A stretch of DNA of 64,000 nt from Octopus sinensis (lineage: Eukaryota), in assembly GCF_006345805.1 (NCBI RefSeq), contig NC_043000.1, positions 107,570,001-107,634,000 on the forward strand, read 5' to 3'. Shown piece by piece: positions 1 to 64,000 of this stretch. Numbering within the stretch: position 1 is the first letter of the stretch; the number at the start of each line of letters is the position of its first letter. The notes below the pieces were generated by a model, which ran no database searches, was not told where the DNA came from, and saw nothing but the letters and a program-made list of their open reading frames with translations. A program made the position numbers and the translations under genes.

Positions 1-7
1 ATATTAA

Positions 8-459
8 CCGCCCCGTCGATGTGAAGTTGAGTAAAAAAAAGAACATTTATGGTGAATTAATGCGGAACTTACAGTTCTTGTACTCTGTCTATAATCTTTT
101 TTTATGGTTATTTCTACAGATATTCTGTAGAAATTATAGCCAGCACTAATTTTTGCTACGTTTCGTATCAGTGCTAGCTATAATTTCTATAAAACATCGG
201 TAGACACTCTTAGAAAAACAATGTAAAAAGCATTGCTAAAGCAGTAGAACGTGATATTGACTTATAAACTCATTTAATATACTTTATAGTATATTATGAT
301 TGCATAACGAAATGTCACGTACGTAGAAATCATTAGTCTGACTATAAATCCCCATTTTTACGTATTATCATAGATGTATTTGGCTAAGTATCAACTAAGT
401 TATACAAAGGCTTAGATATACTTGGCTTTTCCGAGAAACTTCAAAATAGACTGGCGCGG
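8..459. mobile_element. piggyBac-like MITE with TTAA target site
   Basis: TTAA at 4-7 and 460-463. Imperfect terminal inverted repeats ccgccccgtcgatgtgaagtt vs revcomp ccgcgccagtctattttgaagtt. Internal hairpins at 111-133 and 128-189. Confidence 0.55.
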
Positions 460-483
460 TTAATCTATTAGCGGCACAATGAA

Positions 484-932
484 GATTTGTAAGACAGCTC
501 AAGACACCAAGTCAACCACATATTCACAAACACAGAGAACTCTCTTAACTCTAGAAGTATTGTAGCTTTGTTAGCAAGCGGCTTGAATTCTCTTAAGAAG
601 AACTTAAAAAAAACTCAAAGAAGAAACAAATCATACATACATACATACATACATACATACATACATACATACATACATACATACATACATACATGATGAT
701 TGTCAGCTCGATTTGTAAGACAGCTCAAGACACCAAGTCAACCACATATTCACAAACACAGAGAACTCTCTTAACTCTAGAAGTCTTGTAGCTTTGTTAG
801 CAAGCGGCTTGAATTCTCTTAAGAAGAACTTAAAAAAAACTCAAAGAAGAAACAAATCATACATACATACATACATACATACATACATACATACATACAT
901 ACATACATACATACATGATGATTGTCAGCTCG
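484..932 (+). repeat. Tandem duplication of a ~225 bp unit ending in (ATAC)n
   Basis: Copies at 484-709 and 710-932 differ by one visible substitution (gtattgt/gtcttgt) and by microsatellite length. Confidence 0.95.
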
Positions 933-1823
933 TAGACGAGTATAACAATCTTTGACAAATTATTTTATCCGAGATGTTGAAAGAAAATGGCTGTTAGCAA
1001 TGAACGTGCTGAAATCTTAAATCAATAACAGCTTGTAAAGGACCGTATAAACTCTCACCTAGAACACCAAGTAGTTTAGAAACAATTAAGATCGCAATGG
1101 GTTGAGTATTATTTCAGAATTTTCTTCTGCTAGACAATGGGTTTCTCACTCACAGTTGTTGGATGGTCGTGAACTTTATTGATTTTACACTTTGACAGGT
1201 TTTGTTTATCATCCTGCAAAGTATCCAACGAAACCACCCTCATCCCTTATCGAGCTCACTTTGTAGTATTTAGTAACCGACGGCCCGATTATGCGAAAGG
1301 TTGCATTGGATTATATGTTACCAGTATCACTAAGAATGACCTGATATTTAAAGCTAAATTTCACCATACAGTCAGTCGCCCGCTGACACTCGTTGATGCT
1401 ACATCGAAGAGGCCAGGGAACAGAAGAAAGAAGACATGCACTCAACACCAGAGCTGGAACATTTGCCTCGGTAGAGGAGTAGGGGCCGAAACCGGACGTG
1501 GTCCCTCCTGATGATGTCTTGAGCTAACTGGATCCTATAAAGGAGCTGTTGTGGTAGCAGACCACGAAACACGGTTGAAATTCCTCATATATATGTGTTT
1601 CCATTTTCATATTTCACTTTTATTTCTCAAGGAATTAACTATGATGTTTTATCTCTTAGTTAGTTATATAGATGATGTGCGTTGTATTTTAACTTTTCAA
1701 ACCGTTGTGGAATTCAGAAATTAAATTATGAAACATCTAGTAAATAATGTCATTTTTACTACATATGCATGCATACATACATACATACATACATACATAC
1801 ATACATACATACACATACATACA

Positions 1824-1855
<32 letters not shown>

Positions 1856-1857
<2 letters not shown>

Positions 1858-2595
1858 ACACCTTCAAAAGTAATTACGCTATGAATACTAATAAAAATAT
1901 TTGGTTAATAATTCCTTACGGGAGACAAATTAAATCTAATCTCCCACTGCTGTTTCGTCAAGCTATTGCTAGGAATTTTCCAAACAATTCTAGATATTAC
2001 TCTATAATTAATTCACATAAGGTTAGGATAGGTTTTTCAAACACAAAAAATCTCTTGCAAATTATATCTTCTCATAATAACAAACTGTTAAATATTAATA
2101 CATTTACTAATACTAACATTAATTTAGCTAATACCATCCAGCCCTCTAGAAATATTAATAACAAGGTTATTGTATCTGAAGTCAATTCCAATAGAATTAA
2201 ATTTATGTCAAGTAACTCTAAGATTAAAAATTATATATACCAGTGTATAATCAGTACTCGTAATAAAGTACGATTTTACATTGGAAGCACATCGTTAGAA
2301 TTATCTAAAATAAATTTCTATCCATTACTCAACATTTAGGGATAGAAATAAACGGAATAGTACCGGTCTCAGCAAACTGATTTGGGATTTAAAAGACCAC
2401 AATGAACAATTTCATTTAGAATGGTTGATCCTCTCAATTTCGATACCATATGACAAAGGCAAGAAATTCTGTCTTCTCTGCAATTCTGAGCTATTTTTCA
2501 TTATTTTTTCTAAAAATACTCTAGTAAACACAGTTATAGAATGAGCATACAGATGTAAGCATTGGCAAAAACATACATTTAGTGCATATAAGTAG
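1856..2595 (+). pseudogene. Penelope-like element (Naiad-type), 5'-truncated RT thumb/linker plus GIY-YIG endonuclease
   Basis: NIWLIIPYG, KVRIGFSNTKNLLQIISSHNNKLL, YIYQC...FYIGST; after a frameshift near 2310 HYSTFR...STGLSKLIWDLKD...FCLLCNSE...CKH. In-frame TGA at 2542. Confidence 0.85.
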
Positions 2596-2796
2596 TCTCT
2601 ATCATTATATATAATTTAAACTTTAATTTCCTTTATATTTGACATTCACTATTAATATCCTTACTCTTTCTGTTAGCTACTTATGACGTTATATCATTTA
2701 ACGTTTTTTTAAACAATATTAATAGCGTTCTGTCTGTCGCTATACAAATCCATCATTTTTTGCTAAAATGTCTTATTGACGAGTTTCGTTTTTTTC

Positions 2797-2882
2797 ACTT
2801 TCCTGAGGAGAAGATTGCATTGTTTATACCATTTATTCTTTTGAATAGTATCAGTGGAATTTTCGAAACATGTGTTGAAAGT
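2797..2882 (+). ncRNA. Minimal type-I hammerhead ribozyme in the Penelope 3' region
   Basis: Stem I actttc/gaaagt (6 bp); CTGAGGA 2803-2809; stem II gaagattgcattg/cagtggaattttc; GAAAC 2865-2869; loop ATGT; GTT triplet 2874-2876. Confidence 0.8.
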
Positions 2883-2942
2883 AAAAATATTTGTTTACAC
2901 CTGCGTTAACTCCATTTTTTATTCATATATATATACATATAT

Positions 2943-2986
<44 letters not shown>

Positions 2987-5374
2987 ATATATATATGAAG
3001 CTATAGTGGTCTATGGAAATTATATACGTTTTTATTATTTTTTTGCAATTTACTTAATCTTTGGTATTTTATTGTTATTTTAATTTTAATATTTCTATTA
3101 CATATAATTTTCTAGATGGTGTAATTTAATTGTTCATTTTGAATTGATAAAAGGTGTTTTTTTTTCTAATTTATATATATATATATATATTATATTGTGT
3201 GAAATTTGACTTAGTATTTCTAAATTGAATTTTTTCCCTGTATGTTAGGATTAATATTCCCTTAAATAATAATTATATATATATACGCATACAGGGTGGA
3301 GGTACACGAGCACATACACACACACATACACATTCACATATACATAAACATATGTATGTACAAACACGTAGCTTATTGTGAATTAGAGAAAATACTGAAT
3401 ACATAATGTAGAGTATAATTATATTTATTCCGCTGATACTATTTGCAGTAACTTCAAGTTTCCCGATTATTCGATCAATCATACGTAAAGGAACACATGC
3501 CTTGAGTACTGAAGTATTAATTGTTGGTTAACAGTAACAACCACCACCACAACAACGACTGCTATTTCTGAAGCTATAAGGGCCTATAGAAATTGTGTTG
3601 CCTGTCTTCAATCTTGTTATCTATGAGTTAGCTGAATGTAGAATCTTGAATTCTAGGTGAATATTGAAAAATTCAGACTTCCTCCATAATTTAGATCTTT
3701 CGTTTAGCAAAAGAAAAAAAGTGAACAGCAATAATAAAGCCTACCTTGACATCAGAAATATGGGATCTGTATTATCGATTAACAGGAAATCTTCTCCACA
3801 ACTCTAGTCTATTTAATCAAAAGCCAATATGCTTGTGAGAAAAACTAATAAACTATTTAGTCACACGGGAAATAAAATGAATGATTAAATGTGTTTTCTG
3901 ATTAGCTGTTGCTAATCAGCAGTTCGTATAAATTGGAGAGTAGCATAATTGATCTCAACGTTGAGGGAATGAGGTTATGTTGTGTTGATGTCTTCCTCAA
4001 GGTTATTAATGATACCTGGGAATGAAGGCATTTTCAGTTTTTCGACAGCATCTCCATCGCTCTTCGAAATTTCCTAGAACGAGGCAAATGTTTATCATAC
4101 AAAACATTATTAATAAATTATAAACTACTATTATCTAGACACAGTAGTGATGTGTTATTTTGCCTTTCAGAAGCAAATCAATTAGGTATCAACTGGCAGA
4201 TGTCTCTGCGTTTGTTATCTTTTATTTTGATAATAACACAATACTGTTCTCAAGAGAATGTTTCAAACAGAAGTTGGGTAATTGTAATACCTCCCAGCAT
4301 CAATTCTATGCAAACTTTGAGTTCTTGGTAAAAGATATGCATTTTTCTAATGATGCAATAGAATCAATGTCGAACGTGAAAACAGGAGAAACTATATCAC
4401 ACTTTTTATTATCAGCTATCGAAACACAATGCCTTATTGTTTTTCTTATATATTTAACAAATTAAGCTTTAAAATTATATAATAATTCAGATAAGTCACA
4501 TTTGATGTTGTAATTGTATTAACCGATTTTTTTATACTGTTTTGTAATATTCCATTAGGTCACGCCTCAATTTGAATTCAAATCCCTCAGAAGTCAAATT
4601 TGCCTCTCACCTTTACCAGGGGTCGGTGACATGTAAATCTGCAAAGCAGAGAGGAGATGAGTGAAGGATGGAATCATTATCCATAGAAACCTTGAATCTG
4701 TGTTAGAAATTATTATTATTTTGTTTGAGTAGAATTGGCAGTGGTTCTTAGTTGTGCTTAATGTATTTTTTAAGTTTATTTCCATTTAATTTTATCAATT
4801 TTAGCAACATACTCCAAATAAACGTTAAAATATTATGGTTTCTATTGATTTTCATCTTTAATTGGTCTTTCATTGTCGGTATCTTGAGACAATATACGTT
4901 GTAGCGAAACCTATCTATAATAAAGCAAAAAATAGAGAAACATAACAACAAGAATACGCTGTCAGATATAGATTGGAAGTATCGATTGAATTAAAACGTA
5001 TTGTAGGAAATAAACCACTAGAAAATTACAAAGAACATTCGTAGTTTGCGCTATTTATGGACGACAATAAGATAGATTTTGTGCCAATATACAACATCTT
5101 ATTCTGATTACGTATCTTGAAAATTAATCGATAAACTATAAGAGTCAGTGTCTTCACTTTGCAAAATTAGCAATCATCTTAGTATATATTTCTCCTGTTT
5201 ACCACTTTTAATTTGTTCAAATGCATTGCTATAGAAATGTAAGCTAGGTACGTATACATAAGGCGGTGGTTATCTTTTTGCATGAAGCGAAAAGCAACGA
5301 GCTTTTTATACAATATCCTTCTTTTTAACAAAGTTTGAGAAGAACTGACATTATTAAACCTCACTGGACCTTAT

Positions 5375-5800
5375 CCAATATGAAATAGTTAAAATGAATG
5401 ACAACTGAGTTATCAACAAAGAGTTTAAAGAGGTGGAGGATAATTTAAAACACGGATATCCGGGGGTGGGGGGTGGATTTAAACTGGATCTTCAGAAGAT
5501 AAAACTAAGATTTTAAACAATTTAATGAAGAAAATAATTTACGTTGGAAGTTTATCCAAATGAGATGTAGATCATTGTCATTGATATTCTTCAAATTCCA
5601 AGCTTGATGTTACTACTGAGTACCAAGATGTCAGTAGTTCATCGGGTGATTTGGCGAAGATGTTAATTGTTGGAAGTCATGAGTGTGTATAGACATTAAC
5701 AAATTGTTTCAGTTGAATAATTTCTATTACTTTGGTAGTGATTGATAAACTGAAATTAAAGAAGATAGGTGGGTATCAAGACCGAAGAATGTTTGGTGGT
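5375..5800 (-). pseudogene. Highly decayed LINE reverse transcriptase fragment
   Basis: Minus strand reads SLSITTKVIEII (like ISLLS..KVFE) and LFKLFVDNS (like LFADD), with many stops and frameshifts. Confidence 0.35.
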
Positions 5801-6082
5801 CACCGGTGATGACAGAGAAAAGCGTGCGGGAAATAAACCGATATAACTGATTGGTGAAGCCAGTTGGTTACTTCTAATATTGTCCAAATACAATAAGAGA
5901 CTTTGGACAATTGGCGCGTCATGTGTTCTTAATATTCTTAATATTTCGTGACTTGGTTTGACCGCAGTATGATAAAGCCAGATCTCACTTGGACGTCATG
6001 AAAAAAGCATACACACATGCATGCATATGTATCTATGTATACATGTGTGTGTATGAGTGCATCTATGAATGTATCTGTGCGC

Positions 6083-6270
<188 letters not shown>

Positions 6271-6719
6271 TATGGGGTGTGTATGCATATTCCTATGATA
6301 CCAATGCAATTGTCATGGAATCGACAGGTACATAGAAGAAAAAAGTGAGGAAGAAAAAAGCGATTCCACCTATCGGACTTTCCTAATCGTTAACGCGTTT
6401 TTTCAGAAACGTTGGATATAAAGAGCTTGGAATAATAAGAGGCTACTAATTCTGCGTGCATTAGGTTAGGTTTATCCAGAATGATCATTCTAGGAATGGA
6501 AATTATAAGATGTATATTTACAACGTGTGAGCTAATAAAGTATTTCATTTTCTATTACAGATGAAACATCGATTTACGCAAGTGCAGTAAATACGGAAAC
6601 ATTTACATTACTTGCATTTTTACGCTCCCCTAATAAAGCACAACAAGAATTATTTACATTGTTACTGCATGGATATTGTATCAAGATATGACCTGACACA
6701 ATGTTAAATTTACGTTGTT

Positions 6720-7345
6720 GAATTTCAACACCTGCAGGGAAGTCATTCCAGAGGTGCGATTTCTGGGGGAGGAAGATTGAACATAGTTCTTAAGGCGAGG
6801 CCGGATGAGGAGTCGACGCAAAAAGAGTGACATGAGGTAGAAAGGCGAGTGATTTGGGAATGCCTGATGGGTGGAGATATAAGACGAGCTAGATATGAAA
6901 AGCAGAGGCTATTACAGTAGTGATGGAAAAGACAGAGTGTGCAGGGGAAATTTCTGTGAGTCAAAGGCTAGAATAAGTTTATTAGTGATGTAATAACAAT
7001 AAACCGAATGCTCCTTCTATGGATGTGTTCAGAGATGTCTGAGTACAAGAAGCAGTAACATCCCAGATCCGTGCGCACAGCCTCATTGAGGGTCTTCCTA
7101 GAGGCTTATAGATTGTCAGTAGTGTTTAGGACGAAATAACTTCTAGCCCTAAAGAGAGGGGCTAGTGTTTATGACGTAGTTCTAACTATGGTAAGGATGT
7201 ACATTCGCCAAGGGAGTTTCTCGGTGATACTGAAGCCTACTGTAATCAGAGATCTAATGTAAAAGTAATGGAGAAGGTCGAATGGTGCTGACTGCGGTTG
7301 AATAGTGAAGCGTGTTCTAATCTTTCTTCATCGAAGCTGACTGGT
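6720..7345 (-). mobile_element. CR1/Jockey-like LINE, 3' end of ORF2, decayed
   Basis: LYKPLGRPSMRLCARIWD (like LYK..IRP.MEY...VW) and PLTHRNFPCTLCLFHHYCNSLCFSYLARLISPP (like PLSHRR.VASL.LFYRY...CS.EL..L.P.P). Confidence 0.7.
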
Positions 7346-7364
7346 GATGTTGAAGATAGCATCC

Positions 7365-7630
7365 TCATTCATCATTGTTCGACCGTGGTCGAGACAATGT
7401 TATTTATTATGCTATGCCAGACTTCACGGTCCATCATAGCATTACGGAGGTCCTATTGCTGGATGCCTGTATCCATGGAGATTACATCAGGGTAGGAGAG
7501 TGTGCGCCCTCTGGTATCGCGAGTAGATGGCTTCCAGAGGAGAAGAGCAGAAATTACTTCGTTTTCAGCTCTACAACAATGTCCAGCAAACTGGACTCTT
7601 CTACCTGTCACAAGAGATGATATAAGTGGT
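7365..7630 (-). mobile_element. RTE-like LINE 3'-terminal fragment
   Basis: RRVQFAGHCCRAENEVISALLLWKP...GRTLSYPDVISMDTGIQQ*DLRNAMMDREVW followed by a short tgatga tail. Confidence 0.75.
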
Positions 7631-8597
7631 AGAGCACATAATATCATAAACTCACGAAACAGCTTTTACTAATACATTCTCCTCGCTATCGGTTTGTGCA
7701 GAAAGAAAGCAACTAAAGTTACTATTATTGTTATTTCCAGTTGATCAGCTGCAATTACAATCGTGAGCATTCCGTATATATTACAGCGTGGATTCGGTTA
7801 TTCGGTTGATTGAATTAATTGCTCACTGAATTAACGTGTACATGGATGAGTATTCCTTCACAAAAACATATCTTAACCTACTCACCAGACAGAGTCAGCA
7901 TCAAGCAGTGAGACAAGGTGGTAGAATTCTAATTGCTGTTACAATCCATCCAATGGCCTTCTATACAGATTCAGTCCTTCCAGTTTTACCCAAAAGCTAT
8001 GGCTCGACTAAGGCTATAGTTACGGCTTCATTTACGTTGTTCAGTGTTTAAATTTAACAGGTAATTAACGTATTTATTCGTGTGTGTGTGTGTAAGTATG
8101 TAATCAATTCGGCGCCTATGCTTGTCCACTTGTTATGATCAAAATGGCGCCTGTGTTTCACCTATGTGGCTATCTGTGCGTTGAATTCCTCAGGAAGCAC
8201 TCATAATCATCATTAGTATATTTATTATCTGTCACTATAATTTATCAACTACTGTAAAACTCTTTCATAATATCGCAGAACTAATGTTCCAAAATCTGCT
8301 TGATGCCAATTAACTAATTGTGGTACACTAGAGTATATGTATTTTCATTTATGTGAGCGATTATTTTTATTTTAATTGTTAAATATTTGCGTTAATTTGT
8401 ATTGGAACAACAGTAAGAAAAACTAAAACCGACGACGACGACGACAAAAACAACAGTAACAACAACAGCAATAATAATAATAATCATATTCATTTCAAAG
8501 CATCATTAGAGTGTCTGCAGATAACTGACTTTTTATTTTAAAATGTGTTAAATAAAGAGACGATAAACAAACGCATATGCATACACACCAATACACT

Positions 8598-8664
<67 letters not shown>

Positions 8665-10407
8665 ACAAGCATACGATTTCACCGATATTTATAACTACCC
8701 ATATTTATGAAAGTATACACACACTTGCCCCCAAGTTTTAAAACATATTGATACATAGACACATTCTCATACACACAAAACAAAAAAAACCCAAACCAAA
8801 CCAAAATAAAAATAAAAACAAAAAAAAACAGACTGAATTACACCATAAAAAATCACCAAAGTTCTTGGAGAGCGTATAATGGGTTTGAGTAAAATAAAAT
8901 TATATATGAAACATTTACTAAATGATATTCTCTAGATTCGATACAAAGTTTAAGTGTTATGTGAGATTTCTGGATAGGTAATTGTAAATTCTATGCTCTT
9001 TGTAAGGTATTGAATAGCAGACGTAAAGTAAAAGTAATGCTTGAAAGAATTGGATGAAGGAATAAATAAATGTTTAATCGAAATTTTTTCTCGAATAAAC
9101 ATGGTTACCATGATAAACGTTATTAAAGAAGAACTAAGTATAAAACCACTGTACGGTCTCATAATATGCTAGAGGAAGTAACCAAATCTCCGATATCTGA
9201 TAAAATCTTACAGTATTAAGAAAATATTAAGCATACATTGGATGATGGAGTGCTATGTAATCTATTCCTGAAAATGAAAAATAAGAGGAGATGGGCGCAA
9301 ATAGAATTGATTTGATTTTGTGTATAAATTTGTTGTGTATAAATTTGTTATTCGATCAAGAATAATCATATGTATAAATGACAATTTCTGTCTGACTGTT
9401 ACCAACATAGTGCCTAAAACAGCGAACCAATATTCACGAAACTTAGCATACATGTTACACTCACATCCATTTCAATAATAGGCTAATTGGATTTCAATAA
9501 AATATTATAAGCCCCCCCCCCTCGTGGGGTTGGATGCATTATGATAAAATGAGAAGGGCACAAAAAGTATAAGTCTGAGAGAAACGCAGTAGCAGAGTGA
9601 GGGTGATTTATAGCAGGGAACGCGAAAACAGCATTATGTAAGCGACAAATCTGAGTGGAAATGGGAAGTTAACGTTAATATAGCTGTCATATACACGCAA
9701 CGCTGAATACATACTGTCGTAAATACATAGATACAACACACACACACACACACGTACTCAGAGAAATAGCTTTAAGGAGAGAGAGGGTAGGTGGCCTTTC
9801 TGATGTCCATCGCAGAGAAACACGCACACACAGACACACATTCACATACTGAAATATATATACATACATACATACATACATACATATACATACATACATA
9901 CATACATATGTCTACTATACACCATATTTGTATTAAACAAACTAGAGCAAAGCATTATAACGACCAAACTTGTTAGAACGTCTGACGTTTTAATGAATAA
10001 AGTCATGTGAAACGGTCGAACAGACATTTAAATAATTTAAAAAGGAGAAAAAATCCATAACGAATTTTTTCTTGCGAAAAATTCCACAAATCTGTTCTGA
10101 TCAAGAGGCCTTTCTGTCGGGGAAGGCATGGTCTAACAAAGAATAAACAAAAATATATATGACATTCTATTGTAAAAATTGCCTGGCAATGACGGGCTAT
10201 TCAGCTAGTATTGAAATAAAGGAAAACATTTATCTCAGCAGCTATTAGGGAATAATTTGTTTGTTGGAAAACAAAATGTTTGCAATTTGTTGAAACTCGG
10301 CGTAGCTACAAAGCCGACAAAGGGAGGCAACGATGTCGAATTTATTAATAAACTACAGGTATTAACTAATTTAATTTCACTTGGATGCATCCATCCAACC
10401 ACTTCCG

Positions 10408-10441
10408 CATACATACATACATACATACATACATACATACA

Positions 10442-10472
<31 letters not shown>

Positions 10473-10975
10473 TTAACTATATATGAGCATATTTAGATAT
10501 GCAATTGTATGCATGAAAATATATACACAAAACAAAACATACAAATCTGCACGTATACATACATACATATACATACATACATACATACATACATACATAC
10601 ATACATACATACATGCATACATATTTAACTATATATGAGCATTTCTAGATATGCAACTATATGCATGAAAATACATACATAAAACAAAACATACAAATCT
10701 GCACGTATACATACATACATACATACATACATACGTACACACACATATACATACATACACTCATACGTACATACATACATGCATACATACATACATACAT
10801 ACATATACATACATACATACGTACACACACACACATATACATACATACATGCATACATACATACATACATACATACATACATACATACACGCATACATAC
10901 ATACATACGTACATACATACATACATACATACATACATACATACATACATACATACATACATACATACATACATA
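10408..10975 (+). repeat. (ATAC)n array containing a duplicated ~95 bp unique core
   Basis: catatttaactatatatgagcat...caaatctgcacgtatac occurs at about 10468-10560 and again at about 10620-10712. Confidence 0.9.
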
Positions 10976-12139
10976 AATGATGTATGTATGTAGGCCGTCT
11001 GGAGCAGTTCATGTTTCTGTAACGTTTAATAGAGAGCCTAATAACATAGCGAACTCAAAAATTGATTTTACGTCCCGATTGCATTCTGCAAGCTAATCAT
11101 CTATGATAAGCGGTTCTTAGCAGAATGAAGAAATTCGCCAGGTAAGCTTATTTAGATGTATATTAAAGATATACTGAAATTGTAATAACCCGGGGGCAGT
11201 TATAATTACTGCCTCTCCTAAAAAAAGATACAAGACTCCAGGGATTCACCTCGTATGTATGTATGTATGTATGTATGTATGTATGTATGTATGTATGTAT
11301 GTATGTATGTATGTATGTATTATGTATGTATGTATGCATGTATGTACATACGTATATTTACATATTTATACACACTAACACAGACACACAAACACACACA
11401 TATATAGATACATGCATGCACACACATACATATACAAACACATAAAACAGTAGACTGGTAAAATAGAGAGGGCACGTGCTGGTGTGTCCAGTACTATGTG
11501 TGTGTGCGTGCGCGCGCACGTGTGTGCACGTGCGTGTGCGTGTATTTGTAATGTTCGGACAGTAGTCGAGTAAATATGACAAAATTAAATTTTTTATTAA
11601 GTAATCTCTAATCCCCTCATATATCAACACACACAGCCCCCACGCACTGATATACGCTCACACATGCGCATATACATATCCATGTATTTATATGTTGCAC
11701 ATTAATCAGGTATAAATATTGGTAAACAATTCTCTGAAAGGAAAAAATAACACAGCAACGGAGAACATTCAGAGATTGAACATGGTATTTATTATTACTT
11801 TGACTTTTTGACGAGCACCTCAAATGATTTCCATGTAAAACTACTTTCGCAGCTTGTTTCGTTGTAGTCCAAGAAATAAATGCCAGTTGTGTCTTAGACG
11901 ATTCAGTAAATGTCAATTGTGCTTCATGTTGAGCTAATCGGCCATACTGCTTCCCTTTATGAATATTATTTTCTTTTCCTTTTGTTCATATTAAATACAA
12001 ATTCTCTGTCACCGACATTTGTTCTATTGTTTTGTTAAGTTGGATAATCGAATAAAGATCATAATATTTGGAAATGAATTATTTGTACAAAGCAAGCAAC
12101 GTGTGTGTGAATAAATACATTACTGTCAGTAACACCGGT

Positions 12140-12695
12140 CAATCTCGATGGAATTTGAACTTAGAAGATAAAGACAGGCGAAATGACGGCAAGCATTTTG
12201 CCCGGCGTGCTAACGATTCTGCCAGCTTGCTACCTTCTTTTAAAAAAATAATCCTTACTACTGCAGACACAAGGCCTGAAATATTGAGGGAGGAGGATAT
12301 TCGATTATCTTGACCCTAGAGCGCGACTGATTCTTTTGTCACAGACCCAGAAAAGATGAAGGGCAAACTCGATGGGATTTGAACTCAGAACGTAAAGACA
12401 GGCGAAATGCCGTAACGGCATTTGGTCCAGCTCGCGAACGATTCTGCCAGCTCATCGCTTTATGGAGTGATTTTTCAAAGTTTGGTACACAGCCATAAAT
12501 TTCGGGGAAGGGAGTAAATCGATTACATCGGCCACAGAGTTCTACTTGTATTTATTTTATCGACCCTGAAAGGATAAAGGGAATTCGACCTCGGCGGGAT
12601 ATGAACTCAGAACATTAAGACCGGCGAAATGTCGCCAGGCAATTTGCCTGTCTTATGCTTTACCACCTAACAATTCTACCAGCCGTCCGCCGTTT
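12140..12695 (-). mobile_element. Cluster of degenerate tRNA-derived SINEs (family B)
   Basis: Repeated reverse complement of ggcgagctggcagaatcgttagc...ttctgagttcaaattccgccgaggtcgac...cctttcggggtcgataaa. Confidence 0.8.
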
Positions 12696-12807
12696 GGGAA
12701 CAATTTAATATTAGGACAAAACAGAATTACAGAAATATGTAGATAGTATCCATAAATAATGAAAAGGTGAACAATATAGATGAATTAGGAAATCTATACG
12801 CCATGAT

Positions 12808-13110
12808 GTGGAGGCACATGGCCTAGTGGTTAGAGCAGCTGACTCGCGGCCGAGGGATCGCGGGTTCGAATCTCAGACCTGGCGATGAGTGTGTTTATGA
12901 GCGAAACACCTAAGCTCCACGCGGCTCTGGTAGAAGGTAATGGCGAACTTCTGCTGACTCTTTCGCCACAACTTTCTCTCACTCTTTTCTCCTGCATCTT
13001 GCAGCTTACCTGCGACGGACCGGCGTCCCGTCCAGGTGGGGAACCGATACGCCAAGGAAACCGGGAAACCAGCCCTTTGAACCAGGCATGGCTTGAGAAG
13101 GAACAAACAA
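12808..13110 (+). mobile_element. tRNA-derived SINE (family C-like)
   Basis: A box tggcctagtggtt and B box ggttcgaatct; gccatgat repeated at 12800-12807 and 13119-13126 as a target-site remnant. Confidence 0.8.
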
Positions 13111-13285
13111 GTCAATGTGCCATGATACACGAAGAAGCTACGCCTGATGACAATGATATCCTGAACAGATTTCAGAATATCAGAAACGTTTATATGATTG
13201 AGAAAAATGGGAGGAAATATTGAAAGTAAAACGAAAATGTGTGTTTTAAGGTTTTATCCCCTTTTTGTTTCAATATTCTCCTTAA

Positions 13286-13900
13286 GGCGGCAAGCTCGCA
13301 GAAACGTCGGGCGAAATGCTTAGCAGTATTTCGTCTGTCTTTATGTTCTGAGTTCAAATTCCCCCGAGGCCGACTTTGCTTTTCCTCCTTTCGAGATCGA
13401 TAAATTAAGTAGCAGTTGCGTACTGGGTCGATCTAATCGACTGCTCCCTCCCCCCAAATTTCTGGCCCTGTGTCTAGAATGGAAAAGAATATTCTCCTTC
13501 TCTGAAGGCGGCGAGCTGGCAGAAACGTTAGCACATCGGGCGAACTGCTTAGCGGTATTTCGTCTGCCGCTACGTTCAAATTCCGCCGAGGTCGACTTTG
13601 CCTTTCATCCTTTCGGGGTCAATTAAATAAGTACCAGTTCCGCACTGGGATCGATATAATCATCTTAATCCGTTTCTCTGTCCTTGTTTGTCCTCCCTGT
13701 GTTCAGCCCCTTGTGGGTAGTAAAGAAATAGAAATAAGCATTTCGTCTGCCGTCACGTTCTGAGTTCAAATTCAGCCGAGGTCGACTTTGTCTTGCATCT
13801 TTTCGAAGACGATAAATTAATTACCAGTTGCATGCTAGGGTCGATCTAATCAACTGGCCCCTTCCCTAAAATTTCTGGCCTTCTACCTAGAGTACGAAAG
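13286..13900 (+). mobile_element. Tandem or nested family-B SINEs
   Basis: Three SINE bodies; the 12-mer aatattctcctt is present at 13272, 13488 and 13901. Confidence 0.85.
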
Positions 13901-14784
13901 AATATTCTCCTTATATTTTGTCTTCATTTATGGTTTCTAAACTTGCACAAGTACAAAGGGGATAAGGGAAGATTCAGGACCTATAAACGGAGTATAAAAA
14001 TAATTGCTTAACCGATACAGTCCAAATCAAAGGTATTACAAAATTATTTGGAACTGATAAAACTCACATATCTAGAAGTCAAGAAGAAATTTTTGTTTCA
14101 ATGGTAATTCAGAGGAGGTGCCGTAGGATAAGATGAAGTCCGAAAATAATCTGAAAACTTACCTCGCATAATAGAAGAACAGCATGGAATAAACGTGTTG
14201 AAATGAGTGAAGAAAAGAACAGCATGAATCTTAGAAAGGATGTAATGGAATGACAGAAGAAAACAACGTGAAATGGATTTGTTGGAATGACAGACGAGAA
14301 GAATAATGTGGAATAAATTATTTGGAATGTGGCTATGAATTTGAATGCGACGGCCAGAAAGAAGACTGGCAAGAGATAAACTTTTTACTGAATTAAGATA
14401 TATCGCAGTCGCCGTCGAATAAAATGTCAGCTGTCAGTGATGTGCTTTCGAGTACTAATTGAGACAAAGTTACAACATCTCGACAAAAAGAGGAGAATTA
14501 AAAGAGAATTAAAGGTTGGACTCGTCCGAAATATGTTCTTTTTCTCTATATCAATACTGTGTATATGCTTAAACGATTATTTCGTGAAGAAGTCCAAGGC
14601 AATTTAACTGTCTATGATGATTACACTCGGAGAAAAAATAGGTAAGACCCTACTCATGAAAGACAGAATTCACTAATAGAACTCAGGGAACGCACTATCT
14701 ACGCAAATAGGCAACGTTTGCTAGCTGTATAAATGTAGCCTTGTTATTCTTCATGTAGTTAGTGCTCTATGTTCTACGCAAAAA

Positions 14785-14910
<126 letters not shown>

Positions 14911-14987
14911 AATTCGTGGCGTGGGGAGTAACTCGATAACAACGACTCCAGTGCTCAACTGGTACTTATTATATCGATCCCAAAAGT

Positions 14988-16505
14988 AAAGTGCATTGAA
15001 CAGAATCTTGCCCTATATCATTGCTTTGTTGATTTGAGCAAAGCGTTCGATACTGTTAATCAAAATGCACTGTGGTTAATTCTAAGGAAAATATGTTGCC
15101 TTGAAAAATTTGTAAACCTGATCAGAGCTTTGCATCAAGATATGAAAGCTAGAGTGGTAGGCTCTCTGAATCTTTTGCCATGGAAAATGGAGTAAAGCAA
15201 GGATACCTTGATGCATCCACCCTCTTAGCAATATACTTGGCAGTTGTGTTGTCACACACTTTTCAAAACTCTGAGGAGAGTATTTACATATAATATCGAA
15301 CAGGGAATGTTTTTAATCTGACTAGATTGAAATTCAAAGCGAAGGGTTTTACTTTTATACACTGACGATTGCGATCTTGTCACTCATTCTGAAACAGATC
15401 TGCAATTTCTTGTATTTGCATTTGACTCAGCTTGTGATGATTTTGACTTGACCATCAACTTGAAAAAAACAGTTGTAATGTATCAACTTGCATGTGGTGC
15501 TGTTTGTAACCCCCATAAAAAGTATTTTTGAGGTTGTTGATTCGTTCATCTACCTTGGGAGCACTGTACAAGATGATCGAAGTCTGGATACAGAAATAAA
15601 TCTGCGAATTCAAAGGGCAGCACAAGCATTTGGTAGCTTGGAGTCACACGTTTGGTGCCAGCGACATATAAATAACAATACAAAGTTGGTTCTTTAAAAC
15701 TCATTTGTCTTACCATCCTTGTTTATTATTGTGAAACATAGACATGTTATAAATGATATTATAAATTGTTCGAACAATTCCACCAAAAATACCTTCATCG
15801 CATTTTAAACATTAAATGGGGTTCTTTTACACCAAACATAGATGTTCTTGCATCTGCAGGCATCACCTCAAAGCTATGATTTTGAGAAACCAAATGAGAT
15901 AGTGTGGCTATATTGTTCGAATGGCGGATGAACGTACGCCCAAACAGCTGTTTTATGGTGAACTTGCAGAGGGGAAACTCTATAGGTATAAGCCTAAAAA
16001 CAGGTTTAAGGATGGCATAAGGACTACTATGAAGCCACTTGGAATGAATCTAGAGGACATAGAAATGCTTGCTTCGGAGTAAGCGGTATGGCGAACAAGA
16101 GTGCGGAGTGGAGTGAAAGCGTTTGAAGAAGCCATGATTACACATGCAAGACTCAAGAGAGATTTAAAGAAGAATGTTACGATCGAGAAGGTGAATCACA
16201 ATGACCTTCTTGTGTGCAGTTTGGGACAGACCATGTCTTTCTTTTGCTGGACTGAAATCTCATTTGCGAACCCATGGAAAACGAACCTGAACCCACTATT
16301 CTGCCTATATGTCTGTGCACACCTTTCAATGCAATGCATGCCAGAAGGTTTGCAAATCTTATGGAGGCTTCAAAAGACATTTTAAGATCCACAAAAATCA
16401 GAACTTATCTGAAGCTCTTGGTGGTCCAAATCGGATATGCAATCTATGTGGGTGTCTTTTCAATACAATGTCTGGTTTAAAAAGCCACATCAGATGCCAT
16501 GATGT
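14988..16505 (+). pseudogene. RTE-clade LINE, decayed RT with three C-terminal C2H2 zinc fingers
   Basis: FVDLSKAFDTVN, GVKQG, LLYTDDC (YADD box), FIYLGST, RTPKQLFYGEL; then fingers ...CLSFAGLKSHLRTH, CNACQKVCKSYGGFKRHFKIH, CNLCGCLFNTMSGLKSHIRCH. Several stops and frameshifts. Confidence 0.9.
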
Positions 16506-17380
16506 TCTTCTGGAGCAAACGACAACAGTAGTATCGTCCTCTATGGGACCACCACATTCAGCTGGCAATTGTATTTTACGATTCCGTACTGCTACTCTTT
16601 ACTTCTCGCTCAGAGATTTAATATTGCGTATTGTATATTATATATATATATACCCAATCATGGTAGCTTTCTAAAAAGAGAATATTCTGGGATGCATATA
16701 GGCTCAGATCAAACGGGACACTTCAGTAATGTAGTGTATGGAGAGTATGTCTATGGTATGTCTTTTTGTCTTGTTACCATTAACAGATATTGAAGGTAGT
16801 CCATGTCAAGTGCTATCTTCTAAGAAGTACCTTCACGATTCTGTTGAACACTTTCAGATTTTAAATATTGTAGAGTTAAAATGATAGAGCAAAATCTATA
16901 TCTGCTAAATATTCATATGACGAAAGATTTTTCCGTGATTAGCAATTCAATAATTATTGAATGAATTAAAATAATTAATCATTTATATTTTTAGAAATAG
17001 TAGCAATTTATGAAAATAATTTGAATAATACAAAACATAAATTATTCTCAGAATAAAAAGAAATACTAGTCAACATATAAAGAGAATTAGTTTGCTGGCA
17101 CACAAAGATAATGACTGAAACCAGTCTTTGAAAATGCCAAAGGCAGTTGTGTTTTTGTTCTGATATATAGAGCGTATCAAACTGAAATACTCCAAATTTA
17201 TCATTTAGCATTTAATTGTTTCAGGCATTGAACTACGATCATACTGGGATCCCGCGTTGAGAGGTTTTAGTCAAACAGATCGACCCCAGTAATTATTATT
17301 AAAAAAAAAAAATTGGTACTTATTCCCGTTGAAGTTACTAAGCCTTGTGTTGGATAAACACAAACAGAAAGATACACACA

Positions 17381-17544
17381 TAGGCGTAGGAGTGGGTGTG
17401 TGGTAAGTAGCTTTCTTACGAACCACACGGTTCCGGGTTCAGTCCCACTGCGTGACACCTTCGGCAAGTGTCTTATAATATAGCCTCGGGCCGACCAAAG
17501 CCTTGTAAGTGGATTTGGTAGACGGAAACTGAAAGAAGCCCATC

Positions 17545-17597
<53 letters not shown>

Positions 17598-17698
17598 GAG
17601 GGCATTATACATACATGCCAGAGAGCATTATACATACATGCCACACGCTAAGAGGGACAAGTTTTCCTTATTAAGTAGTTGTCCTTAATTGCTATATA

Positions 17699-17750
<52 letters not shown>

Positions 17751-17979
17751 GTATGTGTGTGTGTGTGTGTGTGTGTGTTTTTGTGTCTGCGTTTGTCCCC
17801 CCAACATCACTTGATAACCGATGCTGGTGTGTTTACGTCCAGTAACTTAGCGGTTCGGCAAAAGAGACCAATAAAATAAGTACTAGGCTTACAAAGAATA
17901 AGTCGTGGGGTCGATTTGCTCGACTAAAAGGCGGTGCTCCAGCATGGCCACAGTCATATGACTGAAACAAGTAAAAGAG
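17381..17979 (+). mobile_element. tRNA-derived SINE (family A) with expanded internal microsatellite
   Basis: Head ggcgtaggagtgggtgtgtggtaagtagc...ggttcagtcc and tail gactgaaacaagtaaaagag; same family as 58397-58807. Confidence 0.85.
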
Positions 17980-18877
17980 TGCATACATAGATACACACAG
18001 ACACAGAGACACACGCATGAACGCACGCACTCAAACACTGGGTTTCCTCACAATTTCCGCTTACGAAGTTCACTCACAAGTATTGCTCAGCTCAGGGCTA
18101 TAGTTTATGTTTATCTCCTTGGTGGGAGATGGGCTAAATCCTGAAAGTACTGCTATACCAGGCCAACCCGTGGCAAAGGCGGAGAAGGTCTTTGTGCCAG
18201 GTGTTGCGCAGTGAGATCGAACCCGAAACCATGGAGTTGCTAGGCGAGCTTAAAGAATTGGTATCAGTATCACAATCTACTTTTTCCATTGGTATTGCCG
18301 GATCAAATACGCAATAATCATGTAAATATAGTTAGCGTAAGGTAAATAATAATGCTATATTCTTTAAACTATCATAACATGGAATTCAACAAAGGTCATG
18401 TTTGGTTTAACATTATTAACATGACCAACTAATGTAACATTGTGAGCGACGTGAACATAACATATCCTGATTGTATGATTCTTATCGATTTCTTACCAAT
18501 CACAGTAAAATCTATCTTATTGTCATATGCTTGACTACCACTCTATATTGACTTACGGATATTATTTCACTACATAGGTAGTTTTATTTACAGAATTTGA
18601 TTGATTTATCGATCTATCGTTCGCAATCGTATTAAACAAATGGAAGAAAATTCTTCAGTTGGAGATTTTAAAACAGTTGAAAGATGTTTGAAATTGGTTA
18701 AATTAGAAATGATATTCTGGTGTAGAATCAATGTTGTATGCGTTCATGATATTGTACTCTTCACAGATTCGAAGTCGTTATTTAGATTCATAGTTCAGGG
18801 ATGGAAATTATGATATGATAATATTTGTACTTGACAAATACACGAACCATTTAAAATTCTTCAGTGATTATATAAAA

Positions 18878-19503
18878 CTAGTAGCTAAGCCCGGTTTCAC
18901 CCGGTCTGTTTGGAGGATATGGCTATGATCGTTTTCCTTTAGGTATAATCTATAACAGTGTTTCTCAACCTTATCATTTCGAGTCCCCTGTTTCGATTGG
19001 AGCCTTCCCCTTGTCAGAAAACAGCTTCAGGAGTTGTGAAGAAAGAATTTGTACGTAGTTTGTTTCTGAGAGCTATTCTATTGTCTAATCATTAAAACAT
19101 TGATTTGAAATGGATGTGTGTGTGTGTATGTGTGTTTGCGTGTATGTGTGTGTGCATGTGTGCTTGCGCGTGTGAATGTGAGAGAGAAGAAAGACAGCAT
19201 AGCTAAAGTCTTGGTTGACTATCATCCTGTACTCCCCTTGTTGCTAGCGAAATGGTATATGCCGGCTGTGTGAGCAACTGGTTGTTTCAATGGCGGAACA
19301 AACATCGAAATTCCATTAGAAAAGTTTTAATCGATTTTCTCGGTAAGTATGGGGGCTAGGGAAAAAATACAAACCGCATTCCAATGTATGCACCCGTCTG
19401 CACATGTGTGCCATTTTTCACGCGAATCCACTCAGCCGTTTGGCTGTGAACATCAAGACAAGAAAGAATACAACGATCGCCCATGTCCATATTATATTAT
19501 AGA
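18878..19503 (-). mobile_element. Non-autonomous Helitron
   Basis: Minus strand starts TC (19503-19502) and ends CTAG (18881-18878) with subterminal hairpin ccgg-gtgaaa-ccgg; inserted between A and T with no TSD. Confidence 0.7.
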
Positions 19504-20555
19504 TAATTCGCGTTACACAACACATGACGAGTAAATTTGGAAGTGTAAACTATAAATAATAGCGTGCAGAATATTAGGTTAAAAACCTTGGATGGAAAGG
19601 CAACCTTTAATCTGTTTTCTATCAAAGAATATTTTCGACCCAGTACCATGCTACATGTTATAATTTTTAACTGTATCGACCTCGAGTTCCATTGTTAAAA
19701 ATAATTTTCTTCTGATCTTTAGTTGAATACATTACACTTTTCGTCTGACACTAGTGTCACTCAAAATAGATGTTGGCATGGAGACTATCACGCTTATATT
19801 TGCTCGCCTAAAATACAGGATTGTTCTCGTTCATTAAAAGTTTGCAACAAATAATTACAAAAAGACAATCCGAAACGAAAACAATATATATTCTTATATT
19901 CTTGGATTTAATATCCGACGTGGGTAGAAATATATTCGTAGCAAGCTGAGTTCACCGTCTGATTTCAGTTTCTTGCTTGCATTTCATATTTCCTTAAGAT
20001 TTAGTCAGTGGTAGAAAGACTAGCGTATGTACCAAGGAATGACTGTTAAACCAACCGGCAAAGTAAATCTTTCATCATTACTGTATCTAAAAAAGAAATC
20101 AATATTATATAAGGAATGCACATGCCTTTTGAGTGTGTACATTAGATTGTGACTCGAGTCCTTTGTATTAAAATGAAAGGGGAGATTGAATATAAGGAAA
20201 TTAATATTATCTGTCGAATGGAGAGATCATAGTAGAGCAATAGTAAGTATTCAAAGTTTTCAAATCCCACTGGAGACTAGATCATATAAACCTTTGGAAG
20301 AAGCTCAAATGATAAGTTGTGCTGCGCGATAATTCCGTTTTGCAAAGTTTTATAAACTGGAAAGCGTCGAAATCGTGTTTCTATTTAGATGCTATAGATT
20401 TTAATTAAATGCTATATTCATATATATTTACACGCTGATATCCAACTGAGAGAATGTGTGCTCAACACCACATTCTCAGGCTTGAACAATTGTGAAGATG
20501 TCTTTGCATGAAACCGTTGGTCACTTTTTTAATCCACAAATTATATTATATTATA

Positions 20556-20557
<2 letters not shown>

Positions 20558-20641
<84 letters not shown>

Positions 20642-20643
20642 TG

Positions 20644-20689
<46 letters not shown>

Positions 20690-20773
20690 TATACATATAT
20701 ATATATATACATATATATATAAACATACATATATACATATATATATATATGTATATATGTATGTTTATATATA

Positions 20774-20820
<47 letters not shown>

Positions 20821-20827
20821 TATATAA

Positions 20828-20881
<54 letters not shown>

Positions 20882-20905
20882 TATATATATATACACATAT
20901 ATATT
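20558..20905. repeat. (ATAC)n/(AT)n microsatellite
   Basis: Directly visible. Confidence 0.95.
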
Positions 20906-21073
20906 TATATCTCGAAAACTCAACTGTCAAGTTAAATACATTTTTAAATCTGACGATTATTACGAACGTATGATAGCGTTAATTGAACGTTATGAATATT
21001 ACAATACTTCGACATTGTAAAAAAACAATTTATACAATAATAAAAAAACGTGAACATTAGACTATGTTATAAA

Positions 21074-21110
<37 letters not shown>

Positions 21111-22879
21111 GTAAATGTCGAACGATAGAAATGATTGCTAAGCACCGCATTGGTGGATAACAATTCTTTATTTGTGTATTAAGGCTACCATTGATTTCAT
21201 GAAAATATCGTAAAATCTAATTTTCAAGCCGATCACATGGAGGAATGATGTTCGTCTCCATCTTGGATTAACACACGAAAATTAACGAGATTTCACGATG
21301 AAGTCTCGTAAACAAAACAACGAATTCAAGGGGTGCTACTCTTGGACGTTACCCTTTGACTGATTACCTCCCTCGGGTGTGACTTCTGAAGAAAACTGTC
21401 CTAAATAATGAATTCGTTTATACTATATTACATCAGGGTTTTCTCCCTAATGTTTAAAATACCATCATTCGACTAGATGTAATACAGAGCATACATCTGT
21501 TGCCCCATCGCCTGTATTTTCTGGCTCTAGCAATAATGTCCCATGTTATCTGAGGGTTGTTTGCTACTTCTTTATATATATATTATACTAAAAGTCTAAG
21601 GGATGTTTAGTTGCCCCTTTATTATAGCTGAAACAATCTATTATACACTCTAGTTTGTTTTATATCCAGCCTTTTAATCATATATTTTTATGCAGTGGAA
21701 ATCTTTGTGGGTTTTATGAAGTCTATACTGTTGGAAATATTCGGATATTATTTTTCGGACAAATTTATTAGCAAGAACTGTCATGGTGGCTTAGCACACA
21801 CATACAGACTGCCCCTCTCTCTGCCACACACACATAGAATACACGCATATATAGACAAATACCCACATTGTCATTCTCACGTACCTTCTCTTTATCTCTC
21901 ACACACACATAAACTCTCTCTCTCTCTCTCAGACAGGATCCGTTTATATTGTTGATATGCTGCATGACCAAGGGTTGTTTTTACGATCTTCATTTGCTTT
22001 GACTTCAAAGATAATATGAATATCGTAAATATTATTGTTAATATTTACAGTTCAATTTATTATTTTGAAATTTTTGTTTTGTCAAGTCTAGAATTCTTGG
22101 AAATATTCAAATGGAATTTTATACATACAATTCGTTTCAATATTTATTTATTCAATAAAAATTTAAAAACAAACACTGTTTCTCACTTTCACACATACAA
22201 CACACAAATATACACACACAAATACACACACACATACAGCACTCACTGTTTCTTTCATGCACACACTCACATAAACATAGAGCATACACACATCCTCGCA
22301 AACACACACACACACACACACACATACACACACACACAGCACACACTGACTCTCTCACACACACATATAACACAGACTGTCATTCATACACACAGTACAC
22401 TCACACCGTACACACAGTAGACACACACATACTGTCTCTCTCACACACGCATATAGCTCACATACTCTCTCAAACACATACATCGCGCGCGCACACACAC
22501 ATACACTTACACATATACCGTCACTTTCATACTTACATAGATACAGTATTTGGAGTAGATTATTTATCATGTCGTGTTACAAACTCCTTTCCTTACAGTT
22601 CAAGTTTTCATTATTCATAATTCCTTCTTTCGACTTGCATCACTTTGTTGATTTCTTTTGACTTTTCTAATGCATTGTTATATAGAGAAATACACATTTA
22701 TCAATTATCCCATTTGGAAAGGGAAGAAGTCAAGAGACGATGCGAAACGGTATCGGGAAGTGTCAATGGAAAGGAGACCATAAAAAAAACACCTACGATG
22801 ACGGCAGCAGAGTTAAGAAATAAAGGGGAGAAGGATACAATGAGGACAAGAGAGGAATACATTGCCCCAGGATGTGAGA

Positions 22880-23620
22880 CAAAGAATAGCAGAAACTTGG
22901 ATCCTCTAAGGCTTTGCAATGGAACACGGTTGACCGTACAAGAAAAAGCACAAGAATCTAATCATAGCAAAGACAAATGTTGGTGCATTAAAAAAATTAT
23001 TCCGACATGAATCCTAGAATTTCTTTCAAATTTTGGCACTGGGCCAGCAATTTCACTGGAGGGGTAAGTCGATTACATCGACCCCAATATCCAACTGGTA
23101 CTTATTTTATCAACCCCGTAAGGATAAAAGGAAAAGTGGAGCCCAGCGGAATTTGAACTCCGAATGAATCTTATAATTAAGTTTAATTGATTAAGACAGT
23201 AGTTCCCAAACTTTTTAGAGTCGCGACCCACTATTTATCACACCAGTTTATGACGACCCACTTAACTCTACTGAGTATCTCGATAGACAGCAGTTAATCA
23301 AAGCTAATGCGTAATTTTATAACTTTTTGCGACCCACTAAGATTCTGTTCGCGACCCATTTGTGGGTCGCGGCTCATAGTTTGGGAACCACTGGATTAAA
23401 ATGTATCTATCCTACGGATCAAGTGCCCGGTTCCGTGATGTTTTAGAATGACTAGACATACAGCACTGGTGCAGACTATGTAGGATATCTTTATTTTGAG
23501 AAACCTGTATTTCAGCATGGCTAGCTGTATGTGGCTTTAAACTGGGGAATAATGAATGAAAATTTTGGAAGGAAGACAGCTCTGCCAGAAATGTTGCTAT
23601 ACAGAGCGTTCTCTTTAAAC
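22880..23620 (+). pseudogene. Helitron PIF1-like helicase C-terminal fragment, interrupted by a SINE and a MITE
   Basis: RNLDPLRLCNGTRL; after the insertions RIKCPVP*CFRMT...QT (like QFPVRL.FAMT...QGQT) and KPVFQHG*LYVAL (like PVFSHGQLYVA). Confidence 0.75.
23197..23393. mobile_element. hAT (Charlie-like) MITE
   Basis: TIRs cagtagttcccaaact / agtttgggaaccactg; 8-bp TSD gattaaga / gattaaaa (7 of 8 match). Confidence 0.85.
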
Positions 23621-23685
23621 AACCAAGAATTATAGTTACCTTTCTACTTTAATGCGGAAAGCATTATCAGTACCATACAGACGAA

Positions 23686-23731
23686 ACACACACACACACA
23701 CACCACACACACACACACACCACACACACAC

Positions 23732-23791
<60 letters not shown>

Positions 23792-23991
23792 TACACACAC
23801 ACACAAACGCACACACACACACACATGTTTAAGTATTCAAGTACTATAATTCCATTGCAACAAACTGGTAAACATTTGAGAGAATTATTTAGTGAAACTG
23901 AGGGTTTGGCCCTTGACCAATTTTCACGATAGCTTGCACGGTGCATGCGAGTAAGTGAGTGTGTACGTGAGAGAGAGAGAGAGAGAGAGAG

Positions 23992-24067
<76 letters not shown>
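23686..24067. repeat. (CA)n and (GA)n/(GATA)n microsatellites
   Basis: Directly visible at about 23686-23825 and 23968-24067. Confidence 0.95.
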
Positions 24068-24070
<3 letters not shown>

Positions 24071-24614
24071 TATCCTAAATTTCAAATGGAAGTGAAGAGT
24101 AAATAAGACGATGGAACGCAGTGAAAATGTAATTGTTAACACGCTGCTTGCTGTTTGACGAAGGAAAATACTGAATGCATCTTTATCCGGTTTACCGCAC
24201 AATATTTAACCTTCAGAAAGCAAGTCCACACGTATAATGAAGGATATAATTACTTAGAGATGTCTATACTGAGCCATATGAAACTTAGCGTTATTCTCAT
24301 AAACGCAGTGCAATGTGGTAGAAGAACACGAAGATTCCAGTCTTTCAGTCGATTGGTTAGATTCTAACCACTTAACCAAGCAGAGAAATGTTAACGTATT
24401 TAATATAACGAGCGTGATAGCTTTAAGTAATCGAGTATTATTGTTTTATTTTATAGACAAATTTGCGTTTTTAATGTCGTTTTCAAAATGGCCGAGTGAA
24501 TTCACCTATTGTTGGCAACTCAAACATGATAACAACAAGCAGAAATATAAGCAGAATATCTTATAAAAAGAGGTGAATCATAACCTCGTATATAACCTGT
24601 ATGTATTGATTTCA

Positions 24615-25480
24615 TATTTTGGCCCAAGCCAGCAACTTCAGGGGAGAGTGTGAGTCAATTGCATCGACCCTAGGGCTCAACTGGCATTTATTTTATCGAC
24701 TCCGGAAGGATGAAAAGCAAAGCTGGCCTCGGCGGAATTTGAACTCAGAACGTAAAGACAGACTAAATGCTGCTAAGCTCTTTGCCCCGCGTACTAACAA
24801 TTCTACCAGCTAGCTGCCTTTCTTTCCTCTTTTATATTAAGGTAAATCTTATTAATGCCAATTGTAGATAAAAGAAAATGTATAGAAGTTAGTAATATAT
24901 GAAAATACTAATTCAGTTAAGGAACACGAGGTTATTTTTTTGTTTGGTACTTCCTCACGAAGATGCATACAGGGGATCAGTTGAGCTGTGTGCTAACAAA
25001 TTACTCCGTGTGTTGAACTCAAAACTCAAGCTAAAAGAATCGCAATGAGTTATAACTACTCTGCTGTCTTCGGTATTGTTCTTAAACTAGAGACAATGAT
25101 CCTACCCTACCCTAAACGTTCTGTATTCAAATTCCACCTAAGTCGACTTTGCCTTTCATCCATTAGTGATCGATAAAATAAACACCAGTTGAACACTGGA
25201 GTCGATGTAATCGACCAAGCCACTCCTCAGAAATGGCCAAAATCTAAAACCAATATTTGTCTCTGGGAAGTCGGTGAGCTGGCAAAATCGTTAGCACGCC
25301 GGGCAAATTACTTAGCGGCATTTCGTCCGTCTTTGCGTTTTGAGTTCAAATTCTGCATGGGGCCGACTTTGCTTTTCCTCTTTGTGGGGTCGATAAAACA
25401 AGTACCAGTTTATCATTGGGGTCGATCTAATCGATTTACCCCTTCTCCTAAAACTGCTGTCCGTGTGCCAAAATATTTGT
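24615..25480. mobile_element. Family-B SINE copies (minus 24615-24820; plus about 25120-25250 and 25270-25480)
   Basis: Shared core gagttcaaattcc...gactttgcctttcatcc...gtcgataaaa. Confidence 0.75.
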
Positions 25481-25789
25481 TTCAGTAAGTTCAGTACAAC
25501 CATCTCTGATTCTATAATTTCGTCGACATTACGTTATACGAGTTATTGTTTTAAACGTTACAGGTATTTTAAAATATATGGGTAGTTTTATATTACACTG
25601 AACTGAAAACAACTTCTACGATGGATTAATAGTTAAATCCACCAAGAGAGAACATGACAATAAGCAATGTTAAAATATTAGTTCTTACTTAACTTGGACA
25701 CGGCAACACGAATCGAAAATTGGGTGAAAGTGCAGAAACTGAACAGTCCCGAAGAAGGTGAGGAACTGCAATGAACATGTGTTTTTTTT

Positions 25790-26400
25790 TAAAATTTATA
25801 TTGTATTTTGCTCCTGGGTATGAAGAGTATTGTCTTGCTTGTTTAATTTGTAACGAATATTTGGTGAATTAAGTATAAAAACCAATTAAATTTAAAAGAC
25901 ATCATGATACGAGACAAGACACGGTGTTTGATTACTGAAAGTTTCAGTACTAAAACAATTTTTTGAAAACCGTTCTCTGATTCACGACAAATACTTGATG
26001 ATATCATGCGAAGCCTCACACTTAATTACAAAAGCTAAGAAGCCAAACACAATTGGCGAAGAACTTGTGTTGCCAGCGGCATATAAGAATCACAGAAATT
26101 ATTCTATCAGAGATCGATGCAGAGGTAATAAGAAAAATTTCATTGTTAAATGATACGATCTATGAAAGAATTGTAGAATGAGCAATAACCAATTTGTGCA
26201 ACTTATTTAAAGAATTAAAAGAACTACTAAAGAGAGGATACATTTGGATGTTTTGAAGAACATTACGCATGTTTCTTAACTTTTGGTATATTTCTCAGCT
26301 ATTCGTACAAAATTTGTGCAGGAGGACTTACAACATTGCCAAGCATTGGACGGATATACAAAATCTGAAAATGTTTTTTCCTCGGCAATGACAGGAAAAT
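25790..26400 (+). pseudogene. hAT (Buster/ZBED5-like) transposase N-terminal fragment
   Basis: KPIKFKRH; ASHLITKAKKPNTIGEELVLPAA...IRKISLLNDTIYERI (like IAK.KKPHTIGE.LILPA...I..I.LS..TV.RRI). Confidence 0.75.
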
Positions 26401-26916
26401 AGACATTGAAGTTAGAATTAAATCTGTCGGCTGAAATCCGTGAATACCATTGAGAGGTATTAGGGGCTAAAAATATTTCTTCACTGTTAAAGGCGGTAAA
26501 GCTATAATAAGATATCTTTGATCTATTGTTTCAGTTGTTGGCTTACGGCTATGCTGGGGCACCGCTATGGAGGACTATACTCCAACAGATCGACCCCAGT
26601 ATTAATTGTTTTTTAGTCTTGTACTTATTTTATGATCTTTTTTTCACTGCTAAGTTATAGAGATGTAAACAAGCCAAAATCGGTTGTGAAGAGGCGGACA
26701 AAAACAGGCACAAAAACACGAACACACAAAGTTTCCGTCAACCGAGTTCACAACCTACTATAGCCCGGAGCTATAATAGGTGACACATATCCAAAGTGCC
26801 GCCCAGTGGGACTGAACTTGAAACCACGTGGCTGCAAAGTGATTTTGCCCGTGAAATAATTTGCGTTTCAATTCTAGTAGACAGATCATAATCGAATATT
26901 TTCTATGTATGGAAAT

Positions 26917-27340
26917 ACATCCATCCATCTTCTCCGCCTAATATTCTTGTGAGGGTCATGAGGTTATAATCTTCCGGTACTTCTTCCATAGGATCCTACC
27001 GGAAGTAACGGTCATTACACTTTCCGGCTGGATTACCAAGCCTGATTAACTGAGACTATGGATATTTTCCAACTGTCTCGTTCTTGGTCTGCTTCTAGGT
27101 TTCCTGCCAGCTGGCTCGGCTCGGCTTGAATAATCCGTCTTGGCTTTCTTGTGATATTTTAATAACGTGTCTGTAGTATCGGTGCAGTGACCTCTGTATG
27201 TAGCGGCTTGGCCTGGAGAGACTTCTTGATCTTCTAGTTGCTCATCTTGCCCAGTAACGTTTCTCCAAAGATCCTCCGGAGAAATTCTGTTCCTACCGCT
27301 TGTTTTCGCGATCGTACTCTTTTCATTATTACCCAACAGA
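26917..27340 (-). mobile_element. RTE-like LINE 3' fragment
   Basis: QAVGTEFLRRIFGETLLGKMSN and GRKPRSRPRTR; gatggatggatg tail near 26917. Confidence 0.6.
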
Positions 27341-29338
27341 CAGTTTTAAAGTACATTGGTTCAAAATCCTGTTCATTGCAGCAACCTATAAGGCAAGAGA
27401 TCTGTCTTTTAAACCCGAAGAAGAATTTTCAGAGCTGTTGTGCAATTCTGACTTGAATTTTTCAAAATGAAATTTCATAATTATTAGACTGGGCGTAAAA
27501 ACGAGAATTTGCAATACTACATGAACTAGCAACTCTTCTTTATCCATTCTTTACACATATTTATATAAATCTATATTTTCACTTTTAACATTAATATGAA
27601 ATAAATACCACTCAAATAGCCCATTAATGCATAGTGATTCCCCAAATATGATAACTAGTACATTAATTACATAAGTTAATTACATAGATATAAAATCATT
27701 TCTAAATAGATAAACAGCGTAGAAATCCGTGAAGAATGTAATTGAAAAATATCATGTAACAATATTTAGTGTTTATTTACTGGATTAGGATGAAGGAGTA
27801 GTGCTTATGAACATCGCAAGCACCCCTACCACAGACAATGGTGAGGTTGATACCACTGATATTTCATTTAAACTATTACAAATCAACACCGGCGAGAAAA
27901 ACATGAGCAAGGAGGAATTTCCAGGGCGTCTATGTCCCGAAACAAGGATAGAGAGTGGTGATTCTTGCAGCTCTTAAGCGGGCAAGCAAAACAAGAGAGA
28001 GAGAGAGAGAGAGGAGAGAGAGGAGAGAGAGGACGGAGAGGAGGAGAGAGAGAGGGGAGAGAGAGAGAGAGAGAGAGAGAGAAGATAGAGATAGATAGAG
28101 AGAGAGAAACGAGTGGGTCAAGTATTCTTGAATGCAGGTCGAATTTTATCCAACCGGTTTCAACTCGGTAACTGTCTTGCATAATTTCTGCACAAGGCAG
28201 GGGTGGAGCAGAAATTATAGAAGATATTTGCGGAGAGTGCTGTTCACTGGGATCGAATTCAAGGCCATGTTATTACGAAGCAAACGTCTAAACCATTTAG
28301 TCTTGTCTGCGCCACAATAGTCGTGTAATTTTATTCACAAGTACACTGATCGATATTCAGAAATACCAAGACTTGCATATTCCCTTAAATGCAAAATTGA
28401 TGTTGGATTAAATGAACGTTAATTAGAGCATTCATTATGGTATATTGTTCTCTTGTTAATTTAATTACTGTAATTATAAATACCATTAGCTAGTGTTGAA
28501 CGGGCTGGAATATACTCAGAGATTCTCAGAGAACTTCCTATTTCCTTTCTGTTTTTCTGAAAAGTCGGTTTAAATTATTTATCCCTCTCTGGAACAAGAT
28601 ACCTTATGTTAAATGTCGACAGTGCAAATGCAATTAGTGAATCTCTATTTATTTCGGCCGGTCGTTTATTTAAAGTTTGGCAAAGACGTTAAAAATTTCA
28701 CTAAAATTTTACCGGTATGTTTATTAATTGTCTTCAGAAGCCAACAGGAAAACTATGAAAGTTAAAAGTTGTGAAAATAGATGAACGGAATCATATGAAA
28801 GAATATTATCGAACGGCAATGATCAAAGATAGTTAAAGACTTCAGAAGAAGGTTTAACAACTTGGCAATATTTTAATGGAAAAAATTGGCGCCAACTGAA
28901 CTTGTACAGAAACGATTATGTTCACCAAAATGTCTTGTCATTAGAATAACACTTTTATGTATTTTATGATGTTATATAATAACATGATCTTATCAAAGTC
29001 GACACTAATCTGGTTGTAAATTGTAAATACAAGAGCGAATGAAATTAATAAATAATATTGTTAAATTTGGTTATTTAGGCTCCCGATTATTTGTTAAGGT
29101 TTAAAACTCTAATCAATTTCGGAGTTGTATTTGCCTGGTAACTTGCAGTGGAACTATGTGAGTGATCAGGTGGTGGATAGTGTATCGAAAAGGTTGTCTC
29201 CAAGTAATAAATGATTGATTGAAGCTAAAAGTTTGTGAAAGTTAAAAGTATAGTTTTATATTTAAGAGATGAGGAATTATGTACATTATTTACATTATTT
29301 ACATTTGACGGATATTTGTCCACATCTTGTTTGTTGTT

Positions 29339-29384
29339 AACACAACGTTTCGGCTGATAATACCCCCAGCCTTCATCAGGTGTC
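29339..29384 (-). ncRNA. Minimal hammerhead ribozyme, left arm
   Basis: Minus strand: gacac CTGATGA a ggctg-ggggtattat-cagcc GAAACGTT gtgtt. Stem I gacac/gtgtt, 5-bp stem II, palindromic AACGTT in place of stem III. Confidence 0.75.
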
Positions 29385-29451
29385 TTGGGGAAATTTCGAA
29401 ACTGGGTTCTTATTGCTAAGGTATTTTTCTATGTTGTTGCTATTATTATTA

Positions 29452-29501
<50 letters not shown>

Positions 29502-29660
29502 GTATTAGTAGTATTAGTAGTTGTAGTAGTATTAGTAGTATTCAGGTCACTGCCTGTAATCGAGCTCGGAATCTTAGGATTAGTAGCACGCGCTCTTAAC
29601 GCCATATGCGCACGGGCTACTAACCCCAAGATTCCAAGTTCGATTCCAGGCAGTGACCTG

Positions 29661-29709
<49 letters not shown>

Positions 29710-29756
29710 TCTAAAAATACCTTAGAAATGAGAACCCAGGTTCGAAATTTCCCCAA

Positions 29757-29802
29757 GATACCTGAAGAAGACCGGAGGGTATATCAGCCGAAACGTTATG
29801 TT
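29757..29802 (+). ncRNA. Degenerate minimal hammerhead ribozyme, right arm
   Basis: gatac CTGAAGA a gaccg...cagcc GAAACGTT atgtt; core intact, mismatches in stems I and II. Confidence 0.6.
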
Positions 29803-30823
29803 AGCAACAAACAAGATGAGGACAAATACCTGCCAAATGTAAATAATGGAAATAAAGTTAAAAGTGTTTGAATGGCTAAAAATATGTCCACCACGATGTA
29901 ATTGTTCTTATAAACAAATTTACCTTCATATGATACCACACTTCTGACAGAAATATTGATAGTCGGTTTCCTGCTTTTGAATTGCATTGAGTTTATATAG
30001 AGAACAATCTGCATTTGCCGAATCACCGCATTAAGATGTAAATTTAATCTGTGTCAATACAATTTCTATTTCTTACAAAAGGATAGCTGAGAAAATGATG
30101 AGACCCAAAAGGCAACATATACGTATGACATATATAGTGTTCTTACAGTCAGCTCAATTCTATGATTAGAATTTAGAATAAATATATTATTATTCTTTTT
30201 TCTCCTAGGGAATTCTTATAACACTTAAAGCAATATATAATAAATTTTCTCATTTGTGTATAGCTTGCTTCAAATAAATCACCGGTGTTTACAGGAGGGA
30301 TTTATCCATTTTATGCGGCAGTTAAGATGAACCTCTGTATCTTGGGGTTTTGATCAAATTATGATAATGAACATTTTTCAAAAAAGTAGAAACACTGATC
30401 ACCGGAGAAAAGCGAACAGGAAGCTTACATTGTCAGGTACAAGAATTCATTGACAAACATAATTCAACCATCTTCAGAGACCATTAATAATTTCCAATTT
30501 CAATATTTGATTTGTGTGTGAATTTCCTAAATCATTACGGAATCACACTATTTGAATTTTATTACTCCGTGTAATACGTCCAGTGAAAACCGGCCACGTT
30601 AAGTAATCTTGTTAAAAGTGATACTTGGGAAATGATTTCAACATCGCAACCTATGGAAGCAATCGTCAGTTATGTAGCCCCACTGCCTTAAGTAACAATC
30701 TATAATTAGCGATCATTACAGAGTATGTATCGTTGCAGGTGTACACTATAGTGATAGCTAATTATAGGTTAGTTACTGAGTCATTTGAAAATTAAATGTC
30801 TGACTATAAATATAACGTATATA

Positions 30824-31193
30824 TATTTCTTTATTGCCCACAAGGAGCTAAACATAGAGGAGACAAACAAGGACAAACAAGAGGATTAAGTCGATTACAT
30901 CGACCCCAGTGCGAAACTGGTACTTTATTTATCGACCCCGAAAGGATGAAAGGCAAAGTCGACCTCGGCGGAATGTGAACTCAGAACGTGGAGACAGACT
31001 AAATGCCGCTAAGCTCTTTGCCCCGAGTACTAACGGTTCTGCCAGCTAGCTGCCTTTCTTTCCTCTTTTATATTAAGGTAAATCTTAATAATGCCAATTG
31101 TAGATAAAAGAAAATGTATAGAAATGCAGACGAAATGCGGTTACGCATTTCGCCCGGCGTGCAAACGTTTCTGCCAGCTCGCCGCCTTCTTTG
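30824..31193 (-). mobile_element. Family-B SINE with 15-bp TSD and an internal 132-bp templated insertion
   Basis: TSD aatataacgtatata at 30809-30823 and 31194-31208; 30992-31123 copies 24756-24887. Confidence 0.85.
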
Positions 31194-33499
31194 AATATAA
31201 CGTATATACCAAGACAAAGGAAACAAGCATGGGATGCAAAATATAAAACGTCAATTCCACCATTTTATCTTCTCCGCTACTGCTAGTTCTCACCTGTTTT
31301 CCTGAGATATCCAGGTCACAATTTATTTATGTTGCGTCGTATTATTGAATTTTTGATGGCAGCATTATACATGCACGCTGCACGAAATTGAATGAGATAA
31401 AATATTGACGGCCAACGTTATCTGAACAAACTAGTCTGCAGTATAAAGTACACCGTTTTGCTAAATATACTTTATTAGCAATCTGTTTTATATGTATTAA
31501 ATTTATACAGAAATTGGTTTTAATTTCCGTTTTAAATGGCTTCTTTTTCATCATTAAAGTGTTAATGACTTTAAAATACACCTGACTATAGCAATCTTTT
31601 TCTTTTACTTTCCACTACATTTGTAAGGCTATTATATAAATTTGAAATTTTTATTTAACGTCAATCAAAGGAGAACTTATTACATATTTGGCATATGTAA
31701 ATTAAGTCGCGCAATATTTCTCCATACCATACCAATAGAAAGTTGCATTCTTTAAAGAAATCTAATGGCTAAAACACAAAAAATAATCAACAAAAGAACA
31801 GCTAAAGAAATTAGAATTATGATTTGAATCCCAATCTGAGGCAGGAAAATACATATTTTCCGAAAGAATGCACACATAATTGAAGATTTCATCTAATAAA
31901 TGTCACAGAATATTTAAATGTCGAGTTGTCTGTTTGCATTACTAATAAGAAAAACACAGTGTTTTCAGTATGTTAACTATGGAACCATCATATTCTTAAG
32001 AAGAGTATGAGACTAATTAATATTCTTGTCTAATATATATTCTCTACCTCTGTTTTCAGTATTTATTGATCTTGTTCTTAGTAAGTTTTCATTTGGCTAC
32101 AATCAAATTAATTGGAGAAAATCCATAAATTTCTTTTGTTTTTGTTTATGTCAAGAATAGAAAATATTGATTTTTAATGTTCCTCTTGGCTAACTGATCA
32201 GACTCTATTTTAAGATCGTGTTGTTTTTACTAAGATATAAGTAGTAAAGTAAGTTTATATTTGGTTTGACTAAGAAAAGATGTGAAGTTGAAAGAGAAGC
32301 ATTTTCAGTTACTATAAAGAGAAACTAACATAACTTAAAAATATCAAGGCTTTGTGCTGTGTGTTTTACAAAAGTCACAGATCGTTGCAGAATAAATATT
32401 ACTTTCAATGCAACACCGAAGTCTATTGAATGGGATTACTAGAAATAACGTCACAGATACATTAATGTTTGCACAGGAATTAATGAAATATAGTTATATT
32501 TAGGTTGTAATTTTTGTGGCGATGTTCGGATGGCTCTATGGAATGTTAAAAGAGGAAATTTGGCGAATTCAATTATAGATTTTACAGATATCCCAAGATG
32601 TTACGAAACAATGAATACAATGTTTCTTGATGTCGTGTGTTGTACGAGACCGCCTGTATTTTAGGGGACAAGGAAATAAAGTGTAGTGGAAATAAAGTCA
32701 ATAGGAGTGTACTGAACTTTTCTTTCTATAGTTAACCATCATTTGAAATCTAGCTGATGCTTGCAGAAGTAGATTTCATTCAAAAGCCAGACAAAAACCA
32801 GTTGTAATGAAACAAGAACTGTCTCACACTAAGAAGTTTCCAACAGAAAAAAATAACGTTTTCGCTTTTCATTGCCATATAAGAATTGATATAAGGCAAC
32901 CAGTAGGCGGAGATATTAGAGCGTCGGATGGATTGCTTTGTGGTAGGAGTTACGGCCCTCTTCATTCTGGGTTCGAATTCGATTATGCTCAACTTTGCTT
33001 CTAAACGTCTTAGTAATAATAAATGATGTAAAGTTATGAACTAAAGGTGATTCCTCCACCCACTGTCTCTCGCGCTCTTTCTTTCCAGTTTGATTCTCTG
33101 GCTCCTTACTGGAAGAAATCAGCTATGGTTAGACCTGGAGTAAAATAGATTCCACCAGATCTCTAAGAGCCTAAGATATTGTCCTTTACAATGCCACCCC
33201 TACGACACCATCAGGAGTAAAGTACATAGGACAAGACAACAATATGGTACAGACGTTGGCAACCTTTTGATAACGGAGTGCCAAACTTAGCTTTCAAAAG
33301 CATTGCATGCGCCAACCTCCTATTACTACTTTTATTAGTAGAGTTTATGCCTCTGAAACTCGCTATAACAGAAATCTGTTTTATACTTTAATAATTGAAA
33401 TTGCATGGAAACAAATATAATTTTATTAAAAAATTAATCAGATTATTTTTTTCAGATTATAACAACAAAACAAAATTATAAACACTTTATAAACAACAT

Positions 33500-33850
33500 C
33501 TTGGGCATCTTGGGCAAGTGTCTTATAATATAGCCCCGGGCCGACCAATGCCTTGTGAGTGGATTTGGTAGACGGAAACTGAAAGAAGCCTGTCGTATAT
33601 ATTTATATATATATATGTGTGTGTGTGTGTTTGTGTGTCTGTGTTTGTCCCCCTAGCATTGCTTGACAACCGATGCTGGTGTGTTTACGTCCCCGTCACT
33701 TAGCGGTTTGGCAAAAGAGACCGATAAAATAAGTACTGGACTTACAAAGAATAAGTCCCGGGGTCGATTTGCTTGACTAAAGGCGGTGCTCCAGCATGGC
33801 CGCAGTCAAATGACTGAAACAAGTAAAAGAGTAAAAAAGAGTAAAAGAGT
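33500..33850 (+). mobile_element. Family-A SINE, 5'-truncated, inserted in the hAT element's 3' region
   Basis: Matches the body and gtaaaagag tail of 58397-58807. Confidence 0.85.
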
Positions 33851-33875
33851 AACAGTTACATTAAAATTATATAAA

Positions 33876-35480
33876 CTAATGAGAACCTTGTCCCTGTACA
33901 TTTTTGATTAATTTCTCAATATCAGGTGCATAATTTGTAACTTTTAGCTTCACGCAATCTTCCGAATGTTGAATTGTCAGACAACTTCTTTGTGGACTCA
34001 AAACAGATTTCATATATGAAAAAATTTGTTCGCATGTATATCTTAAGCCAAAAGGCTGAAAGCAGAGCATATGAGAGTTTCTCCAAAGAATTGAATCTTT
34101 AAATCAATGACATTCAGCAATTTCAGATGGCAACAGACTTCTCCAAGCAGCTTCTTCTAAGAGTTTTTCGTAATTCTACAAATTTTGTTTTCCACAATTC
34201 TGAAGTTGTTAATTCAATCATTTCCATTTCAAAACTATCGATGTGCATCCACACAAAAAGTGATAGATCAGATGGGTTCGTTTTCAAAAGAAAATATAGG
34301 AGCGTAAGTTTCGAAATCTTTACCTCGTTGGAAAATTCTTCTTTCAACGTTGCAATATATTTTTGAAGTTCATTTTTATTAACATTAAATCAATTTGAAT
34401 AAGCTTTTATTTTTGGAAAGTATTTGTAAGTGTTGCTAAGTACATCACGTCAAAAAATATCTAATTTTAACAAAGCATGATACAAATCGATTCAAAACAT
34501 TACCCAGACTAAGCCAATGGACATTACTGTATAATGGGAGGTCTGCATATTTGCTGTCCAATTTTTGCAGAGATGACTTAAATTGTCTGTGAGTCGGTGA
34601 ACAGCGAAACACTATGAAGTTAACTATTTTAAAAACAGTCTCCATGACGAAATTTGTGATGAAATTTTTGCAACTAAATTTTCCTGATGTATAATGCAAT
34701 TAAAACTCATTATATGGCATCCAATATGATTTTCAAGAAGCTTAAATTCCTTTCCAACCATTGCACGTGCACCATCAGTAGTAATACAAAATATTTTATT
34801 TATATTAATGGCTTGATTTTCGAAATAATTTACAAATGCAGTCAGAATGTCCTGTCCTGTAGTTGTATTGTTAAGAGGAATCAAGCCACGTAGTTCTTCA
34901 TAAATACGATCATTGTCACAGTATCTTGCAACAATTGCTAGGCGCGCCATGTCATTCTCGTCAGTACTTTCATCGATAGCGTCACTGAATGCAGCAGCTT
35001 TTTGTTTTATTGTGTTTTCAGCTATATCAGTTATACTTCTCTCAGTTGATCTAGCAGAAGCTGATGTTTCTTGAATTCGAGACAGTATTGTTTCAGAGTT
35101 TGGTAAATCACTGAACAAAATTTTTGCACTTCTCAGAAAAACGTTTTTGATAAATTCTACATCTATAATAAGTCTACCTTTCTCAGCTATACATTGAGAA
35201 ATTGTGTAACTACATTCTTTGTTTTTATTTTTGGTTCCAAGCATTTGAACAAAAACAGAAGTGCTTTTTTTGTAACTAGAAATAGCCCTTATAAAGGCTT
35301 CACTTTTCTCATCAGAATTTTTAAATATATTCTGCTGTCTAGTTTGATAGTGACAGATTCACAGCAAAATGCACACACAGCACGATAATTTTGTTTTACA
35401 AATCCATACTCAGTTCTCCAGAAATCTTGAAGGGAACGAATGCCAAGTTTTTGTCTTTTGATATTTATCTTGGGGCACCG
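33876..35480 (-). pseudogene. hAT transposase (SPIN/GTF2IRD2/EPM2AIP1-like), near full length, decayed
   Basis: N-terminal AVCAFCCESV; IDESTD; TTDGARAMVG; CIIHQENL; VHWLSLGNVLNRF; YTCEQIFSYMK...IEKLIKNVQGQGSH*. Candidate TIR cagacgttggcaacc at 33250. Confidence 0.9.
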
Positions 35481-36311
35481 TATATTGATAATTAATATTA
35501 ACAGGTGTATAAACCCTTAAAACAGATTCTACAAATAAAAATAAAAATAACTAAATAAAAATAATTAGAATAAAATAAATAGTAAAATCATTTTAAAAGC
35601 AAAAAAAAATGAAATAAATTTATTGTATAAATTTTCGTAAAAACATAATAATTAGATTAAAATAAATGTTAAGAATAAACAGAAAAAAAAGAAATACATT
35701 AAAAAGATCAGACAACTTGGATTCACAAAGGAGAAATTGAAACCAAAGAAAATAAGCATAATTTTTGACTTTTGATGTTTGTTTGCCTTTGAAAATCCTT
35801 CTCACCACCGCTTTTTCTTTCCATTTAATATAAAACTGGCCTCAAAATGAGTCTAGTTATAGATGACCCGCAATGTAGGAGCCCATTTTTAAGAGTAGCT
35901 TTATTTAGACTGGCCACTGTAAGGTGGATAACTAATTTTAACATATCATGAGCTGTACAGTTAAATATACAACTGATTTCAAAAAATAAGCGTTTGCGGC
36001 TCTAGCTCCTGGTTTAAATAATAAAGTACATATAAATGCTTTCAGCGCCATCTTACAAACAACAAGTTAATTGTGCTAAGATTTATACTTTGGTGTCGTC
36101 AAAATTATTCGTGTTCAGTAGTACTATATTTTTAAGGAAATGTAATACTACCAAATGCAGCTAACCTCAGATGGTTTAGGTTACAATAGATGGATCATAC
36201 AAAACGACGTGTAACGATGTAATTTAATTATTATGATGTCGCTTCCTGAAATATAGTTATAAATAAAAACTTACGTTTATTTGTTGCCAAGAAGTGTGCG
36301 TGCTACTGTGA

Positions 36312-36380
36312 ATTGGTCCACGTGTCTGAATGGTATATATAAACATAGGAAGCGGGCAAGAGCATAAGAACATCAGAATC
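36312..36380 (+). promoter_or_regulatory. Possible core promoter upstream of the putative host exons
   Basis: ATTGG at 36312, E-box CACGTG 36319-36324, TATATATAAA 36334-36343, TCAGAA at 36373. Such motifs arise by chance in AT-rich DNA. Confidence 0.25.
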
Positions 36381-36668
36381 CATCATACACCAAATATAAG
36401 AGATTTCAAATAGTGGTTGTGTAGCGAAGCTAACGGTGGTGCTCCGTCATGGCTGCAGTTTTCGAGATAAACTAACAAAAGAGTTAAAGAGTTGAAAGAG
36501 TTATACACTGCAAAGGCAAGACCCGATAATTATTGATGTAGTATAATATAAATATTTGAGCGTTTTTCAACGGGTAACTTCATTCAAACTGGACTGGGAA
36601 GATTTGAGTGGCATGGGTGATATAAAAAAAACAACTTTTGCTATCTTTGAACAAGGGCCACAGATTTT

Positions 36669-37066
36669 CTTTACTCTTTTACTTGTTTCAGTCATTTGAC
36701 TGCGGTCATGCTAGAGAACCACCTTTAGTCGAGCAAATCGACCCCAGGACTTATTCTTTGCAAGCCTAGTACTTATTCTATCGGTCACCTGCCGAACCGC
36801 TAAGTTACGGGGACGTAAACATACCAGCATCGGTTGTCAAACGATGTTAGGGGGACAAACACAGACACAGAAACATATACACACAATCATACATTTATAT
36901 GTATTTACACATATATACGACGGGCTTCTTTCAGTCTCCGTCTACCAAATCCACTCACAAGGGTTTGTAGTAGAAGACACTTGCCCAAGGTGCTACGCAG
37001 TGGGACTGAACCCGGAACCATGTGGTTGGTAAGTATGCTACTTACCACACAGCCACTCTTACGTCT
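36669..37066 (-). mobile_element. Family-A SINE
   Basis: Reverse complement of the family-A head, body and tail. Confidence 0.85.
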
Positions 37067-37400
37067 ATATATATATATATATTATATATATATATATATA
37101 TATAATATATATATATATAATATATATATATATATATGTATATGCGATCAGTGACATATTAGTACGTAAATGTTTAATTCTACTCCTTAAAATAGCATCT
37201 AACATAGGTAGAGGACCATAAATTTACGAAGCTGGCTGTAGTTGTTTGAGGTAGCCCTTGTAATTGATTTTCATGTTATTTTATCCTCGTTCCTGCAAAT
37301 ATATAAAGCAAACTTAATACTGCTGAATTCGATGATCGATCGTGAAGAAAGGCAATTAAACACGATTAGGTATCTTAAGAAAGTTGTTTATATTAAACAG

Positions 37401-37430
37401 CAAAGACACTGTTTGTTGGTTTATATCAAG
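37401..37430 (+). other. Putative 5'-UTR exon of a host gene
   Basis: Acceptor ttgtttatattaaacag and consensus donor AAG|gtaagt at 37430/37431. Confidence 0.4.
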
Positions 37431-37935
37431 GTAAGTTAACACATCATTGTCTTTTATCAGCTTAGAAACACGTGTCATTTTATGTTGTCAATGCAATTAA
37501 TTGAATTATTTACAAATTGATTGTGTAAGATATTTGAACCATCCATCAGTTTTATTGGTACTTAAAGATTTGTTCATGACATGCTTTTAATAGATTCAAG
37601 ACAGCAAATGTACGGTATATACTTAGGATTAAACAAAGCAATTATCAACTCTGCCGTACTTAAGACACCGACGTCAACTCTTTTAATGCTGTGTCATGGC
37701 TATTCTTTTATAGTTGATTTAGAGTTACTAAAATGACTAAATTGTAACAGACGTATTCAGGTTTTAGTTATAATCAGTTAACGTAAAATCGAGCCAGACA
37801 TGTAGTTAAATGGTTTTGCTCAAACATGTTCGGTGTTATATTAATGGGATGACAGTATTGCCACTTCGGTTCCGTTTAGGAATTTTACTAACAGACTTTG
37901 GTATTTTCCATTATGTATTATCTCATGATTGACGA

Positions 37936-38197
37936 TGGAGGCGCGTGGCTTAGTAGTTAGGATGTCAGCATCATAATCGTAAGATTGTGGTTTCGATTCC
38001 TGGACCGGGTGACGCGTTGTGTTCTTGAGCAAAACACTTCATTTCACGTTGCTCCAGTCCACTCAGCTGGCAAAAATGAGTAACGCTGCGATGGACTGGC
38101 GTCCTGTCCAGTTGTGGAACGCATACGACATTGAAACCGGGAAACCGGGCCCATGAGCCTGGCCAGGCTTTAAATGGGCGCATTTATTATTTTTTTT
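37936..38197 (+). mobile_element. tRNA-derived SINE (family C) with 13-bp TSD
   Basis: A box tggcttagtagtt, B box gtttcgattcc; TSD tcatgattgacga at 37923-37935 and 38198-38210. Confidence 0.9.
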
Positions 38198-38766
38198 TCA
38201 TGATTGACGAGGTTCATAATTAAGTTTCCAAAATTTCTGAATCTTAGAGACAATACCTCCATTCGCCCCCTCCTAATCACGCATTCTTTGAAATAGTATC
38301 GTAATATCAGTGTTTATGGCATTGAATTCAAATGGGGATTTACACGATATTACATTCACGAATAAATTTATCATCAATGTGAATCTCTTTTAACTAATAA
38401 AAATGATGTGTGTGTGCATTCTAAAGGATATTAAATAACGTATAGCTCAGTAATAAAATAACGCAGCTAAAATATCTTAGCTATAACATACAATATATTA
38501 AAGTTTCAAGTGTTACGATCCTCCATTGTCAGTAATTAAATGGGAATAATTCATCTTAAAATATGACAGAAAGTGAATAATACTGGCAACCATATAAACA
38601 CCATTCGAGAAACTTGATCTTACTTTATCTTTTAACAATATTGAATGTTTATCGCTTAAAACATTGGTAGATTATACATTATCACTAATAAAAATTAATA
38701 TTTAACTGATTTTTATCTACAGACATAGCAAAAACCGTACTTTTAATTTTACTCTGAAATCCGAAT

Positions 38767-38790
38767 ATGCCAGTTAAGTTTAATCATCCG
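38767..38790 (+). CDS. Putative first coding exon (MPVKFNHP) of an unidentified host gene; exon spans 38723-38790
   Basis: Branch-like ttaac, acceptor ttttatctacag, in-frame upstream TGA, A at -3 of the ATG, donor CCG|gtgagt in phase 0. Confidence 0.55.
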
Positions 38791-39260
38791 GTGAGTTGTT
38801 CTGGGTTTTCTGTTGTTTTCAAATAACTGTCATATTGTTTAATGATATCTGAGTATAAACTAAATATTATAGGATTATAACCTGCAAGTAAAAAATTGCT
38901 TTCATTCAGAATTTATTATTACAACAATATCCATAAGACAGCAAGCTGGAGAATGGCTAGCACGCCGGGTGAAATGCTTCGCAGAATTTTGTCCGTCTTT
39001 ACGTTCTGAGTTCAAATTCCACCGAGTCTGTGGATGCCAAACCAGCAAGGGAAAGCTGATGACCTCCCCTGTTCGAAGGTTATAATGGACACAGGTCTGT
39101 GTGTCACATAACTAGCTAGAGGCGATGGCCTCTTAGAGCTAATCAACGGCAGCATTCGTCCTATTCTTTTCTGGACTGCCATGTTAGCTTGGCGATAACT
39201 ATTAATATCCAGTACCGCTGGCGTAGTCTCGTTTAGAGAGAATTAAAAATAAACGATATT

Positions 39261-39302
<42 letters not shown>

Positions 39303-39698
39303 ATTCTCTCTCTCTCTCTATATATATATGTGTATGTGTGTGTGTGTCTTTGTTTCTATGTCTGTCATCCCACCACCAGATGACAACCGATGTTGGTGCG
39401 TCTAGATCCCCATAACTTAGTGGTTCAGCAGGAGGAGCCAATAGAATAAGTACCAGGCTTAAAAAAGTAATACTGGCGTCGGTTCATTCATTCGACTAAA
39501 AATTCTCTAAGCCTCAGCATGGCCGCAGTCTAATGACTGAAACAAGTAAAAGATAAAAGATAAACCTAAACACATTGCAGAACATACAACTGATAGATTC
39601 GCGTAGCAATAATTTCAGTTGTCAGATAGCTCCGGTTCAATATTATCAACAAATAAGAGAATTTGACTTTGATATGAGATTTTTTCTATCAATTAAAG

Positions 39699-39770
39699 AC
39701 AGCGGATCCAATAGTAACCGTGGACAGGTGGGAAGGTCAGCTAAACCTGTCGTCAATTCAACTTCCTTAC
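39699..39770 (+). CDS. Putative second coding exon (TADPIVTVDRWEGQLNLSSIQLPY)
   Basis: Acceptor tttttctatcaattaaag; 72 nt open in phase 0; donor TAC|gtatgt; higher GC than its flanks. Alternative donor AG|gtggga at 39727/39728. Confidence 0.4.
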
Positions 39771-40139
39771 GTATGTGTCACAAATATAGTATACATTATA
39801 AAGTGAGGCTCTTGCAATTCACTAACACTTTTCGCATAGCAGCACATTTAGAACTCCAGAAATTAATATGAAAAAAAAGTGTTTTCATAACAAGTGCAAA
39901 AAATAATGAATTACCACAGGAAACGCAACGAAACAAACGCACAACACAGGAAATTAGACAAAGTATAAATGCATCTCTATTCCCAAATAAAATATTGCTC
40001 ATTATTGCAAAACATAAAAGTTGAAAACTCAATAACATTACGCAAAACAAAATAAACAGTTAACGAGCACAGTAATAATAATAATAATAATAGCAACAGC
40101 AACAGCAGCAACAATATCAACAATAATTATAATAATAGT

Positions 40140-41132
40140 CTCAAATTTTGGCAAAAGGCCAGCAGTTTTAGTGGGTAGGATAGTTGATTATAACGAAATC
40201 TACTGCTCAAGTTTTGCGTATTTCTACTAAAGAAGGAAAGACAAAGTTGATCTCAGTGGCATATGAATTCAGAACATGAAAAGCAGGTTGATATTGATAT
40301 TTATAATAATAAAAGCAAGTATAATATCCGGAATAATCCTGTCCTCTATAAGCACAAGGCCTGAAACTTGGAGGAACGGTGCTCCTCGAATCCAGACCTG
40401 AAAGGGATGAAAGGCAACCGCGGCGGAATTCGAACTCAGGTCTAAGAACCTAAAGATGCGACGAAACGCCGCTAAGTATTTTGTTGAACGTGCTAACAGT
40501 TCCGCCAGCTTGCCGCCTTGATCAGCAAAGTCGACATCGGCGGAATTTGAACTCAAATCGTAAGGACGGACAAAATACCGCTAAGCATACCACCCGCCGT
40601 GCAAACGATTCTGCTACTTTGCCGCCTTGATCAGTAGTAATAATAATAATAATCCTATCTACTATAGGCACAAGGTCTGAAATTTTTTGTGGGGAGGGGA
40701 CTACTTGATTTCACTAGTACTTAATTTATCGACCCCGAAAGCATGAGAGGCGAGTCGACCGCGGCGGGATTTGGACTCAGAACGTAAAGATGGGCAAAAT
40801 GCTGGCCGCCACCTTAGTAATAATAATGATTATTATTATCTTTTCTACTATAGGCATAAAGCCTGAAATTTTGGGGAAGGTGAGTAGTCGATAAAATTGA
40901 CCCTAGTGTTTCACTGGTACTTAATTTATCGATCCTGAAAAGATGAAAGGTCAGCGATTTCGCTGAGTGGTAGTTAAGTCGATTACATGAACCCCTGGTA
41001 CCTATTATATCCACCCCAAAAGGACGAAAGGCAAAGTCGACCCTGGTAGCATTTTAACTCAGAACGTATATTCAGGATAAATGCTGTTAACTATCTTTCC
41101 CGGCGTGGTAACGAAACTGCTAGCTCGCCACC
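40140..41132 (-). mobile_element. Tandem cluster of family-B SINEs and fragments
   Basis: Multiple copies of tcgaccccgaaaggatgaaaggcaaagtcgacc...gaactcagaacg separated by (AAT)n tails. Confidence 0.8.
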
Positions 41133-41137
41133 TTAGT

Positions 41138-41348
<211 letters not shown>

Positions 41349-41669
41349 GGTGATACTGCAGCGAATAGCAAGCAGCATGGACGTGTGACAGCGAGCTGCC
41401 GGGAAGATTAGATCAAATCTGAAACCATCACCAGCCAGGAATTAAGAATCCACAAGAACAATGAAAAGAAACTATGTTCTAGTTTGAATAATATATATAT
41501 ATATATATATATGCAATTTATGCATAGTTTGAATAATATATATATATACAAACATACATACTTATATATATATATGTGTATATATATATATGTATACATA
41601 CATATATATGTAAATATATATATGTATATATATATGTATATATATATATAAAAGTAAAAAAATATACAA

Positions 41670-41990
41670 ACTGGGACAAGAACGTGAAACATTTAGAAGA
41701 CGACACAAAAAAAAAACACGGACGGGACTTTCGAAGCCCTCAGTCATCAGTCAAGAACCGGATCATCTTCGCAATTTCGGCTGATTAATCTTGAGATTGC
41801 TCCGATCTGGGCAGCCCCCAAGGGAAATCTAAGCCAAGCGCATTAGATTCCTTGGAAGAAAGCCTCGAAAGTATACAACACAGGGACGGAAAACGGACGA
41901 TGTTACACGAATAAAAATACAAAAATACGCAAAAACAATAATGATAGCACGAATAAGAATACAAAATACGTAAAAACAATAATGCAATTT
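41670..41990. repeat. Unclassified interspersed element embedded in (TA)n arrays
   Basis: Complex ~320 bp island between TA tracts; atgcaatttatgcatagtttgaataat is repeated at about 41511, 41982 and 42271. Confidence 0.45.
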
Positions 41991-42006
41991 ATGCATAGTT
42001 TGAATA

Positions 42007-42064
<58 letters not shown>

Positions 42065-42070
42065 TATATG

Positions 42071-42177
<107 letters not shown>

Positions 42178-42202
42178 GTATATATATATATGTATAATAT
42201 AT

Positions 42203-42275
<73 letters not shown>

Positions 42276-42339
42276 ATTTATGCATAGTTTGAATAATATA
42301 TATATATATATGCAATTTATGCATATTGCTGTCTGTTCT

Positions 42340-43950
42340 CGGTCTCTCGGTTACACATCAATAATAATTATGAATACGAAAGAAACATCAACACATGTCA
42401 ATGAGCGTAAAACCGAAACCATAACAAAACCAAATAACGATGGACTACAACAGGTTGAATTGCTTCTTTTCAAGGCTGCGCTGTCAGCGGCCACTGGTAG
42501 TAGTAAACACATTTGATCTCTGCTGAACCGAAGGGGTGCGAAGATCCTTTTGTCTCTATGGCTGACCTCTACACCTTCTGCTGAATCTATTTATAGACCT
42601 GTAGGATATGATCTATTCACCAATCTGCTGCCCAACTATTCAACTACAATGGTAGTAGTGGTGGTGGTGATAATGAAAAAAGATAATAATAATATGCTGC
42701 AGCTTCTGATACTATATACTACTAATTCTACAATAATACTACAATAATACTACAACTATTACTGTTATGATAGCACAGGAATCTGAGGCCCAACAACTAC
42801 CCTTACCACTACCCCAACCTTGCTGCTGTTGCTGTTGCTGCAACCACTGCTGCTAATACACATAAAAACAATAATACCAGTGATATCAGTGATGATGATA
42901 ATAATAATGAAAGGAAACGGGTGGAGTCTTCTTATGCTCTAATAATGATACATTTAGTGATGGTGTCACAATAAAAACAGTAGTAATTGCGCAACCTGAT
43001 AAACGCTACCTCATATGAGTGACAATGAAAAAAAAAAACTAAAATATTGTGAATAACGGTGGTAATGAAATTGAAGCCAATGATGGTGACGGTGTTGCAC
43101 CCAGTAGGATCAGAGATTCTGGTCCGGCTCCACCCTGTTGATATCCGGAAAGGGACCACCACGTACGGCGTAGATGGAGCAAGCAAAATTAATGCTATGG
43201 TCATGGAGTATTACTGCATGAGCAACCTGGTAGATGAAAATAGTGCTCAAATTAGGAGTTACCGACAACGTATGTATGATCATTGGATAGAAAAGGGTTT
43301 GTTTCAACTCACGGGACAGAGACTATGTAATCAAGCTAGAACAATAAGGAAAAATTGTTGGTTCACAGAAGTAGAGCTCGAAACTATCAAAAGACGGGTC
43401 ATGAACAATAAATAGCAGTATAAATAAGAATGAAAATACAGTTCTTACTAATAACAATAATCTCATAGCAGGGGAAAGGAGCAGTGATAGCTTCCTTGAT
43501 GAGAGACATAGATGATCTAAAAGAAGACGATAAAACTAATAGCGACATAGATGAACAAAAGGCAATCTACGACAGAATAAAGGAGAATGATAGCGATATT
43601 ATTTGCAACCTTAAAGAGTTTGATCGATGGAAATTGAACAAAGGAAAGAAAATTGTCAATGAAATTCTGAAATACATCAGAGCAAACAACATCACAGAAA
43701 CAAATAATTTGATCAAGGCAGCAAGTATTTTTGTAGCAGAAAATGTGGGTGTCGATGTCAAGAAAAAGAAACATAATGGGAGTGACAAAAGAAAGGATCC
43801 ATGGCAGAAAAGAAGAACCCAGGCAGGGTTAGACATGCTCTCGAAGGAAATCGCTGTGTTAGACCGAAAAGAGAAAGGGGAGCTTAAAAGCGAACAAAAA
43901 TACAGGGCACTGAAAAGGAAGTATAATATTGAAAGAAAGGGCGTGAAAGT
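42340..43950 (+). pseudogene. R4/Dong-clade (RLE-type) LINE, 5' part of the ORF, decayed
   Basis: INAMVMEYY...SYRQRMYDHW...LTGQRLCNQARTIRKNCWFTEVELETIKRR and ITETNNLIKAASIFVAENVG...DPWQKRR, typical of the R4/Dong N-terminal region; breaks off before the RT. Confidence 0.75.
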
Positions 43951-44197
43951 AGTTTTCGTTGTTTTTCAATTCTATGTTTACGTTTTCGGTAATAATATTT
44001 ATTGCGCTTTTAACATTGAAGTGTAAGTTATTGTGGTTGCTTTTCTGTCTGCTGATTTTAATGTTAAGCTTTGTTATCAGTTTTGAAATCCAGATTTGTT
44101 TTTGAAGTATATTGCAGAACTTTAAGATTGCTTTCACCGTGGCTACAATAATTTTCACCGTGGCTACATACACTGTGTTTGTGTGTACGTACGTGTG

Positions 44198-44237
<40 letters not shown>

Positions 44238-44325
44238 TGAGTGTGCGTGCGTGCGTGAGTGTGCGTGTGTGTGTATGTGTGCGTGAGTGTGTGTGTATGT
44301 GCGCGTGCGTGTGTGTGCATGTGTG

Positions 44326-44820
44326 TGAGGGCGCATGGCCTAGTCGTCAGGGTGTTGCATTCACGATCACAAGATCGCGCATTCACAAGATCGCACCGCA
44401 TGGTGCGTTGTATTATAGCCTGATGTGCAGTATATTGTGCACTTCTTGAGGCAACGTTTACTTGATGGGCAAAGTTTCTCAGACTACCTGAGACCAACAT
44501 CATGTATGTATGCATGTACAAACATATATACAAAGTAAAAACCGTCATGAATGACCATGTGACTGCACAAAAAAAGTTCATCTCCGAGGCACAAGTCCGG
44601 GCAAGTTTCTTTATGGAAGGCCTACAGTCGTCCATGGATACTAGCCTGTCCTCTCCCCTCAGCCACCGATGTTATCCGAGGGAAAGGCAAAAGCCTATAC
44701 AACTTGGCACCAGTGATGTTGCAGCTCATTTCTATAGCTAAGTGAACTGGAACGGGGACTCGAACTCACTACCTATTGATTGTGAGCGCGATGCTATGTC
44801 CACTGAGCTATGCGCCTTCA
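44326..44820. mobile_element. Two tRNA-derived SINEs in convergent orientation
   Basis: Plus-strand head gagggcgcatggcctagtcg near 44326; minus-strand head gaaggcgcatagctcagtgg...gagttcgagtcc near 44820; each follows a (GT)n tract. Confidence 0.65.
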
Positions 44821-46178
44821 CACACACACACACACACACATTGCCTATGTTTAGATTATAAAGCATTGTGTTATCTATAATTGAGTCATACATTAATGAA
44901 GTTAGATAATCTGCTGGTTAGATTATATATTCTGTCAGTGAATTCCGGTTGTTTTCCACTAGTTTTCTTAACTAATTACGCGCGATAAGGATTATGTGAA
45001 AATCTAGGCTTAATAAGCAGAGCGTTTCGATAAAAGCTGAACACTCTTCCGTGAACTTTTTCTGATCCTCTTTACAACTTACCTACAATGAGTAGACTAA
45101 GATATCTCTTCATTCCTTCGTGATTTTCATCACAAGAATTAATCTTTCTCAGAAGATCGACGGAGATTAACAGGAAATTTTATGAGATTTTATGAGATTT
45201 TATGAGATTCGTGAAACACAAGTATAGGAATATACAATCGCAGGGCCTAACATTATTTACGACACCGCCAGCACTAGAAGTAGGAGACTAGTTAGTAGTT
45301 TATCAATTTCCTTATATATTTGCGCTAAACTGGTTTAATCTTATTAAGCGTACTATCAAACGTTTAATCTTTATCAAATATACAACATAAGCAATAATCG
45401 ACATCCTTCTACTATCACAATAACGATATAATGAAGCTTTAATCTGTACGATATTTAGTTTAAAGAAACATATCCAACAGCTATATCTCAGAAGCTTCTT
45501 ATTAATCGTTTTATCTTTACTGTTCGTCTTCTTTCATTTCTTCAATATCGTATTTGATTGTAGTCAGAATTGATGGACATTTCCCAACAAATCTCGACAT
45601 TTGCGTAGGAAAATGTTAGATTTCACCCTTAATTAATTATTGGCCTAGTATCGCACTAATATCGATATTATACTAAATATTACAGTAAATTAGTTTTCCT
45701 GTGTTAACAGGAACTAATAGACTGATGATTAAATTTTCATATCAAATAATTAAGAGCTGACAGAAAAATCTTACAAATTGACTGACAGTTTCTGAGCATT
45801 GCTTCATCGTGGTTTGAAATCAAGGAAAACAAAATAAAAGTTATAAAAAGGGACATGCTTATGATCATTAAGTATACAGTTTTTCTGAATCCTGTTGTTA
45901 CGTTAAATACACACTCAATTAAAATATATGAATATCATCGAATAAATTTAGAGATCTGAAACACAATTGTCACACATCAAATAATCTGTTCTATGAATTT
46001 CGTAAATTATAAGGTTTAAAAAATTTATTATTATTTTATCATTATATTTTTTGAAATTAAATTCGATCTAATTCTAAACATCAATAGTATCTATTAAATT
46101 CTTGCAGAATATAACTGATCAAAATAATGAAATTCCACCTTTAATACCTTAAACACACACACACACACACACACACAC

Positions 46179-46210
<32 letters not shown>

Positions 46211-49105
46211 AAATATGAAAATTTATACACACACACATATATATTGCTGCGCTTGTTTTTAAAAATTTAAACTTTGATCACAGCAAAATTGTTATATTTT
46301 AAATGATATTCAGTAGAAAATATTTTCACATTTCTTAACAGATATTTCGTTTCGAGAATCGAAAATATCATAATGGATTTATTTTTTTGTAACACTTAAT
46401 CGTAAAAGCATGTCTTTTTTTAAATACATATATACATTTTAACACTCTTTTTAGATGTTAAAAGATAATTATTGTTAAAAAACACTTCACGAAATTTTCC
46501 CAATAATACTCACATAAATTCTGGGAAAAAATCAAATTAGCTTAGAAACATGATACTCAATTATTCATACGAAGTCTAAAATTCGCGCGTTGCTGATAGT
46601 ACACTAAAAGGGTTATTGGGAGTGTTTCTATGATGGCTACCACCCAAAGAAAAACTTCAAATTAGCTAAGCATTCATTAATTATTCAGTACGTCTTACAG
46701 TTGCCAGACTTTGATATAATGTTTGATATAACCTAGATATAGTTATGGTCAGTGGAATTGTAGTATACATCGAACCTCTTCTGTCCTTTCATAAAGAGAA
46801 CGTAATGGTATCGCCTATATTCATACAGAGATAATGAGCTTCCGCTGGGCGTTATTAAAGTTCCTGCTAGCGATTATGTAGTTTCGGAAACGAACTGGTC
46901 TGTATTTTGATAGTTGCAAAATTATATATCGGTGTTTCTAGAATTAATACATTCATTTGGTAAAGAATCTTCGATATCCTACAATACATTCAGTACAATA
47001 GTCGGCTACTTGAAATAATGCAAATAAGAAAATGTTAGCTCCCTACGATGACAAATTTGGCATAAATGCAACATAATTTATAAGGAAGTTACTTTAACAT
47101 ATTTTCTCATGCCAGGTGGGACACATTTAAATATTAATGATTTCAAAAATTCTTTTTGTTTCCATTGAGAGGACATTATCGATTCACTTGTCTTTAGAAT
47201 TCTGATAGAAAACTATAATCTTCAGTTACAGAGTTTTGTTTTTCATTCATCAGAATGATAGAGATTCCGGAATATAAGCACTAAAGTTGCATGTTTTGGC
47301 ACTTTAGAATAAAAGCTTTCAGCTGAATTTAAAATAAATCGAAAATATTCTCAAATACTTCGCACAAAAGGACACGAGTCCTGAAGTGTTTCGTTAAAAG
47401 TGCATTTAAACAGCTGGTTCTTTAAACAAAATATTAAGATAGCAACGGAAGGCCTACCAATTTCTGAAATTTATTAATAAAATAACAAATGTAAAACTAT
47501 GAACAAAGTAACGAAAAATAATGAATATGGTGACATTGCATATTCATAATGGCGTTTTTTTTACGAAATTATTCAGAAGAGAGGTTTTAAATTAAGAAAC
47601 CGCTCATGGAGCTTGTCATTCCATAAAACAAATCGATACACTAAGTACGAGATCTAAAATAAGTACCTGAGGCTATTCGTTCGACTAACTTTAACAGAAG
47701 GTACTCCTTCATGTACGCAGTTCAATGACTTAAATAAGTAAAAGACAAATTTTTACAGTCAGGATAGCAAATTTCTTTAGTCTATTTGTTATATCTTTGT
47801 GTATGATACTTATTACTGATTTCAACATTTCTATACCCTTTGATACTATAATTTATATAGGTATGAAATGGAAGAAAAGAGGAATACCGGGCGTACACAA
47901 TTTCCACCGACTAAATTTCATTCGAAAGATACAGATTAACTTTAAAATATAAAAAAAAGAATACTTGTACCACGCGGTGGGATCGACTCGAGCATCACGT
48001 GATTTCAACGCAAACTACTTGATCCCAAATCTATGCACGTATCCACTTCTCATCCGCAGAAAATCCCATTCGTTTCTTGAAAGTGTCTACGAAATAAATG
48101 GCAATATTTTACATAAAAATGTCAAGTACTGTAATATACGTTACATAGTGACGGGCGCCGCATACCAAGAGCTAAGTTCCTCCTAGATTGAATCTATAAC
48201 CTTACATCAATTCGAGGTGAAAGCAATTTCACTTCGGTTGTGTCACTAATACTTTTGGGAAATATACGAAGATCTCAAGCTGCTTTTTCTTCCACCGACT
48301 ATATAGCATTTATTATATATTATAGGAAACGATAATTAAAATATATATATATTAATATTTTTGCATATACGCTGTTGTAAAATCATTGCTGTAATTTAAT
48401 TCTGGTGGTATTTATATGGTAAAGCTGCGTTAATAAATATATTGAGAAAAAGAAAAAACTGTAATTATGTTAGGCTATAGTGAGGTGACAACCTGACAGA
48501 TGCCAGTCAAATAACTAATGCAAGCACACACACGTATAGACACAAATACACATACATACATACATACATACATACATACATACATACATACATACATACA
48601 TACATACATACATACATACATGCATACATTCATACATACATACATACATATGTGTCCATCTTTGTTTTCTTTACGCGACCATCTTTCCTTTCCTGCACGA
48701 ACGTTCAAAAGAACGGATGTGTTTTTTTTTCTCTCTCTTCTATCTTTTCTCTTGTCAAAAAAAGTGTTTCAGCCAGTGTTCATTGTTTATCCCTCGTTCT
48801 GGTCTAACAACCCTCCATGTTTATTTTCGTTCGGTTTCTTTGTATGTCTCCGATGTCATGTTTTTGTTCCCGAATTTGCCTCTTCATAAATCCTAAATTT
48901 TATTTTAAAATTTATGAGAGCAACTGTCTTTCAAGACTTTTATTGTTGTTGAATGATCGAAATGAGGAGTAGATACACAGCCGACAGCTCATGCAGGGTC
49001 CCTTCTCTGTGTTTATTGTCCTGCTCTCCATTTTTCTCATTGTTTACGTATTTCATGTTATTTGCACCGTTGGTGACGTCCTGTACTCACATATGCATAT
49101 GTATG

Positions 49106-49136
<31 letters not shown>

Positions 49137-49183
49137 GTGTGTGTGTGTGTGTGTGTGCGTGTGTGTGTGTGTATGTGTGTATT

Positions 49184-49236
<53 letters not shown>

Positions 49237-49469
49237 GTGTGTATATATATACACACACCTCACTGGGATTTTACCACTCGTGAGGTTCTACTCGCTATGT
49301 AGTCCGGATCTTTCCTACTCCATTCTGTAACTCATATTTTTCCGCACACCCAACAACCCTAGTTGCCTACTGTGAAATATAAAAAAAACCCAAAAAACAA
49401 AACAAAAGAACAACTTTTTTCAGCTTATCGTTCTTCGAGATGAAAAAAATCCACAACCTTCTGTCTCAA

Positions 49470-49924
49470 TAAACCACTGTAAGTTTTTAATTTTTTTATA
49501 TTTACTACGGATTGCTTGAACTTAACTTTCTTCCTACACTTCGATCCAACGGTCCCTATCTGAAAATTTTGGTTTTCTTCGGGAGTTTTATTTTGACGAG
49601 GAGGTTATCCCTCTTTCTCAAAGGCTGCCATTACTTTCGAGACAGTACTTCTTGATACACCAAACATTTCGGCTGTTTTCGTTACGCTAGCACCTGCCAT
49701 ACGAGCACCAGCAATTTGACCTCTTTGAAAGTCATTTTATTGAATTTTAATTACCTTTTTTTCTGATGATATCTGAAAAGAAACAGCAATTTTAGCGAAA
49801 CATATTGAGCAACACTAACAATAAATAAAAAAACCCATAAAAATAAACAAGCTTTGACAGTTTTATAGATACTTCAAAATTATGATGTTATGATGCTAGT
49901 TGTTTCCATTATTTTGTCAAACCC

Positions 49925-49927
<3 letters not shown>
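49470..49927 (-). mobile_element. Tc1-family transposon 5' fragment
   Basis: TA followed by TIR caggggtttgacaaaataatggaaac; DFQRGQIAGARMAGASVTKTAEMFGVSRSTVSKV is a paired-like helix-turn-helix. Confidence 0.8.
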
Positions 49928-49976
<49 letters not shown>

Positions 49977-49988
49977 ATATATATGCAT

Positions 49989-50060
<72 letters not shown>

Positions 50061-50086
50061 CTATGAATTAGAAACAGTTCAAGGGA

Positions 50087-50474
50087 TATAAACAAGATCA
50101 AACACACATACACAAAATGTGCCTTTTTAGTTCGTCATTGGGTTGCGTTTATAGGCATAAGAGAATATATTCTCATCGATTCGTCTAGTGTTAGAATACT
50201 CGGAAGTCATAAACAAGTGAGATAACTCGCATCTGGTTCCATGCAGGTTAAATAGTCTTCGATGTTTCGCCATGTTTGTGATTTGTCAATATTGCATACT
50301 GGAAACGAGGCCCAACGTAAGCTAATTCGCTGTCTTTGACTGTGTGCAAAATAGTGTAAGGACCAACATTGGAACATACCAGTAGATGGTATGTCTCAAC
50401 ATTGGTTCTTACGCCTATAAGCGCAGTCTATACACAAACTAGCAAAATACATACCTTGTATATGTGTTAGATAT

Positions 50475-50482
<8 letters not shown>
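50087..50482. mobile_element. Old MITE-like fold-back with ~75 bp diverged arms
   Basis: 50091-50162 aligns with the reverse complement of 50407-50478 (tgcgtttataggcataaga vs tgcgcttataggcgtaaga). Confidence 0.6.
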
Positions 50483-50535
<53 letters not shown>

Positions 50536-50541
<6 letters not shown>

Positions 50542-50982
50542 GATAAAACTACTATTAGGCAAATCATACAATGAAAAACTTAAGCCAATACATAAGATTA
50601 TTTAATTTATATTATTTAAATATATAACAAAATTATTTAAGAAATATAATTAATATAATACTACGATCGTTTAATCTAAGATTAAACCTCGCCAAGTTAA
50701 AAATTTAAACCACCTAATGAATGACTGTAACTCGAAAATTTAAAGAAAGTAACAGCCATGAAACGATCGTAGTGTTATATTAATTATATATTTTTTAATA
50801 ATTTTGTTATATATTTAAATAATATGAATTAAATAATCTTATGTATTGGCTTAAGTTTTTCGTTGTATGATTTGCCTAATAGTGGTTTTATCTCTAATTT
50901 AATATATAATATTTTACTATAAAATTGGATTCAATCCTAAATCTGACTTTTCCCTGTAAGTTTGGATTTATTCCCTAATATT

Positions 50983-50985
<3 letters not shown>
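50536..50985 (+). mobile_element. Non-autonomous Penelope-type element with an inverted 5' copy and a hammerhead motif
   Basis: Arms 50536-50672 and 50761-50898 are inverted repeats; tail 50920-50985 resembles 3205-3275 downstream of the Penelope ORF; flanked by (TA)n. Confidence 0.7.
50711..50774 (+). ncRNA. Hammerhead ribozyme with a core mutation (CTAATGA)
   Basis: cac CTAATGA atgactgtaact...agtaacagccat GAAAC GATC GTA gtg; palindromic ACGATCGT at stem III. Confidence 0.7.
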
Positions 50986-51045
<60 letters not shown>

Positions 51046-51318
51046 ATTTAGTTGAATTAGGTACTTAAACTGTGGCACCTTGTTTGGATTGAATAATATA
51101 CACAGACAATGATGTTATGTAAATATCAAACTGTACATGTGTACCGGCCGAATGATATTCTTGCAGTGTATGCAGATATTTCAGCTGAGTGAAGAAATTC
51201 GCTCTTGAGCTATTCAAACATGTATATTATGTTAAATATACAGTCCATAATATTTACGAAAAGCAGATTCCGAGATAAAATGTACTATGAGTATTATGAG
51301 TAAAATGTGAATAAAATG

Positions 51319-51634
51319 TAAATCAGTAACAGTAGAGGTACAGGTGTTAATCCATTACGGTTATTGCCAACAAGTCCTTTATTTGATTAATGAAAACGTT
51401 ACGCCATTATAAAGAAAACCGTCTTTTCAGAAGAATTCATGATCTTCAAAATTTGGGATATTCAGAATGATTCAAAATAGTTTAAAATCGACGGAGCAAA
51501 ACATCTTTATTTTGAAGTTCATGAATTCATCTGACGTAAACGGTTTCTTTATAATGATGTAATGTTTTCATTAATCAATTGAAGGAGTCGTTAGAAACGG
51601 CCGTAATGGATTGACACCTCTACTGTTGCTCATT

Positions 51635-51636
<2 letters not shown>
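51319..51636. mobile_element. MITE-like fold-back with ~130 bp arms
   Basis: aacagtagagg...ttaatccattacgg...attaatgaaaac...gaattcatgatcttcaaaat is mirrored at 51508-51636. Confidence 0.8.
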
Positions 51637-51676
<40 letters not shown>

Positions 51677-52536
51677 CGTGTTCGTGCGTATATATATATA
51701 TATATATATATATAAGAGGGATAACCACTAAGTTGGCATCCATTATGATAGAAGTAGACCCCCTATGGTCTTACCACTAAGAAAGGATGTCACGATAAAC
51801 ACCACAGATCTTGCTGAATATGATTGCCCATGTCTTCCTTGTCAAAATAATTTATCTTTCCATTTTCAAACTGGGAACAAGACCATTTGTCTGTTGTCTT
51901 TTTTAGCAGATGACGTTTAATCAAGAATCGTTGGTTAGGAAGAAGATAAGAAGAAAAACGTAAGGGAGATAATCAACGTTGCAATAATTCGATGTGAGAT
52001 TTAATATGCTCAAAAGGAAACCGATATTTAGAATTCCAACTGAATTCGTGTTTATTCAAAGGAAAAGTGTGAGTACGTGTCGTATTTGGGTAGGTCACTG
52101 AACACACATAAGAAACTAAGCAAATGACCCACACACATACACACACGTATCTCGAACCGTTTTCTCTTTTGGTCGCTAAGCGGGTTTGAAATCATATGAT
52201 ATCTTTAAGGCTGGATTTTTTGTAAAAAATTGTTTATCAACTAATGCAGAGCCAAAGGCAGCAGGAAATCTGCATCATCGCAGAATGACCTATTTGTGTC
52301 TAGTTCTCACAGGCAGGGCATTTATCTGTCAAATTTATCTGTCAAATCATCATGTTTACCGTCTCCAAAAGAATAGAGATGGTTAGAGCAAATCATCGAT
52401 GTGTTCTTTTATTGAATTATTGGTTCTAATCATTGGACCAAGGCCATACTGGAGCATCACTATCGATTCCTTTTCCTTGGGTCATTATAGAGAAAAGTAT
52501 ATGTTTTTAATATGGTAATATTTTTATCAATATATA

Positions 52537-52611
<75 letters not shown>

Positions 52612-52770
52612 ATATATATTGTGAAATAGAAAGATGAATAATCTTGTTGCAGATTAATCAAAAGTTTAACCGATACCTTGGTAGCAAAAATCACAGCGGA
52701 AGACACCACGGTTGGAGGTACAACCATATGGTGTTGCAACCATGCGTTGGTGCGGATAATTGAATTTTAA

Positions 52771-53017
52771 TATTATTAGTGAATTGAAGAAATGGAGTTG
52801 AGCAAAACAAATCGTTCGATTTGTTTTGCTCCGCCTCTGTTCTGTTTTTGTTTTTTCCAACGGATTTCCTATTTCTTCCTGAAGAGAAAGACACAATATG
52901 GTCTCCTTATTCAATCGGAATTTGGTAAATTGTGGCTTTCGAAACACGTGTAGAATGCAATAAAACGATTTCTGTTCAATCATCGCTCAACTCCATTTCT
53001 TCAATTCACTAATAATA
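52771..53017 (+). mobile_element. Short hammerhead-bearing element with a perfect 33-bp inverted copy of its 3' end
   Basis: tattattagtgaattgaagaaatggagttgagc (52771-52803) is the reverse complement of 52985-53017; runs into (TA)n. Confidence 0.75.
52876..52955 (+). ncRNA. Minimal type-I hammerhead ribozyme with intact core
   Basis: ttc CTGAAGA (52879-52885) gaaagacacaat...attgtggctttc GAAAC ACGT GTA gaa; 11 of 12 pairs in stem II; palindromic ACACGTGT. Confidence 0.8.
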
Positions 53018-53129
53018 TATATATATATATATATATATATTCTACCGAGTAAATATGCAGCATTTTCGGCACAACATCATTTTCTCTTAACAAATGGTGT
53101 TGTTTAACATACGAAGAATTGCTCAACAT

Positions 53130-53278
53130 TCCGAGTTCTTTTACAGAGCTTAGAAAAATTGAAGGACTGCTGCAATAAGTGTGCGTATCTTTGAGTGGAA
53201 TATGTTGAATAAAATCATAACTTATCCCTCCGTATTTTCTTTTACCCGAAGCTAGGAAACTTTCAGCACCCTTTGTAT
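53130..53278 (+). mobile_element. mariner-like 3'-terminal fragment
   Basis: LEKLKDCCNKCAYL*VEYVE* resembles a mariner C-terminus; TIR-like gaaactttcagcaccctttg followed by TA. Confidence 0.45.
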
Positions 53279-53890
53279 ATATGGCTGTGTGGTACTTTGG
53301 GCAAGTGTTTTCTGCAATGGCCTTATACCAACCAAAGTTTTATGAGCGAATTGATTGACAGAAACTCAAAGATACCTGTCGTATATAAATACGTTTTTCT
53401 TATATATGCATGTTGAGTTTCCTTGTAGCTTCAGACTAAATTTTTTAAAATATATGTATATGTACTTATGCATTTATGTATGCATATATGTTATTTCTTG
53501 AAGGTGATTTGTATAACAATTACTGTAATTTTCGATTCGATATCGCCTAAAGAAGCATATCATATGAGGTTTGCTAAATCGTCTAATTCGTAAATGTTTA
53601 CTATCGTTAAATTATATTTAATTATTTCTGTTCAACTTATAAACTCCTCTAGTTAATGTTTGTAGTTAAAACGCTGCTACTAGGATGAGCCACATAAAAT
53701 GGTTTATACTAATGTCAGTTAATTGGCCCTTGAAGCTAAGTTTGTTAATTCGATCACTTAGGATCCTCTCTTTTACTACTGTATCCCTCATAAAATTATA
53801 GAAATTACTCGCTTTTGTAAGAAATGAATTTTCAAACATATCGTACCTGGCACGCACGCACAACACATATACACATGGAGATATGTATAT

Positions 53891-53956
<66 letters not shown>

Positions 53957-54275
53957 TTATAATGTTTTGCATATATGTCTATATATATATGTGTGTGTGT
54001 CTGTGTGCGTGTGCGTGTGTGTGTGTATTCTTATATTTGTTTCAGTTATTTGACTGGAGCCATGCTAGATCACCGCCTTTAGTCGAACAAATCGACCCCA
54101 GGACTTATTCTCTGGAAGCCTAGCACTTATTCTAGCACGCAATTTTGTCATAGCATTTTAATTATATTTTAGGTAAATTTCGACATACCTAATAATTGAT
54201 GTATGCCTTTTAATAATTTTCTACTTATTTCAGACAGAAAACATTCTTTAAGCATAGGCCCCGTTAATTCTGAAC

Positions 54276-55341
54276 ATGACAAAAAAGGACCATTGCTTAC
54301 TTTTCTTGCATGAGTTCAAGCTCGGGCACAATGGCTCCCAAACTGCTGCCAATATCAACAGAGCATGGTGAGAGGGCTCCACAAATGATCACAGTACGAA
54401 GGTGGTTTCAGAACTTCCGTAGTGGTGATGAGAGCCTTGAAGATGATGAAGGTAGAAGACAGTCATGCAGTCTTGACAATGAACAATTGAAAGCAATTGT
54501 TGAACAAAATCCACGTCAAAATGTCAGAGAAGTGTTTCAGGAGCTTCTTGGTGTCGGTATTGCAACGGTCTCACACAATCTGCAGAAGATTGGTAAGGTG
54601 AAAAAGCTCGATAAATAGGTACTGCATGAGCTCAATGAAAATCAAAAAGTTCGGCGTTTGAAGTGTGCTTGATTCTCCCTCTGCGAAACACTAATGATGT
54701 TCTTCTTGACCGAATAGTCACTTGTGACGAAAAGTGGGTCCTTTATGATAACCGTAAGCAATTATGCCAACGGCTTGATCGTAATGAGTTCCCTAAATAT
54801 TTCCCAAAGCCAAAATTGGAAGAGCAAAAGATTATGGTGACTCTCTGGTGACTGTAGTTGGTGTTGTCCATTCCAGCTTTCTAGAAGCCAATCAGAGCAT
54901 TACAGAAGAGGTTTACTGCAATCAGCTCACTGAAATGCATGCTCACTTGCAAAAAATGAGACCTGCATTGGCGAATCGGCGTGACAATTCTACTCCATGA
55001 TAATGTAAAGCCACATGTTGCAAGAATGACGCTGCAGAAGACTTGGGATACGAGACTTTACCACATCCTCCAAATTCTTCTTATCTGTCACTCACTGATT
55101 ACCCTTTTTAAAGCATTTAAACACGTTTTTAAGTGATGAAACTTTCAGGTCCAAACCAGGGGTGGAATCAGCTTTCAATAAGTTTTTATTAACGAGACAT
55201 AAATAATCTCATTGATCGATGCCAGAGATGCATAGATGTTCACAGCTCATACTTTGACTAATAAAAACATTCCTATTGTTAAGTTTTCTAGCATAAAATT
55301 ATGTTTCTGAACTTGACCATTATTTTCAGAACAACCTAATA
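54276..55341 (+). pseudogene. mariner transposase, full-length but decayed, with right TIR
   Basis: HEFKLGHN, VRRWFQNFRSGDESLED, RIVTCDEKWVLYDN, LLHDN.KPH, LPHPPNSSYLSLTDY; stop 55259-55261; TIR ccattattttcagaacaacctaa plus TA. Left TIR not found. Confidence 0.92.
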
Positions 55342-55932
55342 TAATAGAAATTCTATGCTGTAAATTTATTGGGTCTTCCATTAAGGTGAGTCAAAAAAGA
55401 ATTACATTTTTGAACTGCGATTTTGATGGGTTGGTTCTTCGTACGCATAAGTACGACGTTCAAAAGTATTAAGATGACCACAGATGTTGTATGCAGTATA
55501 GATTGTTGGCTGTCATACATCAGCATGGTAGGCAGCCATTGATCTTCCATGAAAAGCGTACGCAAGAATTTAAATATGTCTCCGCATATCGAAATTATCC
55601 CATTTTGTAAGGGTAGGAATTCTGATATTATGGCTATCCTTTTTGACGCAGAGCGCATAGCACTTTTTTCTGTTCTTAAATATCTATACTTTATCTAACA
55701 GTGTTATGATATAGTGGCAGTCCCTTAATGATGGTTCCTTAGATAGACAGACAGATAGACACATACACACACACACACATAGAAATTCACATATACACAC
55801 TCATGTAGATATATACATATATACATGTTCGTCTATCGGAGTGACGAGGACCATCTAAGTTATCTTTAAGGGTGAGTGTTGACTTGTGTGGTAACTGAAC
55901 TAAATTTGTGCTTCGTTAACCTCACTCTTTCA

Positions 55933-56112
55933 GTGGAGATGCGGAGCTTAGTGATTAGGGTGCTGGAGTTATTATCGTAAGATTGTGGTTTCGATTCCTG
56001 AACTGGGCGACGCGCTGTGTTCTTGAGTACAACACATCCTTTCAATGGGATCGAGTCTACTCAGCTGACGAAAATGAGTAAATCCTAAAACGGACCTGCG
56101 TCCAGTGCAGGT
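55933..56112 (+). mobile_element. Family-C SINE, degenerate
   Basis: Aligns with 37936-38110 (atcgtaagattgtggtttcgattcctg). Confidence 0.75.
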
Positions 56113-57056
56113 GAGAAATTTGTGAGAAGGTAACTAACTCGTGCGTGACCATCAACAATCCAGTGACAAGACCATAGCAAGACGACTAAGAATGGAAACG
56201 GATCCAGTGGATGCTCAAGATATTTTACATGCCTTACCTTGCTCCCTGCCCTCCATAAAGCAATGTTATAGCCTTCTTCGCCTCCGTGGAAACACCAAGG
56301 TTTCTTCTGTAGAGTCTGTCGGATCCATGTATATCTTTCACCAGTTTCTAAGTGTATGTACCTTATGTAACATTGCCCATGGTTACGTGCCATTATTCCT
56401 TTCTCTTGCAATTCCAGAATATCCAAACCGAAAAATAGAGCAAAATGAAAACATTCAGACTTACCGTGACAAACGTATATGTTTCTTTCAGGTTTTCACA
56501 TAAAGGCAGCCTTGCTGCATGGCGGGTAAAACTGAAAGTTTTACATTGGTCACAAGAAAATTTCTCTAATATTCTCAGCATTGCAGGTTTTTATATCAAC
56601 AAAAATAAAAATAATTACAAAGTAAATCATAAAAACAAAATAAAGATCGTTTTTAGAGGATCGACTGGAGAAATTTTTTTTTTTATTATTTCGAAGTGTC
56701 ATTAGCCATTCATAACAAATTTTAAAGATATCCAGTCACCCAAAGTACTAAAACCAGAAGTCTAGAAATAATTGCAAAGAGAAATCCCAATAATTATCGA
56801 AAAAAGCATCTACTTCTAATTGTAGTTCGAAAGAAAATTAAAGGGAAAGATAATTATAAGACAAGATGGAGCGATGAAAAAAAAAAAACTAAGAAACAAG
56901 ATACTCCAATCTTTACATAAAAATTAAAAAGAAAAGTCACAAATGTAAGTACCATCGACAAATTCTAACCAGTACACACACAGACACACACACAGACATA
57001 TATATATGCATACATACATATATGTATATATATATATAATATATATATATATAATA

Positions 57057-57094
<38 letters not shown>

Positions 57095-57339
57095 TATATA
57101 AAGCATTTAAAGAATTAAGTGAAACAAACTAAAAATACTTTTTGGTCGATTAAAGTTTATTTAAAGTTCAAGTGTACACATAATTACGCAACCTTGTGAT
57201 GAAATGATGAAACAAAAAATAACATGGTCTTAGTCATTAAGATATTTTCTTCTTTATTCGCAACATTTTGTTTTCTATCGATGAATGTACTCTTGTTACT
57301 CCACATACAGGCTTGTATAATTAGCCTAAAGACTAAATT

Positions 57340-58185
57340 TTTTTCTACTCTAGCCACAAGGCCTGAAATTTTTGGGGAGGGAGCCAGTCAGTTAGATGGA
57401 CCCCAATACGCAATAGGCACTTAATTTATCGACCCCGAAAGGAGGAAAGGCAAAGTCGACCTCGGCGGAATTTGGACTCAGAACACAAAGACAGATGAAA
57501 TACCTATTTCTTTACTGCCCACAAGGGACTACACACTCAGAGGACAAACAAGGACAGACAGACGCATTAAGTCGATTACATAGACCCCAGTGCGTAACTA
57601 GTACTTAATTTATCGACCCCGAAAGGATGAAAGGCAAAGTCGACCTCGGCGGAATTTGAACTCAGAACGTAACGGCAGACGAAATACCGCTAAGCATTTC
57701 GCCCGGAGTGCTAACGATCCTGACAGCTCGCCATCTTTTTGATTGATCTTTAATAAGAATGCTTTCAAATTTTGGCACAAGAATTGTAATTCTTAGGAGA
57801 GGGAATTAGTCGAAAACAATGACTCTGACACTTGACTGCTACTTTATTTTGAGAACTCTCAAAAGGATGAATGGAAAATTTGACCTTGACAGGATTAAAC
57901 ACAGTATGTAAAGCTGGAAAAACACGTTGCTAAGCATTTTCTTTGACACGTTCATGATTGTGCAAGGTCACCGCCTTCGGATTGTCTTAAAAAATGCTTT
58001 CAAATTTTCGTACAAGGCCAGCAGTTTTATTAGGGTCGTGAGTAGTCGACTCCATCAACTTTAGTGTAGTACTAGTACATATTTGATTGATGAATAGTGG
58101 AATTTAAGGTCAGAACTTAAAAACAGAGAAAATGCGCGAAGAATTTTGTCCGGCGTGCCAACGATTCTGGAAACTCGCAACCTTG
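57340..58185 (-). mobile_element. Tandem or nested family-B SINEs
   Basis: Near-consensus copy at about 57505-57735 plus older copies separated by aatgctttcaaatttt. Confidence 0.85.
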
Positions 58186-58396
58186 TTCATTAAAAATGCT
58201 AAAAGTTAAATCAGATATTTTCACCGAAGTCTTGTACTGTTGTTATTTAGTTCCTTCCATTATATTTTTAATTATTTTCCAATCATTTGCTTAAATGTTT
58301 AAATTAAATTACGAAATTGTTAGGTTTTGCTGATGTTGACCTCAATTTCTATACATCGTCTACTTTTACGAATAACCATTAAAACCAATATGTCTA

Positions 58397-58807
58397 TAGG
58401 CGCAGGAGTGGCTGTGTGGTAAGTAGCTTGCTAACCAACCACATGGTTCCGGGTTCAGTCCCACTGCGTGGCATCTTGGGCAAGTGTCTTCTGCTATAGC
58501 CCCGGGCCGACCAATGCCTTGTGAGTGGATTTGGTAGACGGAAACTGAAAGAAGCCTGTCGTATATATGTATATATATATATGTGTGTATGTGTGTTTGT
58601 GTGCCTGTGTTTGTCCCTCTAGCATTGCTTGACAACCGATGCTGGTGTGTTTATGTCCCCGTCACTTAGCGGTTCGGCAAAAAAAGAGACGATAGAATAA
58701 GTACTGGCTTACAAAGAATAAGTCCCGGGGTCGATTTGCTCGACTAAAGGCGGTGCTCCAGCATGGCCGCAGTCAAGTGACTGAAACAAGTAAAAGAGTA
58801 AAGAGAG
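58397..58807 (+). mobile_element. Full-length family-A SINE
   Basis: tRNA-like head, central (TA)/(TG) tract and gtaaaagag tail; tatgtc on both flanks may be a TSD remnant. Confidence 0.9.
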
Positions 58808-59348
58808 TATGTCCAACAAGTTGTTGCTTCTAAAATATATTTAATTCGTTTATATAAACGTAGACATGGTTATATAGTAAAACGTTCGCTTCGCAATTTT
58901 CACAAAAATAGGAACACGATTCTCACATCTCAGAAACATAGACGTGCACTAATTCGTACAGTAGAAACTTGCATGAAAATACCTAAGAAAATCAATATAA
59001 TAATAATCCTTTCTTTTGTAGGTACGAGGCTTGCATTTATGGGAGAAGAGCTAGTGGATCCCAGTATTCAACTTGTACTTTTATCATCGAACTAGAAAAA
59101 TGAAAGGCAACATCGACCTCGGCGGAATTCGAACTCAGTACATAAAACCAGATGAAATGTCGCTAAGCATATTGCCCAGCATGCTAACAATTCTACCGTC
59201 TAAATAATAATTCTTTCTGTTATAGGGACAAGGCTTGAAACTTTTGTGGAGAGCTTAGTCGATTACATAGACTCTAGTGTTCAACTGGTACTTATTTTAT
59301 TTACTCCGAATAGTTAATTATAATAACAACAATAACAATAATAATAAT

Positions 59349-61640
59349 ATTTTCTTTTATTCGCCTTGTGATGACCCTTATCATAGACGGGAATATCACA
59401 AGGGCAGACAAATTGTATGGAGATTTATACAAAGAAAGGGGAAAAAGAAATGGAAAAGTTGGTAAAATGATATAATTAAACATTGTATACACAGTATGTG
59501 ATTACATGAATGATGCAGTCCTGATACAGGAGAAACTCCAGCTAGGGACAATCAAGGAATCTCACTGATCGAGGATTACTCTGACCCTCAAAACCACGAG
59601 TTGTCTTTCATTTTCTCCAGTCTAGAAGCGCATACTTAGAGGAGGACTAGTCATTCTAACCACTATTGTTACAGACATCCATCCTTTCACAAATTTACTG
59701 GGAGGTAGCACTTCCTTCTCCACCCTCGTTTTTTTTCTAAGTGGACGTTAAAGCTCTATGACAGCTTGACCGAAGATGAACACGTCTTTTCTCAATCCTT
59801 TCGGCCTCATCCACCACATAACCTCTTTTGCCATAACCACAAGACAGAGGACACTATTTGACCTGCCTTGTTAAAGGTAGATGGTGGGGCGATCCTCACG
59901 ATGGATTAGTTGGATTCCCTCAACACGATAACAGCTGTTCGACATAACTCTATAAATCAGTAATATTCGGATACTACACGAGTGCTTGCAGAACGGTTTC
60001 GTCGCTCTTCGCGTATGTCGGTCAGTCCTGTTTCACTGCGCTTACGTGCCAGCAGAGTTTATCTCGAAATGGCAGTGCTCCTCAATAACGCTGCTAGGCC
60101 AGAGATTTTTCTTATCCACCTCTAGATTTCTATATATTGCCACGATAGAACTTTCACTGACTGTTTTGCCTCATTGGAAGCGAGCGTCTGACGGCACTCC
60201 AGACGGTACTCCCTTAGAGCAGTGCCGACTACCTCGATTTCGGAGGTGTCCGACACTATTAGGTTGGAGTCGTCTGTGTAAGCCGACACGAACCTTCCGC
60301 ATCCTAGATCATGTGGAATGCCCCTCGAAACATCTAGCTTCTACAGCAATGGCTCGAGAGCGAGTACATACAGAAAAGGCGATAGTGGGCATCCTTGACA
60401 GACCGAACGAGAGATGCTAAACGATTATGATAAGTAGCCATTTACTTTGACCACCGAATAGATGTCGCTATATATTGCAGCGATGTATCCTCTGAAAACG
60501 GGATCGAAACCCGCTGCCGAGAAAACAGCTTCTGAATATTGGTTGTTGACCCTATCAAAAACTTTCGACTGGTCCAAATTGATCAGGGCCCCACTCATGC
60601 CAGGTTTCTTACCCACAATCTCTATGCTGTAGCGCATGAGGTGGGGGTCGTCATGGATAGTTCTGTATCGGATAGCGCATGTCTGCGCGCCACTAACCAA
60701 CTTATCGACGACAAGCACCAACCTCTTGGTTAAAACCTTGGCCACTATCTTATAATCTGCATTCAGCAGAGATATAGGCCTAAAATTATCAATTTTGTCC
60801 CCTTTGTTCGGATCTTTCCTCAACAGCACCACCACTCCACGGCTCACAAAATTGGGAATTCTCCCGTTCTGCTATCAGTTGTGGTAAACGTCTGCTAAGA
60901 GACAACCGAACAAGTCTGGCATATGAAAATAAAGCTCGAAGGGCAGACCGTCCTGCCCCGGAGACTTCTCTCTTGCGCAGGCCATCATCGCATCCTGTAT
61001 ATCTTCGGTTGTTATCGGCATTTCGCAGAACTCCGCATCGCTGGCTGAGAGTCGCGTCTTGCCACTGAGATAGGAGGTGAAATCTACCATTGTCACAGAA
61101 CCACGGCGCGCCCCATACAGTTAGGAGAAATACCGCTGAAATTCTGCACACATCTGCTTCGACTCAGTTATTATGCACCCATCCCATCACAGCTTGCCAA
61201 AGACCGAATTGTTGCTTTGTTTCCACGAAGCGCCTCTGCCTCCCGGGCCCATCGAACGGCTTTCGTTCACTCCCGCTTCAGTGCACGCGCCCTTGCTCTG
61301 ACAACGCAACCTTCGTGCTTGGCATTGAAGAATTGATCAAGGGCCAATCTTGCAATCAGCACGTCGGTCGCTATGCCTTCCTAAGCTCCTCTTCTAGCTT
61401 CCTAACTAGGTCTCCCTCTATCCTAGATTCCTCTAACGCTATTTCTTTGCTAAAACCTATCGCCTCTACTCTAATAGCCCTTTTCAGGGCTATCCACCAA
61501 CGGCTGTTAACTGTTGCGCCGACCAACTTTCAATGGACTAACTTTCTATCCCGGTCACTGAAAGCTTGGTGCACCGGGAAGGCGTGTTCAGCTTTCAGTA
61601 TCTCGGGCCTTGTCTATGGATCCTATCTGTGTCGACCGTA
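59349..61640 (-). pseudogene. Tx1/L1-clade LINE ORF2, decayed and internally deleted
   Basis: KSPGQDGLPFELY; GVVVLLRK...NFRPISLLNADYKIVAKVL; ALINLDQSKVFDRV; AATAAA near the 3' end. Confidence 0.9.
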
Positions 61641-61876
61641 CAAATCACAAATTTATGATTCGCAATCGTGTTTATTTATTTTGCATAAAAACGTCCACCA
61701 ATATAGCCTCGCTAGGGGCCAAACGAACACAGGAGCCCAATTCCAGGTCCCTAGTGTTTCTATAAACAAATTGAACAATGTTTAAACAGAAAAAACCCCG
61801 CAACAAACGGTTGTAAACTAAAGTTTTAAACAAGGCTTTCTTCAGGACTTCGAAAGTACGTCTGTCGTGTTCAGCA

Positions 61877-61948
<72 letters not shown>

Positions 61949-61949
<1 letters not shown>

Positions 61950-63041
61950 GAAGCTTCATTCTATCATCAAGGAAAGCAAAAAATTTGCTATTGATCTCGT
62001 GCAGGATACCCAAACTGAACAACCCGAGGGAAGTACGGCAACTATTGTTGCAAAGAAGGTGAAAATGATGGCAATGAAAAAAGCGCACGAGCAATTGGCT
62101 GATAGGTGGAGGAGAAACCTCTGCACGGCAAATATGTGACCCGCAGCAAACAAGCTGATGTTGACCAGAAGCAAACCCATCAGTGGCTGCGGAGCTCAGG
62201 CTAAAAGCAGAGAGCGAAGGTTTCATCCTGGCTGCTCAAGACCAAAGCCTATTAACCCGGAACTACCAGGCCAATGTGATGAAAAATGGAGCAGACCCAA
62301 AATGCCGATTCTGCAACGACATGATTGAAACAGTGGACCACCTGATCTCTGGATGTAAAGTCTTAGCACCAGTGGAGTATAAATTAAGACATGACAGAGT
62401 TGGCCAATATCTCCACTGGCTAATAAGTCGGCATTACAATATCAAAACTGCCGACAAGTGGTATAATCACCACCCTGAGGCTGTAACTGAAGGAAAAATG
62501 TAACCATTCTGTGGGACTTTCCAGTACATACAGACCGAACCATCAAGCCAATAAACCAGATATTGTTGTGAAAGACCAAAACAATAAAGTTTGCTTATTG
62601 ATCGACATGAGCATCCCCTGTGATCATAATATCTCAGCGAAAGAGTTTGACAAGCTCAGAAAATATAAAGACCTACTCATTGAAATTGAGAAAATGTGGC
62701 ATCTCAAGGCGGTTACAATACCAGTGATCGTAGGAGCACTAGGAATGATCAAGAAGGGAACCGAAAATTATATGAGAATGATCCCTGGCTTACCATCCCT
62801 GCAAGAAGTGCAAAAGATTGTCTTAACTGGTACATCACACATATTGAGAAGAGCATTGTCGATGTGAGAACTGTTGCTGCTCATGTATTTTAATTTAACT
62901 TTAAAAAAAAAAAAAAAAAAATGAACGAACTACTGAGTTTGGTTTAATGGCCTACCAATATACACTATGAGTTTCTTTGCCCTAGGAGTCGGGAAGACAC
63001 TCGGCAAGAAATGGAAGAAAATTTGAAAGAAGAAAAAAAAA

Positions 63042-63042
<1 letters not shown>
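61949..63042 (+). mobile_element. 5'-truncated R4/Dong LINE (CCHC knuckle + restriction-like endonuclease) inserted in (TAA)n
   Basis: LHGKY; SEGFILAAQDQ; CRFC...ETVDHLISGC; RHD; KPDIVV...LIDMSIP...K..KY; stop 62865-62867; (TAA)n at 61878-61948 and 63043-63093. Confidence 0.93.
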
Positions 63043-63094
<52 letters not shown>

Positions 63095-64000
63095 GTCGAA
63101 GAAAAACGTTTCAAGATATACAACATGGGGTAAACCATTCAGGTTATTCATAGAGTGTGATAAGCACCACCATATAAATACATGTATCAGCGTAAAAGTA
63201 CATCAGATATTCTTATACGGGATACAGAGACAATACGAAAAGTAATATCTTCAAATTAATTTTAAAATTACCATTGGATAAAATATATTTACTTATAGTT
63301 TATCTAACCAAGAAATATCTTGAGAGGTGTTGGCGAAAAAAAAATGAAAAGACAAAAAACAAAACCAGAAGCGATAAAAATGGTGCACCATTAAAAATAG
63401 ATCGTTATATATTTCAAAATTGTAAACAAATCGTGATTTTGAACCTCAGATCATAGAGATATTATAAGAAACAAATAAGTAGATGAATAGGTAAAAAAGA
63501 CATGAAAGGGGAAAAAAATCTTAATCGAAAGCTATACACAGTAAAAACGTTTAGCAAAAACATAATCGGTAAATGGTGGAAGAAATATTTCAAAAAATCA
63601 AGAGATACAACGCCAAACTTTATGCTTTATTATCGCAACTCGAATAAGCTTATTATAAGAAAATATTTAGTCACTGAAAAATAGAAATAAAGGTTTTTGA
63701 TGTGGTGACACCTTGAATAAAGCTGCAGGGATACGTTTTTAACCTGAATGAAATCTGGATGCAGATAAACAAACGGAATGCAAATGAAAAATACAAACCA
63801 CATTGCATGCTTTTCATGCAGCAGAAACATATGTCGGACAGAGATTTAAATTAAATATACTGTATAAATGATTCTAATAATAAAAAGTGTGTGTGTGTAT
63901 GTGTGTTTATGTTCCTTCATACACACACACACACAAAAAACTCACCCTCACACACATAATTCTTTAATTGGTACCGGTCATTGCATTACGTTTATACTCA

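What the first reader, a model, noticed from the sequence alone, without database searches (positions are those of the whole stretch)
29252..29848. tRNA-headed element fused to a hammerhead ribozyme, arranged as a head-to-head palindrome
Seen: each arm reads outward as a tRNA-like head (ggg-CTACTAA-ccc arm, GTTCGATTCC B box), an (AAT)n spacer, about 50 nt, a minimal HHR on the same strand, and a tail. Known: the Schistosoma Sm-alpha repeat is a precedent for a tRNA-related element with an HHR, whereas ordinary SINEs borrow LINE tails. Inference: a Pol III-transcribed, self-cleaving SINE mobilised by Penelope machinery, which I do not recall being characterised in cephalopods. Read-through RNA would fold into a long hairpin.
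Basis: partly seen in the sequence, partly recalled or inferred. Interest (0 to 1): 0.85.

Follow-up and report, generated by a model that had tools for sequence, protein, structure and literature searches.

The report
Penelope retrotransposon with tRNA-like promoter head
The palindrome is two short end-pieces of a protein-coding Penelope retrotransposon inserted back to back, and the unusual part is that this retrotransposon carries a tRNA-like segment just ahead of its start codon, which likely acts as its promoter and would make it a self-encoding element that behaves like a SINE.

Summary
The "SINE" label does not. Each arm is the pseudo-LTR (pLTR) of an autonomous Penelope/Poseidon-type retrotransposon. 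The hammerhead region encodes the first ~54 codons of its RT–endonuclease ORF. The tRNA-like head sits 30 nt after that ORF's stop codon in 25 of 29 ORF-anchored loci. The palindrome is ordinary Penelope architecture: head-to-head in 31 of 58 loci and never tail-to-tail, a ~35-nt tail on exactly one arm in 36 of 42 pairs, and a ≥9-bp target duplication in 26 of 42 (12 bp here). What is new is the head. It is 47/74 identical to the genome's tRNA-Arg(ACG), with A and B boxes. 22 of 29 short copies begin at its first base (8.6% expected), as do 4 of the 10 ORF-start copies that reach it. The ORF majority sequence has no T4 run, the Pol III stop signal, in 2.5 kb (P 0.01–0.22 by null). Pol III transcription and self-cleavage are untested. 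No such Penelope element turned up in ten literature searches; Repbase and Dfam could not be checked.

The parts
29238..29249 (+). Left copy of the 12-bp target-site duplication
   Evidence: Exact repeat at 29854-29865; >=9-bp duplications flank 26 of 42 head-to-head pairs versus 2.4% of shuffled pairings
29250..29284 (-). Penelope 'tail' (~35 nt), present on this arm only
   Evidence: 3' ends are bimodal at body positions ~138-157 and ~179-182; exactly one tail in 36 of 42 pairs
29252..29413 (-). First 54 codons of the element's RT-endonuclease ORF (start codon mutated to ATA here), running through ribozyme and tail
   Evidence: Open; 45/54 identical to the N-terminus of the 390-aa frame of L187
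29340..29383 (-). Minimal type-I hammerhead with intact core and stems; predicted cut 3' of 29344
   Evidence: CTGATGA 29373-29379 and GAAACGTT 29344-29351; stems I and II form in the MFE fold; activity untested
29433..29541 (-). (AAT)n / (ACT)n spacer of the left arm
   Evidence: Sequence; variable length, often interrupted by later insertions in other copies
29542..29611 (-). tRNA-derived head of the left arm; A box has a 6-nt deletion, B box mutated
   Evidence: family majority head 47/74 identical to tRNA-Arg(ACG)
29610..29661 (+). 5'-truncated tRNA-derived head of the right arm (starts at about position 25; B box 29638-29647; no A box)
29662..29708 (+). (AAT)n spacer of the right arm
   Evidence: Sequence
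29728..29853 (+). First 42 codons of the ORF from its ATG; ends at the tail-less 3' boundary
   Evidence: Open; 3' end at body position 147
29758..29801 (+). Minimal hammerhead, CTGAAGA core variant, stems I and II broken; predicted inactive
29854..29865 (+). Right copy of the 12-bp target-site duplication

Best explanation
The feature is one head-to-head insertion of two pseudo-LTRs from an autonomous Penelope/Poseidon-type retrotransposon whose pLTR contains a tRNA-derived head, and that head likely works as an internal RNA polymerase III promoter that sets the 5' end of the RNAs that get copied. Shown: the full element runs head - (AAT)n - ATG - hammerhead - tail - RT - GIY-YIG-type endonuclease - stop - 29 nt - head - (AAT)n - hammerhead - tail. 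Also shown: the insertions carry Penelope hallmarks, and copy 5' ends pile up at the head's first base. Inferred: RNA starts at the head. The element's protein nicks AT-rich DNA and begins reverse transcription at either edge of the tail, as shown in vitro for an Anolis Poseidon element. Starting from the 5' copy of the tail, or from a short head-to-tail RNA, gives a ~270-bp SINE-like solo pLTR ending at the transcript start. A second cDNA joined in the opposite orientation gives the palindrome with one tail and a target duplication. The template must be uncleaved RNA, because cutting would separate the tail from the head. The window copy itself is probably a dead product.
For: Head follows the ORF stop in 25 of 29 endonuclease-anchored loci, and body in 26 of 29. 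Body continues into the RT ORF in L187, L191, L203 and others. Closest proteins carry RVT_1, PF28514 and PF26215, including an Anolis protein at 42%. Head-to-head 31, tail-to-tail 0 of 58 loci; one tail in 36 of 42 pairs (p 1.4e-6); TSD >=9 bp in 26 of 42. 5' ends: 22 of 29 body-anchored arms at -20..+15 of tRNA +1 versus 8.6% expected from the truncation rate inside the ORF, and 14 of 19 solo copies at -5..+11. Of 37 ORF-start-anchored copies, 10 reach the head: 4 start at -14..+3, 3 inside it, 3 are partial tandems. Both boxes match in 45 of 92 decayed heads; identity to tRNA-Arg is 18/22 in the boxes versus 29/52 outside, p 0.038. No T4 run in head or body or in the 2505-nt ORF majority sequence, versus 50 in 9.8 kb of Poseidon-like ORFs and 43 in 11.8 kb of same-genome Neptune-type ORFs.
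Against: No transcript evidence: only assembled contigs of uncertain RNA status were available. A -8.7 kcal/mol hairpin overlaps the head's 5' edge and could stop reverse transcriptase there without any promoter; palindromes at pLTR 5' ends occur in rotifer Penelopes. A TATAA lies ~34 nt upstream of the head in ORF-linked copies (output) and could serve Pol II. The T4 absence is modest: P 0.01 (base shuffle), 0.035 (synonymous shuffle), 0.12 and 0.22 (Markov), 0.06 against same-genome RTE ORFs. G4 runs are also absent (expected 1.0), and the nearest foreign homologue is equally Phe-poor. A majority sequence was compared with single-copy controls; real copies have 0.33-0.44 T4 per kb. Pfam GIY-YIG did not score on the endonuclease fragment tested. 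Loci were the best matches to each query, not random draws. Only 6 tRNA isotypes were compared.
Confidence: 0.68

Rival explanations
1. Same retrotransposon, but the head is a passenger: an old tRNA or SINE fragment caught in the pLTR. The element is transcribed by Pol II like Drosophila Penelope, and 5' ends cluster because reverse transcriptase stalls or switches template at the hairpin on the head's edge.
For: Hairpin of -8.7 kcal/mol at -14..+10; TATAA upstream; D. virilis Penelope has a LINE-like internal Inr/DPE promoter; rotifer pLTRs begin with palindromes; T4 depletion is weak under Markov nulls.
Against: 14 of 19 solo copies start at -5..+11 with host DNA upstream. The hairpin's 5' half is an inverted copy of the head's first bases, so it reads as a relic of an earlier junction at the same start site (inference). 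The boxes are better kept than the rest of the tRNA. No T4 in the whole unit.
Confidence: 0.24
2. One reading: the short unit is an independent non-autonomous SINE lineage that self-cleaves and borrows Penelope proteins, like Schistosoma Sm-alpha.
For: Short copies far outnumber long ones: 1 of 29 body-anchored arms reaches the ORF; 4454 first-look candidates for the body versus 311-325 for the ORF's 5' part. Heads keep both boxes in 45 of 92 copies, so short copies could seed further copies.
Against: Every part of the unit is in the autonomous element in the same order. Non-CpG variants of the body occur in both short and ORF-linked copies. Copies are dispersed, not in tandem arrays. Cleavage would cut the head from the tail where copying is thought to start.
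Confidence: 0.07
3. The palindrome is an assembly artefact or a chance pairing of two unrelated insertions.
For: Inverted repeats can be misassembled (general knowledge).
Against: The arms differ at 23 of 151 aligned positions, one 12-bp duplication flanks the pair, and the same layout recurs in 31 of 58 loci.
Confidence: 0.01

Closest known systems
Penelope/Poseidon-clade Penelope-like elements (Anolis PAc; Adineta Pen2a; D. virilis Penelope)
   Same: Single RT-endonuclease ORF whose first codons lie in the pLTR; minimal hammerhead there; optional 30-40-nt tail at one end; inverted 5'-truncated copy head-to-head; 8-13-bp target duplications (papers; here).
   Different: None of the passages read reports a tRNA-derived A/B-box segment in a pLTR; described promoters are Inr/DPE or TATA-like.
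TRIMp3 elements (Cassandra, Helenus, Ajax; Kojima 2024, PMC10886601)
   Same: Small-RNA-derived Pol III promoter inside a terminal repeat of a retroelement.
   Different: Those are non-autonomous LTR elements with PBS, PPT and 4-5-bp TSDs, and the paper states their autonomous partners must use Pol II. Here the head is in the autonomous, protein-coding element.
Schistosoma Sm-alpha / Sj-alpha SINE-like repeats
   Same: Pol III-type promoter followed by a type-I hammerhead (review passages).
   Different: Non-coding, often tandem, freed from multimers by cleavage. Here the ribozyme lies inside the coding start of an RT ORF, and copies are dispersed singles or inverted pairs.
Non-LTR retrozymes and non-autonomous PLEs (e.g. 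MRC1)
   Same: Short hammerhead-bearing or pLTR-forming units linked to Penelope machinery.
   Different: Retrozymes are tandem arrays with a ribozyme in each unit; the 2026 preprint has 0 occurrences of 'tRNA'.
Octopus tRNA SINEs OK, OR1, OR2 (Ohshima and Okada 1994)
   Same: tRNA-derived repeats of octopus; a tRNA-Arg origin of OR1/OR2 is recalled, not read.
   Different: Paper not held. OR2 is listed as a CORE-SINE, which does not fit a body that is a Penelope ORF start. Identity with OK or OR1 could not be tested.

Membership tests
Penelope/Poseidon PLE | One ORF with RT and C-terminal GIY-YIG endonuclease | tested here: met
   Majority frame open for 791 codons from tail to stop, with RT motifs at 456 and 490 and endonuclease motifs at 684-696; RVT_1 E 3e-10; 120 listed homologues share PF28514/PF26215. 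Pfam GIY-YIG did not score on the fragment tested.
Penelope/Poseidon PLE | pLTR overlapping the ORF start and holding a minimal hammerhead | tested here: met
   the 57%-identical foreign homologue P0001 aligns through the same ribozyme-coded peptide
Penelope/Poseidon PLE | [quoted passage not shown] | tested here: met
   Bimodal 3' ends; one tail in 36 of 42 pairs
Penelope/Poseidon PLE | Inverted 5'-truncated copy, partial tandems, short TSD | tested here: met
   31 head-to-head and 0 tail-to-tail of 58; TSD >=9 bp in 26 of 42; partial tandems L192, L278, L279
Penelope/Poseidon PLE | Placement in the Penelope/Poseidon clade by an RT tree | not tested
   Best-hit and motif evidence only; no tree built
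tRNA-derived SINE | tRNA-derived head with A and B boxes | tested here: met
   47/74 to tRNA-Arg(ACG), best of 33 genomic tRNAs of 6 isotypes; both boxes in 45 of 92 copies; damaged in both window arms
tRNA-derived SINE | Non-autonomous element distinct from its partner apart from a shared 3' end | tested here: not met
   The whole unit, head included, is the pLTR of the autonomous element
tRNA-derived SINE | Own lineage of short copies | tested here: inconclusive
   No variant confined to short copies among 108 bodies at >=12% minor frequency; low resolution, biased sample
tRNA-derived SINE | Transcription by RNA polymerase III | not testable with these tools
   Only contigs of uncertain RNA status, without strand or ends
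Minimal type-I hammerhead (Cervera and de la Pena 2014) | CUGANGA and GAAA cores, extra nucleotide before G10.1-C11.1, palindromic CG in place of stem III, 4-5-bp stem I | tested here: met
   Met in the family majority and the left arm; stems broken in the right arm; 34 of 108 copies keep the core, 20 keep core and stems. No Rfam hit.
Minimal type-I hammerhead (Cervera and de la Pena 2014) | Self-cleavage, as dimer or protein-assisted | not testable with these tools
   Needs an assay; related motifs cleave weakly or only with the PLE protein
Sm-alpha / non-LTR retrozyme | Tandem non-coding units, each with a hammerhead | tested here: not met
   Dispersed; a second full direct body copy only in L023 among 58 loci; the body is coding
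TRIMp3 | Two direct LTRs with PBS/PPT and 4-5-bp TSD, no ORF | tested here: not met
   Inverted arms, 9-14-bp TSDs and an RT-endonuclease ORF

The most novel reading that the evidence does not exclude
This is an autonomous, protein-coding retrotransposon transcribed end to end by RNA polymerase III: it captured a tRNA promoter into its pLTR, purged T4 terminators from a 2.5-kb ORF, is translated from an uncapped RNA, and produces its own SINE-like progeny by the thousand. It would be a LINE and a SINE in one element.
Probability: 0.3. Interest if true: 0.88.

Novelty: new variant of a known kind. Interest (0 to 1): 0.62.

Why it matters
The current rule is that autonomous retrotransposons use Pol II and only non-coding SINEs or TRIMs use Pol III promoters (stated in PMC10886601). 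A Penelope element with a tRNA-derived head ahead of its ATG, copies that begin at that head, and an ORF free of Pol III stop signals makes that rule directly testable, including how an uncapped RNA would be translated. It also suggests a route for SINE birth in which the promoter is captured by the autonomous element first. For annotation, thousands of 'tRNA-SINE' calls in this genome are really solo Penelope pLTRs. About half of the sampled copies are inverted pairs, so read-through transcripts would form long double-stranded RNA, a possible editing or small-RNA substrate (inference; not tested).

Tried and rejected
Rfam and ARAGORN (relaxed threshold) gave no hammerhead or tRNA call. Pfam GIY-YIG search of the genome returned mostly Neptune-type families; none of 30 short or 20 extended loci matched the body, and their hammerheads differ, so they were rejected as partners. 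The real partner came from sequence upstream of the head in L039, L048, L050, L058, L059. A search for a head-less Poseidon family as an in-genome control failed: all 30 loci returned were this family. Expression: no RNA holder listed. Contigs of 4 runs from 4 coded organisms cover head, body and ORF but give no strand, ends or level, and RNA status is a guess; this is not used as evidence. Covariation in the ribozyme was not attempted: copies are ~92% identical decaying descendants and the stretch is also coding. TSDs were clear in only 3 of 19 solo copies in a narrow search window; unexplained. Three look-ups of earlier scan findings were empty. Two papers were not held. Literature searches listed no tRNA-headed Penelope element; most hits were seen only as listings. 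Repbase, Dfam, subscription journals and supplements (including the curated library of PMC13282606) were not seen and may already hold this family.

Full report
Observation. The window (G000:C4, 2.72-Gb genome) holds two arms pointing away from each other between 29250 and 29853. Each reads outward as a tRNA-like head, an AAT-type spacer, about 50 nt, a minimal hammerhead and a 3' part. The bodies are 128/151 identical. A 12-bp direct repeat flanks the pair at 29238-29249 and 29854-29865. The left arm has ~35 nt more at its 3' end than the right. Rfam and ARAGORN call nothing. The left ribozyme has both cores and forms stems I and II (-14.8 kcal/mol, z -1.08); the right one has broken stems. 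Neither arm has an intact A box.

Family. The unit is dispersed and abundant: 4454 first-look candidates for the body and 989 for the head, of which 40 were scored and 30 cut out each time. These are not copy numbers, and the loci are best matches rather than random draws.

The partner is the element itself. Five head-anchored loci carry a shared sequence directly upstream of the head that translates like an endonuclease C-terminus. Searching with it gave 2424 candidates. In 29 other loci an RT-endonuclease ORF ends, and the head follows in 25 and the body in 26; the head starts 30 nt after the stop. At the other end, the body is the start of that ORF: L187 reads open for 390 aa from an ATG 19 nt into the body, through ribozyme and tail, into the RT N-terminus. 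The window's left arm translates to 54 residues, 45 identical to it; the right arm gives 42 open codons from the ATG. A majority of 63 fragments is open for 791 codons from tail to stop. Its relatives are 120 listed proteins with PF28514 and PF26215, the best unnamed at 57% and an Anolis protein at 38-42%. Copies are about 92% identical to the majority (65 alignments, 85-97%), so the family looks old and mostly dead.

The palindrome is standard Penelope architecture. Among 58 body- or head-anchored loci, 31 are head-to-head and 0 tail-to-tail. Among 42 head-to-head pairs found in 88 loci, 36 have the tail on exactly one arm (p 1.4e-6) and 26 have a duplication of >=9 bp (2.4% in shuffled pairings). 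3' ends fall at two sites ~35-40 nt apart. This matches the inverted 5'-truncated copy and optional 30-40-nt tail described for PLEs (PMC8557442, passages; PMC3846280, passages). It also matches the two internal reverse-transcription start sites mapped for Anolis PAc, where uncleaved RNA is the main template and the ribozyme cuts only with protein (PMC11167929, parts 1-2 of 4). The ribozyme fits the minimal consensus of PMC4209133 (parts 1-2 of 4); 34 of 108 copies keep the core and 20 keep core and stems.

The head. The 74-nt majority head aligns without internal gaps to the genome's tRNA-Arg(ACG) at 47/74 (z 8.9), the best of 33 tRNA sequences of 6 isotypes; the other isotypes were not in hand. 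It does not fold as a tRNA. Identity is 18/22 in the A and B boxes and 29/52 elsewhere (p 0.038; boxes are conserved in all tRNAs, so this is weak). Of 92 heads, 65 match the A box, 62 the B box and 45 both.

5' ends mark the head's first base. Of 29 body-anchored arms, 22 start at -20..+15, 6 start in the spacer and 1 reaches the ORF. Inside the ORF, copies end at about 1 per 400 nt, which predicts 8.6% for such a window. Of 29 head-anchored arms, 20 start there, 3 inside the head and 6 upstream. Of 19 solo copies, 14 start at -5..+11. Among 37 copies anchored on the ORF start (31 newly fetched, 6 held), 10 reach the head: 4 start at -14..+3, 3 at +28..+31 and 3 are partial tandems. PLE transcripts are known to start in the pLTR (PMC6765202, passages), in D. 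virilis from a LINE-like internal promoter (PMC2377424, passages). The simplest reading is that the RNA starts at the head. The rival is a reverse-transcriptase stop at the -8.7 kcal/mol hairpin that overlaps it.

Pol III stop signals. Head and body have no T4 run, and neither has the 2505-nt ATG-to-stop majority sequence. Expected counts were 4.4 (base shuffle, P 0.01), 2.7 (synonymous shuffle, P 0.035), 3.2 (Neptune codon usage, P 0.03), 2.2 and 1.6 (Markov, P 0.12, 0.22), and 5.0 for homologous proteins in this codon usage (P 0.015). Controls: 50 runs in 9831 nt of 8 Poseidon-like ORFs, 43 in 11757 nt of 7 same-genome Neptune-type ORFs, 2 in 1824 nt of 2 RTE-type ORFs. Real copies hold 0.33 and, in an independent set, 0.44 per kb. 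Against: G4 runs are absent too (expected 1.0), the nearest homologue is equally Phe-poor (only 4 of 120 are as low), and no head-less sister family was found for an in-genome control. This is a hint, not a result.

Mechanism. Shown: anatomy, coding overlap, tail, inversion, duplication, 5' pile-up. Inferred: Pol III starts at the head; the protein starts cDNA at a tail edge on uncleaved RNA; short cDNAs give solo pLTRs; a second, opposite cDNA gives the palindrome. In the window the two ribozymes are on opposite strands, so a read-through RNA would carry one of them inside a 604-nt hairpin (-328 kcal/mol), where it could not fold. Whether the window copy is transcribed is unknown.

Comparison. 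It is a Penelope/Poseidon-type PLE by every feature tested; no tree was built. It is not a SINE in the strict sense, though its short copies look and may behave like one; no variant marks them as a separate lineage. The nearest concepts are TRIMp3 elements (PMC10886601, passages), Sm-alpha (review passages only; primary paper not read) and retrozymes (10.64898/2026.07.22.740005, part 1 of 5 and term counts; PMC8969392, passages). Octopus OR2 is listed as a CORE-SINE (PMC4758252, passages); SINEBase passages added nothing; the 1994 octopus SINE paper was not held. A 2026 octopus repeat annotation lists Penelope and SINE families without describing such a head in the text seen (PMC13282606, part 1 of 3 and passages). 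Ten searches listed no tRNA-headed PLE. Repbase, Dfam and supplements were not seen. The clade names Poseidon, Neptune and RTE are assigned from recalled motifs.

Verdict. Real feature, ordinary palindrome, unusual element: a new variant of Penelope with a tRNA-derived segment in the promoter position. Interest 0.62. A wholly Pol III-transcribed autonomous retrotransposon is not excluded (about 0.3) and would merit 0.88.

Noticed in passing
L094 (G000:C1:207473000-207482000), 584-6560: Apparently intact Neptune-type PLE: a 479-aa frame overlapping a 781-aa RT-GIY-YIG frame, with the same hammerhead at 584 and 6519; several 781-aa copies in the genome suggest recent activity.
   Followed up: partly
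G000:C2:3121910-3157865: Tandem array holding 89 of the 100 listed tRNA-Arg(ACG) pattern matches, mostly ~206 bp apart.
   Followed up: no
L006, L014, L022, L040, L060: The (AAT)n spacer often holds later insertions of other repeats, some RTE-like by recalled motifs.
   Followed up: no
L142-L170: 5' truncation points inside the ORF cluster at -533..-555 (6 of 29) and -400..-424 (5 of 29) relative to the head; cause unknown.
   Followed up: no
solo copies among L002-L060: Solo pLTRs show a >=9-bp duplication in only 3 of 19 cases, against 26 of 42 for inverted pairs; solos may integrate differently.
   Followed up: partly
window 28756-28769: 14-bp exact match to 29236-29249, which includes the target duplication sequence.
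   Followed up: no
window 1725-2339 (+): 204-codon open frame resembling the C-terminal part of another PLE by recalled motifs; no Pfam hit.
   Followed up: partly
window 34624-35358 (-), 54280-54618 (+), 60425-60871 (-), 62165-62867 (+): Transposon fragments: weak DUF4371, weak Mos1-type HTH, RVT_1, weak zf-RVT.
   Followed up: partly
window 13144-13186 (+), 56065-56118 (+), 41729-41750 (-): Other CTGANGA...GAAA pattern matches; such loose matches are expected by chance.
   Followed up: no
L176-L179: Four ~99% identical copies of one insertion with its flanks, three on small contigs; likely duplication or redundant assembly.
   Followed up: no
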